NCBI GenBank assembly: GCA_964247055.1
Contig: OZ176052.1
Coordinates: 10,044,001 to 10,108,000 of the forward strand
Length of the DNA stretch: 64,000 nucleotides
Source of the DNA: Paragordius varius
Taxonomy: Eukaryota; Animalia; Nematomorpha
Direction: 5' to 3'
Within the stretch, counting starts at the first letter, position 1, and each line of letters opens with the position of its first letter. Positions 1 to 64,000 of the stretch are shown one piece after another. The notes under the pieces were generated by a model. The model searched no databases. It was not told the origin of the DNA and saw nothing but the letters and a program-made list of their open reading frames with translations. Made by a program: the position numbers and the translations under genes.

Positions 1-3000
1 GTCCACAAAAATATTTTTTTGATTGTATTTTTTTGCCCACGGTATGAGACTGTAAAAATTCGAGAAAGATTTTTCGTATTGCCTGTTAAAAGGCAAAAAT
101 TTTAGTCAAGCGTTTCTTTGATGATAGATGCTGAGTAAGGAGTATCTATCATATGCATAGCATGTTAAAAGATATATGGATATTAATACATTATTTATCC
201 TCATCTATATATTTATAAAAATGGAAAAGGCTGGCTTTGTGATCTGGTACAGGAAAACCGGTAGACCCAATCAAATCCAAATATCGAAAAAATATAATCA
301 TTAATAAATGTCCCGACAATAGCTTCGCCCTTTTTTTGAAATAGGCCCCCAGTTCGGGCCCACCCCGTATGAAAAACGGGTTTTTTTTGAAAACAGAAGT
401 CCACAAAATCGTGTTTTTGAGACAATATTCCGGAGAACGTGTTGGACCATTCAATTTCAAATATGAATTTTGTTTACTTATTTTCGATTGCGCCGAACAT
501 AGTCGAGCCACTTTTTTGATTTAGGCCCTCTTTTTACCCGCTACCCCCGTAAAATGCAATTTTTTTCAAAAAAAAATAAAGTCCACAAAAATATTTTTTT
601 GATTGTATTTTTTTGCCCACGGTATGAGACTGTAAAAATTCGAGAAAGATTTTTCGTATTGCCTGTTAAAAGGCAAAAATTTTAGTCAAGCGTTTCTTTG
701 ATGATAGATGCTGAGTAAGGAGTATCTATCATATGCATAGCATGTTAAAAGATATATGGATATCAATACATTATTTATCCTCATCTATATATTTATAAAA
801 ATAAAGGCTGGCTTTGTGATCTGGTACAGGAAAACCGGTAGACCCAATCAAATCCAAATATCGAAAAAATATAATCATTAATAAATGTCCCGACAATAGC
901 TTCGCCCTTTTTTTGAAATAGGCCCCCAGTTCGGGCCCACCCCGTATGAAAAACGGGTTTTTTTTGAAAACAGAAGTCCACAAAATCGTGTTTTTGAGAC
1001 AATATTCCGGAGAACGTGTTGGACCATTCAATTTCAAATATGAATTTTGTTTACTTATTTTCGATTGCGCCGAACATAGTCGAGCCACTTTTTTGATTTA
1101 GGCCCTCTTTTTACCCGCTCCCCCCGTAAAATGCCATTTTTTTCAAAAAACAAAGTCCACAAAAATAATTTTCTAAATCGATTTTTCGCCCTAGGTATGA
1201 GACCGTAAAAATTCAATAAAGATTCCACGTATTGCCTGTTAAAAGGCAAAAATTTTAGTCCACCGTTTATTTGATGATAGCTGCTGGGTAAGGAGCTACC
1301 CGCTAAAAACTGATTTTTCATATAATTTTGTGAACTGTTTCCGGAAAACCGGTGATTCCAATCTCCAAATATCGAAAAAATATAATCATTAATGAATGCC
1401 CCGACAATAGCTTCGCCCTTTTTTGGAATTAGGTCCCCAGTTTGGGCCCACCCCGTGTGAAAAATGGGTTAAGTCAATTTTTTGGAGAACGTGTTGGACC
1501 ATTCAATTTCAAATATGATTTTTGTTTACTTATTTTCGATTGCGCCGAACATAGTCGAGTCACTTTTTTGATTTAGGCCCTCTTTTTACCCGCTCCCCCC
1601 GTAAAATGCCATTTTTTTCAAAAAAGTCCACAAAAATATTTTTTTGATTGTATTTTTTTGCCCACGGTATGAGACTGTAAAAATTCGAGAAAGATTTTTC
1701 GTTTTGCCTGTTAAAAGGCAAAAATTTTAGTCAAGCGTTTCTTTGATGATAGATGCTGAGTAAGGAGTATCTATCATATGCATAGCATGTTAAAAGATAT
1801 ATGGATATTAATACATTATTTATCCTCATCTATATATTTATAAAAATGGAAAAGGCTGGCTTTGTGATCTGGTACAGGAAAACCGGTAGACCCAATCAAA
1901 TCCAAATATCGAAAAAATATAATCATTAATAAATGTCCCGACAATAGCTTCGCCCTTTTTTTGAAATAGGCCCCCAGTTCGGGCCCACCCCGTATGAAAA
2001 ACGGGTTTTTTTTGAAAACAGAAGTCCACAAAATCGTGTTTTTGAGACAATATTCCGGAGAACGTGTTGGACCATTCAATTTCAAATATGAATTTTGTTT
2101 ACTTATTTTCGATTGCGCCGAACATAGTCGAGCCACTTTTTTGATTTAGGCCCTCTTTTTACCCGCTACCCCCGTAAAATGCAATTTTTTTCAAAAAAAA
2201 ATAAAGTCCACAAAAATATTTTTTTGATTGTATTTTTTTGCCCACGGTATGAGACTGTAAAAATTCGAGAAAGATTTTTCGTATTGCCTGTTAAAAGGCA
2301 AAAATTTTAGTCAAGCGTTTCTTTGATGATAGATGCTGAGTAAGGAGTATCTATCATATGCATAGCATGTTAAAAGATATATGGATATCAATACATTATT
2401 TATCCTCATCTATATATTTATAAAAATAAAGGCTGGCTTTGTGATCTGGTACAGGAAAACCGGTAGACCCAATCAAATCCAAATATCGAAAAAATATAAT
2501 CATTAATAAATGTCCCGACAATAGCTTCGCCCTTTTTTTGAAATAGGCCCCCAGTTCGGGCCCACCCCGTATGAAAAACGGGTTTTTTTTGAAAACAGAA
2601 GTCCACAAAATCGTGTTTTTGAGACAATATTCCGGAGAACGTGTTGGACCATTCAATTTCAAATATGAATTTTGTTTACTTATTTTCGATTGCGCCGAAC
2701 ATAGTCGAGCCACTTTTTTGATTTAGGCCCTCTTTTTACCCGCTCCCCCCGTAAAATGCCATTTTTTTCAAAAAACAAAGTCCACAAAAATAATTTTCTA
2801 AATCGATTTTTCGCCCTAGGTATGAGACCGTAAAAATTCAATAAAGATTCCACGTATTGCCTGTTAAAAGGCAAAAATTTTAGTCCACCGTTTATTTGAT
2901 GATAGCTGCTGGGTAAGGAGCTACCCGCTAAAAACTGATTTTTCATATAATTTTGTGAACTGTTTCCGGAAAACCGGTGATTCCAATCTCCAAATATCGA

Positions 3001-6000
3001 AAAAATATAATCATTAATGAATGCCCCGACAATAGCTTCGCCCTTTTTTGGAATTAGGTCCCCAGTTTGGGCCCACCCCGTGTGAAAAATGGGTTAAGTC
3101 AATTTTTTGGAGAACGTGTTGGACCATTCAATTTCAAATATGATTTTTGTTTACTTATTTTCGATTGCGCCGAACATAGTCGAGTCACTTTTTTGATTTA
3201 GGCCCTCTTTTTACCCGCTCCCCCCGTAAAATGCCATTTTTTTCAAAAAAGTCCACAAAAATATTTTTTTGATTGTATTTTTTTGCCCACGGTATGAGAC
3301 TGTAAAAATTCGAGAAAGATTTTTCGTTTTGCCTGTTAAAAGGCAAAAATTTTAGTCAAGCGTTTCTTTGATGATAGATGCTGAGTAAGGAGTATCTATC
3401 ATATGCATAGCATGTTAAAAGATATATGGATATTAATACATTATTTATCCTCATCTATATATTTATAAAAATGGAAAAGGCTGGCTTTGTGATCTGGTAC
3501 AGGAAAACCGGTAGACCCAATCAAATCCAAATATCGAAAAAATATAATCATTAATAAATGTCCCGACAATAGCTTCGCCCTTTTTTTGAAATAGGCCCCC
3601 AGTTCGGGCCCACCCCGTATGAAAAACGGGTTTTTTTTGAAAACAGAAGTCCACAAAATCGTGTTTTTGAGACAATATTCCGGAGAACGTGTTGGACCAT
3701 TCAATTTCAAATATGAATTTTGTTTACTTATTTTCGATTGCGCCGAACATAGTCGAGCCACTTTTTTGATTTAGGCCCTCTTTTTACCCGCTCCCCCCGT
3801 AAAATGCCATTTTTTTCAAAAAAAAATAAAGTCCACAAAAATATTTTTTTGATTGTATTTTTTTGCCCACGGTATGAGACTGTAAAAATTCGAGAAAGAT
3901 TTTTCGTATTGCCTGTTAAAAGGCAAAAATTTTAGTCAAGCGTTTCTTTGATGATAGATGCTGAGTAAGGAGTATCTATCATATGCATAGCATGTTAAAA
4001 GATATATGGATATTAATACATTATTTATCCTCATCTATATATTTATAAAAATGGAAAAGGCTGGCTTTGTGATCTGGTACAGGAAAACCGGTAGACCCAA
4101 TCAAATCCAAATATCGAAAAAATATAATCATTAATAAATGTCCCGACAATAGCTTCGCCCTTTTTTTGAAATAGGCCCCCAGTTCGGGCCCACCCCGTAT
4201 GAAAAACGGGTTTTTTTTGAAAACATAAGTCCACAAAATCGTGTTTTTGAGACAATATTCCGGAGAACGTGTTGGACCATTCAATTTCAAATATGAATTT
4301 TGTTTACTTATTTTCGATTGCGCCGAACATAGTCGAGCCACTTTTTTGATTTAGGCCCTCTTTTTACCCGCTACCCCCGTAAAATGCAATTTTTTTCAAA
4401 AAAAAATAAAGTCCACAAAAATATTTTTTTGATTGTATTGTTTTGCCCACGGTATGAGACTGTAAAAATTCGAGAAAGATTTTTCGTATTGCCTGTTAAA
4501 AGGCAAAAATTTTAGTCAAGCGTTTCTTTGATGATAGATGCTGAGTAAGGAGTACTTTTTACCCGCTACCCCCGTAAAATGCCATTTTTTTCAAAAAAAA
4601 AACAAAGTCCACAAAAATATTTTTTTGATTGTATTTTTTTGCCCACGGTATGAGACTGTAAAAATTCGAGAAAGATTTTTCGTATTGCCTGTTAAAAGGC
4701 AAAAATTTTAGTCAAGCGTTTCTTTGATGATAGATGCTGAGTAAGGAGTATCTATCATATGCATAGCATGTTAAAAGATATATGGATATCAATACATTAT
4801 TTATCCTCATCTATATATTTATAAAAATGGAAAAGGCTGGCTTTGTGATCTGGTACAGGAAAACCGGTAGACCCAATCAAATCCAAATATCGAAAAAATA
4901 TAATCATTAATAAATGTCCCGACAATAGCTTCGCCCTTTTTTTGAAATAGGCCCCCAGTTCGGGCCCACCCCGTATGAAAAACGGGTTTTTTTTGAAAAC
5001 ATAAGTCCACAAAATCGTGTTTTTGAGACAATATTCCGGAGAACGTGTTGGACCATTCAATTTCAAATATGAATTTTGTTTACTTATTTTCGATTGCGCC
5101 GAACATAGTCGAGCCACTTTTTTGATTTAGGCCCTCTTTTTACCCGCTACCCCCGTAAAATGCAATTTTTTTCAAAAAAAAATAAAGTCCACAAAAATAT
5201 TTTTTTGATTGTATTTTTTTGCCCACGGTATGAGACTGTAAAAATTCGAGAAAGATTTTTCGTATTGCCTGTTAAAAGGCAAAAATTTTAGTCCACCGTT
5301 TATTTGATGATAGCTGCTGGGTAAGGAGCTACCCGCTAAAAACTGATTTTTCATATAATTTTGTGAACTGTTTCCGGAAAACCGGTGATTCCAATCTCCA
5401 AATATCGAAAAAATATAATCATTAATGAATGCCCCGACAATAGCTTCGCCCTTTTTTGGAATTAGGTCCCCAGTTTGGGCCCACCCCGTGTGAAAAATGG
5501 GTTAAGTCAATTTTTTGGAGAACGTGTTGGACCATTCAATTTCAAATATGATTTTTGTTTACTTATTTTCGATTGCGCCGAACATAGTCGAGTCACTTTT
5601 TTGATTTAGGCCCTCTTTTTACCCGCTCCCCCCGTAAAATGCCATTTTTTTCAAAAAAGTCCACAAAAATATTTTTTTGATTGTATTTTTTTGCCCACGG
5701 TATGAAACTGTAAAAATTCGAGAAAGATTTTTCGTTTTGCCTGTTAAAAGGCAAAAATTTTAGTCAAGCGTTTCTTTGATGATAGATGCTGAGTAAGGAG
5801 TATCTATCATATGCATAGCATGTTAAAAGATATATGGATATTAATACATTATTTATCCTCATCTATATATTTATAAAAATGGAAAAGGCTGGCTTTGTGA
5901 TCTGGTACAGGAAAACCGGTAGACCCAATCAAATCCAAATATCGAAAAAATATAATCATTAATAAATGTCCCGACAATAGCTTCGCCCTTTTTTTGAAAT

Positions 6001-9000
6001 AGGCCCCCAGTTCGGGCCCACCCCGTATGAAAAACGGGTTTTTTTTGAAAACAGAAGTCCACAAAATCGTGTTTTTGAGACAATATTCCGGAGAACGTGT
6101 TGGACCATTCAATTTCAAATATGAATTTTGTTTACTTATTTTCGATTGCGCCGAACATAGTCGAGCCACTTTTTTGATTTTGGCCCTCTTTTTACCCGCT
6201 CCCCCCGTAAAATGCCATTTTTTTCAAAAAAAAATAAAGTCCACAAAAATATTTTTTTGATTGTATTTTTTTGCCCACGGTATGAGACTGTAAAAATTCG
6301 AGAAAGATTTTTCGTATTGCCTGTTAAAAGGCAAAAATTTTAGTCAAGCGTTTCTTTGATGATAGATGCTGAGTAAGGAGTATCTATCATATGCATAGCA
6401 TGTTAAAAGATATATGGATATTAATACATTATTTATCCTCATCTATATATTTATAAAAATGGAAAAGGCTGGCTTTGTGATCTGGTACAGGAAAACCGGT
6501 AGACCCAATCAAATCCAAATATCGAAAAAATATAATCATTAATAAATGTCCCGACAATAGCTTCGCCCTTTTTTTGAAATAGGCCCCCAGTTCGGGCCCA
6601 CCCCGTATGAAAAACGGGTTTTTTTTGAAAACATAAGTCCACAAAATCGTGTTTTTGAGACAATATTCCGGAGAACGTGTTGGACCATTCAATTTCAAAT
6701 ATGAATTTTGTTTACTTATTTTCGATTGCGCCGAACATAGTCGAGCCACTTTTTTGATTTAGGCCCTCTTTTTACCCGCTACCCCCGTAAAATGCAATTT
6801 TTTTCAAAAAAAAATAAAGTCCACAAAAATATTTTTTTGATTGTATTTTTTTGCCCACGGTATGAGACTGTAAAAATTCGAGAAAGATTTTTCGTATTGC
6901 CTGTTAAAAGGCAAAAATTTTAGTCAAGCGTTTCTTTGATGATAGATGCTGAGTAAGGAGTATCTATCATATGCATAGCATGTTAAAAGATATATGGATA
7001 TTAATACATTATTTATCCTCATCTATATATTTATAAAAATGGAAAAGGCTGGCTTTGTGATCTGGTACAGGAAAACCGGTAGACCCAATCAAATCCAAAT
7101 ATCGAAAAAATATAATCATTAATAAATGTCCCGACAATAGCTTCGCCCTTTTTTTGAAATAGGCCCCCAGTTCGGGCCCACCCCGTATGAAAAACGGGTT
7201 TTTTTTGAAAACATAAGTCCACAAAATCGTGTTTTTGAGACAATATTCCGGAGAACGTGTTGGACCATTCAATTTCAAATATGAATTTTGTTTACTTATT
7301 TTCGATTGCGCCGAACATAGTCGAGCCACTTTTTTGATTTAGGCCCTCTTTTTACCCGCTACCCCCGTAAAATGCAATTTTTTTCAAAAAAAAATAAAGT
7401 CCACAAAAATATTTTTTTGATTGTATTTTTTTGCCCACGGTATGAGACTGTAAAAATTCGAGAAAGATTTTTCGTATTGCCTGTTAAAAGGCAAAAATTT
7501 TAGTCAAGCGTTTCTTTGATGATAGATGCTGAGTAAGGAGTACTTTTTACCCGCTACCCCCGTAAAATGCCATTTTTTTCAAAAAAAAAACAAAGGGTGG
7601 AGTGAATAAAAAAAAGGAAACCCTTTAAGTGTTTCCTATGCTCACTTTTTCAAAGAAAGGGTTTCCTTATAATTCATATAAAAAACACATCTGATTAACT
7701 CTCGAGTTTCCTTAAACCATGCCTAAAACCGATATAAATGTACCTAAAGAAAAATTGAGACTTCTTCTTGCAAAGTAACTTAATATTTAATATTTTAGAT
7801 ATCCCATAGTTTTTAATAAATCTATGGTCCCGTATATTGTAATTCAAAAAAAGAAGCTTATAAAAATCTACAAAATGATTTGTTGACAGAAACAAAGAAT
7901 TATTATGATATAGATCAGATATAGCGATAGATATGAAAATTGCAATCAAAAAAATATGATTTAAATAATACAGGAAACGTTGTCATAAAAGATCGCACGA
8001 AATCGGAGGAAATATTCCTAAATTCTTAAGATCGCACAGAATCGGAAGAATTTTTAAATTATTATGACAATCTAATTCACATTTTATATTAAATAATAAA
8101 TAGATTAAAGTTTATTTATACATTTTTTTATGATAAAATAAAAGTTTGTATACAAATTTTCATTTAGCAAGAATAACTAAGAAACTGATTGACTTAATAT
8201 TTTTTGCATATACTAAGAAATGAGATTTGTTAGTTAATCGAAATCAGGAAAAGTATTTTGTCATAAAGTTTATTGTTTGATTATTAAATCGTAGATTTTG
8301 TTTCATAGATAATTGATTCCCTTATATCTTTTTTTGTTTCTTATCTAAGATCGTTGAGCAAACATTTAGTTTCTACGCTGTATTCCAAATATACTAGAAA
8401 AATCTAAAATGTATAAAAATAACTTTGAAAATTGAAATTTTAACTTATCGAATCTAATATCAAAACCGTATTAGCTCTAATTGCCTTGTTTGATCCTCTA
8501 CTATCGATTGTTATAAAATTTATAAATATATAAGGATGGTATTTAGCATCCTAAAAAATATGTAGGGTTTCCTTTAATAAATTTTTTTATTCACATGAAA
8601 ACAAGTGTTTCCTTAAAAATCTAATGTTAATTTTTTTAGGGTTTCCTTAGCTTTTTATTCACTCCAAATTAAGGAATCTCTTAAAAAAGCTAAGGAAAGA
8701 GTGTTTCCTTTTTTTTATTCACTCCACCCAAAGTCCACAAAAATATTTTTTTGATTGTATTTTTTTGCCCACGGTATGAGACTGTAAAAATTCGAGAAAG
8801 ATTTTTCGTATTGCCTGTTAAAAGGCAAAAATTTTAGTCAAGCGTTTCTTTGATGATAGATGCTGAGTAAGGAGTATCTATCATATGCATAGCATGTTAA
8901 AAGATATATGGATATCAATACATTATTTATCCTCATCTATATATTTATAAAAATGGAAAAGGCTGGCTTTGTGATCTGGTACAGGAAAACCGGTAGACCC

Positions 9001-11114
9001 AATCAAATCCAAATATCGAAAAAATATAATCATTAATAAATGTCCCGACAATAGCTTCGCCCTTTTTTTGAAATAGGCCCCCAGTTCGGGCCCACCCCGT
9101 ATGAAAAACGGGTTTTTTTTGAAAACAGAAGTCCACAAAATCGTGTTTTTGAGACAATATTCCGGAGAACGTGTTGGACCATTCAATTTCAAATATGAAT
9201 TTTGTTTACTTATTTTCGATTGCGCCGAACATAGTCGAGCGACTTTTTTGATTTAGGCCCTCTTTTTACCCGCTCCCCCCGTAAAATGCCATTTTTTTCA
9301 AAAAACAAAGTCCACAAAAATAATTTTCTAAATCGATTTTTCGCCCTAGGTATGAGACCGTAAAAATTCAATAAAGATTCCACGTATTGCCTGTTAAAAG
9401 GCAAAAATTTTAGTCCACCGTTTATTTGATGATAGCTGCTGGGTAAGGAGCTACCCGCTAAAAACTGATTTTTCATATAATTTTGTGAACTGTTTCCGGA
9501 AAACCGGTGATTCCAATCTCCAAATATCGAAAAAATATAATCATTAATGAATGCCCCGACAATAGCTTCGCCCTTTTTTGGAATTAGGTCCCCAGTTTGG
9601 GCCCACCCCGTGTGAAAAATGGGTTAAGTCAATTTTTTGGAGAACGTGTTGGACCATTCAATTTCAAATATGATTTTTGTTTACTTATTTTCGATTGCGC
9701 CGAACATAGTCGAGTCACTTTTTTGATTTAGGCCCTCTTTTTACCTCCCCCCGTAAAATGCCATTTTTTTCAAAAAAGTCCACAAAAATATTTTTTTGAT
9801 TGTATTTTTTTGCCCACGGTATGAGACTGTAAAAATTCGAGAAAGATTTTTCGTTTTGCCTGTTAAAAGGCAAAAATTTTAGTCAAGCGTTTCTTTGATG
9901 ATAGATGCTGAGTAAGGAGTATCTATCATATGCATAGCATGTTAAAAGATATATGGATATTAATACATTATTTATCCTCATCTATATATTTATAAAAATG
10001 GAAAAGGCTGGCTTTGTGATCTGGTACAGGAAAACCGGTAGACCCAATCAAATCCAAATATCGAAAAAATATAATCATTAATAAATGTCCCGACAATAGC
10101 TTCGCCCTTTTTTTGAAATAGGCCCCCAGTTCGGGCCCACCCCGTATGAAAAACGGGTTTTTTTTGAAAACAGAAGTCCACAAAATCGTGTTTTTGAGAC
10201 AATATTCCGGAGAACGTGTTGGACCATTCAATTTCAAATATGAATTTTGTTTACTTATTTTCGATTGCGCCGAACATAGTCGAGCCACTTTTTTGATTTA
10301 GGCCCTCTTTTTACCCGCTCCCCCCGTAAAATGCCATTTTTTTCAAAAAACAAAGTCCACAAAAATAATTTTCTAAATCGATTTTTCGCCCTAGGTATAA
10401 GACCGTAAAAATTCAATAAAGATTCCACGTATTCCCTGTTAAAATGCAAAAATTTTAGTCAAGCGTTTCTATGATGATAGCTGCTGGGTAAGGAGCTACC
10501 CGCTAAAAACTGATTTTTCATTTAACTTAGTGATCTGTTTCCGGAAAAGCGGTGAACCCAATCAAATCCAAATATCGAAAAAATATAATCATTAATGAAT
10601 GCCCCGACAATAGCTTCGCCCTTTTTTGGAATTAGGTCCCCAGTTCGGGCCCACCCCGTGTGAAAAATGGGTTAAGTCAATTTTTTGGAGAACGTGTTGG
10701 ACCATTTAATTTCAAATATGAATTTTGTTTACTTATTTTTGATCGCGCTGAACATAGTCGAGTCACTTTTTTGATTTAGGCCCTCTTTTTACCCGCTACC
10801 CCCGTAAAATGCCATTTTTTTCAAAAAAAAACAAAGTCCACAAAAATAATTTTTCAATTGTATTTTTTTGCCCAAGGTATGAAACTGTAAAAATTCGAGA
10901 AGGTTTTTTCGTATTACCTGTTAAAAGGCAAAAATTTTAGTCAAGCGTTTCTTTGATGATAGATGCTGAGTAAGGAGTATCTATCATATGTATAGCATGT
11001 TAAAAGATATATGGATTATAACATTATTTATGGTAATCTATATATTTATAAAAATGGAAAATGCTGGCTTTGTGATCTGGTACAGGAAAACCGGTAGACC
11101 CATTCAAATCCAAA
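1..11114. repeat. Tandem satellite array, ~20 monomers (~580-bp type A, ~470-bp type B, 196-bp deletion monomer), with a 1625-bp higher-order repeat; left end lies outside the window
   Basis: Monomer start GTCCACAAAAATA recurs at 1, 581, 1155, 1626, ... 3251, 3831, 4411, 4607, 5187, 5659, 6239, 6819, 7399, 8733, 9310, 9778, 10355, 10836. Identical spurious ORFs recur 1625 bp apart (191/1816/3441). Confidence 0.98.
7595..8729. mobile_element. Non-autonomous TIR element (PIF/Harbinger-like MITE, 1135 bp) inserted in the satellite
   Basis: Perfect 27-bp TIRs GGGTGGAGTGAATAAAAAAAAGGAAAC (7595-7621 / 8703-8729). 3-bp TSD AAA (7592-7594, 8730-8732), shown by comparison with the empty monomer CAAAGTCC at 4603. 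Subterminal GTTTCCT repeats; no transposase ORF. Confidence 0.88.
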
Positions 11115-11188
11115 CTTCGAACCCCCCCCCCCCCCCAGAAGTTCAAAGGACTTCCTCGGGCTGCGTAGCAGCACGAGATTCACGCTAG
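11115..11188 (+). mobile_element. Helitron-type 3' terminus (poly-C, GC-rich hairpin, CTAG|T) closing the satellite array
   Basis: Hairpin CTCG-G-GCTGC-GTA-GCAGC-A-CGAG (11155-11177), 7-nt spacer, CTAG at 11185-11188 followed by T, directly after the last truncated monomer and a C15 run. Confidence 0.72.
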
Positions 11189-11465
11189 TTTTTTAATATA
11201 TTTTTATTTAAACAATTGAGATTGATTGTTATTAATATTCGAGGCTAACCTAAAAATATTTATAGTTTTGGCTGAAATAATAAAACTTAAAAAAATATAA
11301 TTTTCAACTTGATCATATCACTTCTAATTGACTTTTAAGCAATTCAAAATTGTCAATAAAATACTGTCGAAAAAATATTTATCTAGTCAGCATTATTTTA
11401 TAAACCAATATAAGTTCTATTTCATTCGTAACTATAGATATTTTTAGGTTAGCTACGAGCATTAA

Positions 11466-12018
11466 CACTTTGATTCAATTTGGGGTATCTAAATACCCAG
11501 ACTAAATTTAAGCTAGTATTTTTTAATATAAAGGAAACGGTCCAAATTTAAATTTATACTTCTATCCTAATAAAAATTATATAAATATGCCAAAATATCT
11601 GAAGAAAACTTTGTTTTTAATAAAAGTTCCATGTCAAACTACTTCGACGCCATTTTTATTTTACAAAATTTTTGCAAAATATCGTCTTCATTTAATTTTA
11701 GGGGTAGAATTAAAGCTAGATTTTTAATTACATCTAACATTGGAATAGAAAAAGCGGATTATTTTGTATTATTATCCAATTTTACCATTGCATACATGTT
11801 ACGTTGACTAAATTCTTACCTTTCGATTTTAGCTTAAAATAAGTAATATCAAGCATTTTTGAATAAATTTTTTTATATGTTTCGGTTTAATAATGTTATA
11901 TAAGTGCAATTATGCCATGGTTTTTATTCCTTCCATATTTTTTAAACAAGTTAATTTTAAACAGGCCTTGGTATTCAATTTGATCGAAGGACTAAAATGA
12001 ATGTCTTGTATCCAAGTG
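11466..12018 (-). mobile_element. piggyBac-like non-autonomous element, copy 1
   Basis: TTAA|CACTT...AAGTG|TTAA (TTAA at 11462 and 12019). Reverse-complement homology to 45420-45958 and 52936-53516; internal GGGGTATCTAAATACCC(C)AG repeat. Confidence 0.75.
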
Positions 12019-12874
12019 TTAATCTTAACCATCTCAATTTAAATTATAAAAGTTAAAGAAAAATTTCCAAAAATATTTTTGTTATACATCTCAAAAACGA
12101 TAAAACACTCATCCAGTTATAAAAATATGACTTTAAATAAATAGTCTATAAGGACTGTGTATTGGAATATAATAAAAAATGTCATTTATTAATTTTGATT
12201 TTATAAAAAAATAATATTCTATAAGTGTGTGTTAATGATTAAATTTTATTTTATATCATATTTTAATATTTATTTTCAAAAATAAGGTTTTTATTGATTA
12301 AGAAAATGTTTTTGTCAACTGGGAAAATATGATTGTTTGGGTATTTGTTGTGGTTGTTTGGGGGAAATCATTATTGACTGGGAAAAACGTTTTTTTAACT
12401 GGGTAATCGTTATATATTTTACATGGTTTCGAATTTTTTAGCTCTTGTTTAAAATTGAAATATTATATGCTAAATTTAGGATTAAAATAGTTTTCTGCTT
12501 TTCATGCTTTTGGTGGAGTTCACCAACTTTTAAACTCAAAAAATTTGGGATGACACTTATGGTAAACAATAAAGGCTGTAAGCTGTTCAAAATTGAAATT
12601 GAACTTACGAATTAAATCTAAAACCTTGGAAATAAATAGATAAAAGTTAAATAAATAATTTAATGTTGTTGTTTTAGAACGTTTAAAGTAAAGCGTCTTA
12701 GACAAAAAATTAATTTAGACAAAATATATGTTTCAGATATTTCTATAATGCTTGATTAAATTTTTATGTCTCTTCTACTTATATATTGAATTCAATGTAA
12801 CCAAATAATAATATAAAATAAGAATATTGGCCTTCTTTTTAGTCATAACATTTTAACATCTGCTTTGAATCCTA

Positions 12875-13904
12875 ATGTACGGCGTTAATTTGGAAAATTA
12901 TATTGATAGTTTGGATACATTGCCATCAGAAATGAGGAAGAAATTCAATAATATGCGAGATTTAGATAAAAAGGTTATTGAAAATTTAAAAACCATTGAC
13001 GTCGCTAGTCAAACATATTTGAACGATTATCATAAATTAGCTTCTACAGAACGTGCAGAATTATACAAAAATATAAATAAGAAATATAAAAAATGCAAAG
13101 ATATGTCAGATACAAAAATTCAATTGGCAGTTCAAACATATGAAATGATTGATAAACATATTCGTCGATTAGATGCTGAACTGGCGAAATTTGAAGCCAA
13201 GTTAAAGCACAAAGCATCTCTAGCATTAAATTCTTCTATGCCGCAACAAACTAATACAGATGGTGCCTGTCGAAATTTATTTTCCAACAAATCGGTCACT
13301 CTTAGCAAAGATCAAAAAAGAAAAGGTTTGACAATCTATATTTGTTTAACATATTGTGGTTGTCAAAATATGTGTATAAAGTATTTTTAAATACGTAATA
13401 ATTAACTATCTAATCTAAAACTATTATTCACACTTATATCAATATTTGTTAATATATTCTGGACATATATGCTTTTCAGGTAAAGGCAAAGCACAAAAGG
13501 CAACATCGAGTTCTTACAATGATGCGTCTACTCCTGCGCCCACTCCTGTCCCTGGTTTGGATGATCAATCGTTGGAATTGTTAATGCCTACCCTTTCCAC
13601 TTTTTCGCATTCTTCCCAAATTTTGGATATGCCTGTTGATCCAAATGAACCCACATATTGTGTTTGTCACCAAGTGTCTTACGGTGAAATGATTGGTTGT
13701 GATAACCCAGATTGTCCTGTTGAATGGTTTCATTTTGGGTGTGTTGGCCTGACCCATAAACCTAAAGGCAAATGGTTTTGCCCCAATTGTAATTCCATAT
13801 TTTCGGGTGGGACAGGAAATAGAAACAATACTTTAATCCCTTTAAATAACGCAAATTCTAATACTATAACAGCTAATGCTGCCAAACATCGAAAAACTTC
13901 ATGA
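12875..13904 (+). CDS. ING4: Inhibitor of growth protein, ING4/ING5-like (PHD finger), ~291 aa; join(12875..13325,13480..13904)
   Basis: N-terminal [19 protein letters not shown] helical domain and [45 protein letters not shown]...[10 protein letters not shown] 154-nt phase-1 GT-AG intron joins the two ORFs in frame. ING4 vs ING5 is not resolvable here. Confidence 0.95.
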
Positions 13905-14426
13905 TTTGTTTTTTTCATTAATTATGCTTATGTGTAAATTAATATAAAAATTTTTGTGATATACGATTTCATATTATGATTGTATTAGCATAGCTATATA
14001 TAAATTCGTATCGTCTTCGTTCGATTTTGGTCATCCATATAATATACCACAAAATTTAAGTTGTTTGTGATTGAGCAGACACGTGTTTGGTCTAAAAAAT
14101 TAAATGACAAAGAAATCGAGCTCTCCTGCAAATATTCATGGATATCAAAAATTTACATTTACACGCGGGTGAACTCGGGTGCTAATTTTAAATTATAAAA
14201 CGTTTTACACTCATTTTAGGATTATATATAAAAAAATTCTTTTTTACCTTGTGCAAACTAATTTTAACAGAGCTAGGCCACCATCAGTGCACTTAATAAT
14301 AGTAGTTAAATATTACTATTAAATGAAATGAGCCAATATATATGCTAAAAATGTCAAAGCCCAAATATATCAGGGGTCTTTAACTAATTTTGTATACCAA
14401 AGCGATTTTAAATTAGAATATTCAAA

Positions 14427-14666
14427 TGAGGTGCTCAACATGCGGCCCTCCGAGTTATTATTTTCGGCGCGCGTTAGAAAAATTTGCTTACAAAATTTTA
14501 ATAATATTGATGTTTCACAAACGAATTTTCAGGTCTATCCATCTGGCAACGAATTTGAAAGTTATACGTTTGATTTTTACAGTCTTATGTTTGAAATCCA
14601 AAAAAATATTTAATAATATATTTATTTGGAATGCGGCCCTTGAAGCCATTTTTTTGGACACCCCTC
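14427..14666 (+). mobile_element. hAT-like MITE (degenerate)
   Basis: Ends GAGGTGCTCAAC...TTGGACACCCCTC with internal ATGCGGCCC motifs. Right half is homologous to 62858-62952 and TIR is similar to 17129. Confidence 0.55.
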
Positions 14667-14935
14667 ATTATAAATTTAGTTAATCTTAAATTTTATGTGC
14701 TAAAAGTGCTTTTAGAGAGCATAAAGAAACTAAAGATTAAGGTATTTTGGTTATTATAAAAAATATGAAGCATAAATTGATTTACAGAAATCTTTACGGG
14801 ATAATTTCATCATCTTCTAATTTTATTAGTTCGGTCTCATCAGATGATTTCTTTGTTTGAAAAAATGTAGTTATCGAAACTCCTTATTTTGCTCATCCTC
14901 TCAGGTTTGGTGATACAAATAATTTGCTCAATAAA

Positions 14936-20809
<5,874 letters not shown>

Positions 20810-22817
20810 TGACAAATACTTTGGGTATTTATTCCCAAATCCTCAAAAGTGCATTAATACTTTTATATGTGTGTCTGTTAAAAATTTGGTTAAATTTTAA
20901 ATTAGATATTATATTACAAATAAAAATCACACCACCACCACCGAATTTTTTATTATTCCCGGTTTTAGAAAATGATCATTTCATTATTACATTGATCTCT
21001 GGGTTTTATCTTTTAATTTATTTTGACTATGACGATTCTCTCTCTCTCTATCTTGTATGTATCTCATGGAATATTACATGTATTATTGATGTACTTATAC
21101 TATAAAAGAGTAAGACCTATGCATTCAATTATGATATTACCATAATTTAAATAGTTAGTTATAATATCTAAAAAAGTCTATAATTAAAAATTAATATATA
21201 TATATATATATATTATATATATACAATATATTTAAGGGTAAGGAAAGATAAATAAACTATAAATTAATCTATATTATTGTTTAACTATACAATCAAAATA
21301 CATTTTACGAGGTTATATATAACATTTTAGATTGATTTATATATCTACAAATCACCCATAAATATGTTTAAAATTTAAACATTTAATCCAATAATGCCAA
21401 TCCAATATCATATAATATATATGCTTGTAGATAACGCCTGTGCTATATAATTTATGTAATTTTATTTATAACATATTTGATTACAAAATACATATTTTGC
21501 TATCTTATCTAATATTAATTATGTTTTTATGATGCCATATTTTTTATCCCTTTTATAAAGGATATTACAATTAGATGTTGAATAAATATTACCCATTTTT
21601 TATGTATTTCCAACTTTCTTTAAATATGGTTTTTAAATAGATATGTTTTTATTAGCATTTAGCCTAATAAAACTACATCCTCAATTGGAAATGAGTTTAT
21701 TAATTTGTTAATCATATATTGGATACGGGAAAAATTTCTTATTTAAGTTTACTTAATAATAAAAATATAAATTAAAAAATCATTATTAGCTGCCTGAAAA
21801 TGAATAATGTTCATATAAAATTTCTGGCCTATTATCATCAAATTATTAAAGGAGCCAATTAACCAATGCTTCATATGGATATTGAAGGGTCTTGAAAAAG
21901 TACTATGTGCAACTTACCAACTAATTTTTTTCTTATCTAAACTAATCAGGGTTGTACAAATTAATATGCAAAACAAATTTAGCATCAATCAACCAATTAT
22001 TTCATATTTTGCATAAAATGCTTAGTATTTATTAACAAAGTCTAAAAGAAGATTTCGCTTTGTTCAGTCAATAAGCAAAACTGGTGCTAAATACCGAATT
22101 TAGTTAAACCTATTATAATACAATAAATATTGAGCTTAAAACGTAAAAACCAAAAGTACAAAAAAGTTTTTTAAAAGGTAACCATACTTTTTAAAACTTT
22201 CATTTTTTATTATAACTCATCGTTTTCGGTTGCAAAATAGGAAATAAGGATGGGAAAAATTAAAGTTAAAATATATTTTTATCTATTAGTTTTATATTTT
22301 GTCTGTATATTTAAATTTTCAGCGTTATTAATTTGAAATAATTTAGTTCTTTGAGAAAAGTTTAGTATATAGGTATTTTTAGTTGACACAACATTCATAA
22401 ATATCAAATTTAAAGAATTTTTTCGTTTTTTAAATTACGATATACTCAAGACATTTTGCCTTCTTACTGTACATATGATGATAATTAGCTATGAATTTCT
22501 TAAGTTATTATAAGGGGAGGGGAGTAAGCCAAATTCTCTAAAAAAATAATTTTTTTGAAATCTTAAAAGCATTACAATCATCCAAATTTAAACAGTAGTT
22601 GTACTAGGAAAACAGCTTTGATCGTATCTAATTATATTTGAAAATTTAATTATTTGAAATTTCAAGTATAAATAATTAAAAATCTATAATAATAAAAATT
22701 CTCGTAGCTATCTGTTGAACTATGTAACATATTTTTTCAATTAAATAAATATTCCATTTATTCAAAATATAAATAACATTTTTAAAATATAAATAATTTA
22801 CTAATAATATTAATGAG

Positions 22818-25402
22818 TTAATCATCCAAATCTTCTTGATATATTATGACCATCGGGTTGGGATTGTTACTGTCGGAATCGTCGGAACTAAAATTTTGAG
22901 AATGTTACATGATAGCTTTTGTATGTAAAAATAAGCATATAATTAACTCTCTTTTTATAATAATATATTAGAAGTATTTAGAGAACCCAAATTTAAGCAT
23001 AAGGAACAACACAAATACATAAACGGAAGCGATTTTAAAACGGCATTACAATGGTTTACAAAAATTAAATTTTGTTTGAATTCGATATTCTCATTATAAA
23101 TTTTCGGTTTTTGATCATTTTTAAAAAATCCAATTTTCTTATTGGTTTTATTAAAAAATTTAGATAAATAATTATCCATAAATTTGGCATATATAAAATT
23201 GTCAACTATTTCTCCATACTTTAAATATTTTTACAACCCCTTAATACTAAAATGAAAAGGGTGCTATGTCACCCATTACGAGATTGTTAGATCAAGCGAA
23301 TACCAAATAATAGATTTTTCGTATTTGAAATAATTCAGATTTTATAAATACTTGTAATCAGTTTTTTTGGTATCTTCATTATTTTCATTTGATTCCGTTT
23401 TAGTTTGATTGTTGTTTCCTTGATTGTATGGTGGTGATTTTATGTCACCGAGGTCAAAAAATGAGTAATCTAAACTATCCGATGTTACTGGACAAAAATT
23501 ATCTATTGCATTTGGTAGGGGCGGATTAATTGCAACGGTACCAGGATAATTATTTTGGTTTACATCTTTGTTTTTGGCCACGACATTGGTTATTTTTGAA
23601 TCGGGAGTATTAACTACAAATATAAATTTATATAATTTTTAGTTTCTATATGTTGCGAACGAAAAATCTAAAATATCAAATTTTCTTCATTAGTTGATAA
23701 TGTATTTGACAGTATTTTAAGAAATTTAAACGGGTAAAATTATTTTGCATAATTTAGTTGCAACATATATTTTAAATTCAAAAAGACCCGTTTGAAATAG
23801 TTCTCAAATTTAAAAAAATATTATTCCATTTTTTGCAGTCTCAAAATAGTTTGGCAAAAGAGAAAATGCAGATCTAAAACAATTTTTAACCTAAATAAAG
23901 ATTATTTAGTCCAAAAACAGAAACATAATTTATTTTTTTAAGTAAAATTCATATATTCCAATGTACCGTTTTTAAAAAAAAATTGGTTTCTAATAATTTT
24001 GTAAATTATAAAGTTGTCAAGTTAATGTTATAAATTAATTAAAACGGGTTCCAAAAATTATGTAATTAGTTTTAAAAATATTTAATATACAATTTACAAT
24101 AAAAATTCACCCTTCAATTCAAATTCACTCAAGCAAATCAATTTTTACAATTTAAATTTATCTTTGAACAGTTTAAATTCAGCTGAAATTATGTGTTTTT
24201 GGGCTTGTAGAGCTCATTATTAATATGAAATATATCTTTATGGCTTAGTTTATTAATTTTTCAGTATTAATTTAATTTTTAACAAAATTTCCCTTTAATA
24301 TATGTAATTTTTATTATTCAATTATATATAATTTATGAATTGTTCAAGAGTAAATTTGAAATGTAAATGGTTATCATGAAAATAACAAAAACCATTACCA
24401 TGTGATGATTGGTTATTGGGGGTCAAATCATTTTTGAGAAGAGTATTTTGTGAAATTTTTGGTGTTTCGGGTAAATAAAACCTAATATATAAACAAAAAT
24501 ATGATTAAAATACTAATGATAAATTTGATGTATGGCGAGATAGTTTACTAAAATGATCGCTCGAAAGCGCAATTTATATAACCTAATCCTTATCACTATT
24601 GGTAAATGTAATAAATCAATAAAGTTTATTAATCTTACAATAATGCATAAAAAGTATTTTATCATAAAAGCTTTATTAAAATAACATTTGATTGCACCAG
24701 AGTTTGAAACCAAACTAAGATATATCCATCATCATCATTATATAAATATTTTTATCATAATTAATGGCATATTTCATTCTCCCAAAAGTGTATAATTCGG
24801 GCTCTATTGTCAAATGTTATAGGTCAAATTTAAAAAAGATTGTAACACATTTTTATATGCATAAAGTATTATTATAAAAGTAGAAATGAATTAATGATAT
24901 GCATTTTATAAAAAAAAGCAAAGCCATATGATATGTACATTATAAATATATACCCATGATCGGTTTCAGTAGATTGAGGATGTAATTTTAATTCTTCAAG
25001 AACAATATGGATATTTTCCGAATTCGTAGCGAGTTGTGACAAAAGACTTTCCCGCTAGTATATTTGTAATATATATATATATATATATATAAGTATATAT
25101 ATATATATATATATATATTAGCTTATTGAGCGTATAAGACTAACATTGATTGCTATTAAATATAAAAATTGTTGAAGACAGCATTAATAAATAAGTTTTT
25201 TTAATGTTTCTTAAACATATTATTTAAAATTATTTTATAGTGAAACCCCTTTTGTAAGTTGACCTTAATCAATTTATATTTTTTAATCATTTTTATAACG
25301 ATGTCCGATTTATTGGTTTATGTTGCTGTCCCAAAATATTTATATAAAAATATATTTTTTTATACTATACTTAAAAGGGTTTTACATGCTAAATAGAATC
25401 AT

Positions 25403-25441
<39 letters not shown>

Positions 25442-26649
25442 GCAAACCTCAAGCTCTAAAAATGGAAGATTAAAAAATTTATGAATATATTTCAGGCCAT
25501 AATTGTTTTTCATTGAACTTTCGATAACCTTGATATGGGTTGCGGCAATCAATTGATTTCTATAATAAATATATAGATTTAATGTATCTAAAAAAGAGAA
25601 GGCAAAAAAAGCTAATCTAAGTTATTTATCAATAGGTCAACAATATCAAACTTTAAAAAATATTTTAAACCGTTAGGCCTTAAATAAAAATCTCATCAAT
25701 TACTATATATATAATTTTCATTCATTATTATTTTTAAAGTTTATCTTATCGGTCTACATTTTAATAGTGTTTAAAAAATGCAGTATTTGGTTAAAAGCAG
25801 TTAAGCTCCAAAACAACCTATATTTGTTATTATACGATTTTAAGTATTTTGTGTTTATTAGAGTGACATTTTATGTTCAATTGTCATCGATTAAAAAAAT
25901 AAAATAAATGTATTACTGTATTTTTTTAAAATTTATCTTTAAAAAATGCAAAAGTATACTTGGATTTGATTGTATTTATCATACTATAAATATCATCCAA
26001 ACTAATGACTTGTTTATGTTCTAAATCTCGTTTATTAGCAAGAATTAATATGGGTATAGAGCATGTCAATTTTTCAATGTCGTTTAATATATAATCCAAA
26101 GTCCTGCATAATTATTAAATACTATACCATTTTCTGGTAACATCCAAAACGTATAAGATACCGTGTGTTCCTTTATGAACATCAATATTGTTGGAGTCTA
26201 AAATTCCAAAATCTAAATTATTCTAAAAATAAAAATCGGTCAACTTTGTTATTATTAAATTTTATGCCATTGTCTGTTATTTTAAGACCGTTGTCAACAA
26301 TATCCCATATTTCAACTTTGACAACAGTATTTGTGTTTTTAAAATTCCAATTAATATTTGCAATCTAAATTATAAAAAAATTTAACTTGAATCTGAAGAG
26401 TTGGATTATATTTATCGTGAAAATCCATTCCTTGCAACCTGTTAAATAACGATGTTTTCCCAACATTTTTATCACCTTTTATAATAATCTTCACTAAAAA
26501 TATTAAATAAATATACTATTATATGACACCCCATTTGAATATTTATCTTGCAATTCTTTTTCCAATGATTTTATGTTATTGTTGTTTAATGTGTTTGTTA
26601 AAGGAGGCGAGATAGCTTGAATTAATATTTTTTTAAAAGTTTCAAGCAT
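22818..26649 (-). CDS. RABL6: Rab-like protein 6 (RBEL1/PARF), ~408 aa; exons 26649-26517, 26493-26387, 26364-26245, 26222-26128, 26103-25960, 25559-25448, 25054-24954, 24481-24399, 23613-23352, 22887-22818
   Basis: Spliced translation: MLETFKK...[28 protein letters not shown]...[12 protein letters not shown]...[24 protein letters not shown]...ILANKRD...[33 protein letters not shown] and C-terminal [13 protein letters not shown], all matching RABL6 blocks. Summed exons are 1227 nt, in frame. The 3' low-complexity exons are less certain. Confidence 0.92.
25067..25120. repeat. (TA)n microsatellite (others near 21200, 25407-25438, 38411-38455, 50761-50810, 58115-58160, 62433-62462)
   Basis: Direct reading of TA runs. 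Confidence 0.95.
26104..26516 (-). other. Four consecutive micro-introns in RABL6: 26494-26516 (23 nt), 26365-26386 (22), 26223-26244 (22), 26104-26127 (24)
   Basis: GTATATTTATTTAATATTTTTAG, GTTAAATTTTTTTATAATTTAG, GTTGACCGATTTTTATTTTTAG, GTATAGTATTTAATAATTATGCAG; each is needed to keep the GTPase domain in frame and colinear. Confidence 0.9.
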
Positions 26650-27488
26650 CGTTTAAAATGTCATATGCTGACTAACGAGGAAGCGGGTAATTTATAAAAA
26701 TGGATCAGAGTCCTATCGCTATTATTCACATTTTTAAATATTATCAAAATTATTTTGGTTATAAAAATTAGATTCTGGGACTGTATTATAAAAATTTCAA
26801 GTAACCAGCACGTTAGATCTACGATATCGATTAAAATATTCCGAATACATCATTTTAGTTTTTTGGGTTCACGAATTATTGACAATATATTAATTTATCC
26901 ATATCAGAAATATGATTTGATAACGGAATTATTTATTGTTTGTCGATTATATTTTGTGATAATTTTGCACCCATAAAGTTATAAGTAAACTACCATTTTG
27001 AAAGTTGTTTGATTTATAACTCAAACATTGTTCCCGGTACTAGATAAAAAATCTATTTCTAAATTCTAAAAAGTCCATAAATGATACCTCTAAAATCCGA
27101 TTAAAAACATTATGAATTCTGCTAAAATATAAAAAATAAAAAAAAATAAGTTAACGATGGTATTAGACAAATTAAAAAATGCCGCTACTGCGATCTGAAA
27201 TTAATATAACAGCGCCCTTGTTCTTTAATAAATATGTAGCGAAATTTTGCGAAACCCAATGAATAAGTTATGCTGGGAACAAATACAAAAACGCTTTTTT
27301 ATACCTCTTTTCAAAATAATTTTTGAATTTTTAACATTTTAATTAATAAATGTTTAATATTCTTTACCTTGAATATTACACAGAGAAATTCCACTAATAT
27401 CTAACCTTTAACACTGCGTAAAATGGGAGGGGGGTACCTAACAGATCGTGAATATATATATATGTATATATTTACAAATATATTATAT

Positions 27489-28519
27489 CACTGCGACCAA
27501 AATCGGAAGGGGGGGGGGGTAGAAAAAAGTAGTTTGATGAAATATATATATTTTATTAGATTATGGTACTTTTGGTCTTGGTCCTGCGAATATAAGAAAG
27601 TTGTTTATATTTTTGTGGTAGGTGTTCCGTATCATAAAATGGCAAAAGTTGCGCACATTTAAAAAAAATTTTTTTAATGAAAGCTGATTGCTTCATTAAC
27701 ACTAAAATATAATATAAATCACAAATAAAAATCAAAACAATAAATCCCAATTTTTTCTCTCTTCTAAAATTGACTAGTTCTCTCAAAAACACAAAAATGC
27801 TAGTATAAAAACGAATAAAGATATTATAAAAATACTTTTTTTAAATAATACGATGATGCTGAAAATTTCTATTTCCTCAGAATCTCGATCGAAGATTTGG
27901 CTCATCAACAAATATTTTGATATATAAATTGTATAAAGCAAAGAACTTAATTCTAAGGTGATAGAAATGTTTGGCATCATTGAATTACATAAAAAAGTGT
28001 TTTTTATTATAACTTTAAGCGTTTATACTGTTTCCATCTTGTCCTAATGCAGCATGAAGCACGCTTCAACATTGCTAAAAATTTAACTATTAGAAAAAGT
28101 ATGCATTTTCTAAAAATATTTATTATAATAAAACTTAGCATAAAAATAATATTTTTGTCGCGCAATCTCGGCGTTTTTGCGCTAATATTAAGTAAATCAG
28201 CTGGTTTTAGCAGTCCGAAAAAAATTGGGACTTTTAAATCCATATCTGAAAATTAAATAAATATTGTTTTGATTTTTATATGTAGATTTATGATATATTT
28301 CAGTAATATTTTTTGTGAAGCATTAAGCTCTCACCAAAATATTTTTATCAAACAATGTGCAATCTTGCCATTATAATATCGAGCTATTACCACAAAAAGG
28401 CAAATAATTTCTTTATATTAATCGTACATAAAAAGACACCATGAGAATCCGATACATTTTTTATCATAATATATGTATTTCATCAAATTTTTTTATACCC
28501 CCCGATTTTGGACGCAGTG
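27489..28519. mobile_element. Tc1/mariner-like non-autonomous foldback element (~1030 bp)
   Basis: Termini CACTGCGACCAAAATCGG...CCGATTTTGGACGCAGTG|TA with long imperfect inverted arms; homologous copies at 28525, 46640, 52090 and 53800. Confidence 0.72.
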
Positions 28520-28524
28520 TATAT

Positions 28525-28950
28525 ATATATCCTGATAGATAAATGTATGTGGATTCTCATGGGGCTTTAGATTTTAGGGCTTATAAATCATTTTCTAATA
28601 TATGACATTGAGTGAATTACTTGATATCGTAAAATAGCAAAATTAGAACACATTATGTTCGATAAATTTTATTTGTTTTAGCGATATGCCTTATTCGAAA
28701 AAATATAATTTAAAATGGTAAATCCACAAGTCGTAAATTTTTGAATCCCTTTAACATAGGCTAAAGTCTCAATATATAATTTTTTAATTTATCCTAAATT
28801 ATAGCATCAAAAATATATTTTTAAAAAATACCATACTTTGTTTAAAATTTAATTTTTAGAGAAATTTTGTTGAACCGCACTAATTTTAAAGCATGATGGA
28901 ACAATATAAAAGCGCTTTAAGATATTATAACCTTATTCCTATATAAATCG
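28525..28950 (+). mobile_element. Partial copy (left arm and centre) of the same foldback family
   Basis: CCTGATAGATAAATGTATGTGGATTCTCATGG and GCATGATGGAAC motifs are shared with 46641-47100. Boundaries approximate. Confidence 0.5.
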
Positions 28951-29449
28951 ATAATGCTAAACATTATAACCTCAGTTTGATTAAAATACTTTCATATTAA
29001 AATTTGTCTAAAATATATTATGTTTTATTGAATCCATTACATTTTGAAAATCAATTTTTAATAATCAATAAGTTTGTTTGTTCAGTTGGATCAAAGTGAA
29101 ATCTACACTCTGGAAATCGCGAAATCGTAAAAATTAAATCGTTTAACTCGGGATAAAAATTACCCTCAAATGTAGATTAAAAGCAATTAAGTTTTAAAGA
29201 GCGATCTATCGTTTTAATTTGTTCTAATCTTCAGTGCGCATTAATTTAAAAATAGATTAATAACATTGGGTGTTGTAGTTTTCAAAAAGCCAAAAATACC
29301 GTTATATAAAAACATATATAACTTTTTTAAAGCAAAGTACCAGTTTTTTAAAACTATTTATGGAATAAATAAAGGATTATTTGTGTTTATTTACGAATAT
29401 TTATTTTAACGAGTTTCATAATGAAAAAGAGAACACGCTCAAAAAAGGG

Positions 29450-32141
29450 GGTTAAAAAAATAAACGAACATGAGTTTTATCTAGATAAGCAATCCCTTGG
29501 AAAATAAGACCCAAAAATATAGGGAAAATGCGCCCCAAAATGAAAATATTCCATTTTTTCATTTTTGACTAGAAATAGATTTATGTCTATATTTTTTAAA
29601 CTTATTGAGCAAACACGATAAACCTTATATATTATATAAAACCCAATATATTCTTAAAAAAAGACATAAAATTTAATTCCACAAAAACAGAAATTCGCAA
29701 ATTTTATGACATTGTCGAAATATGTTAAAAAAATATTTGTAAAAACTCCATATTGTTATTCTTATTATTTAAGATTATGACTTATATTAAACATACCAAA
29801 GAGTTGTTATGTCTAATAAAGGCTATGTATCTGTTTAAGTCCCTCAAAAAATTTCTATTTTTGGAATATTTTCGTTATTTTTATTTCATTTTCCTCACAT
29901 GCTGCTCATTATTTCATAACAACATAAAGCCTCAATTTTCGAATGCGATTACTAAAAAAACCAGCAAAGCTCCAAAATTATGAAATTCCTACATAATTTT
30001 TGCAAACGAAGTTTGTATTTGACACTATCTTGGTAAGACCGGAACATGTTTATTTTAAAATTTTGCAGAAACCTAATTATATATTCTTGGATGTAAAAAA
30101 AGCTAAAAATTCTATTGAATAATCATATCTAATTATTATCTGTTTTTCAATATATATAATCGTAATAATTGCTGTTTTGGACTTTTGTTTGATTTACAAT
30201 TTGAGCAATAGAGTTTCTGGAAGTACATTATTTAAAAATTTCAGAATAATTTGATATTTCTATTTTGTATGTAACTAAAATTATATAAAGAATATATACG
30301 TGAAACTCAATATGCCATTAATATTATTTTTTACAAATAGAATTTTCCTTAGTAAGCTAAATATAGTGTATAGTAGGTAACTATTTGATTAGCAAATTAA
30401 GTTATTTATATTTCCAATGCTGCCTCTGCATATTAAATAGTATATAAACATTTACCCAAATTAATGTAATGGGAATTTCATAATTTTGGAGTTTTGCTGG
30501 TTTTTCTGCAATCGCATTTAATTGTGGCTTTGTGTTGTTCTGAAACAATGAGAAGCATGTGAGAAAAATGAAATAAAAATAACTAAAATATTCCAAAAAA
30601 TACAAATTTTTTGAGGGACTTAAAAAGATACATAGCCTTTATTACACTAGCCAACAAATTTTTCTGCCACTCTGGTATTTTGCATTTTCTGATATTTAGT
30701 ATCATTATAACAGTAAATCTGAAATAACAATTATAACTCGATGGAAGAATTTTGTATAATTTGATTTTTTTGATTATGCGGCCTGTTATCAAAATTTTAC
30801 TAAAAAATGTTTTTCTTTGAAAATATATGAGTAATGCCCATTTGTAATATATCATTCAAAAGAGTAATAAAAACTCTATAAAATGCATACTAATATGTAT
30901 TACATCTACAGTTAATATTGGACACAAAGAGCGACAAACGCGCGAAGAGAGAGCATTTTTTTAATCATCATATTTTTACTTATAGATGAAAATAGCTCAA
31001 ACTTTATTTGGATGGTGATGAATGTCCAAAAAAGATAAAACAGGAAAGTTTTTTTGATTAAAACATTTTTTTATTGCTTTTATGTCACTCAAAACAGCTA
31101 TTTTTAAGTTTTTTGTTTTTTAAAAATTACCATCTCATCAATATTAATTTATTTTCTATCGAGGCTGATAATTTCGAAATTTTAAAGATAAAAACAAAGT
31201 TTAAGGTATTTTTGATATTTTATAGCCATTATGTAATAAATTTACAGTTATAACTATGCATTTTAGTATCCACTAGGTAAAATATTTATGATGATAATAA
31301 TTTTTATTAAATAAGCAAACCAAAAGCTAATTCAAACATTTTTTTTAAATTAAATACTAATGTAACCCTAATAATTATATTAAAATAATTTATTTTCAAA
31401 TTAGTTTGTCTGTGAAAATTCTTGACTTATTTAAGGATTGAAAATTTCGACCATTTAAATCCAAATAACTTTTACATCCGATTGATTTAAATGACTTACT
31501 ACTATTTAAAAGATGCAGTTTTTTGCGCTCTTTCCAATGATATAAATACATGGCTTCATATCTTAAACTTTTAATTTTCGATTCGAGTTTAATGTTAAAT
31601 CGGGGCCAAAAATTATCGATTAATACTAATATTAAAAAAATTTTGAATGCTAGACAATTTTCTTTTCAGATATACTAATTATGTACTTTAATTAAATAAA
31701 TTTTAAATTTACAAGAATGGCAGTTAAAAAAAAGTAAAAAATTGTTGTCTAGTGTTAGACATACCAATTCTTTGGTATGTTTAATATAAGTCATAAACTT
31801 AAATAATAATAACAATATGGAATTTTTACAAATAATTTTTTTTTAACATATTTCGACAAATTCATAAAATTAAAAAATTTATATTTTTGTATAAATAAAA
31901 AATTTATTGATACTCTAAAATAATTTTATGTATATTGCTTAAGAATATATTAGGTTTTATATAATATATAAAAGTTTAATCGTGTTTGCTCAATAAGTTT
32001 AAAAATATGGACAAAAATCTATTTCTAGTCACAAATGAAAAAATGGAATATTTTCATTTTGGGGCGCAGGAGTCTCAATTTCCAAAGGATTTCTTATTAT
32101 TCTAGATAAAACTCATGTTCGTTTATTTTTTTATACGCACT
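29450..32141. mobile_element. Large foldback/TIR element with ~540-bp inverted arms; right arm interrupted by a CACTA element
   Basis: 29455-29990 is the reverse complement of 30455-30644 plus 31755-32135 (e.g. AAACGAACATGAGTTTTATCTAGA / TCTAGATAAAACTCATGTTCGTTT). Outer boundaries approximate. Confidence 0.8.
30645..31754. mobile_element. CACTA/EnSpm-like non-autonomous element, 1110 bp
   Basis: TTA|CACTAGCCAACAAATTT...AATTGTTGTCTAGTG|TTA. The 3-bp TSD is confirmed by the uninterrupted opposite arm (CTTTATTAGACATA). Confidence 0.85.
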
Positions 32142-35100
32142 ATGTAATATACTAACTAACTGGTCCTGTGATGCGTCACAGTGACTTGTTTCAACGATAG
32201 ATAATGATTAGGCCAAATATATAGTTATATATATAATATAACTATTTATTATAAAATATTAGCAATAAGCTTAAGAATTAAAGATAAAAATTAAAATTAA
32301 TCCAATACAAAAGGGCAAAAGTTCCCAAAAGGAAGCGCGAAAATTTTGAAGAAACGACTTTAAATTTATGTTAGACATAATGTTTATTTTTATCATATAA
32401 TAATATATTTATGTCTATTTAATCAAAGACAAATATGCTAATTGAAAAATAAACCATTAATTTTTTTGAATGTAATAGCAAATTAGAATTATATCAAAAT
32501 TTTTCTAATTCAGATTTTCATATAGGATTCTTCTATTGAGTTGATTTTTAGAATATATAAATATTTCAAATCTGAAATCGCAAGGTATTCAATTGTATTA
32601 TTGCAACTCTCCAGGATAATATAAACGCATTTATTTACAAAATGCGTTTATGGATTTCAAGAGCTAAAAATGATGAATTCGTTCCGTTTCTGATCTTTAA
32701 CTCGACCTACAAAATAAATCCAATAATACATTCATTATTAATTCAGTAGTTAATAATTTGGAATTTCTTGTGGAGGAATTTGCTAAATACTTTTAAACCC
32801 TTTATATTGGTGATTTAACCTAACAATATTTTGAATATGATGTAAAAACTTAGAAGTATGGAAGAGGCATCAAAATTGAATTAGATTCAGCTTTTAAAAA
32901 TTATTTGATAATCTTAATATCGAAATATTTAGGATAAAAGCAATATGTTGCCTTACCTATTTTGATACTTTTGGAACATGTATTTTAACAGGATTTTCAG
33001 CCTTGGTTTAATTATAAAACAAAACAAATTGAATAATGAGATATCAGGTGTAAAATATCTTGTTTCCCTGATATGGAAAAAATATTTTAACACTTGCTGA
33101 AAGGATCTCATTGAATATGTTTTTTATAATAATAAATTTTGATCTTTTTTTGGAAAAAAAGGGAGGGGGGGGGCAAGAATTTTTTTCCATTTTGTGGGCG
33201 TGAACAAAAAAAGGTTGGGAATCACTTCTTTACGGGATTCGGTATTATTATAGTTACACATTATTGCTTGCTTGATTTCAAAATTGTTCCTTATTAGAGC
33301 AACTATTTTTACTAAAATTGGATTTAATATCCAAAAAATTGGTCAAAACAATTTATGATATATTTACACATAAACTGTTTACACAATGGCTATGAAAAGG
33401 TGACTGACTTGACCATCCCATTAGAAGGTATGCATATGAGGAAATACGAATCCAATAAATGTTTTATACATGATTTTATTTAAATACGTATATTTTTTCA
33501 AGGATGAAGACATTCCCGCATTAATTAACCTAGACCATTAACAAATTTATGTGCCAATATGCGTTTACCGAAAAAAACTTCAAATATTTTAAGAGAAGAT
33601 TGATTTTGCAAAAAAGGGATTTGGGGAAAAAGCTACAAGGTAATTATTCTAAAGCCTTGCCAGCGAAAAAAACAAAATAACACAGGTCTGCACGTTTTCC
33701 ATAAAATTGCTTTAGGCTAAGATCGTTCTTAACCCTTATTATCAGAAGAGGAAATGAACTAAGAGGCTTATTAACGGCCAAGTTGCCCTCGGCTATGTAA
33801 ATTAAAATTTTTACTTTAGCATATGTACACACGTTAATCGGAAAACTGCTAACTAATTTCGAAAAAATATGGGAAATAGCTTTATTTAATTATCCAAAAA
33901 ATTGATTTTTTCTATTGTATTTAGCGGTTGAAATTAATCTTAAATAATTAAAATTAATAAAATTTTTTCAAATACAGTAAGAATTTTTTTTATTAGTTAT
34001 ATAGTCCAAAAGTTTTAAAAAAGATCGGTAACATTTAGTATTAGATATTTTGGTTTTCCCGGAGATTCTGTAATAGTTCTATAAAATGACATTTGTGAGC
34101 TTATAATCAAACAAGGATGGCTTTAATTTTAAATAAGAAAATTAAAGGTGATTTACATTTATAAAATGTTATATATCATTGTATAAGTTAATATTGGGAT
34201 ATCATCCATAGGGATTCAAATGAACAACATAAAAAGAAATTTAGTGCTCTCAGTTAAATTATCAAAATGGGCCAAAATATTCATATGAATTTTCTTTGTA
34301 TCCCATAAATCAATCTATGATCATATTTCATTTTATACGATATTATATTTTATATATGAATTTTCGAAAATCCGGAATTTTTAATTTAATTTAATTTTAA
34401 ACGAAGGGTATGTACAGGTTCGTTACTAACTAAAACTTTCAACAAACTATATTAAATAAAGATAAAATTAGCGCGATAAATTATGTTATATTTATATATA
34501 AAATTCATTATTATGAGAAACCTTACTCTTTTTTGCGTTTGATGGACAGAATGGACTAACTAAGGAGAAGAAAGAGAAAAGACCTTTTTTATATACATTT
34601 TTAATATTTATTGACATAAATTAGCCATAAATCAAATAGTTTTTCTTTTTCATATTTAAAGGGGATTGATTATATACTTATACCATTCATAATTATGATT
34701 AAAAAAACCAATTATTGTTGTGTGTTGAATATGATTAAATTCGTTTTTGACTCAACTTTTTACCTAATTTATTTGTTGTATATAAAAATGAGATAAAAAT
34801 AAAAATATTACATTTCAACGCTATTTGAATTAAATTATTCAATTTTCGTCAAAACACAATCATCGGCTTTACATTGTAAGTAAATAATTGCAAAATCATA
34901 AGCGGTATAATAAATTGACCTGTTAACAAAATAATTATATATTGCATGCGGTAAAGAAAATATTTGATCAACCAACAACTTATGGTTGTGTCACAATTTT
35001 AAAATCAACCTAAATCCAATCTGATTAAAAGCTTTGTTAACAATACAGGTTAAAAATCATCAAACTCAAGTCTTTTTTAAAAAATATCCGTTTTTGTAAT

Positions 35101-36314
35101 ATTTGAATCACCGGCGGTATTGATTGAGGATTTATCCATTATATTCCTTACAAAAATATTTTTACTCAAGCTGATATTAAAATATCACTGTTTTTTAAGC
35201 AAATAATGTTAACCATTTCCATATGAAATCTAAATAATCTTTAAAAAATTACACTTTAAACTAAATAGCGATAGTTAACTATTTAAACACCCTATTTGAG
35301 TTTGTTACTCTATAACTTATTATTTTAGATTAACGTTTGTTTTATCAATCTTGTAAAAACATATCACCTGTATTATTAGATTTTGAAGCTGAGCAAGATA
35401 AAAACAAATAAAGATTAACATTTTAATCAGTCTGTATAAATTACAAACCTTTTGTAAAACTTTACAGCTTACTACTGAGTTAAAAGTCATTCATTCAATC
35501 ACCACACTCAACCGTTAAAAATTTATACAATGGTATACAAATATGAAAATGATGACAATACCAATAATGATAATATGATTATAATTTCTTTTCAAAACCT
35601 TTCCTTTACATTTATGATTTATTAACATGATGTGAAAAAGTTAAAGCCCCTAGATTCTTGCCAAACTAAAATGTCAAAGTTGTTTTTCAGTGTAAAATTT
35701 ATTTAATAATAGCAATAATAATTGGATTATTTTTGGAGTGTGTGTTTTTAATTCCAAATCTAAATTTTTCTCCATACCATGTCCCCTGTGCTAGATAATT
35801 ATTTCCACATATAATTGTCATAATTCTTTTTCAATACAAATAATAATTTAATATTTCTAAAGCCAAAGCGAAAGACATTGGCAAAAGGTCAAACTGTCAT
35901 ACATTTAATATAACCCGTAACTTCAATACATTACCAATTAAAATTTGGCAAAGGCTATATTATATTTTTGTCTGATAACATTATGGTGCACTTTGGTATT
36001 GTTGCTTTTTACTAAAAATAAATATATTGTCGTAATTTGTGTTTGATAAAAAACTTTCCTCCGCACATTTTTCTTTTGAACAAGGGACATAAATATACTC
36101 TTTATCTTAAAAATGGTATGATCTATTTTAATTTGAAATCATAAGTTGGTTGGCACTAAACTCCCCTGTTTTCCGTACTAGTCCAGTATTCAATATTTAG
36201 AAGCATATTGTAAGATATCAATATCGAGGACGATAGATATTTCAAACACACAAGTTGAGTCCTCTAAAAACTAGCATCTCATTCTTCAGTAATCATGTAG
36301 AATTTTGTGCCCGA

Positions 36315-37690
36315 AAAAGAACGGGACTGTTGAAAGTTATTGTTTGGCAAAAACATATGGTGAACATGCTCTAATAAATACATGTGAAAGGTTTCAAATA
36401 TTATAGTTTGATTTCAAGCGAATGAAGTTTTTTAAGTTAGTCATCTGAATCGGGACCCTGCCCCGAAAATATGTTTAAGATACATTATAGATTTTGCCTT
36501 CTACTGTGGAATCGGTCAAGATCTGCCTTTTAATTAAGAGGATCCATCAAAAAATAGTAAAATGGAACATTGAATTTTTCTAAACACATGGTTATTAAAT
36601 CATAAACTATTTTTGGGTCAAGATAATATATTTCAGACAGAGATAAGTTCGCTTTCTATTAAATTATATTATTTTATCAAATAATCATTTCAAGCATATA
36701 TTGAACACATATTCTTTTATCATGTCGAATTAATTTTTTTGAATTTCTACTGGTTAAATTATTACTTTTTATCGTTAACGTTCCATGTTTTTAAAACTAA
36801 TATTTCTTATCAACAACTCAATAAATAACAAACCTTTCTGATTATGGTAAAACAAACAACCAAATATCGTTAAATCGCAGGATATGCGTGATATTTTTCT
36901 TTCTTTTCAATTCTCTTAAAAGGTTTTCCCACTATTCACGGTACTGTGACAATTTATTTACCAATTGTGAGAAGGGGTGTTCCCCGTGTTGTTGTAATTA
37001 ATTTCTAGTGAAAGAGTATGGGCGCTCTGGCAGACCACGCAACTGCGAAAGGTATAAGAGTTATTGGATGATGACCCACCTTAAACTTAACAATAATTGG
37101 AGGAAGCATTACATGGTCACAAAAAACAATCAACAGATGTCTACGAGCAATAAGACAACACAATTTGAATGAATGTCAAATCGAAATCGCTAATTGATTT
37201 GAAAAATTCTGATTTATCATCAAAAAATTGTTTTTCATCGAATTGGGACGGGTGGCGGCTTTTTTGTAAATCCAAAGCGAAAAATTTAGACTCCCTGTCA
37301 AGCCTGTGGCTCCACCAGCACCAATGCTAATTCGCTTCGGAAAGACCGCTCTGTGTCTGGTGAGAACATAGCGATATTGTGTATGATACACTTTTGAAAC
37401 TCGGTGAAACCGTTTATATATAGGACTTATCGCCAACAAATGATTAATTTAAACTATGCATCGAAAAATGACTGGAATTGGCCAGAAGAAATGGTAAAGT
37501 AATATTACTACATAAGATAATCCGTCTTACACAGCAAAACCCATAAAAGACCTAATCGCTTCAATCAATCTATTTGCATCTGCAGAACTATCCTGACTTG
37601 GCGTCATCTGACTAACGAATTCGCATCAATGGTACAAACATTCGCAGAGAACTTCAATAATTTTGAAGACGTTGGATGGCTTGATAAATG
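36315..37690 (+). pseudogene. Decayed mariner (Mos1-like) transposase
   Basis: Fragments KTYGEHALINTCERFQ (36350-36398), RSGRP (~37022), FHRIGTG..FFVNPKRK, FGKTALCVW, LLKLGETV, YRQQMINLN, KVILLH..N, YPDLASSD; many stops and frameshifts. Confidence 0.85.
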
Positions 37691-38408
37691 TTTTATGTAA
37701 ATATATAATCGATTTCCTTATATAATTACATAATACTTTACTAAAATAAAAATTAATGATTACAACTGGTATATGCAACATAATTTACAGTTGTTAAGGT
37801 TTAAAGGGGTACTCAAAATAATCTTCTCCTTAAGATTCTTATAATTTAGCCGATAATTATGTCTTAGGATATTAGATAATTTAAAGCTAAAAAGATGTAA
37901 TTTACGAGATTATTGAGAAAGTAAAAAAATTAGCTATAAAATTTTATTGCTTGTGACGATTCCGTAATATATTGAAAAGGATTTCAAAACATCCTTGACC
38001 TCCGTTATGTGGACGTCAGATATTGGCACGCCGTTTTTACAGTAACATCAGATTACTGGGTGCAGGTTGGACTCCCAAACTTTATTTGTTTGTATAGTTT
38101 TACATCCGCATATAGGATATAAAATTAATTATTAATATTTTATGTCTAGGACCATTGAAACGGTACCATTGTTAATGAAAATGTTAAAATTAAAAAAAAA
38201 CATTTTCAGAAAATTCATATAAAATAGTGACGTGCTTATATGCCTTGTTAGGAAACTCAACTTTTCATCGGCAAGCCGCGGTTAGGCACGGTTTCGAAAA
38301 CCTTTTAAGCTATAAATCGGGCCAGACTGCGTGGTTACTTACTGTAGATGGGATTACAAGTAAAGGAGATATTTATTATTAGGTATTCAAAAATACAAAG
38401 TTCTAAAT

Positions 38409-38452
<44 letters not shown>

Positions 38453-38459
38453 ATAATTC

Positions 38460-39318
38460 ACCTATAAAATAATACAAAACGTCATGCAAATGAGCTATTA
38501 ATCTCTTTCGAAACGAGGGAGTAGTACATGTGAGTTACAACTATAACATCATTTACCTCTTCTAACGAAGCGGACTGGTTTCTGACGGGTTCTCGCCGGT
38601 TCCGTCTTTCCCGTATTGTTGTGGGACTCTTCGCATGTTCCTGGGTATTATTATGGTATAGACTGGTGGTTGTTGGGGTAATTGATTAGCTTTCGCCATT
38701 GGGGTTGATAGTGCTGTTTTGAGATTAAGCCGTTACAACATCATCCTTGACAGTGATTACGTCCTCATCCCTTGTGTTGCTTGATGTTGTTGGTTCTTGT
38801 TGAGTTGGTGTATGATTTGATCGGCGTTTTTCTCACGAGTTTCTCCCGGTCTTTGTCCCATACCTTGTATAAAAATAACCCTGAACGGTCCGTGATCTCT
38901 CCGGTGTGTCAACCTAGACTTTGTTCATTTTTGATTATTACTGGGTCATTAATCGCAAACTGGGAGGCCGGCGCATCTAATAATCTCGGTCTATTTAACC
39001 AGGTTAGAGGGGTATGGGGTATTCGTTTGAACATTAATTGAACCGGGTTTCTTTAGTTGTCGAGTGTAGCTCTACACCCATAGGCTAATGTTATATGGTT
39101 TACTTAACAAATTCTTAGGTGCTTCACAGCTCTTCTCATGTTTCTGGGTCCAAGACCGACCTCACCTGTTAATTATAAAGGACCGACTATCAATTTTAAT
39201 TTAGAGATAAATCGTTAATAAAATGTCTATTTCAATAATAATACACAACGCCCTTGCAATGAGCTATTAATCTCTTTCGAAACGAGGTGGATAATACATG
39301 TAAACCAAAACTATAACA
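38460..39318 (-). mobile_element. Gypsy-type LTR retrotransposon deletion derivative with two short LTRs and an integrase C-terminal remnant
   Basis: Direct repeats (AATGAGCTATTAATCTCTTTCGAAACGAGG...CTATAACA) at ~38470-38548 and ~39240-39318 start with TG on the minus strand. Purine tract AGAAGAGGTAAATGA abuts the 3' LTR. Minus-strand peptide RIPHTPLTWLNRPRLLD...FAINDPVIIKN..*HTGEI...LYKV...VRKNADQI...RRNRREPVR. Confidence 0.75.
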
Positions 39319-40888
39319 CTAACCCGAGTGTGACACTTTGTGATAGAATTCGGTTAACTTCCACATGCCAAATTATACCAATGCATGAAAACAAATATAT
39401 TTGAGTTTAAGATACGCTTCTAACTAAATGTTTAAATATATCAAATATACTTAAAAAAATTAAATCAAACTTTTAAGGTTACCCTTAAAATTAAAAACTA
39501 GACGCTGGCATTTTGAATAATATTGTATCTGTGGTTGCCCGCATTGGATTTGATTGTAGCGTTTTTAAAATTAAACTCCTAAAAAAACCCAAATATTTAT
39601 CACACGATATAGTGGTATGAATATTAAATTAATATAAAAATTTTATTAAATTTTTGTTAATTGCTGTTAGTGCAATGGTGAAATATCGGATTCCAGTTAT
39701 GACCGTTAATGATTTGATTCAACCAAGGGTAAATAGTAGGCTTATTTTCATATCAAAAATAATTTGTATAAAATTAGGCATGAAATATTGTTTCTATATG
39801 AGCATAGTTGCAATGTATTAAAAATCATTAGAAGTTTTTATAGAGTCACTGTAAATGGAATCTTTTATCAATAATGTATTCGGTTAGATAATTTTGGGTA
39901 AGGTTCATAGTAATATTTTGATAATCATTTATTTATCCAAGCAAACATATAATATTTTTTTTCCTACTTATGGCAATCAAATAAACTTAGATAAATAATT
40001 ACGACACTATTTAACCCTTAATTTTAATTCCAAGAAAATGATTTAATCTATAACCGATAGAGTATGCCAGTGTGTTATTGTATTCATTAAAATATTGTAA
40101 TTATTTTTCTAAAATGGATAATTAAATGTTATTTTGGTACATATCTTCAAATCTAATTGTGTGTGTGTCATCCTTTATGAATAGAAAATATGTTGTCACT
40201 GTTATGAAATGATTAATTTATGGATAAATAAATTAAGCTCTCGAGTCACTAAATATTTTAGTAATAATAACAATAATAATAAATATTGGAGGAAATAATG
40301 TAAAACTAACTAACTAACTGAATGAATATTTTATGTGAACAATACAAAATATAAATAATTCCATCAGAAAAAATAAAATAACCTAAAAAGAAAATAAAAA
40401 AATAAATACAGTTTTAATATAATCACGCATCGTGAATCAATTTTCGGAGACATGGATGGATATCCTTTGTATATTATGAACAAAGATATGATGAAATAGG
40501 CAATTGCTCTTTCCAACAACTTTTGTCTCAAATAATTATTTCAACACATATTATAAACATTTTTATATTTTGTTGTTAACAAATTTTAGGTTTTTTACAT
40601 AAATGAATCTGTTTATATATATATTATCATGATTATATATATAATAATAAGTATGTTCAAAGAAAATGTAAGATTTATTTTTTTTGTGTCCACATAAAAC
40701 TTTAATCCTAATGTCATCACATATCTGTATATAGTATATAAAATCTTATACTATCAATTTTATTTTACAAACTTTAAACATGTGTAATATTTAGCTAAAT
40801 TAACCATTAAAATCAATGTAGGTTTAAACTTTTTCGTTTTGTATACTCTATACTCGGTTTTTATATCAAACAATTTCTTATTTTATCA

Positions 40889-41974
40889 ATGCTACCCAAT
40901 AATAACCATAATAATAAGGGACAAAAACAACCAACTGATAAGAATGACACATCCGATAGTAAACACGTTAAGCGGCCCATGAATGCTTTCATGGTATGGA
41001 GCCGAGGTCGCCGTAAAGTCATTGCAACGCAACATCCTAAAATGCATAATTCTGAGATTAGCAAAAAACTTGGATGCGAATGGAAACTTTTGTCGGAGGT
41101 GCTGAAGAGACCATACATTGATGAAGCTAAAAGGCTTAGATTTAAACACATGAAAGAACATCCAAATTACCGTTATAAACCCAAACGAAAAGTTATAGGC
41201 TCATGTTTATTAACGACTGCTTCGGTTCAGCCAAATACGTCCTCTATCCCTAATCTAATCCTCAATAAGCAGCATCCTCCAAAAGATGTTTGTGAAGATA
41301 ATTTTCAATTCAAGGGTAGAAACATTATTTCAAATGTGGATAGAATGCGGATTTGTGAACAAATACCTAATATCGATTTTGATGCAAAGGTCTCAACTTC
41401 AAAATTGAATGACGCTTTATTCAGTCCGAGCAATGACATTCCCAAATCTAATTTGGGGCATAGTAGAAATTCGAACCTAATTAACAAAAATAATTTTACT
41501 GCACCAACATTTTCTGATATTTTTGACTCTAACCCATCGCAATTTTCTATAATGCAAACTTACCAATTCCAATATGACAGCGAGGCTTCATTATTGGCTT
41601 TTAATTCTAACCATAATGGGATTTGGAAAAATAACTATTCTAGTATTAATTTTTCTAAAACAAAGTCATATTTTCACACACCAGATATAAATACCCAACC
41701 ACCACCAAAACCGAGCTCTAGAGATTTATTTAAATCAGATTCAACATTGCAAATACAAAACCAACCCTTTGTATCAAATTGTCAAAATTATATACCATTG
41801 TGGTATTTTCAATATATTCATCGGTTGATTACCCTTCCGACTTTTTTGGTTGCTCCTCCGTATGAAATTAAAACCATGTTTATGGGTAATGAAAAAAACG
41901 TTGATATGTCGAATACTTTTGATAATTATTCCACATTCAATCAACTCTGTAATAGCTCTTTTTTACCCAGTTAA
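40889..41974 (+). CDS. SoxB: SoxB-group HMG-box transcription factor, intronless, 361 aa
   Basis: HMG box [76 protein letters not shown] in one ORF. Confidence 0.95.
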
Positions 41975-44900
41975 GGGGTAGTGCAAAGAGATATATTTAT
42001 AATAATAAAATTACCATAACAAATTTTAATTTAATTAAAGTTTAGGTTAAGTACATATTTATGCTATATCAAATTTAATACTTACCTCAAATTATCATTC
42101 TTTATATAATATTTGGAATTTTATGCTCCAATTATTTTTGGTCTTTAGCACAAAAACGGTGGCGAAACGCAATAATTTTAACAATTATATACATTTTAAT
42201 ATTATTAATGATGTCGCATCATATTAAAATAAATAGTTATTAACATTATTCAGGCTATCCTAAATATTGAATTGTAAAATGGTATTTTTATTAGATGTTA
42301 ATTAATCTTTCTGGTGGATTTTGGGTTAATTTATAATATTGTCATCAATGTTGCATGTGTGTAATTGTTTCTAAGGTATTAAAATTCGTTACCAAGCTTT
42401 TTTGTAGTAAGCTAAAACGACTTTTGGAGGGCATGGTGTTAAAGCGCAAAAAAATGTAGATTTTGGAAATCGCGTTAGTGTTTAAAACAAAGGCGTTAAA
42501 AATTTTTGTGATATGGAGTGTAAATGTACAAGTTTTTTATCCGTGCTATGCATTAGGGTGGAGACTGTCATCCCAAATTTGTATTGGAGTAATTTCAATT
42601 ATATTATGTTATGTATTGCACTAAAATTTTTTTTGTTTTGAAATTATTTATTTTTGATATCTAGCTATCAATTAAATAATCATAATGTGTTGTTTAAATA
42701 ATTTCTGTTTAACATCTACCACATTTTATTTTCAAATGTTTAAATTTTGCCATTAATTGATGTCAACCCTTGAAAAGTATTTAAATGATTAGGTATACTG
42801 ACCGGTAAAAAATTATAGGATGAATGCTGTTTTAAACAAATACACTGTGCAAAAAACAATTTTTTTCCATGAGATAGTTTATAACCAGCGAATTTATTTG
42901 TAATTGTGCCTATTTTTTTGAAAATTAAGAATATAATCAAAAAAATAATGATAAAACTTGACTTATTAAAATATATCATTTTATCAGATATTTAAAAATT
43001 AGCCCATAAGAGGGTTTTTGTTTTGACTCAGATCAAGAAATCGTGTTAACATAGTTATAACACATTTTTTTATAATAATAAAATAATTTTTTTAAATTAT
43101 ATATCATCTAAACTCACTATTAATATCTTAACATTCATATTTATACAGTTTAAATTTTATATATCAAAATAAAACTAAAAAATACTGTTTTTTATTTATT
43201 TTTTCATTTTTTTGTCATTTGGTTTATGAGTGTATAATAAATTGACTGTTTTATTTTGGAATCTTACATTAGCAGAAAAATCAAGGTATATAAAATTATA
43301 TACAAAATAGGATTTAGAAGGTATTGAATATCAACTAACAATACCTACAAATCCCAATAAAAATGTTAATTTATTTAAAACAAACTGTTACTGGGTGTGG
43401 ATTATTGGTGGCTATTCCACTATTTGTAAATCCTATTTTGTAATAATTTTTATACTTTAAAATGTAGGCAAACAAACAGTTAATTTATTATACACTCACC
43501 AGATGGCTTTAATTATTATAATTATCTGATAAAATAATCATAAATCTTAATATCTCAAGTTTTATCATTATTTTTTTGATTATCATTAATTAACATTTTT
43601 AAATTTTTGCTCAATTTTGATTTTCTCTTATTAAACTAGGTCGTCAAAAAATATAAATTGCGGCAACATGAATGAGATTATTCATTTTATTAGAACTGTA
43701 TTTTTTCTTGACAATTTTCAGAAATGTATTTAATAAAAATGAAAGATCTCATAGATGGCAGCAGAAATGTAAATCAAATCGAATCTCTTTTTAGCCATAT
43801 TAAAGACCGAAATCGCCTATAATAGCGCTATCATTACTCTAATTAACCAGAAAAAAACAATTGACATATTTGTAAATAATTTAATATACATTATATCTTT
43901 TTAATTATATATCAAGGCAGGGAAAATAAATATTTGTTAAGTATTGTCATTTATTTCAAAAAACGTTTTTTTCCTGCGCTTAATTTTTCATATGATTAAT
44001 AATAGCCATTAGAGTTATGTTTCATTCTTACCCAAAAATATTCCTTGTATTCTACTGTATATTAAACTTACTGTTAAGAACATTAATAAAAAAGAAAATG
44101 TAGTTTTTTATATTTTGATATTGGCGGATTTAAATTAATATAAGAATTTTCACCCATAAACAAATTCGATACTTTTCTAGTATCATAGCTATGTTGGTTT
44201 TAATCTCATATATAATGAGAATGAACTTAAAATCTATATTTGAGTGTCAACAAAAAAGATTTTAATGAAATTGCGTTGAGTTTGATTTGGCCCTATTATA
44301 GCCTTTTATAATCCCACGATATTTTCGAATCCTTTAAGTTTGATCCCAAAATTAGTTCGAGAATATAATTTCAGGGTTAGCAATTATATTTAGTAAAATT
44401 AAAATATTAAAGTATTTGCAAGTAGAAATACATTCTCCTCATGTATTATGCAAAATATTAAGCCTTCTCTTGTCAACAATAATAAATTTTCCGATTTTGA
44501 CCTCTATGTTTGTTCGTTTAACTTAAAATAGTCAAATTTATCCACAATGGCATAACATAGCAAAAACAATACACAATATAGGTTGTGTCTTATGAATATT
44601 CAAAGGATGTCACTGATTTCCTCTTATTTTAATATGGTTATATATTAGGGAAGGCTGTTTTATTCCAAAAATTAAATCTATTTTATGTTTCGAAAAATCG
44701 TGCATATGCAAACAAATTGAATTTGCATTGAGATATTAGTTCTATGATTAACCTATTAATATGCTTAATATTTGCATAATACCTAATTAATTTATACAGT
44801 TTAAATAAAATGAAAAACAGTTTTTTTCTCTTTAAAAACACCAAAACAATCAGAAAATAACTATTATTTAACTGAAGTGAAATTGACAGATACAGTCTTA

Positions 44901-45419
44901 TTTATGTTTTTAGGGATTTCACGAGCTGCAATACGGATTTCCAAGATCCGTGAAAATGGAAATCCCATAAATATAAAACATGCGTGAAAAATAATCTATA
45001 TTTCCTTAATGAAATTTACAGGGGAATTGATGACTCCACTTCTCAGTAATTGTTTTACATTGTAAATTTGTAGTTTTCTATTTTTTTAAAAAAAAATTCA
45101 AAATGTAATAATATAGGCAAATATTAAAAAGATTCGACCATTTTTTTCATACTTTACTGGTATGAATAAAAACGGTAGTTGACGCCGAATAATATTATAC
45201 TATAAAGGTTGATTTCTAGCTTCTCTATCAATTTAATCGCTAAATGCTTTTCCGATCATTTTATTCTTAAAGAGAAACTCAGAAAATTATTTATTTCACA
45301 AAAATCTTAAACAAGATAATGACGATTGACTAAATTTTGATCTTTTTAGACTATTTTATAATTGTTAAGCTTTTACCGTTGATGATACAGCTAAACAAAA
45401 TGTGAAATATATATATTAG

Positions 45420-45958
45420 CACTTGGAAAGACATTTATTTCAGTCCTTCGATTTGAATTGAGGTATTGGATACCGTTGGCCCAAAATTAAATACTTTAAA
45501 AAATATGGGAATCGAAACCATGGCAAAAGTTTGCACCTATTTACATTAACGAACCGAAATATAAAAAAATCATTCAAAATAATTGATATTTTATTTGAAG
45601 ACAAGACCCAATGGTGAAAATCAACATGTGTGCATTAGCTAAATATAAAAATATTAACAAAATAAACCACTTTTTTTGATTTCATCAACGTTATAAGTAA
45701 TTTAAATAAAAATTTGATTTTAGCTTTAAAATTAATTAAACATGATATTTTGCAAAGTTGCAAAATAAAAATGGCGTCGACAGAGTTTGATATGGAACTT
45801 TTTTTGAAAACTTAATTTTATCTAGATGTCTCAGCTTAGTTATATAATTTTTATTATGGAAGCATAAATTTAAAATTAAATCGTTTCTCTCAGTAGTTTT
45901 TTAAATTATCATCTTAAATATATCTGGGGTATTTATATATCCCAATTTAAATCGAAGT
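45420..45958 (+). mobile_element. piggyBac-like non-autonomous element, copy 2 (more degenerate)
   Basis: TTAG|CACTTGGAAAGACATT..CAGTCCTTCGATTTGAATTG...AAAAATGGCGTCGA...CCCAATTTAAATCGAAG, colinear with 52936-53516. Confidence 0.7.
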
Positions 45959-46639
45959 TAATTAAGAGCAAATTCTCACAAAGGCCTGCGCGCGGTTTAC
46001 AGATAGCCTGGATAAAAGAGTTTACATATTTATTTAAACCCATTATTTTCTATCCTGGTCCACATTTTTTTACTTTTATTGCTAGGGCAAGCGTAAATAT
46101 TTTAATCGCTGATTGGATCTATATAATCCAGGATTCAATATTTTTGAAATTATTGCTTTCTATTAGGTAGAATATGTTGTAATGTACCCAGCATATGCGG
46201 CTCCTGGTGGATGAATTGCTTATGGCACCTCTTTATTTAATTACAGACTTCTATAAGAGGTAGTTGACTACAGCAAGTGATTGAAACCGACTAAATATTT
46301 AAATTTCAATCCAGGCCACTATATATATAAAACTATTTACCCCAAATTCTCCTTGAACATTTAAATTACCATTGATTTAAAATTTCCCTAAAAATATATG
46401 TGTTGAAAATAAATTTCCTATATAAATTTTTTATAAAATAAACTTTTGTTTAATGTTAACATAATTCAGAAAAACTGATAAAAATGATAAAATATGCTTA
46501 ACAGTATTATATGTTAGTATCTTTTTAACATAGATAAAAAAGCCTGCTTTTTTTAGGGAGAATTCGAAAATGTTCATGAATACGAATTGTTCAAGTGTGT
46601 ATATATATACACTGTACCCACAAAAGTTGAACCATATCA

Positions 46640-47537
46640 TTCCTGATAGAAAAATGTATCAGAATTACGATGTTTTTGGCCCTTACGAGTGATATGGAAA
46701 GTTATTAACACTTTTGTGGTAAGTGCTCCATATCAGAAAATGGCAAAATTTGGCATTTTTTGTTATATAATTTTTTGGTGAAAGCTACTTCATTCAAAAA
46801 TATCACTATAATTTAACATAAACTACCTATAAAGAGCAAAACAATATTTTTTTAAAAATTAGTGTTTAGATATGGGCTTCGGAAGTCCCAAAATCCCTTT
46901 TCTAAAATAGGTTCGCTAAAATGCCGGGATTGCGCGATAAAATTATTAAATATATTCAAATTTTTATATCAACTAAAAATATTTTAAAAAATGCATGCTT
47001 TTTTCAAAAATTTAATTTTTTGCAAAATTTTGTTGATGTGTACTTCATACTCTTTGAAGCATGATGGAAACGGTATAAATTCGCTTTGAGATTTTATACA
47101 AACACTTTTTCTACGTTAAATTAAAATTTCGAAGCGATAGAATGCAATCAAATTATATAGGAAAAGTGTTTTATACCGTTTTCATCATGCCTAAAAATAG
47201 TATGAAGTACGCTTAAAAAAATTTTGCTAAAGTTTTTTTAAAAAATATTTTTTGATGTCAAAATTTAATATTAAATTTTTAAAAATATTTTTTTGCTTTT
47301 TATAGGTAGGTGGTTAAAATATATTTTAGTGATATTTTTTGGAATGAAGCATATAACTTTCAACAAAACTATTTTCTAAAATATGCTAAAATTTTTCGTT
47401 CTGTATGGTTACCACAAAGTGTAGATTTTTCTTTTATCACTCGAAGGGCCAAAACCAAAAGCACCATGATAATTTTGATTCATTTCCCTATCATAATATA
47501 TATAATCAGGTTTTTTTTATACCCCCGATTTCGGACG
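46640..47537. mobile_element. Tc1-like foldback family copy
   Basis: Inverted arms (TTTTGGCCCTTACGAGTGATA / TATCACTCGAAGGGCCAAAA; GCATGATGGAAACGGTATAA / TTATACCGTTTTCATCATGC) and right end ATACCCCCGATTTCGGACG like 28497-28519. Confidence 0.7.
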
Positions 47538-48687
47538 TATATGTTTTTTATCTAGAGTATGATGACATAATCAATGATAAGGATGTCAAATGTATTTTTT
47601 AACCCTGTCATTATTTAAGAGAAACAGTTATTATAAATTGGTATTTGGGTAGCATATTTAAAAAAATGCCTGTTTTTCTTTATATCTTGATTACAAAAAG
47701 AGACAAGTACTAACAATATATGTTATCAAAACTGTAATTATCAAATTTTTGAAATATTCATCGATGCAATAGTAATTGAATACATTTTAATTACATGCAT
47801 TCACACGTGGTCAATCAAAGTCTAATATTTGGCAATATCGAGTTTTTACAGAGAATAAGTAATGAATAAAAGTTCTTTTATTCCATTATTAAACCGAGGT
47901 CGCTAAAATGATTTAACTAGCAACTAATCTTCCAAAACATTAAATATACTGCTAACGAATATCACTTAACAGAAATTTTATAATTTGTTTTTAACATCCA
48001 AAAACTGGACCCCCTCATGTAAATACCATAATTTTTATTCTAAAAGATAGTAAATATTAATCTAACTCTCGCATATGGTTCAAAGAGGCTGTATGACAGT
48101 AATTTTCGTTAATTTTTAATTCTAACAATCAGTGTTTTTTGAAATTGGATTCGGTAGCCTTTAAATTTGATATAATGCTAAAATAAAAGCCTTAAAATTA
48201 CATTACCTTTTCGCTTTTTTTCCCTAGTATCTCTCAGAACTTAATTTTGCAAATAAACTACAGTTTTAAAAATTATTTTAGTTAAAATTCAATTATCAAA
48301 CATTGATTATATTTTTTACAGTTTTGTGACTTCTAGAGTCTAAAATTGGGACAAGCTCCAAAACATCATTGAATTGAACAGCTGATATTAAAATCAAAAT
48401 ATATCAGGTTTTTGCTGGTAAAAAGTACCCTAAGCTTTTTAAAGTTAATTAGTTACATTTTGAACCTTAATACATGTAAAAAAATTATAGAATAAAATAA
48501 ATTATAAATTTTTTTAAAAAATATTTTTTTTATAATGCGCCTAAAAGGCTAAGGAAAGCATATTTTAAATTTAAATACTTTTTAAGATATTCAAATTTCA
48601 AATTGCTCTGTCATATAAAACTACCCCAAATGGTATTGGAATATTAATTTATATATATACACAATAAATAATTAGCTACTGAAAGCC

Positions 48688-49485
48688 TAAGGATAGGAGG
48701 GAGAAGGATCAACAATCTAAGATTAGCAGATGACACGACGCTGATCGCAGATAGTGTAGAAATTTTAAAGAATATGATAAGATTAGTGAGAGAAGTAAGC
48801 AAAAGGCTTGAACCTCAATTCTAAGAAAAAATTATGAGTTTTTTAGAAATAAACCGAATATAACCATAGACGACACCCCGGTAGAAGTAGTAAATGAAAT
48901 CCTATTCTTAGGCTCTCAAAAGATTAACGGCTCTTCCACACCAGATATTAAACGCCGCATAGCATTAGGGAAGTCAGCTGCAAACAAGTTGACTAAATTA
49001 TGGAAAAGTAAAGATATCACTATGAAAACCAAAAAGAGAGTGATGAAATGCATGGTTTTTATGGCAACTTATGCTGCCGAAAGTGGGACACTAAAACACA
49101 ATCATAAAAAAAGGATTGCAGCATTTGAAATATGGTGTTAGAGATGAATGTTGAATAATAGATGGTCTGACAAGGTTAAGAATGTAACAATGAGAGGAAA
49201 ATTAAAATTTGAGAGTCACTTAATGGAAGCTATAATAAAAAAGAAAGTTCACGTACATTGGTCACATTTTAAAAAGCACTTCTCTTGAGAAGGATTTGAT
49301 TATTGGAAAAGCTGTAAGGAAAAAAAGAAAACCAATGTTCAGATGGCTGGATACTGTAAAGAATGAGTCTGGTAGGTATATAAAGGAATTGAAAGAAATT
49401 GCATGGGAAAGAGACAAGTGGAGAGAATTCGTCCTTTTAATTTCCAAGGGGTCGAATTCGACCTAGGAATTACCTACCTAACGAC
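48688..49485 (+). mobile_element. 5'-truncated RTE-clade LINE (RT C-terminal part and 3' tail)
   Basis: RIGGRRINNLRLADDTTLIADS...FLGS...DIKRRIALGKSA...LWKSKDI...TYAAES.TL...RIAAFEIWCYR..L...RWLDTVK...WR, with stops; ends in TTACCTACCTAAC. Confidence 0.9.
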
Positions 49486-50757
49486 CATTTAATAATTTAT
49501 ATTTGATATAATAGTTTTCACAAATTACAACTGCGGACGATAAATTCATTTATATTTTACAACATTGATATATTAAATTTCAATATTAACCCCATACTTT
49601 TCAACCACTATCCCAATTTTCAAAGGAAAGATTTGTAATGAATTATTTGAAGAAAATAGAGTTTTGAACCGACTAGAGCCGGGATCATCTGAAGCTTTAA
49701 TGAACGATTGGTTTGGAAAAATTTATATGGAAACCGGACTAGAGACAACTGAAAATACAATGAGTAATTTAAGTGTGTTTGTAAAGTTATATTGTTTGTT
49801 GAATGAATCACGGAAGTTTATTAAAACATTCAATACTTTTATGTTACCAATCATTATGAAAGTTCATAAATAATCAGCTTGTACAGTTATCTTTTATCAT
49901 TAAAACTTAGCTTCCAAATAGTCAGAAATTAAAATATTTTATCCATTATAGTTTTTGTTTGTGTCACATTTGTACAAAATAAGCAATTCCACAAAATGAT
50001 TAAAAATGGTTTATTTAGAAAATGTGATTAACATGCATTGGTAAACCAAACCTAAACAATATCCGTCAGCATAGATAATAGATATATGTAGATTAAATAA
50101 AAAAAAATTCAAAGTTAAACAACAGGAACCACCAATGAAAAAAGATCCATTACTCTAAATATTTTTAATACATGTATAAAAAATATTTTATTAAATTATT
50201 ATCATAATCATATATGATTATATTGTTGAGAAATAATAATATTAACACTCTAGCCACAATGTGACAAATGAAACAAAAAATATAGTTTATGAAATTAGAA
50301 TTTTGCGCAATGAAAATCAGTTTTTGAATTTACTTGAATGTATATAAGCTAATGTAAGAGGACAAGTAAGTTATGAAGAGCAGCCTAATATGCATATAAA
50401 ACACATAAATTTTATTTAGTTGGTTTGATGCCATTTTTTCACACATTATTCCCATTGAATATCATACATAATAAATATTAAGTTTATATATATATGTGTA
50501 AGGGATTCCAAAAAATATCAATCATAAAAACAATGCATAAAATATACTTTATTAAAATGTTTTAGTATCTACAAGTTATAGAAGCTGACAATATCCCAAC
50601 AGATAAAAAAATCTATATGTTTAACTCAATATTGTCTTTACAAAATATCCCTACTAATAAAAATGCTATATAAATGTTTTATGTGAATTTGTACACTAAA
50701 ATGTGATTAATTAAATTTGTGACAACATTCAATAACTCCACCCCATAAATTATATTT

Positions 50758-50813
<56 letters not shown>

Positions 50814-52089
50814 CCAAAGCTCAAAATATGTGGTGTTCAAAGTACTAACCACCCATAAAATTTCGATCAATGGAAGGTTGGATGTAAAAGTAGGATATGT
50901 TTATTGAATGATACTGGGACGTCCATATTATTTTAATCAATATTCACTAAATATTAATATTACTACACTAGTATAAGTTGGAGCCAGAATGGCCGATATT
51001 TTTTAGCATGCTTCTACACCAAAGTTTGTAGGGTGTGCTTCAAAATTACGAAAATCCATATCTTACATGATGTGATTCTAAGAAATATACGGTAATTTTA
51101 CCAATATTGACACAAATATACGAAAAATGAGACCATAAACATATTGTGGGCAAATAATCTCAATTATTAAATCTTCAAGTGCACACATTACCCAACTGCA
51201 TTTAATGTTACACTTACCTAACCAAACAATTGTGCAAAAAAAATTGGGAATTTTAGACCTTGTTTAAATTAACTACATTATAATGTCATTTTTTGGAATA
51301 TGAGGATTACTATGCCATTCTTTTGAATTTACACATATAACATTTTAATTTGAGTCCCTAATTATACATTTATAGTAAAACTTGATGCTATTAGGGTGAA
51401 TTGACCGATCAATATGTGATACTAACCTGACCGCTTATGAATACTGTCATTCGAAATCAAAAGCAGTCATACCAGAATTATTAAATATATCTTGTGATCA
51501 AACCAAACCTAACACATAAATCCCTTTATTAAGCTTAAATAGTTATAGATTAATAATTTTTTTTTATAATTTTTTTATTGTAACTTTTATGAAATATGAG
51601 TTTAATTTTAAGGACGTCATCCAAATATATCTTAAAGTTTTTTAATTGTTATTTCACCGTTTCAATATTTATAAGCTGACCCTATCCTAGTGTGAAATAG
51701 TCATCTATTTTTAATCTGTACAAATGAGTTTAATGGCCTTTTCCTATGTGAGTGGGGCTTAACTTAAGGTCTAAAGCGATCAAATATAAGCGCTTTTTAA
51801 ATGAAAAACATGGAAACATAAGAGTTTGATACGTTTTTTGGAATGATATCGTTTTTCGACTTACACAAAGTGGAAGATATACGATTTATAACGCATTGTA
51901 TCAATGAAAATATGATAGCAATGTTGCATTTGGGCCCCAGAATACCAACTTAGCAATTAGTTGTATTTATATAAGAAGTTTTTATTTGTAAAATTGGTCA
52001 AAAGTCGAAAATAAGGGAATTATGGTGAGTACCTAATTGCTTGTGTTTGAATTATCACAGTGCACACAGAAAAATATTCTAAAATCATA

Positions 52090-53740
52090 TCCTCTAATAA
52101 ATATATCAGTTTAGTGCGGCCTTGGGCCTCACGAGGGATATAATTATTACCACTTTTGTAAAAACTGCTCCATACCAAAAATTTGCATAATTTGCCCGTG
52201 AAGCTATATGCTTTATTCCAAAAAATATCAATAAAATTCATAAATACATATAAAAAGCCAAGCAATTTTTTTTAATTTTTTTAATTTTAAATGTTGGTCC
52301 CGAAAGTCCCAATTTTATTCGCTTTTTAAAAAAAGGCTAGTTCTCTGCAAACGATATAATGCCGAGATGGTGCAATAAAAGAATGTATAAATTTTTTTAA
52401 TAAAATTCACATTTTTTAAAATTAAATTTTTAAACAATTTTGTTAAAGTGTATTACATAATACAGTAAGGCATGAAGGAAACGATATAAATGCCTTAAGA
52501 TATTAAACACTTTTTTAAAATAAATCGATGATGCTTTACATTATGGCTTCAGAATTTAAAAGTTTATTTGCTTTAAAATTTTGGTGAATTTTTTTAAAAA
52601 TGCCATATATATTTAACATAAACTTGAAGACGAACGAATAATTTAATTAAAATTCTTAGATGATAAAAATGTTAATTATCATCAAATTACATAAAAAAGT
52701 CTTGTTATAATATCTAAGAAGTTTATATACCGTTTCCATCATACCTCAAAATAATATGAAGAAAACTTCAACAAACTTTTAGTAAATCAAATTTTTGAAA
52801 ATGTAAACATTTATAACAATATTTTTAGTTAATTTCAAAATTTAGCATTTAACCATCACGATTCTAACGTTTATTTTAAAAACTAGCCCACTTTAGAGGA
52901 GCGAAAAAATTTGTGACATTTGGAGTCTACATTAACACCTGTATACAACACACTCATTTTAGTCCTTCGATTCGAATTGGGGTAGTTGGATACCCCAGGC
53001 CTGTTTAAAATCAAATACTTAAAGAAGTATGGAAGGAATCAAAACCATGACAAAATTTTGCACTTATATAACATTAAAAAACCGAAATATATAAAAAATT
53101 TAATTCAAAAATACTTGATATTACTTATTTTAAGCTAAAACCGAAAGGTAAAATTTCGTCAACGTGACATGTGTCAAATTGTAAAATTGAAAAATAATAC
53201 AAAATAAACCGCTTTTTCTATTTCTATCAATGTTAAATGTAATTTAATTAAAAAATTAGCTTTAGTTTTACCCTTAAAATTAAATGAAGACGATATTTTG
53301 TAAAAAATTTGTAAAATAAAAATGGCGTCGAAATAGTTTGAGATGGAACTTTTTTTTCAGAACAAAATTTTATCAAGCTATTTTGGCATATTTATATAAT
53401 TTTAATCAGGATAGAAGCATAAATTTAAATTGGGACCGTTTTCTTGAATACTTTTTCAAAAATATTAATTTAAATTTAGTCTGGGGTATTTAGATACCCC
53501 AATTTAAATCGAAGTGTTAATTAAAGTTTTTTAAAAATATTGTTTTCTATTTTTTGTATTTTATGATATTTAGTGATATTTGGAATAAAGCATTTAACTT
53601 TCACCAAAAAAATTAATTAACAAAATGTGTGAAAATTTAGCTATTTTATGATATGGAGGAGCTACTACAGAAGTGCAACAAATTATTTAAATCACTTGTA
53701 AAGGCCATAATCAAAAGCACCATGATGATCCTGTACCATG
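52090..53740. mobile_element. Tc1-like foldback family copy interrupted by a piggyBac-like element
   Basis: Left-arm motifs (TTGGGCCTCACGAGGGATA, GAAGCTATATGCTTTATTCC) at 52140-52230 and right-arm motifs (GGAATAAAGCATTTAACTTTCACC, AAAGCACCATGA) at 53580-53730. Boundaries approximate. Confidence 0.55.
52936..53516 (+). mobile_element. piggyBac-like non-autonomous element, copy 3
   Basis: TTAA|CACC...GAAGTG|TTAA (52932, 53517) with internal inverted repeat CTTCGATTCGAATTGGGGTAGTTGGATACCCCAG / CTGGGGTATTTAGATACCCCAATTTAAATCGAAG. Confidence 0.78.
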
Positions 53741-53799
53741 TGTAAATTATTTTGTAAATAAATTATAAACAATTTAAAGCCTGGTTAAATTAAAATTCT

Positions 53800-54337
53800 G
53801 AAGTTCTAATAAAAATGTTCAGCATCATTGAATTATAGAGAAAGTCTCTTTTTATAATTATATCGTTTCCACATATTTCAATATAACATAGACCTTGCGA
53901 CACAAAAATGGTTTTGTAGATAATATTTTAGCCCAAAATATCCATTTTTTTGTTGATAACTTTTTTAATGTAAAAATTAAGCAGATATTCAAAAACTTTA
54001 TCGCGAAATCTCGGCATTTTGCATTTATTCTAAGTGAACCTTCATATTATAGAAGATCTTTTGTTATTTATATACAGTTTATAATGTAGTAAATATATTT
54101 TTTAAAATTGCTATTTATATACAGTTTATAATGTAGTAAATATATTTTTTAAAATAGAGCACCTTTCACCAAATTTGTTTAACATAATGTGCGCAAATTT
54201 TCCCATTTTCTGATATGAGACAGTTAAAAGTACGAATAACTATTTTAATTAACTCGTAAGGGAAAAAACAAAAGCATAATAATAATGATACCTTTTACTC
54301 CCTCCCACCCCCCCCCCCCCCCGAGTTGGACGCAGCG
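53800..54337 (+). mobile_element. Right half of another Tc1-like foldback copy
   Basis: GCATCATTGAATTA, TCGCGAAATCTCGGCATTTT, TTTCACCAAA motifs and end CCCCCGAGTTGGACGCAGCG match 27975-28519. Confidence 0.55.
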
Positions 54338-54920
54338 TTTTTTAACGATCAAGCTTATTTAAATACAAATTGGTGTTTACTGCAATTATATTAAACTATG
54401 CACGTACTTTTATTAGCTAATGCTTTTACATGTAACAAAATACAAAGTTCACACAAGACCATATCCTACCGAAATGTGTATATTGCGATAAAAAATGTAC
54501 CAGGATTCTCATAATGCTTTTAGATGAAGCCATTGAAATTAGATATGCCACTTTGCTAGTCATTATTTAAAAGCCAAAAATTTGCAATATAAAATATGGT
54601 GAAAGGATTTCAAACTGAAAATTAGTATATATTTAAAATATTTAAACTAAACAAAAAAATTATGAATGAAGTGGTAACAAATTAAAAAAAATGCGACAAA
54701 AGTTTTATGATCATAAGCTTAAATATACTGTGAATATTATAAAATTATATGGGAATTATACTTTACAAACCGTGACAATGGCTTTGTTATTTGCTGGCTT
54801 TTGAAACATATTATATCAAATGAAAAGATATTTTAATGTTAGGACCATATTTAAATTTTTCAAGGTAAATGCCCCCAGGTCTTATTTATTAATTTATTGC
54901 GCATATACAGAATAGTCAAT

Positions 54921-57900
54921 ATGGAATTTGACTTTACAGATATTGCAGATAATCAATTAAAAGAAGTAAATTTTTATTTATTTTTTAGTTCACATATAAC
55001 CAAGAAAAAATTTTGGTTTATCGTAAAAATGGAAGGTTTTACGCTACATCTTCTAAATGCACGCATTATGGGGCGCCTCTCATAAATGGTGTTCATAATG
55101 GGGATACTGTAAGATGTCCATGGCACGGCGCTTGTTTTAATCTCAAAACGGGAGACATTGAAGATTTTCCGGGATTGGATAATTTGACCTGTTATAAAGT
55201 TGTAGCAATTAATTATTGTAGGTTGAAAAAGTGCGAGACAACATATATAGCATAAGCAAACCCGACAATTTAATAAACAATTTTGTTCCTAAGACAAAAA
55301 ACCATTTTTATATTTTGGGTGGTGGACCGTCTGGTTTAGAATGTGCAGAAACTTTACGAAAGCAGGTAAAAATCGGTTGATTTAATTTTACCTTTTTTTA
55401 ATATATAATAACAAATTTGGCATTCTTATTCGTTAAAGTTATAAATTGCCCACTTTTCATAATTAGTAAAAATCTTAATTAAATTTGCCTATAAAATAAT
55501 TTTTAGTGGTAAATTCATAAGTAGATCATAACTACTACGAGTAATTTACCATATAATTAACCTTTTAGAAAGTTAAAAATTGCAAATATCGCTCACATTA
55601 GATTTATATTTTTGAACTGAAATTATAAAACAAATATCGTCTGTAGTTTAAAAATATATTTTTTTGAGTCCCTATTTTATATACAGAAAAATGCGCTTTA
55701 ATGCTGAATTTTAGATATTTTTGTTCTTTTGACACAAACGCTTGATTGCGAAAATGTTAGGTAATAAAGGACTTTTACTAAAATTGAATCATAGCTAAAA
55801 TATTTAACCTTCATAGAGATTTTTAAACTTAAGAAACATATTCAAAGCATATTTAATAGTTAATTTATAAGTAATTTCTTATTTTTTATACAATACTTGA
55901 TAATCATATATGAAATTTGAAATTAATATCAGGCCAAAATTCTTTACAACTGCTTTTTAGGAGATCACGATCATTTATTCTCTTAATTTTATTTCATATT
56001 GTACAAATACTACTATTTTATCATTCAAAAATTTGTAGCTTTTAATCTCCGCCCAATATATGGCAAATATTCAATTAGTTTGAATATCACTTTTCCCTCA
56101 AATAAATTTTATATAAACGCCCTTTTATAACCGGTTAAAATGGCGAATATAAAATTGAAACTATGTTTTTCAGATCAAAACAATTTTATTTCTACGAGTA
56201 AATTTTTACAAAAATTAAATTAAAAAATAAGAAATTTAAAATTTATTAAAAAAGTATTATATACCATATATAGAATTTTGATGGAAAAATAACCATATTG
56301 ACGAAAGATTGCAATCTACCTTATGATCGGCCGAAACTCAGTAAAACAATGGACTTGGATATAGCTAAAATTGTATTGCGAAACGAGGAATTTTATGTCA
56401 AACGCGGAATCGATATAAGAACAAATATGGCGGTTAAGAAAGTTGATTTTGACACAAAAACTATTTTTACCACTTCAGATCAACAACATAAAGTAAATCT
56501 CATTTTTTTCAATTATTGAGGTTATATTTTTTGAACGAAGATTTTTTTAACATATATGGCTTTGTTTATATTATTAATATGGTCCTATATTTAATCAATT
56601 TCAATGTAAGTCAGTAAGTTTTAGGATTTTAATAGAAATTTTAAATTTACCAAACAGTTAAAAGTAATGGATAAAAATTATTTTAGGGGAAATATCAGAC
56701 TTTTTAAATTAAGATTGTGGGTCTCTTCTCTAGAAATTGTGCAATCTGTTTTATTAAATATTTTTCTTACGTCCTATGATAAATAATAAAATACATGCAT
56801 GATCTATTAAAAACCCAAAACCTATCATTTTGTAAATCTAACATTTTTTGTTTTATTAATATATTTTCTTTAGTATGACAAACTTTACATTGCATTGGGG
56901 TCGAGTCCTATAATACCGAATGTACCTGGCATTAAACTTGGCAATATATTTTCCCTCCGCTCTTTGGCAGATGCTCAAAATATGTATCGGCATATTAAAG
57001 AGGACAAGGATGTTGTTATTATTGGGAGTTCTTTTATAGGTATGTAGTTGTATAAATTATTATTGTGACATTTTCATAATTTTATTTTATGCATAAATAA
57101 AAAAGAAATTTTGTAAAAAGATTTCATTAATCATAGATTAGGTAACTGAGATCTAGTTGTTTATATAAATATCTTAAAATTTTGACTATATATACCGGGG
57201 AATATAAATCAAATATTTCTTATTATAATATCAATTTTGCATCAGAATCTACGCTTATATCCCAAATTTAACATAAAAAATAATTTATATATGATATAAA
57301 TTTGTTATCTTTTTTTTGGTTAAACAAAAATATTATTATATCAATCCTAAAAAGTTAAACCATACAAATGAAATTTACTTTAACAGGAATGGAAATTGCT
57401 TCAATTATCAAAGGGAAAGCAAAAAGTATTACCGTTGTTACCAATACCAGTGTACCGTTTGAACGGGCGTTTGGGCTAAAGATTGGAACTTTTCTCAAAT
57501 CTCTACATGAATCTAATGGTATTAAATTTCAGACAAATACCTCACTTCAAGCATTTGAAGGCGATAACAGCAATTTGGTTCGACATGTCCTACTTGCTGA
57601 TGGATCAAAGTAATATGATATCATTTGAAAATGTTGATTATATATTTTACTGTAAAAAATATACAGTTTAGAGTCGGTTTTTTTTGAGGGGCATATGCTA
57701 TCAAAGGCATAAACATTTGCAGCTGACAGCTATGATAAAAAATTTTGGCAGTTTTTTTGTTGATTTATAGTATTTATAATTAATTTTACACTTTTTTTCT
57801 AACCTAATTGGTAAACCTACTTTTTCTGTTTTTAATCGATAAATTTATATTCAGAATTCCGTGTGACATTTGTATCCTGGGTCTCGGGGTTAGGCCTGTC

Positions 57901-58112
57901 AGCGCCCAATTGTTTAATGGGACGAAGCTTGCTCTAAATCAATTTGGGTGTATTGAAGTGAACGAGTTTATGGAAACATCCGTACCCAATGTTTATGCTG
58001 GTGGAGATACGGTTTCTTTCCCCCTGTATCTGACGGCTAATGATTTTGAATCTTTTAAATCTACACCATCTGGGAAATGGAATAAGGTATTTAATTTGTT
58101 TTTTAGTAATTT

Positions 58113-58143
<31 letters not shown>

Positions 58144-59254
58144 TATACATATATATATATATTAATCACTTTAATCTTTCGTAATGGATTTATTTATGGA
58201 TATAAAGAGCATTTTTAGTAACTTCATCATTATTGTTAAGAACGAAAAAATATTAAATAACAATTGATGCATAAATACGTGATATTATACCTCACTTATA
58301 GGTAATTTTTTAAAAAAATCGCAAATGTTATAAATTTATATTAAAATAAGCCTATAAATCATTTTGAAAATTACAATAATGCTCTAAATTTCAGTTTGAT
58401 CATTAGTGTTGTAATGTGCGCCTTCTTGAAACTTTATATTAATTATAGGCTAACATTCAACATTGGCAAATGGCTCACAAACATGGTCAGGTAGGGGCAT
58501 ACAATATGTTAGACAAGGTAATAAATTAATTGTTTAAGCCCCCCATCTATATTAAATATATTCATAACCTGTTATTTAATAGTATTATTTAAATGATAAA
58601 TTGACATTATTGCTCCAATTTTTTATTTTATTACGGACTAACCATAATTTATAATTTGTTTTATATTATCTAGCTACATATATAATTTAACTTTTTAAAT
58701 TGCGATATTTCATATATTCATACCGTTTACTAGAAAATACCTATCAAAAGTGTACCCTATTTTTGGACCGCTCAATATGGAAAAGGTTTTCGTTATGTTG
58801 GTTACACAATGGATTCTGATCAAACTATTATACATTCCAACGAAGATCAAACTAAAATGGTTGCTTATTACATGAAGGTAGTATTTTAATTAAATGAGTT
58901 AGTTATACATATTGAACGAAACCTTATTATTTTAATTTAAATTTTATTCACCAAAAAATATATTTTTTAAAGGGAAACATTGTACGAGCCGTACTAACTC
59001 TCAATCGGGATCCAGTAGCTTCAATTTTTGCCGAACTAATGTTTGATAATAAACATTGGTTTATTACTTCGGAATATTTGGCTAGTATTGAGGGTGTTTT
59101 TGAACAAAATGCATATATTCAAGCGCTTAAAGAGTTGATTGAAAACCCAATTACCAATGATTTTAGAAATGATAAAATAAATCCTGGTAGAATGCATTTA
59201 TGTGATAACGATCCTACAATGAAGGTACATCGCGACAATACCACGCATTTATAA
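54921..59254 (+). CDS. AIFM3: AIFM3-like Rieske [2Fe-2S] plus FAD/NADH reductase, copy A, ~577 aa; exons 54921-54965, 54989-55198, 55222-55365, 56274-56492, 56874-57039, 57387-57609, 57855-58086, 58449-58517, 58734-58877, 58973-59254
   Basis: Rieske CTHYGAPL and CPWHGACF, GDIEDFPGLD, GGGPSG, PYDRPKLSK, IIGSSFIGME, TSVPNVYAGGD, HWQMA, VPYFWT. Exons sum to 1734 nt, in frame. An extra 5' exon cannot be excluded. Confidence 0.94.
54966..55221 (+). other. Two 23-nt micro-introns in AIFM3 copy A: 54966-54988 and 55199-55221
   Basis: GTAAATTTTTATTTATTTTTTAG joins QLKE|FTYNQEKILV. GTTGTAGCAATTAATTATTGTAG joins CYK|VEKVRDNIY...GGGPSG. Both fix frameshifts inside conserved sequence. Confidence 0.88.
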
Positions 59255-60050
59255 TTAATTACATTTGCTATTAAAATATTTTTATGACAACATAGACCAT
59301 GCATTGTACCTACAAACACGCACACTTAGCTATTTTATTTATTTTAGTTAATTTATAGCTTATTGTTAGATATAGTTACAATTTTCACCTCGTTATAAAC
59401 ATTTATTTTAGTTTAAATGCAATAAAATAAATGAGTCATAGTTTAACTAATTGTCAATATATTTTATTTTATAAGTGCCTTTATAAAATATAATTTAGAA
59501 ATTTTCTTATAAATTCCGGAGAGGAAACAGGTTAAAATTAAATTCAATTATTAGCATTTATGTGCACTAGAAAATTATTTTACAATTTTGGTTTTTAGCT
59601 TGATATTACAAAACTATGTTGTGGATTTATTTATAGATATGTGTATTGCACAGTTAAGTTAAAATTATACATTATTCGATGCATATAGGATGAATTTGAA
59701 TATAAATGCGGTTTAACTAGTATAGTATCCTTGTAAATAAATATTATTATTGAATAAAATTAAAAAATGGATTTAAAACAGTGCTTATGCAATATATAAA
59801 TATAACATATTATATATAAAAATAGTAAATACATTTTTTCAAAATAGAGATATACATATTTACGTCATATGGTAGTTAAATTATATAAAGTAGAAAAAGT
59901 AAATACTTTGTAATATATTGTGAAATGATTTTCTATTAAATTGCTTGACATTTAAATATGAATAAGGAATAAAAACATAATAACTAATGATGCGTAGAAT
60001 GGATAAAATCACGGTGATAATATTATTTTAATTTAAGAATTCATAAGGAC

Positions 60051-62429
60051 TTACAAATGACAAATGGCCAAATTTTCTAAATTATCCTTAGGTTGTGATG
60101 TATTATTTCTGACCTTTTTAGTATGCAGTAATACATCGGAATACAAATATTCTTTTAACGTTTCAACGTATGTTTCGTCATCTATCATAGGCCCCAGAAA
60201 TGCCAAGTGTTGTCGAGTCATGAACCAGTGTTTATCATTCATCATAAGTTCAGCAATGATGGAAGCTACAGGGTCTCGGTTATGTGTAAGTACCGCCCTT
60301 ATAATATCGTCCTATAAATAATTGAAAGTTTTAATTTTCAGGAAAAAATAAAACCTTATGAAAGATAAAATATGTTTAAATTATCTTCATTTAGAAGTAT
60401 GCTAACTTTCTTATCAATTATTATTTTTGGTACAACAAAGCGCTTGTTTTTTCAAAGGTTTATAATAAAAATTAAAACCTTAATGTAATAAGCCACAATT
60501 TTGTTCTTGGTGGCATTAGAGTGTATTATTATATTCGTAGGTCCAGTAGTGTAACCAACGTATCGAAAATCTTTACCATACTGTGTTGTGTAGAAATAAG
60601 GTACACTTTTGATTGCGATTTTCTAAAAGAGACAAAACAGAGTTTGTATGAAATAATCTTTTATTTGAAGCCAATACAGCTTTCAGTGCAAATAATAATT
60701 TTCAGACACATATTATATGCTTTTGACTTAAATATTTTAATTCACACTCAAAGACTACATTATCTTAAGAAATAGAGAGACTGGCCAAATAACATCCCAT
60801 AAAACATAAAAAATTGAATGAGGAAACCTTTTGTTAGAATAATTTAACCAAATAGATTATTTATATATAAATACTTTATCCAGCATATTCAAGGCTGCGA
60901 TTTGACCATGTTTATGCGCCATTTGAAAATGTTGAACATATACCTATCATGAGCAAAATGTTAAAATTGACAATTGAGTTAACATACATATCTATATATA
61001 TCGTTTCATAATATTTGGATATATGATTTCGCGTGCAAAATCATTAATTTATAAGTCTAAAACAAGTTAATTAATGTAAATTACACCATGAAACCTTATC
61101 CCATGCAAAGTTTTGATAGGATTCAAAGTTTTTTGCCGTTAAAAAGAGTGGGAATGACACAACACCCCCGGCATACACATCAGGTATATTCGTTTCCATA
61201 TATTCATTAACTTCAATTAACCCAAAATCATTTAACTCAAGTTTGTTCTGAGAGGTAAACAATTGATTACAAACGGGGTCATAACCAGTACCCAACACAC
61301 AAATATCGCATTTTATCCTAAATAAAAAGTATTATAATAGTTAATTTTTTTAAATAAACTTAAAACATATTTATATCATATTTTATCGTATAATTGTTTT
61401 ATTATATTTTACCCTAAAAAAGATAATGCCATGTATCGAATTTGGATAACGACGATAATTTAATTAATTGATATTTAGTATATCTATCTCTGCTAACTAA
61501 AATTGAGTAATTTTGAAAAAATTAAAAATAAATTAAATTTTACGTTTTCAAACAAGATATTACCTGATTCCATTGGATAAAATAACGCGAGAAACTTTAT
61601 TTCCATCCCCTTTAAGTTCAATGAGAGTAGCGTTGGTAATAAAATTGATTCCATTTGCTTTATGTAAATCCATAATATAGGTTCCAACTTCACGGCCAAA
61701 CACTTGTTGAAACGGAACGTCAGTTTTCATAACTACTGTTATGCGTTTGGCTTTTCCTGCCAGAACAGAAGCAATCTCCATACCTTTTCCCACAAATATT
61801 CGATAAAATTACCAAATGATAAAATAAGTCAAGATTCGAAATAAAAGTTAACTATGCCATTTGGTTCACGCTTTAGAGAAAGATGATTTTGCAAAAAATA
61901 TTATCAAAAGATGCGACTTTCTGCATATAAAATATATGATTTGAAAATGAGAATTTCAAAACCACTTATAATTTATAAGAACCCGGTTTTGTCAAAATTT
62001 CGAGTAAATCTCTGGTTTTATTTTTTTAATTTTAGGAATCAGCCTGGTTCTGTTCTGGCCTAACCTTGATTTTGGTTCCATTTTTTCGATCTTAACGACT
62101 TAAAAGGATAAACAGTTAACATTCTATGGTATTTCTGAGCAATATCTCTGGGTGACTTTCATTTTATTGATTTTGATATTATTTAAATAATTATGTATAG
62201 GTATTTATAACGATGCATCATTTTTCTTTATGATAAGGTTAGTCATTTTTATTTCAGTAGATTTACATTTTTTCATATAAGTTTTTCGTTAATCAATAAA
62301 ATCGGTTTTGATGACCTAATTGTATCGTCATATTATTAATTAAAATATAATTTACATTAGAAAACAAGACAAAAGTCTCAATGATATAAGGGTAAAAAGG
62401 ATAAAATTCCAAACAGTTTTTACATGGGA

Positions 62430-62465
<36 letters not shown>

Positions 62466-64000
62466 TCACTTTAGTTATCATTACCCACAAATGAGTTTCC
62501 AATAACTACTACATGCTTCTCAGGCCCTATTTCCTTATATAATTTCTGTGCATCTTGTAATGTTAGTACGGTAAATACGTTGCCAAGATCGGTTCCTGGC
62601 ACTTCGGGCACATTGGAGGAGGATCCAAGCGCAATCAACAATTTATCATACTAATGATAAAAGGACATTTTTCCAAATTTAATATTTGATACTCCTAATT
62701 TTTAGTGCAGGGTGCCGCCCTCCAATATTGGAAGTCCAGGATTTCCAAAAATATCCTCACAAAATCTTAGTATTGATAATCCTTAAACAAATTTTCTGAA
62801 TAAGTCTGTACAATTAACAACAAACTAGAAAAATTGCTATATTATATTACATTTGCATTTTACAGTTTTATGTTTGAAATCCAATAAAATATTTATTATA
62901 TCCATATTTATTTAAAAATGCGGCCTGTGAAGCCATTTGTGTTGAACGCCGCAATTTTAGTGTGTATAATTTGACATACCGCTAAAAGTTTTTTGGCATG
63001 ATTTTATATTTATATTCATCAATAAAATTATTATGTTTATAAAAATGCAATAACTTTTAGAATATAAAGATAAAAATTAAAAGTGTGATAACATTATACG
63101 GCTAGAATAAAATTCTAAAATATTATATTTCATTTGATTTAATAATATTAGTTTATTAATTATTGCGCAAATTTAACTTTCGCCTTCTTAAAGGATATGA
63201 ATGCGTATATTGATTTGTTCCTAATACATTTAATAACACTTTTTACTCAATAAGTTGCTAAAACAAAAAGCCTTACTTCGTTCGAGGACGTTGAATTTTT
63301 ATTATATTTAAATACTCCATTCACAAGCAATTAAAAATTAAACCTTATATGTGTGTCCAGATTGAATTTGGATAGCTTTTGACTCAAAATCAATATTTGT
63401 CACCACGGTACCTCTCCTTAAATTAATATTGTAATGGGTATAAAATTTTTCACATCTAAATGCAATTTTCCCAAAATTTGAGACATCCATAGTTTTCGTA
63501 ATTTGGGGCCGATCATATGGTAAGTTAATATCTTTTGCGATGATAGTTATGGGACCTATATGACCCTGTAATTAATGATCAAAAATATTAATGACAAATT
63601 CGTATTTTTCTAAAAAAATTTAAAAATAAAAATGTGTAAGGCTTATATTCAGTGGCAAAGTAGATAAAATAGTGTATTAATATATCTCAGCTAGTTAAAT
63701 TATAAATCTTACATTTTTTCTTAATGTTTCTGCACAAATCAACCCACAGGGTCCACTTCCAATAATATATATGTGAAATGCACTATCTTTAATATAATAA
63801 TTAATAAACGATTGTGGTTTTATAACGTATAAAGTTTCACTTATTCGTTTAACCTATATTAAAAAAACTTATACCTTAAAAGATAATAAATCATCCAATC
63901 CTGGATACTCTAAAATAGTTCCCGTTTTTAGATTATAACACGCACCATCATAAGGGCATCGAATAGTGTGACCATTTTGTACGCCTTTGATAAGGGGGCA
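60051..64000 (-). CDS. AIFM3: AIFM3-like paralog, copy B (5' end beyond window); exons >64000-63875, 63853-63713, 63565-63344, 62650-62485, 61783-61564, 61317-61095, 60943-60875, 60622-60479, 60311-60051
   Basis: All nine visible exons are open, with introns at the same positions and phases as copy A (IIGSGPCG, PYDRPQITK, IGNSFVGME, QHFQMA, VPYFYT, NRDPVAS). Key cofactor residues are altered (see findings). Confidence 0.92.
62858..62952 (+). mobile_element. hAT-like MITE fragment in an AIFM3-B intron
   Basis: TTTACAGTTTTATGTTTGAAATCCA...ATGCGGCCTGTGAAGCCATTT is colinear with 14577-14660. Confidence 0.55.
63854..63874 (-). other. 21-nt micro-intron in AIFM3 copy B
   Basis: GTATAAGTTTTTTTAATATAG at the same codon boundary (K|V) as the 23-nt intron 55199-55221 of copy A; retention gives an in-frame TAA. 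Confidence 0.9.

Follow-up and report, generated by a model that had tools for sequence, protein, structure and literature searches.

Four probable introns of 22 to 24 nt in a RABL6 orthologue of a hairworm-like genome

On the minus strand between 26649 and 25960 of the window, the 64-kb (64,000 nt) stretch of DNA analyzed here, a conserved GTPase domain is spread over short open stretches in shifting frames that are parted by four GT...AG segments. Are these segments introns of a working gene, or the marks of a broken one? The initial annotation had claimed that removal of four GT-AG segments of 22-24 nt leaves a continuous frame, and we obtained the same result with segments of 23, 22, 22 and 24 nt. 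Without them the reading is unbroken from the ATG at 26649 to 25960, contains no stop, and passes through junctions of phases 1, 0, 0 and 2 (Table 1). The annotation had also stated that no entry in the ORF track covers the domain; there is indeed no ORF of at least 60 aa, and the only fragments are of 47, 48 and 57 aa.

Frame continuity was assessed by translating windows of 20 residues across each junction. At every junction the called segment is the sole GT-AG segment that gives an open frame, or else the shortest of those that do. The window is AT-rich (22-35% GC), and GT...AG segments of 20-26 nt show no enrichment, with 9 observed against 12.4 +/- 4.0 in shuffled sequences, so that the dinucleotides alone prove nothing. 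The signal for the micro-introns is the restoration of the frame together with the orthologous position of the segments, not the dinucleotides.

Table 1. Features of the RABL6 gene in window coordinates, with the lengths of corresponding features in Gordionus and Lingula.
Feature	Position	Strand	Length (nt)	Phase	Gordionus (nt)	Lingula (nt)	Remarks
Exon 1	26517..26649	-	133				ATG at 26649; ends in phase 1 in a Met codon; aligns with Gordionus RABL6 residues 1-49
Micro-intron 1	26494..26516	-	23	1	62	1464	GT-AG; splits Met codon after ..YN
Exon 2	26387..26493	-	107		107	107	P-loop GDKNVGKTS and switch I
Micro-intron 2	26365..26386	-	22	0	97	332	GT-AG; after conserved ..IQ; sole frame-restoring solution
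Exon 3	26245..26364	-	120				G3 motif WDIVD
Micro-intron 3	26223..26244	-	22	0	49	1190	GT-AG; in the length-variable loop between G3 and G4
Exon 4	26128..26222	-	95
Micro-intron 4	26104..26127	-	24	2	39	327	GT-AG; splits Trp codon of ..KW; sole solution
Exon 5	25960..26103	-	144		144		G4 motif NKRD; donor GT at 25959
Intron 5, ordinary	25560..25959	-	400	2	roughly 2.6 kb	252
Exon 6	25448..25559	-	112		112		37 residues; G5 (ESSMK) and RABL6-specific motif; 88% identical to Gordionus
Intron 6, ordinary	25055..25447	-	393	0			(AT)n microsatellite
Exon 7	24955..25054	-					67% identical to Gordionus
Middle part: intron(s) plus one or more exons of poor conservation	23614..24954	-					exon limits not found
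Exon 9, approximate	23352..23613	-					..DNFCPV..LDYSFFD motif; from tblastn with Gordionus residues 399-423 and read splice sites
Last exon	22818..22887	-					TAA at 22820-22818; 63% identity with the final 27 residues of Gordionus RABL6

RABL6 is the rab-like protein 6 of animals, also named Parf, RBEL1 or C9orf86. All protein searches were run exon by exon. Exon 2 matched the Pfam families Roc (1.7e-7; 31.9 bits, cut-off 27) and Ras (1.9e-5), and its GDKNVGKTS has the form GxxxxGK[ST] of the P-loop in Ras-superfamily G-domains. Exon 5 aligned with positions 93-138 of Pfam Ras at an E of 0.007, a weak match that lies under the cut-off of that family. With exon 6 alone we found 136 proteins at E<=1e-3 among 1.84 billion representative proteins, the best match (E 1e-11) being XP_065320437.1, the rab-like protein 6 of Gordionus sp. 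m RMFG-2023. For 8/10 of the exon 6 representatives that were looked up, either the representative or a member of its cluster bears the name rab-like protein 6, and the other two are without a descriptive name. Seven are so named themselves (Gordionus, Potamilus, Diadema, lemur, Lingula, Protopterus and Antedon), and the eighth clusters with an Argopecten protein of that name. In the PDB the exon 6 sequence matched nothing but designed repeat proteins, with E values of at least 0.01, and this route led to no relative of solved structure.

Searching the window by tblastn with 11 RABL6 orthologues gave colinear matches on exons 1-7, and most of the 11 also matched a C-terminal piece at 22892-22821 that carries the NPMV..QEDLDD motif. 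The Gordionus protein additionally matched 23533-23453. In the whole 110.6-Mb genome, Gordionus RABL6 found a sole match, at 10068956-10070649 of the contig, which corresponds to 24956-26649 of the window. Identity over the aligned exon residues is 61% with Gordionus (147/241), 50% with Lingula, 47% with Priapulus and 44% with lemur. The assignment of the domain to RABL6, first made in the initial annotation, is thus borne out by the exon 6 matches, by the tblastn search with 11 orthologues and by the single locus in the genome.

The motifs of the G-domain lead to the same family. GDKNVGKTS, WDIVD and NKRD, which the annotation had quoted, are all present (exons 2, 3 and 5, respectively), and WDIVD, NKRD and the ESSMK of exon 6 align with the WDVVD, NKKD/NHRD and ESSM[KR] of Gordionus and Lingula RABL6. 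A WD[IV]VD G3 motif that lacks the catalytic Gln, an NKxD-like G4 and an ESSM[KR] G5 are what we take to be the motifs defining RABL6. The helix motif that follows G5, ..GLKY.HKFFN.PFL.., is specific to the RABL6 family and is present in exon 6. The stretch from 26649 to 25960 had been described as the G-domain; G1 to G4 do lie inside it, but G5 and the last helix lie beyond it, in exon 6. At the C-terminus the acidic NPMV motif of RABL6 is present and prenylation cysteines are absent. This protein and Gordionus RABL6 share their G1, G3 (WDxVD), G4 and G5 motifs, the positions and phases of their introns, and the C-terminus, the short ..YQEDLDD ending at exactly the same residue in both; they differ in the loop between G3 and G4, which is about 10 residues shorter here. 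Judged by its sequence, the gene is a single RABL6 orthologue, and its nearest available relative is that of a horsehair worm (Gordionus), though not a close one.

To obtain intron positions, we mapped the RABL6 proteins of Gordionus and Lingula each onto its own genomic DNA. An exact look-up of Priapulus RABL6 gave no record, so the gene structures compared are those of Gordionus and Lingula. Micro-introns 1, 2 and 4 match introns of both animals exactly in position, and micro-intron 3 lies in the same loop and has the same phase, its exact codon equivalence not being fixable because the loop has indels. In alignments with Gordionus, Lingula, Priapulus and lemur, the exon ends abut consecutive residues or flank one split codon at 3/4 junctions, and the fourth junction falls in the length-variable loop that holds intron 3. 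Exons 2, 5 and 6 are equally long here and in Gordionus, as is exon 2 in Lingula (Table 1). The four segments had been called introns from the start, and they behave as spliceosomal introns at ancestral positions, in the same phase as in Gordionus and Lingula.

The ordinary introns are conserved as well. The positions of introns 5 and 6 are common to all three animals. Intron 6 has (AT)n/(TATA)n microsatellites at both ends, at 25385-25447 and at about 25070-25139, and the intron before the last exon is an ordinary one of about 464 nt. Gordionus RABL6, too, has its shortest introns at the front: the first four are far shorter than the later ones, which measure 0.2-7.4 kb. The shrinking therefore seems to predate the split of the two lineages, and in the present genome it would have reached the floor.

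Taken together, the locus is very probably an intact, single-copy RABL6 orthologue in which the first four introns are real, were inherited from the bilaterian ancestor and have shortened almost to the minimum known for animal introns; the later introns are ordinary. It is improbable that the introns, though real, are spliced inefficiently or under regulation, with the retained RNA being degraded, and that they serve as a dial for expression and are not neutral relics. If any single micro-intron is retained, the frame runs into a stop within 4-9 codons (after 4 for micro-intron 1). Even micro-intron 4, whose length is a multiple of 3 and keeps the frame, has two in-frame TAA inside. This pattern is in agreement with such a dial, as is the published remark that Microsporidia splice very short introns inefficiently (PMC13644364). 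However, the micro-introns are very low in GC, and the same stops are expected by chance in DNA of 9-27% GC. Still a shade less probable is a dead RABL6 copy, in which the 22-24-nt segments would not be introns but small insertions or duplications by which the frame was broken. Two window ORFs that were looked up exactly (the 57-aa exon 5 ORF and a SOX ORF) gave no match, hence no RNA or DNA contigs of the same species, and no credible exon 8 emerged in the middle of the gene at 24954-23614, whether exons were enumerated under phase constraints or sought by comparison with Gordionus residues 276-365. Against a dead copy, all four segments are GT...AG and occupy intron sites of Gordionus and Lingula with matching phase, the exons are free of stops and frameshifts and keep the G1, G3, G4, G5 and C-terminal motifs, this is the sole RABL6 locus of the genome, and a Rab18-like gene is split by the same kind of segment.

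In an intact gene with real introns, the four micro-introns would be removed by the ordinary U2-type spliceosome. The splicing signals would then probably be reduced to a bare GT and AG together with one or two A located 5-11 nt ahead of the AG. Each of the eight micro-introns read (four in RABL6, four in the Rab18-like gene) has one or two A at 5-11 nt before the AG, and the assignment of the branch point rests on these eight. A similar pattern of A before AG has been described for the introns of myxozoans and dicyemids (PMC13644364).

The canonical P-loop and NKxD motif are kept, and the product would be a working GTP-binding protein. As in other RABL6 proteins, the DxxGQ of Ras-like GTPases is replaced by WDxVD, and a cysteine tail is lacking. 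Because of the replacement of DxxGQ and the missing cysteine tail, what is known of the family leads us to expect a GTP-binding protein that hydrolyzes slowly and is not lipidated.

The initial annotation had ranked this locus as the strongest single one for the micro-intron class, a rank it does not keep, as the same genome has a Rab18-like GTPase gene with four or five such introns. Located at 5361113-5361602 of contig 5, that gene can be read only if four introns of 21-22 nt are removed, and it has a probable fifth intron of 21 nt that is in frame and lacks a stop. As read from the DNA, the micro-intron class is general in this genome, and the RABL6 locus is a good case of it but not a unique one.

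Other features of the window include a tandem array at 1-11188, in which each unit carries a near-identical minus-strand ORF of 105-106 aa, an ING-type PHD-finger gene in two ORFs (12875-13904), a protein kinase in pieces (15050-18888), an intronless SOX-type HMG-box ORF of 361 aa (40889-41974) and an AIFM3-like piece (57808-58137). The SOX-type ORF and the ING gene point to an animal with the standard code. A ciliate source such as Paramecium, which the low GC and the introns of 22-24 nt might suggest, is rejected on this gene content, on the 393-464-nt introns of the RABL6 gene, on its standard TAA at the residue where Gordionus RABL6 also ends, on the hairworm protein as nearest orthologue, and on the use of TGA in the mitochondrial COX1. 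Contig 44 of the genome is mitochondrial, and its COX1 at 7480-8820 has 6 in-frame TGA codons that are read through as in invertebrate mitochondria; split at these codons, COX1 yields no piece longer than 140 aa. On nuclear contig 1, at 10612280-10612597, a broken piece of COX1 interrupted by six stops probably represents mitochondrial DNA copied into the nucleus.

According to a survey of 51 animal genomes (PMC13644364, September 2026), introns of less than 30 nt have been published for just two groups of animals. The survey itself met them in myxobolid Myxozoa and Dicyema japonicum and in no other animal; the authors predicted that more would be found, and hairworms or Nematomorpha are not mentioned. 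In the literature collection searched, no paper has both 'Nematomorpha' and 'short introns', and the word 'intron' is absent from the Gordionus genome report. The introns of Myxozoa and Dicyema resemble those described here in their size (20-27 nt), in signals cut down to GT(a/t) and AG with a few A shortly before the AG, in sharing their positions with longer introns elsewhere among animals, and in their occurrence in a parasitic lineage. They differ in that Myxozoa and Dicyema have compact genomes with a median intron of 22-27 nt, whereas here tiny introns stand beside introns of 400 nt in one gene, in a repeat-rich 110-Mb genome of an ecdysozoan, hairworm-like lineage. The introns of Paramecium and Nyctotherus, of about 25 nt (PMC5014332), share the size class and the premature stops that follow retention; in these ciliates practically all introns are tiny and the genetic code is different, in contrast to the two intron size classes and the standard code seen here.

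We tentatively suggest, at somewhat less than even confidence, that this genome represents a third animal lineage, independent of the other two, with introns of less than 30 nt, and that such introns make up a size class of their own next to the ordinary ones. The RABL6 series from 327-1464 nt in Lingula through 39-97 nt in Gordionus to 22-24 nt here would then represent stepwise shrinking, and gene sets built with the usual minimum intron lengths would under-call genes in this species.

The initial annotation had proposed that pipelines with default minimum intron sizes could miss or break such genes and might in this way inflate the apparent gene loss of the lineage. In a six-frame Pfam Roc scan of the genome, exon 2 is the only matching exon of the RABL6 locus (29.9 bits; cut-off 27), and ORF lists and six-frame domain scans leave one exon of 35 residues of the RABL6 G-domain clearly visible. 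The full-length RABL6 protein of this species is absent from the protein collection, which is weak evidence since the collection may omit records from the species' own genome. The Gordionus orthologue, whose introns are at least 39 nt long, has a correct RefSeq model. As BUSCO completeness in Gordionus is 71.6% even with RABL6 introns of this length, low BUSCO scores in the group cannot rest mainly on introns of less than 30 nt, which speaks against a large effect.

The RABL6 gene itself is ordinary. Gene finders or read aligners whose minimum intron length is set above about 20 nt would break it. With four consecutive introns of less than 30 nt, each anchored to a longer intron in two other phyla, the locus offers a clean test case for a further animal lineage with introns of this size.

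Follow-up and report, generated by a model that had tools for sequence, protein, structure and literature searches.

An AIFM3-like paralogue lacking the Rieske histidines and the GD aspartate in the hairworm Paragordius varius

AIFM3 and the systems closest to it

The animal protein AIFM3 is conserved and has, to our knowledge, received almost no biochemical study. The electron relay of canonical AIFM3 is deduced from the domain architecture of this biochemically poorly characterised protein, and the literature that names AIFM3 together with Rieske concerns, according to titles and abstracts, clinical or expression topics. We analysed an AIFM3-like gene, designated B, and its paralogues A and C in Paragordius varius; the window to which all positions refer is a stretch of 64,000 nucleotides (contig OZ176052.1, positions 10,044,001 to 10,108,000 of the forward strand). 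The nearest relative is the animal AIFM3 / AIFL protein of Gordionus sp. m RMFG-2023 (XP_065320564/5; 49–53% identity), which has the same domain order, Rieske followed by Pyr_redox_2 and then Reductase_C, and an exon order that agrees with that of A, B and C by tblastn. Gordionus has one copy at the locus, however, compared with three in Paragordius, and B alone lacks both Rieske His residues as well as the Asp of the GD motif.

The solved structures that best matched the Rieske exon of B were bacterial Rieske-type ferredoxins of ring-hydroxylating dioxygenase systems (2i7f, E=1.7e-5; CarAc, 1vck, 7e-5). These ferredoxins bind their cluster by CxH...CxxH, whereas B aligned as CxY...CxxD, with CTY under CTH and CPYD under CPFH. 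The AIFM3-type architecture looks like such a ferredoxin fused to its ferredoxin reductase. A Rieske fold without the [2Fe-2S] ligand set is found in NirD and other members of Pfam Rieske_2, which are small bacterial nitrite reductase subunits. B differs from these in being a eukaryotic fusion protein and in keeping both Cys ligands, and its Rieske_2 score was 17.7 bits, under the cut-off of 27. A literature search on cluster-less Rieske proteins yielded nothing useful.

With regard to the flavin site, the GD-motif mutant D285N of the related NAD(P)H/FAD oxidoreductase FSP1 (AIFM2) is folded, devoid of FAD and inactive (PMC10643123, PMC12999485). That protein is a laboratory or somatic mutant without a Rieske domain, whereas B arose naturally as a paralogue and lacks the whole codon. 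Two other AIFM3-like proteins each show one of the three losses that are combined in B: that of Panagrolaimus davidi (A0A914QBU5) has Tyr in place of the first Rieske His (CTYC), and that of Styela clava (XP_077966795) has GA in place of GD.

Organisation of gene B and its paralogues

Flanking DNA of the same contig supplied exon 1 of gene B and the remainder of exon 2 (Table 1). The description of the nine exons within the window as open, with canonical splice sites, was borne out: all nine introns are GT-AG, two of them being micro-introns of 22 and 21 nt, and the frame contains no internal stop codon. Joined translations of B, built from the exon coordinates, were used for frame checks, alignments, trees and simulation, whereas matches to Pfam and PDB were scored exon by exon rather than on the spliced protein.

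Table 1 Features of gene B and its paralogues. Positions beyond 64000 are window-equivalent; residues of B are compared with those of A.
Feature	Position	Strand	Content
Gene B	60051 to just beyond 64000	minus	10 exons; 566-aa open frame
B exon 1	64151-64107, beyond window	minus	ATG at 64151
B exon 2	64084-63875 in full; 63875..64000 in window	minus	Rieske cluster loops; in-window part encodes new Cys44, CPYDG (His to Asp61), GACY and TGTILEYPG
Tyr41 (former His1)	64009-64007	minus	codon TAT
Cys44 (new)	64000-63998	minus	follows first box, giving CTYYDC
CPYDG (B residues 58-62)	63958-63944	minus	CPWHG in A; Asp codon GAT at 63949-63947
Micro-intron	63854-63874	minus	21 nt, ahead of exon 3
B exon 3	63713..63853	minus	end of Rieske domain and FAD GxGxxG motif IIGSGPCGLICAETLRK
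B exon 4	63344..63565	minus	LPYDRPQITK; family consensus lPYDRpkLSK, Lys kept
RPQITK	63511-63494	minus	RPKLSK in A
B exon 5	62485..62650	minus	Pyr_redox_2 segment; NAD(P)H motif VVVIGNSFVG begins
VLTL	62569-62558	minus	LRSL in A; in exon 5
B exon 6	61564..61783	minus	NAD(P)H-binding domain, Pyr_redox PF00070, 48 bits
B exon 7	61095..61317	minus	GYDP; GD motif cut to YAGGVV
GYDP	61286-61275	minus	GVRP in A
YAGGVV (B residues 383-388)	61175-61158	minus	YAGGDTV in A; Asp codon missing, one codon lost between 61164 and 61163
B exon 8	60875..60943	minus	HFQMAHKHGQ, Trp to Phe
HFQ	60931-60923	minus	HWQ in A
B exon 9	60479..60622	minus	SVPYFYT, Trp to Tyr; Reductase_C begins
PYFYT	60601-60587	minus	PYFWT in A
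B exon 10	60051..60311	minus	stop codon 60053-60051
Paralogue A	54921..59254	plus	10 exons, 577 aa
Paralogue C	66152-71392, just outside window	plus	head to head with B

The Rieske family PF00355 matched exon 2 of B with 41.2 bits (cut-off 20.3), the corresponding scores being 69.4 for A and 67.8 for C. Exons 5, 6 and 7 each matched PF07992 (Pyr_redox_2) at 35–39 bits (cut-off 26.1). Reductase_C scored 16.7 bits on exon 9 alone, under the cut-off, and this region aligns with A, C and Gordionus. Both dinucleotide motifs are kept, GSGPCG for FAD and GNSFVG for NAD(P)H (family form GsSFIG), as are CAETLR, LPYDRP and the Lys of (L/I)(S/T)K; the remaining changes at conserved columns of the flavin domain are conservative (G/S, L/I, S/T, I/V and W/Y). 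The predicted product of B is AIFM3-like, with the Rieske domain, the FAD/NAD(P)H module, the phylogenetic placement and the exon structure all fitting this assignment.

A, B and C, which lie in tandem, are the only copies in the whole genome, and they share intron positions and phases. A and B are convergent, with 796 bp separating their stop codons, and about 45% of residues differ between the two proteins. All motifs are intact in A and C, with A retaining CTH, CPWHG, GGD, HWQ and YFWT. The three copies formed one clade with the Gordionus protein annotated as 'apoptosis-inducing factor 3-like' (support 100/99). Given that this nearest relative is single-copy at its locus, the triplication is, as judged from these genes, specific to the hairworm lineage studied. 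A quick tree grouped A with B at a support of 97, compared with 90/69 in a more careful tree, and AU tests did not reject grouping of A with C or of B with C (p=0.13 and 0.42). With more than one branching order thus compatible with the data, we withdrew an estimate that B had evolved at double the rate of its sister copy. Terminal branches in the careful tree measured 0.68 for B, the longest, 0.59 for C and 0.27 for A.

Cofactor residues and evolutionary rate

The seven differences between A and B that the earlier note had listed are all present in the sequence. It had also advised that the upstream exon be read for CxH, and the first Rieske box there proved to be CTY, not CTH. Both His ligands are replaced in B (Y41 and D61) and both Cys ligands are retained, with the motif CxH...CxxH appearing as CTY...CPYD. 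Among 34 full-length representatives of the family, the first His was conserved in 97% and the second in 100%; the GD-motif Asp, which contacts FAD in the two-dinucleotide-binding-domain flavoproteins of the glutathione-reductase superfamily, is missing in B and present in A and C, and was D in 30 of the 34. Six residues surrounding the cluster that are 85–97% conserved in the family are also changed in B (A34V, A44C, W60Y, F65Y, D71T and E73L).

At columns with a conservation of at least 80% (n=69), A kept 69 residues, Gordionus 68, C 66 and B 55. Eight of the 14 losses in B lie in the Rieske part, a share that was not significantly enriched (8/25 vs 6/44, Fisher p=0.12), and seven of these eight map to the TGDIEDFPG loop or to one of the two loops that carry the ligands. 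The absence of both His residues was unique to B among the 150 nearest cluster representatives, and their absence together with that of the GD Asp was unique among the 34 of these that were aligned over their full length. In B, a homologue of an enzyme family, essential cofactor residues have been lost, as would be expected of a pseudoenzyme.

The pS values were 0.70–0.74, which are saturated, and the pN values 0.30–0.35. Given that omega is not meaningful at saturated dS, we relied on pN compared with pS, relative-rate tests and simulation. In a neutral simulation that started from an A-like coding sequence, at least 14 conserved columns were changed before the first stop codon in 0.25% of 20,000 runs (P=0.0025), and the median number of substitutions before the first stop was 17. 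Tajima tests with Gordionus as the outgroup revealed more unique changes in the Rieske domain of B than in that of A (20 vs 7, p=0.012) or C (18 vs 8, p=0.05), with this domain having evolved about 2.5 times as fast in B as in A and C. No acceleration of B was detected by the same test in the flavin and C-terminal part (44 vs 39 for A, p=0.58; 47 vs 49 for C, p=0.84). The finding that the flavin/NAD(P)H module of B changes at the rate of those of A and C suggests that some function dependent on nucleotide or structure is still selected. These results support the view that B is under purifying selection and not decaying. Constraint on the flavin module fits a working flavoprotein as well as a scaffold.

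No B orthologue from another species was found in the libraries searched (the representative search gave 800 matches, best identity 54%, which did not include the proteins of Paragordius itself). A word-based protein search with the Rieske exon of B gave no candidate, and a scan of metagenome contigs with the same exon gave 70 pattern matches but no relatives.

Interpretation of gene B

We consider with moderate confidence that B is a selected paralogue without a cluster, and that it would most likely serve as a non-catalytic partner or regulator rather than as a flavin-only reductase. Its Rieske domain may retain its fold while holding no cluster, and electrons would then no longer be relayed from NAD(P)H via FAD to [2Fe-2S], the path expected from the architecture. 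Electron transfer as in its sister copies has thus probably been lost in B. Binding of FAD is also probably weak or absent without the GD Asp. AIF-family proteins are known to dimerise, and B may therefore regulate A, C or both, or associate with them as a structural or nucleotide-binding partner. The pseudo-enzyme reading put forward in the earlier note is partly supported: the gene is intact, its Rieske ligands are destroyed beyond the one His that the note had seen, the GD Asp is missing, and the evidence favours purifying selection over decay. Catalytic death is something that we infer, and the flavin module is constrained.

The last point would also suit an active NAD(P)H oxidoreductase similar to AIF or FSP1 that has dropped the Rieske centre and binds FAD without the GD Asp. 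The rate of the flavin and C-terminal part matches that of A and C, the motifs of this module and its Lys are kept with otherwise conservative changes, and the Styela clava protein likewise lacks GD. The GD Asp is, however, among the most conserved features of the flavoprotein superfamily, its mutation in FSP1 abolishes both FAD binding and activity, and the site in B has undergone a one-codon deletion, which is more than a substitution; we therefore regard a flavin-only enzyme as rather unlikely. Early decay of an unexpressed duplicate whose frame is open by chance appears improbable. Its terminal branch is the longest of the three, cofactor residues have been lost in two domains, and B would be dispensable given two intact copies, but a frame of 566 codons and nine pairs of splice sites are whole in a genome of 27% GC, the simulated probability of such a pattern is low, only the Rieske domain is accelerated, and pN falls well short of the saturated pS. 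The chance that the substitutions are errors of sequencing or assembly is minute. Although each lost His is one base from CAT (TAT and GAT), many of the differences at the approximately 45% of residues that diverge from A are coordinated, 14 of the 69 conserved columns are changed, and two read runs contain 93% and 82% of the 31-mers sampled from the region. Such divergence and the presence of the 31-mers in two runs make error very unlikely.

A further alternative is that the Rieske loops of B hold another metal site, either a [2Fe-2S] cluster with Cys39, Cys44, Cys58 and Asp61 as its ligands or a mononuclear site rich in Cys. Neither Cys ligand has been lost, Asp stands in place of the second His, and a new Cys lies three residues past the lost first His, in a CTYYDC box whose spacing is that of CTHLGC in bc1-type Rieske proteins. 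Panagrolaimus AIFM3-like proteins similarly show Tyr in place of the first His with a new adjacent Cys. Against this possibility, the six further family-conserved residues near the cluster are changed, and the roughly 2.5-fold faster evolution of the domain resembles relaxation more than re-tuning, so that we consider it highly doubtful; the re-tuned, Asp-ligated cluster suggested in the earlier note is disfavoured on account of the same six changes. It is just as doubtful that the loops have been rebuilt as a His-free site composed of Cys39, Cys44 and Cys58 with Asp61 or Cys64. Were this the case, B would be an AIF-family flavoprotein in which a Rieske centre had been converted in nature to a lower-potential or mononuclear site, and would parallel the independent change in Panagrolaimus.

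As a selected paralogue without a cluster, B by itself would be one further candidate pseudoenzyme in a non-model animal, a finding of moderate weight. The same genome nevertheless holds two canonical copies alongside one that is devoid of the Fe-S ligands and the flavin anchor and in which the flavin module is still constrained. The set of A, B and C may thus provide a natural dissection of the parts that serve redox chemistry from those that serve other purposes such as binding, sensing or dimerisation. Erosion of cofactor motifs seems to be a recurrent event in the AIFM3 family, to judge by the partial losses in Panagrolaimus and Styela.

Arrangement and origin of the three copies

The analysed window (G000:C3:10044001-10108000) belongs to a genome of 110.6 Mb with a GC content of approximately 27%. 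Minus-strand translation of window positions 60001-64000 yielded nine open segments of B, an AIFM3-type gene with a Rieske domain and an FAD/NAD(P)H module. These segments paired exon by exon with the neighbouring paralogue A at 45-77% identity, and exon 1 and the remainder of exon 2 were recovered from the flanking DNA of the same contig (L003, G000:C3:10107001-10117000). A, B and a third copy, C, each contain nine GT-AG introns at identical positions and phases, and zero internal stops were found in the models. The stop codons of A and B, which lie tail to tail, are 796 bp apart, and the ATGs of B and C, which lie head to head, are separated by 2,000 bp; a bidirectional promoter common to B and C is possible. 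Whole-genome six-frame searches with the Rieske exon and the GD exon of A as queries returned only these three copies.

Copies of the AIFM3-type gene and their micro-introns (window numbering; window-equivalent, the same numbering continued past the window end)
Feature	Position	Strand	Description
Copy A	54921-59254	+	10 exons, 577 aa
Copy B	window 60051 to window-equivalent 64151	minus	10 exons, 566 aa
Copy C	L003:3152-8392 (window-equivalent 66152-71392)	+	10 exons, 566 aa
A micro-introns	window 54966-54988, 55199-55221	+	GT-AG
B micro-introns	window 63854-63874, window-equivalent 64085-64106	minus	GT-AG
C micro-introns	L003:3200-3224, 3441-3467	+	GT-AG

In each copy, introns 1 and 2 measure 21-27 nt and the remaining introns 87-2270 nt. 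Two gaps in the Gordionus gene (locus DNA L006), as judged from the ends of tblastn hits, are also short (approximately 47 nt between exons 2 and 3 and 44 nt between exons 3 and 4). Intron 5 of C (2,270 nt) contains no ORF of at least 70 aa. A (TA)n microsatellite is present in intron 5 of B (window 62436-62462), and a TA-rich repeat of the TATA/TATATA type directly follows exon 7 of A (window approximately 58110-58170).

A profile-free HMMER search with the Rieske exon of B against 1.84 billion cluster representatives gave 800 matches with a maximal identity of 54%, so the library contains neither the P. varius proteome nor an orthologue of B. A word-based protein search and a metagenome scan with the same exon found no relative. 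When A, B and C were searched singly by exon and scores were summed across exons, the top full-length match to each was the "apoptosis-inducing factor 3-like" protein of Gordionus sp. m RMFG-2023 (P0049/P0151; XP_065320564/5), at 49-53% identity. Its gene has the same exon order and is present as one copy within ±10 kb (tblastn). In maximum-likelihood trees, A, B and C formed a clade (support 100/99) that was sister to Gordionus (100/99), with terminal branch lengths of 0.27, 0.68 and 0.59, respectively; the triplication is therefore lineage specific and old. Within the trio, A grouped with B (90/69), and AU tests rejected neither A+C (p = 0.13) nor B+C (p = 0.42).

Cofactor motifs of copy B

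All seven differences between A and B listed in an earlier note were found in the sequence, at the places it had given or a few bases off. The second Rieske box changes from CPWHG to CPYDG (window 63958-63944), and YAGGDTV becomes YAGGVV (window 61175-61158) through the loss of one codon between 61164 and 61163. Trp residues are replaced in HWQ (HFQ) and PYFWT (PYFYT), and RPKLSK, LRSL and GVRP read RPQITK, VLTL and GYDP. The part of exon 2 that runs past the window end adds the first Rieske box: A and C have CTHYGA, B has CTYYDC. In B, Tyr41 therefore takes the place of the first His ligand as well, with a new Cys (Cys44) three residues further on, and the observation is stronger than could be seen in that note. 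B has lost the canonical 2Cys-2His ligand set, with its conserved surroundings altered, and the GD Asp, and the rest is conserved. Alignment by phmmer with solved structures placed CTY of B under CTH, and CPYD under CPFH, of the Rieske ferredoxins 2i7f and 1vck, and YAGGV under YAAGD of glutathione-reductase-family flavoproteins. Pfam recognised Rieske, Pyr_redox_2, Pyr_redox and, weakly, Reductase_C in the B exons; the Rieske score of B (41.2 bits, versus 69.4 for A and 67.8 for C) is still over the cut-off of 20.3.

When A, B and C were aligned with 34 full-length proteins representing the family, 69 columns were at least 80% conserved; all 69 are kept in A, 68 in Gordionus, 66 in C and 55 in B. 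At these columns, the Rieske part of B carries the changes A34V, H41Y, A44C, W60Y, H61D, F65Y, D71T and E73L, all except A34V being located in the two ligand loops or the TGDIEDFPG loop. In the flavin part, B shows the conservative changes G118S, L154I, S155T, I261V and W443Y and has the GD Asp deleted; it retains GSGPCG, CAETLR, LPYDRP, the LSK-box Lys and, for NAD(P)H, the motif GNSFVG. C keeps every cofactor motif. Relative to A and B, its exon 7 has approximately 16 extra residues in the loop ahead of the GD motif, and the tail past that motif is longer and diverged.

Canonical CxH...CxxH is absent from 10 of the 150 nearest representatives, most of which look like gene-model artefacts, and loss of both His residues was found in none of the 150. 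The proteins of Panagrolaimus davidi (P0146) and Panagrolaimus sp. PS1159 (P0061) carry CTYC in place of CTH but, unlike B, have an intact second box; Panagrolaimus has a long branch in the tree. A 92-aa fragment (P0147) has CPWRG as its second box. Apart from these ten, Styela clava (P0149) has GA in place of GD with both His kept (CSRHG). The Panagrolaimus and Styela changes are independent; partial erosion of cofactor motifs therefore recurs in the AIFM3-like family. No second case of the combination in B was found among the 150 nearest or the 34 aligned representatives.

Constraint on copy B and its possible function

Nei-Gojobori comparisons among the copies gave a saturated pS of 0.70-0.74 and a pN of 0.30-0.35, values that indicate old copies and restrained replacement change. 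In 20,000 simulations of neutral substitution from an A-like CDS that assumed uniform rates and disregarded both indels and splice sites (simplifications that all favour decay), the first stop arose after a median of 17 substitutions, and only 0.25% of runs had changed at least 14 of the 69 conserved columns before it. Tajima tests with Gordionus as outgroup, which do not depend on the branching order of the copies, revealed an excess of unique changes in the Rieske domain of B (20 versus 7 in A, p = 0.012; 18 versus 8 in C, p = 0.05), and none in its flavin and C-terminal part (44 versus 39 in A, p = 0.58; 47 versus 49 in C, p = 0.84). A and C did not differ in either region. Constraint on B is thus looser only in the Rieske domain and is normal in the rest of the protein, a rate pattern unlike that of a dead gene. 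A silent copy in early decay is accordingly improbable, and sequencing error as the source of the substitutions is barely conceivable.

The outer iron of Rieske clusters requires both His residues, and in the glutathione-reductase superfamily the ribitol of FAD is bound by the GD Asp. The Rieske module of B would thus carry no cluster, electrons would no longer pass along the presumed NAD(P)H-FAD-[2Fe-2S] relay, and FAD binding would probably be weak or lost. The GD-motif mutant D285N of FSP1 is folded but lacks FAD and activity (PMC10643123, PMC12999485). For the pseudo-enzyme proposed in the earlier note, loss of Fe-S function is plausible, whereas loss of flavin function is unproven. A flavin-only reductase is an unlikely though reasonable alternative; a rebuilt, non-His metal site formed by Cys44 and Asp61 is a long shot. 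The most likely reading, to which we give about an even chance, is that B acts through binding, either by pairing with or regulating A or C or as a nucleotide-dependent switch; it is favoured because the flavin module remains constrained.
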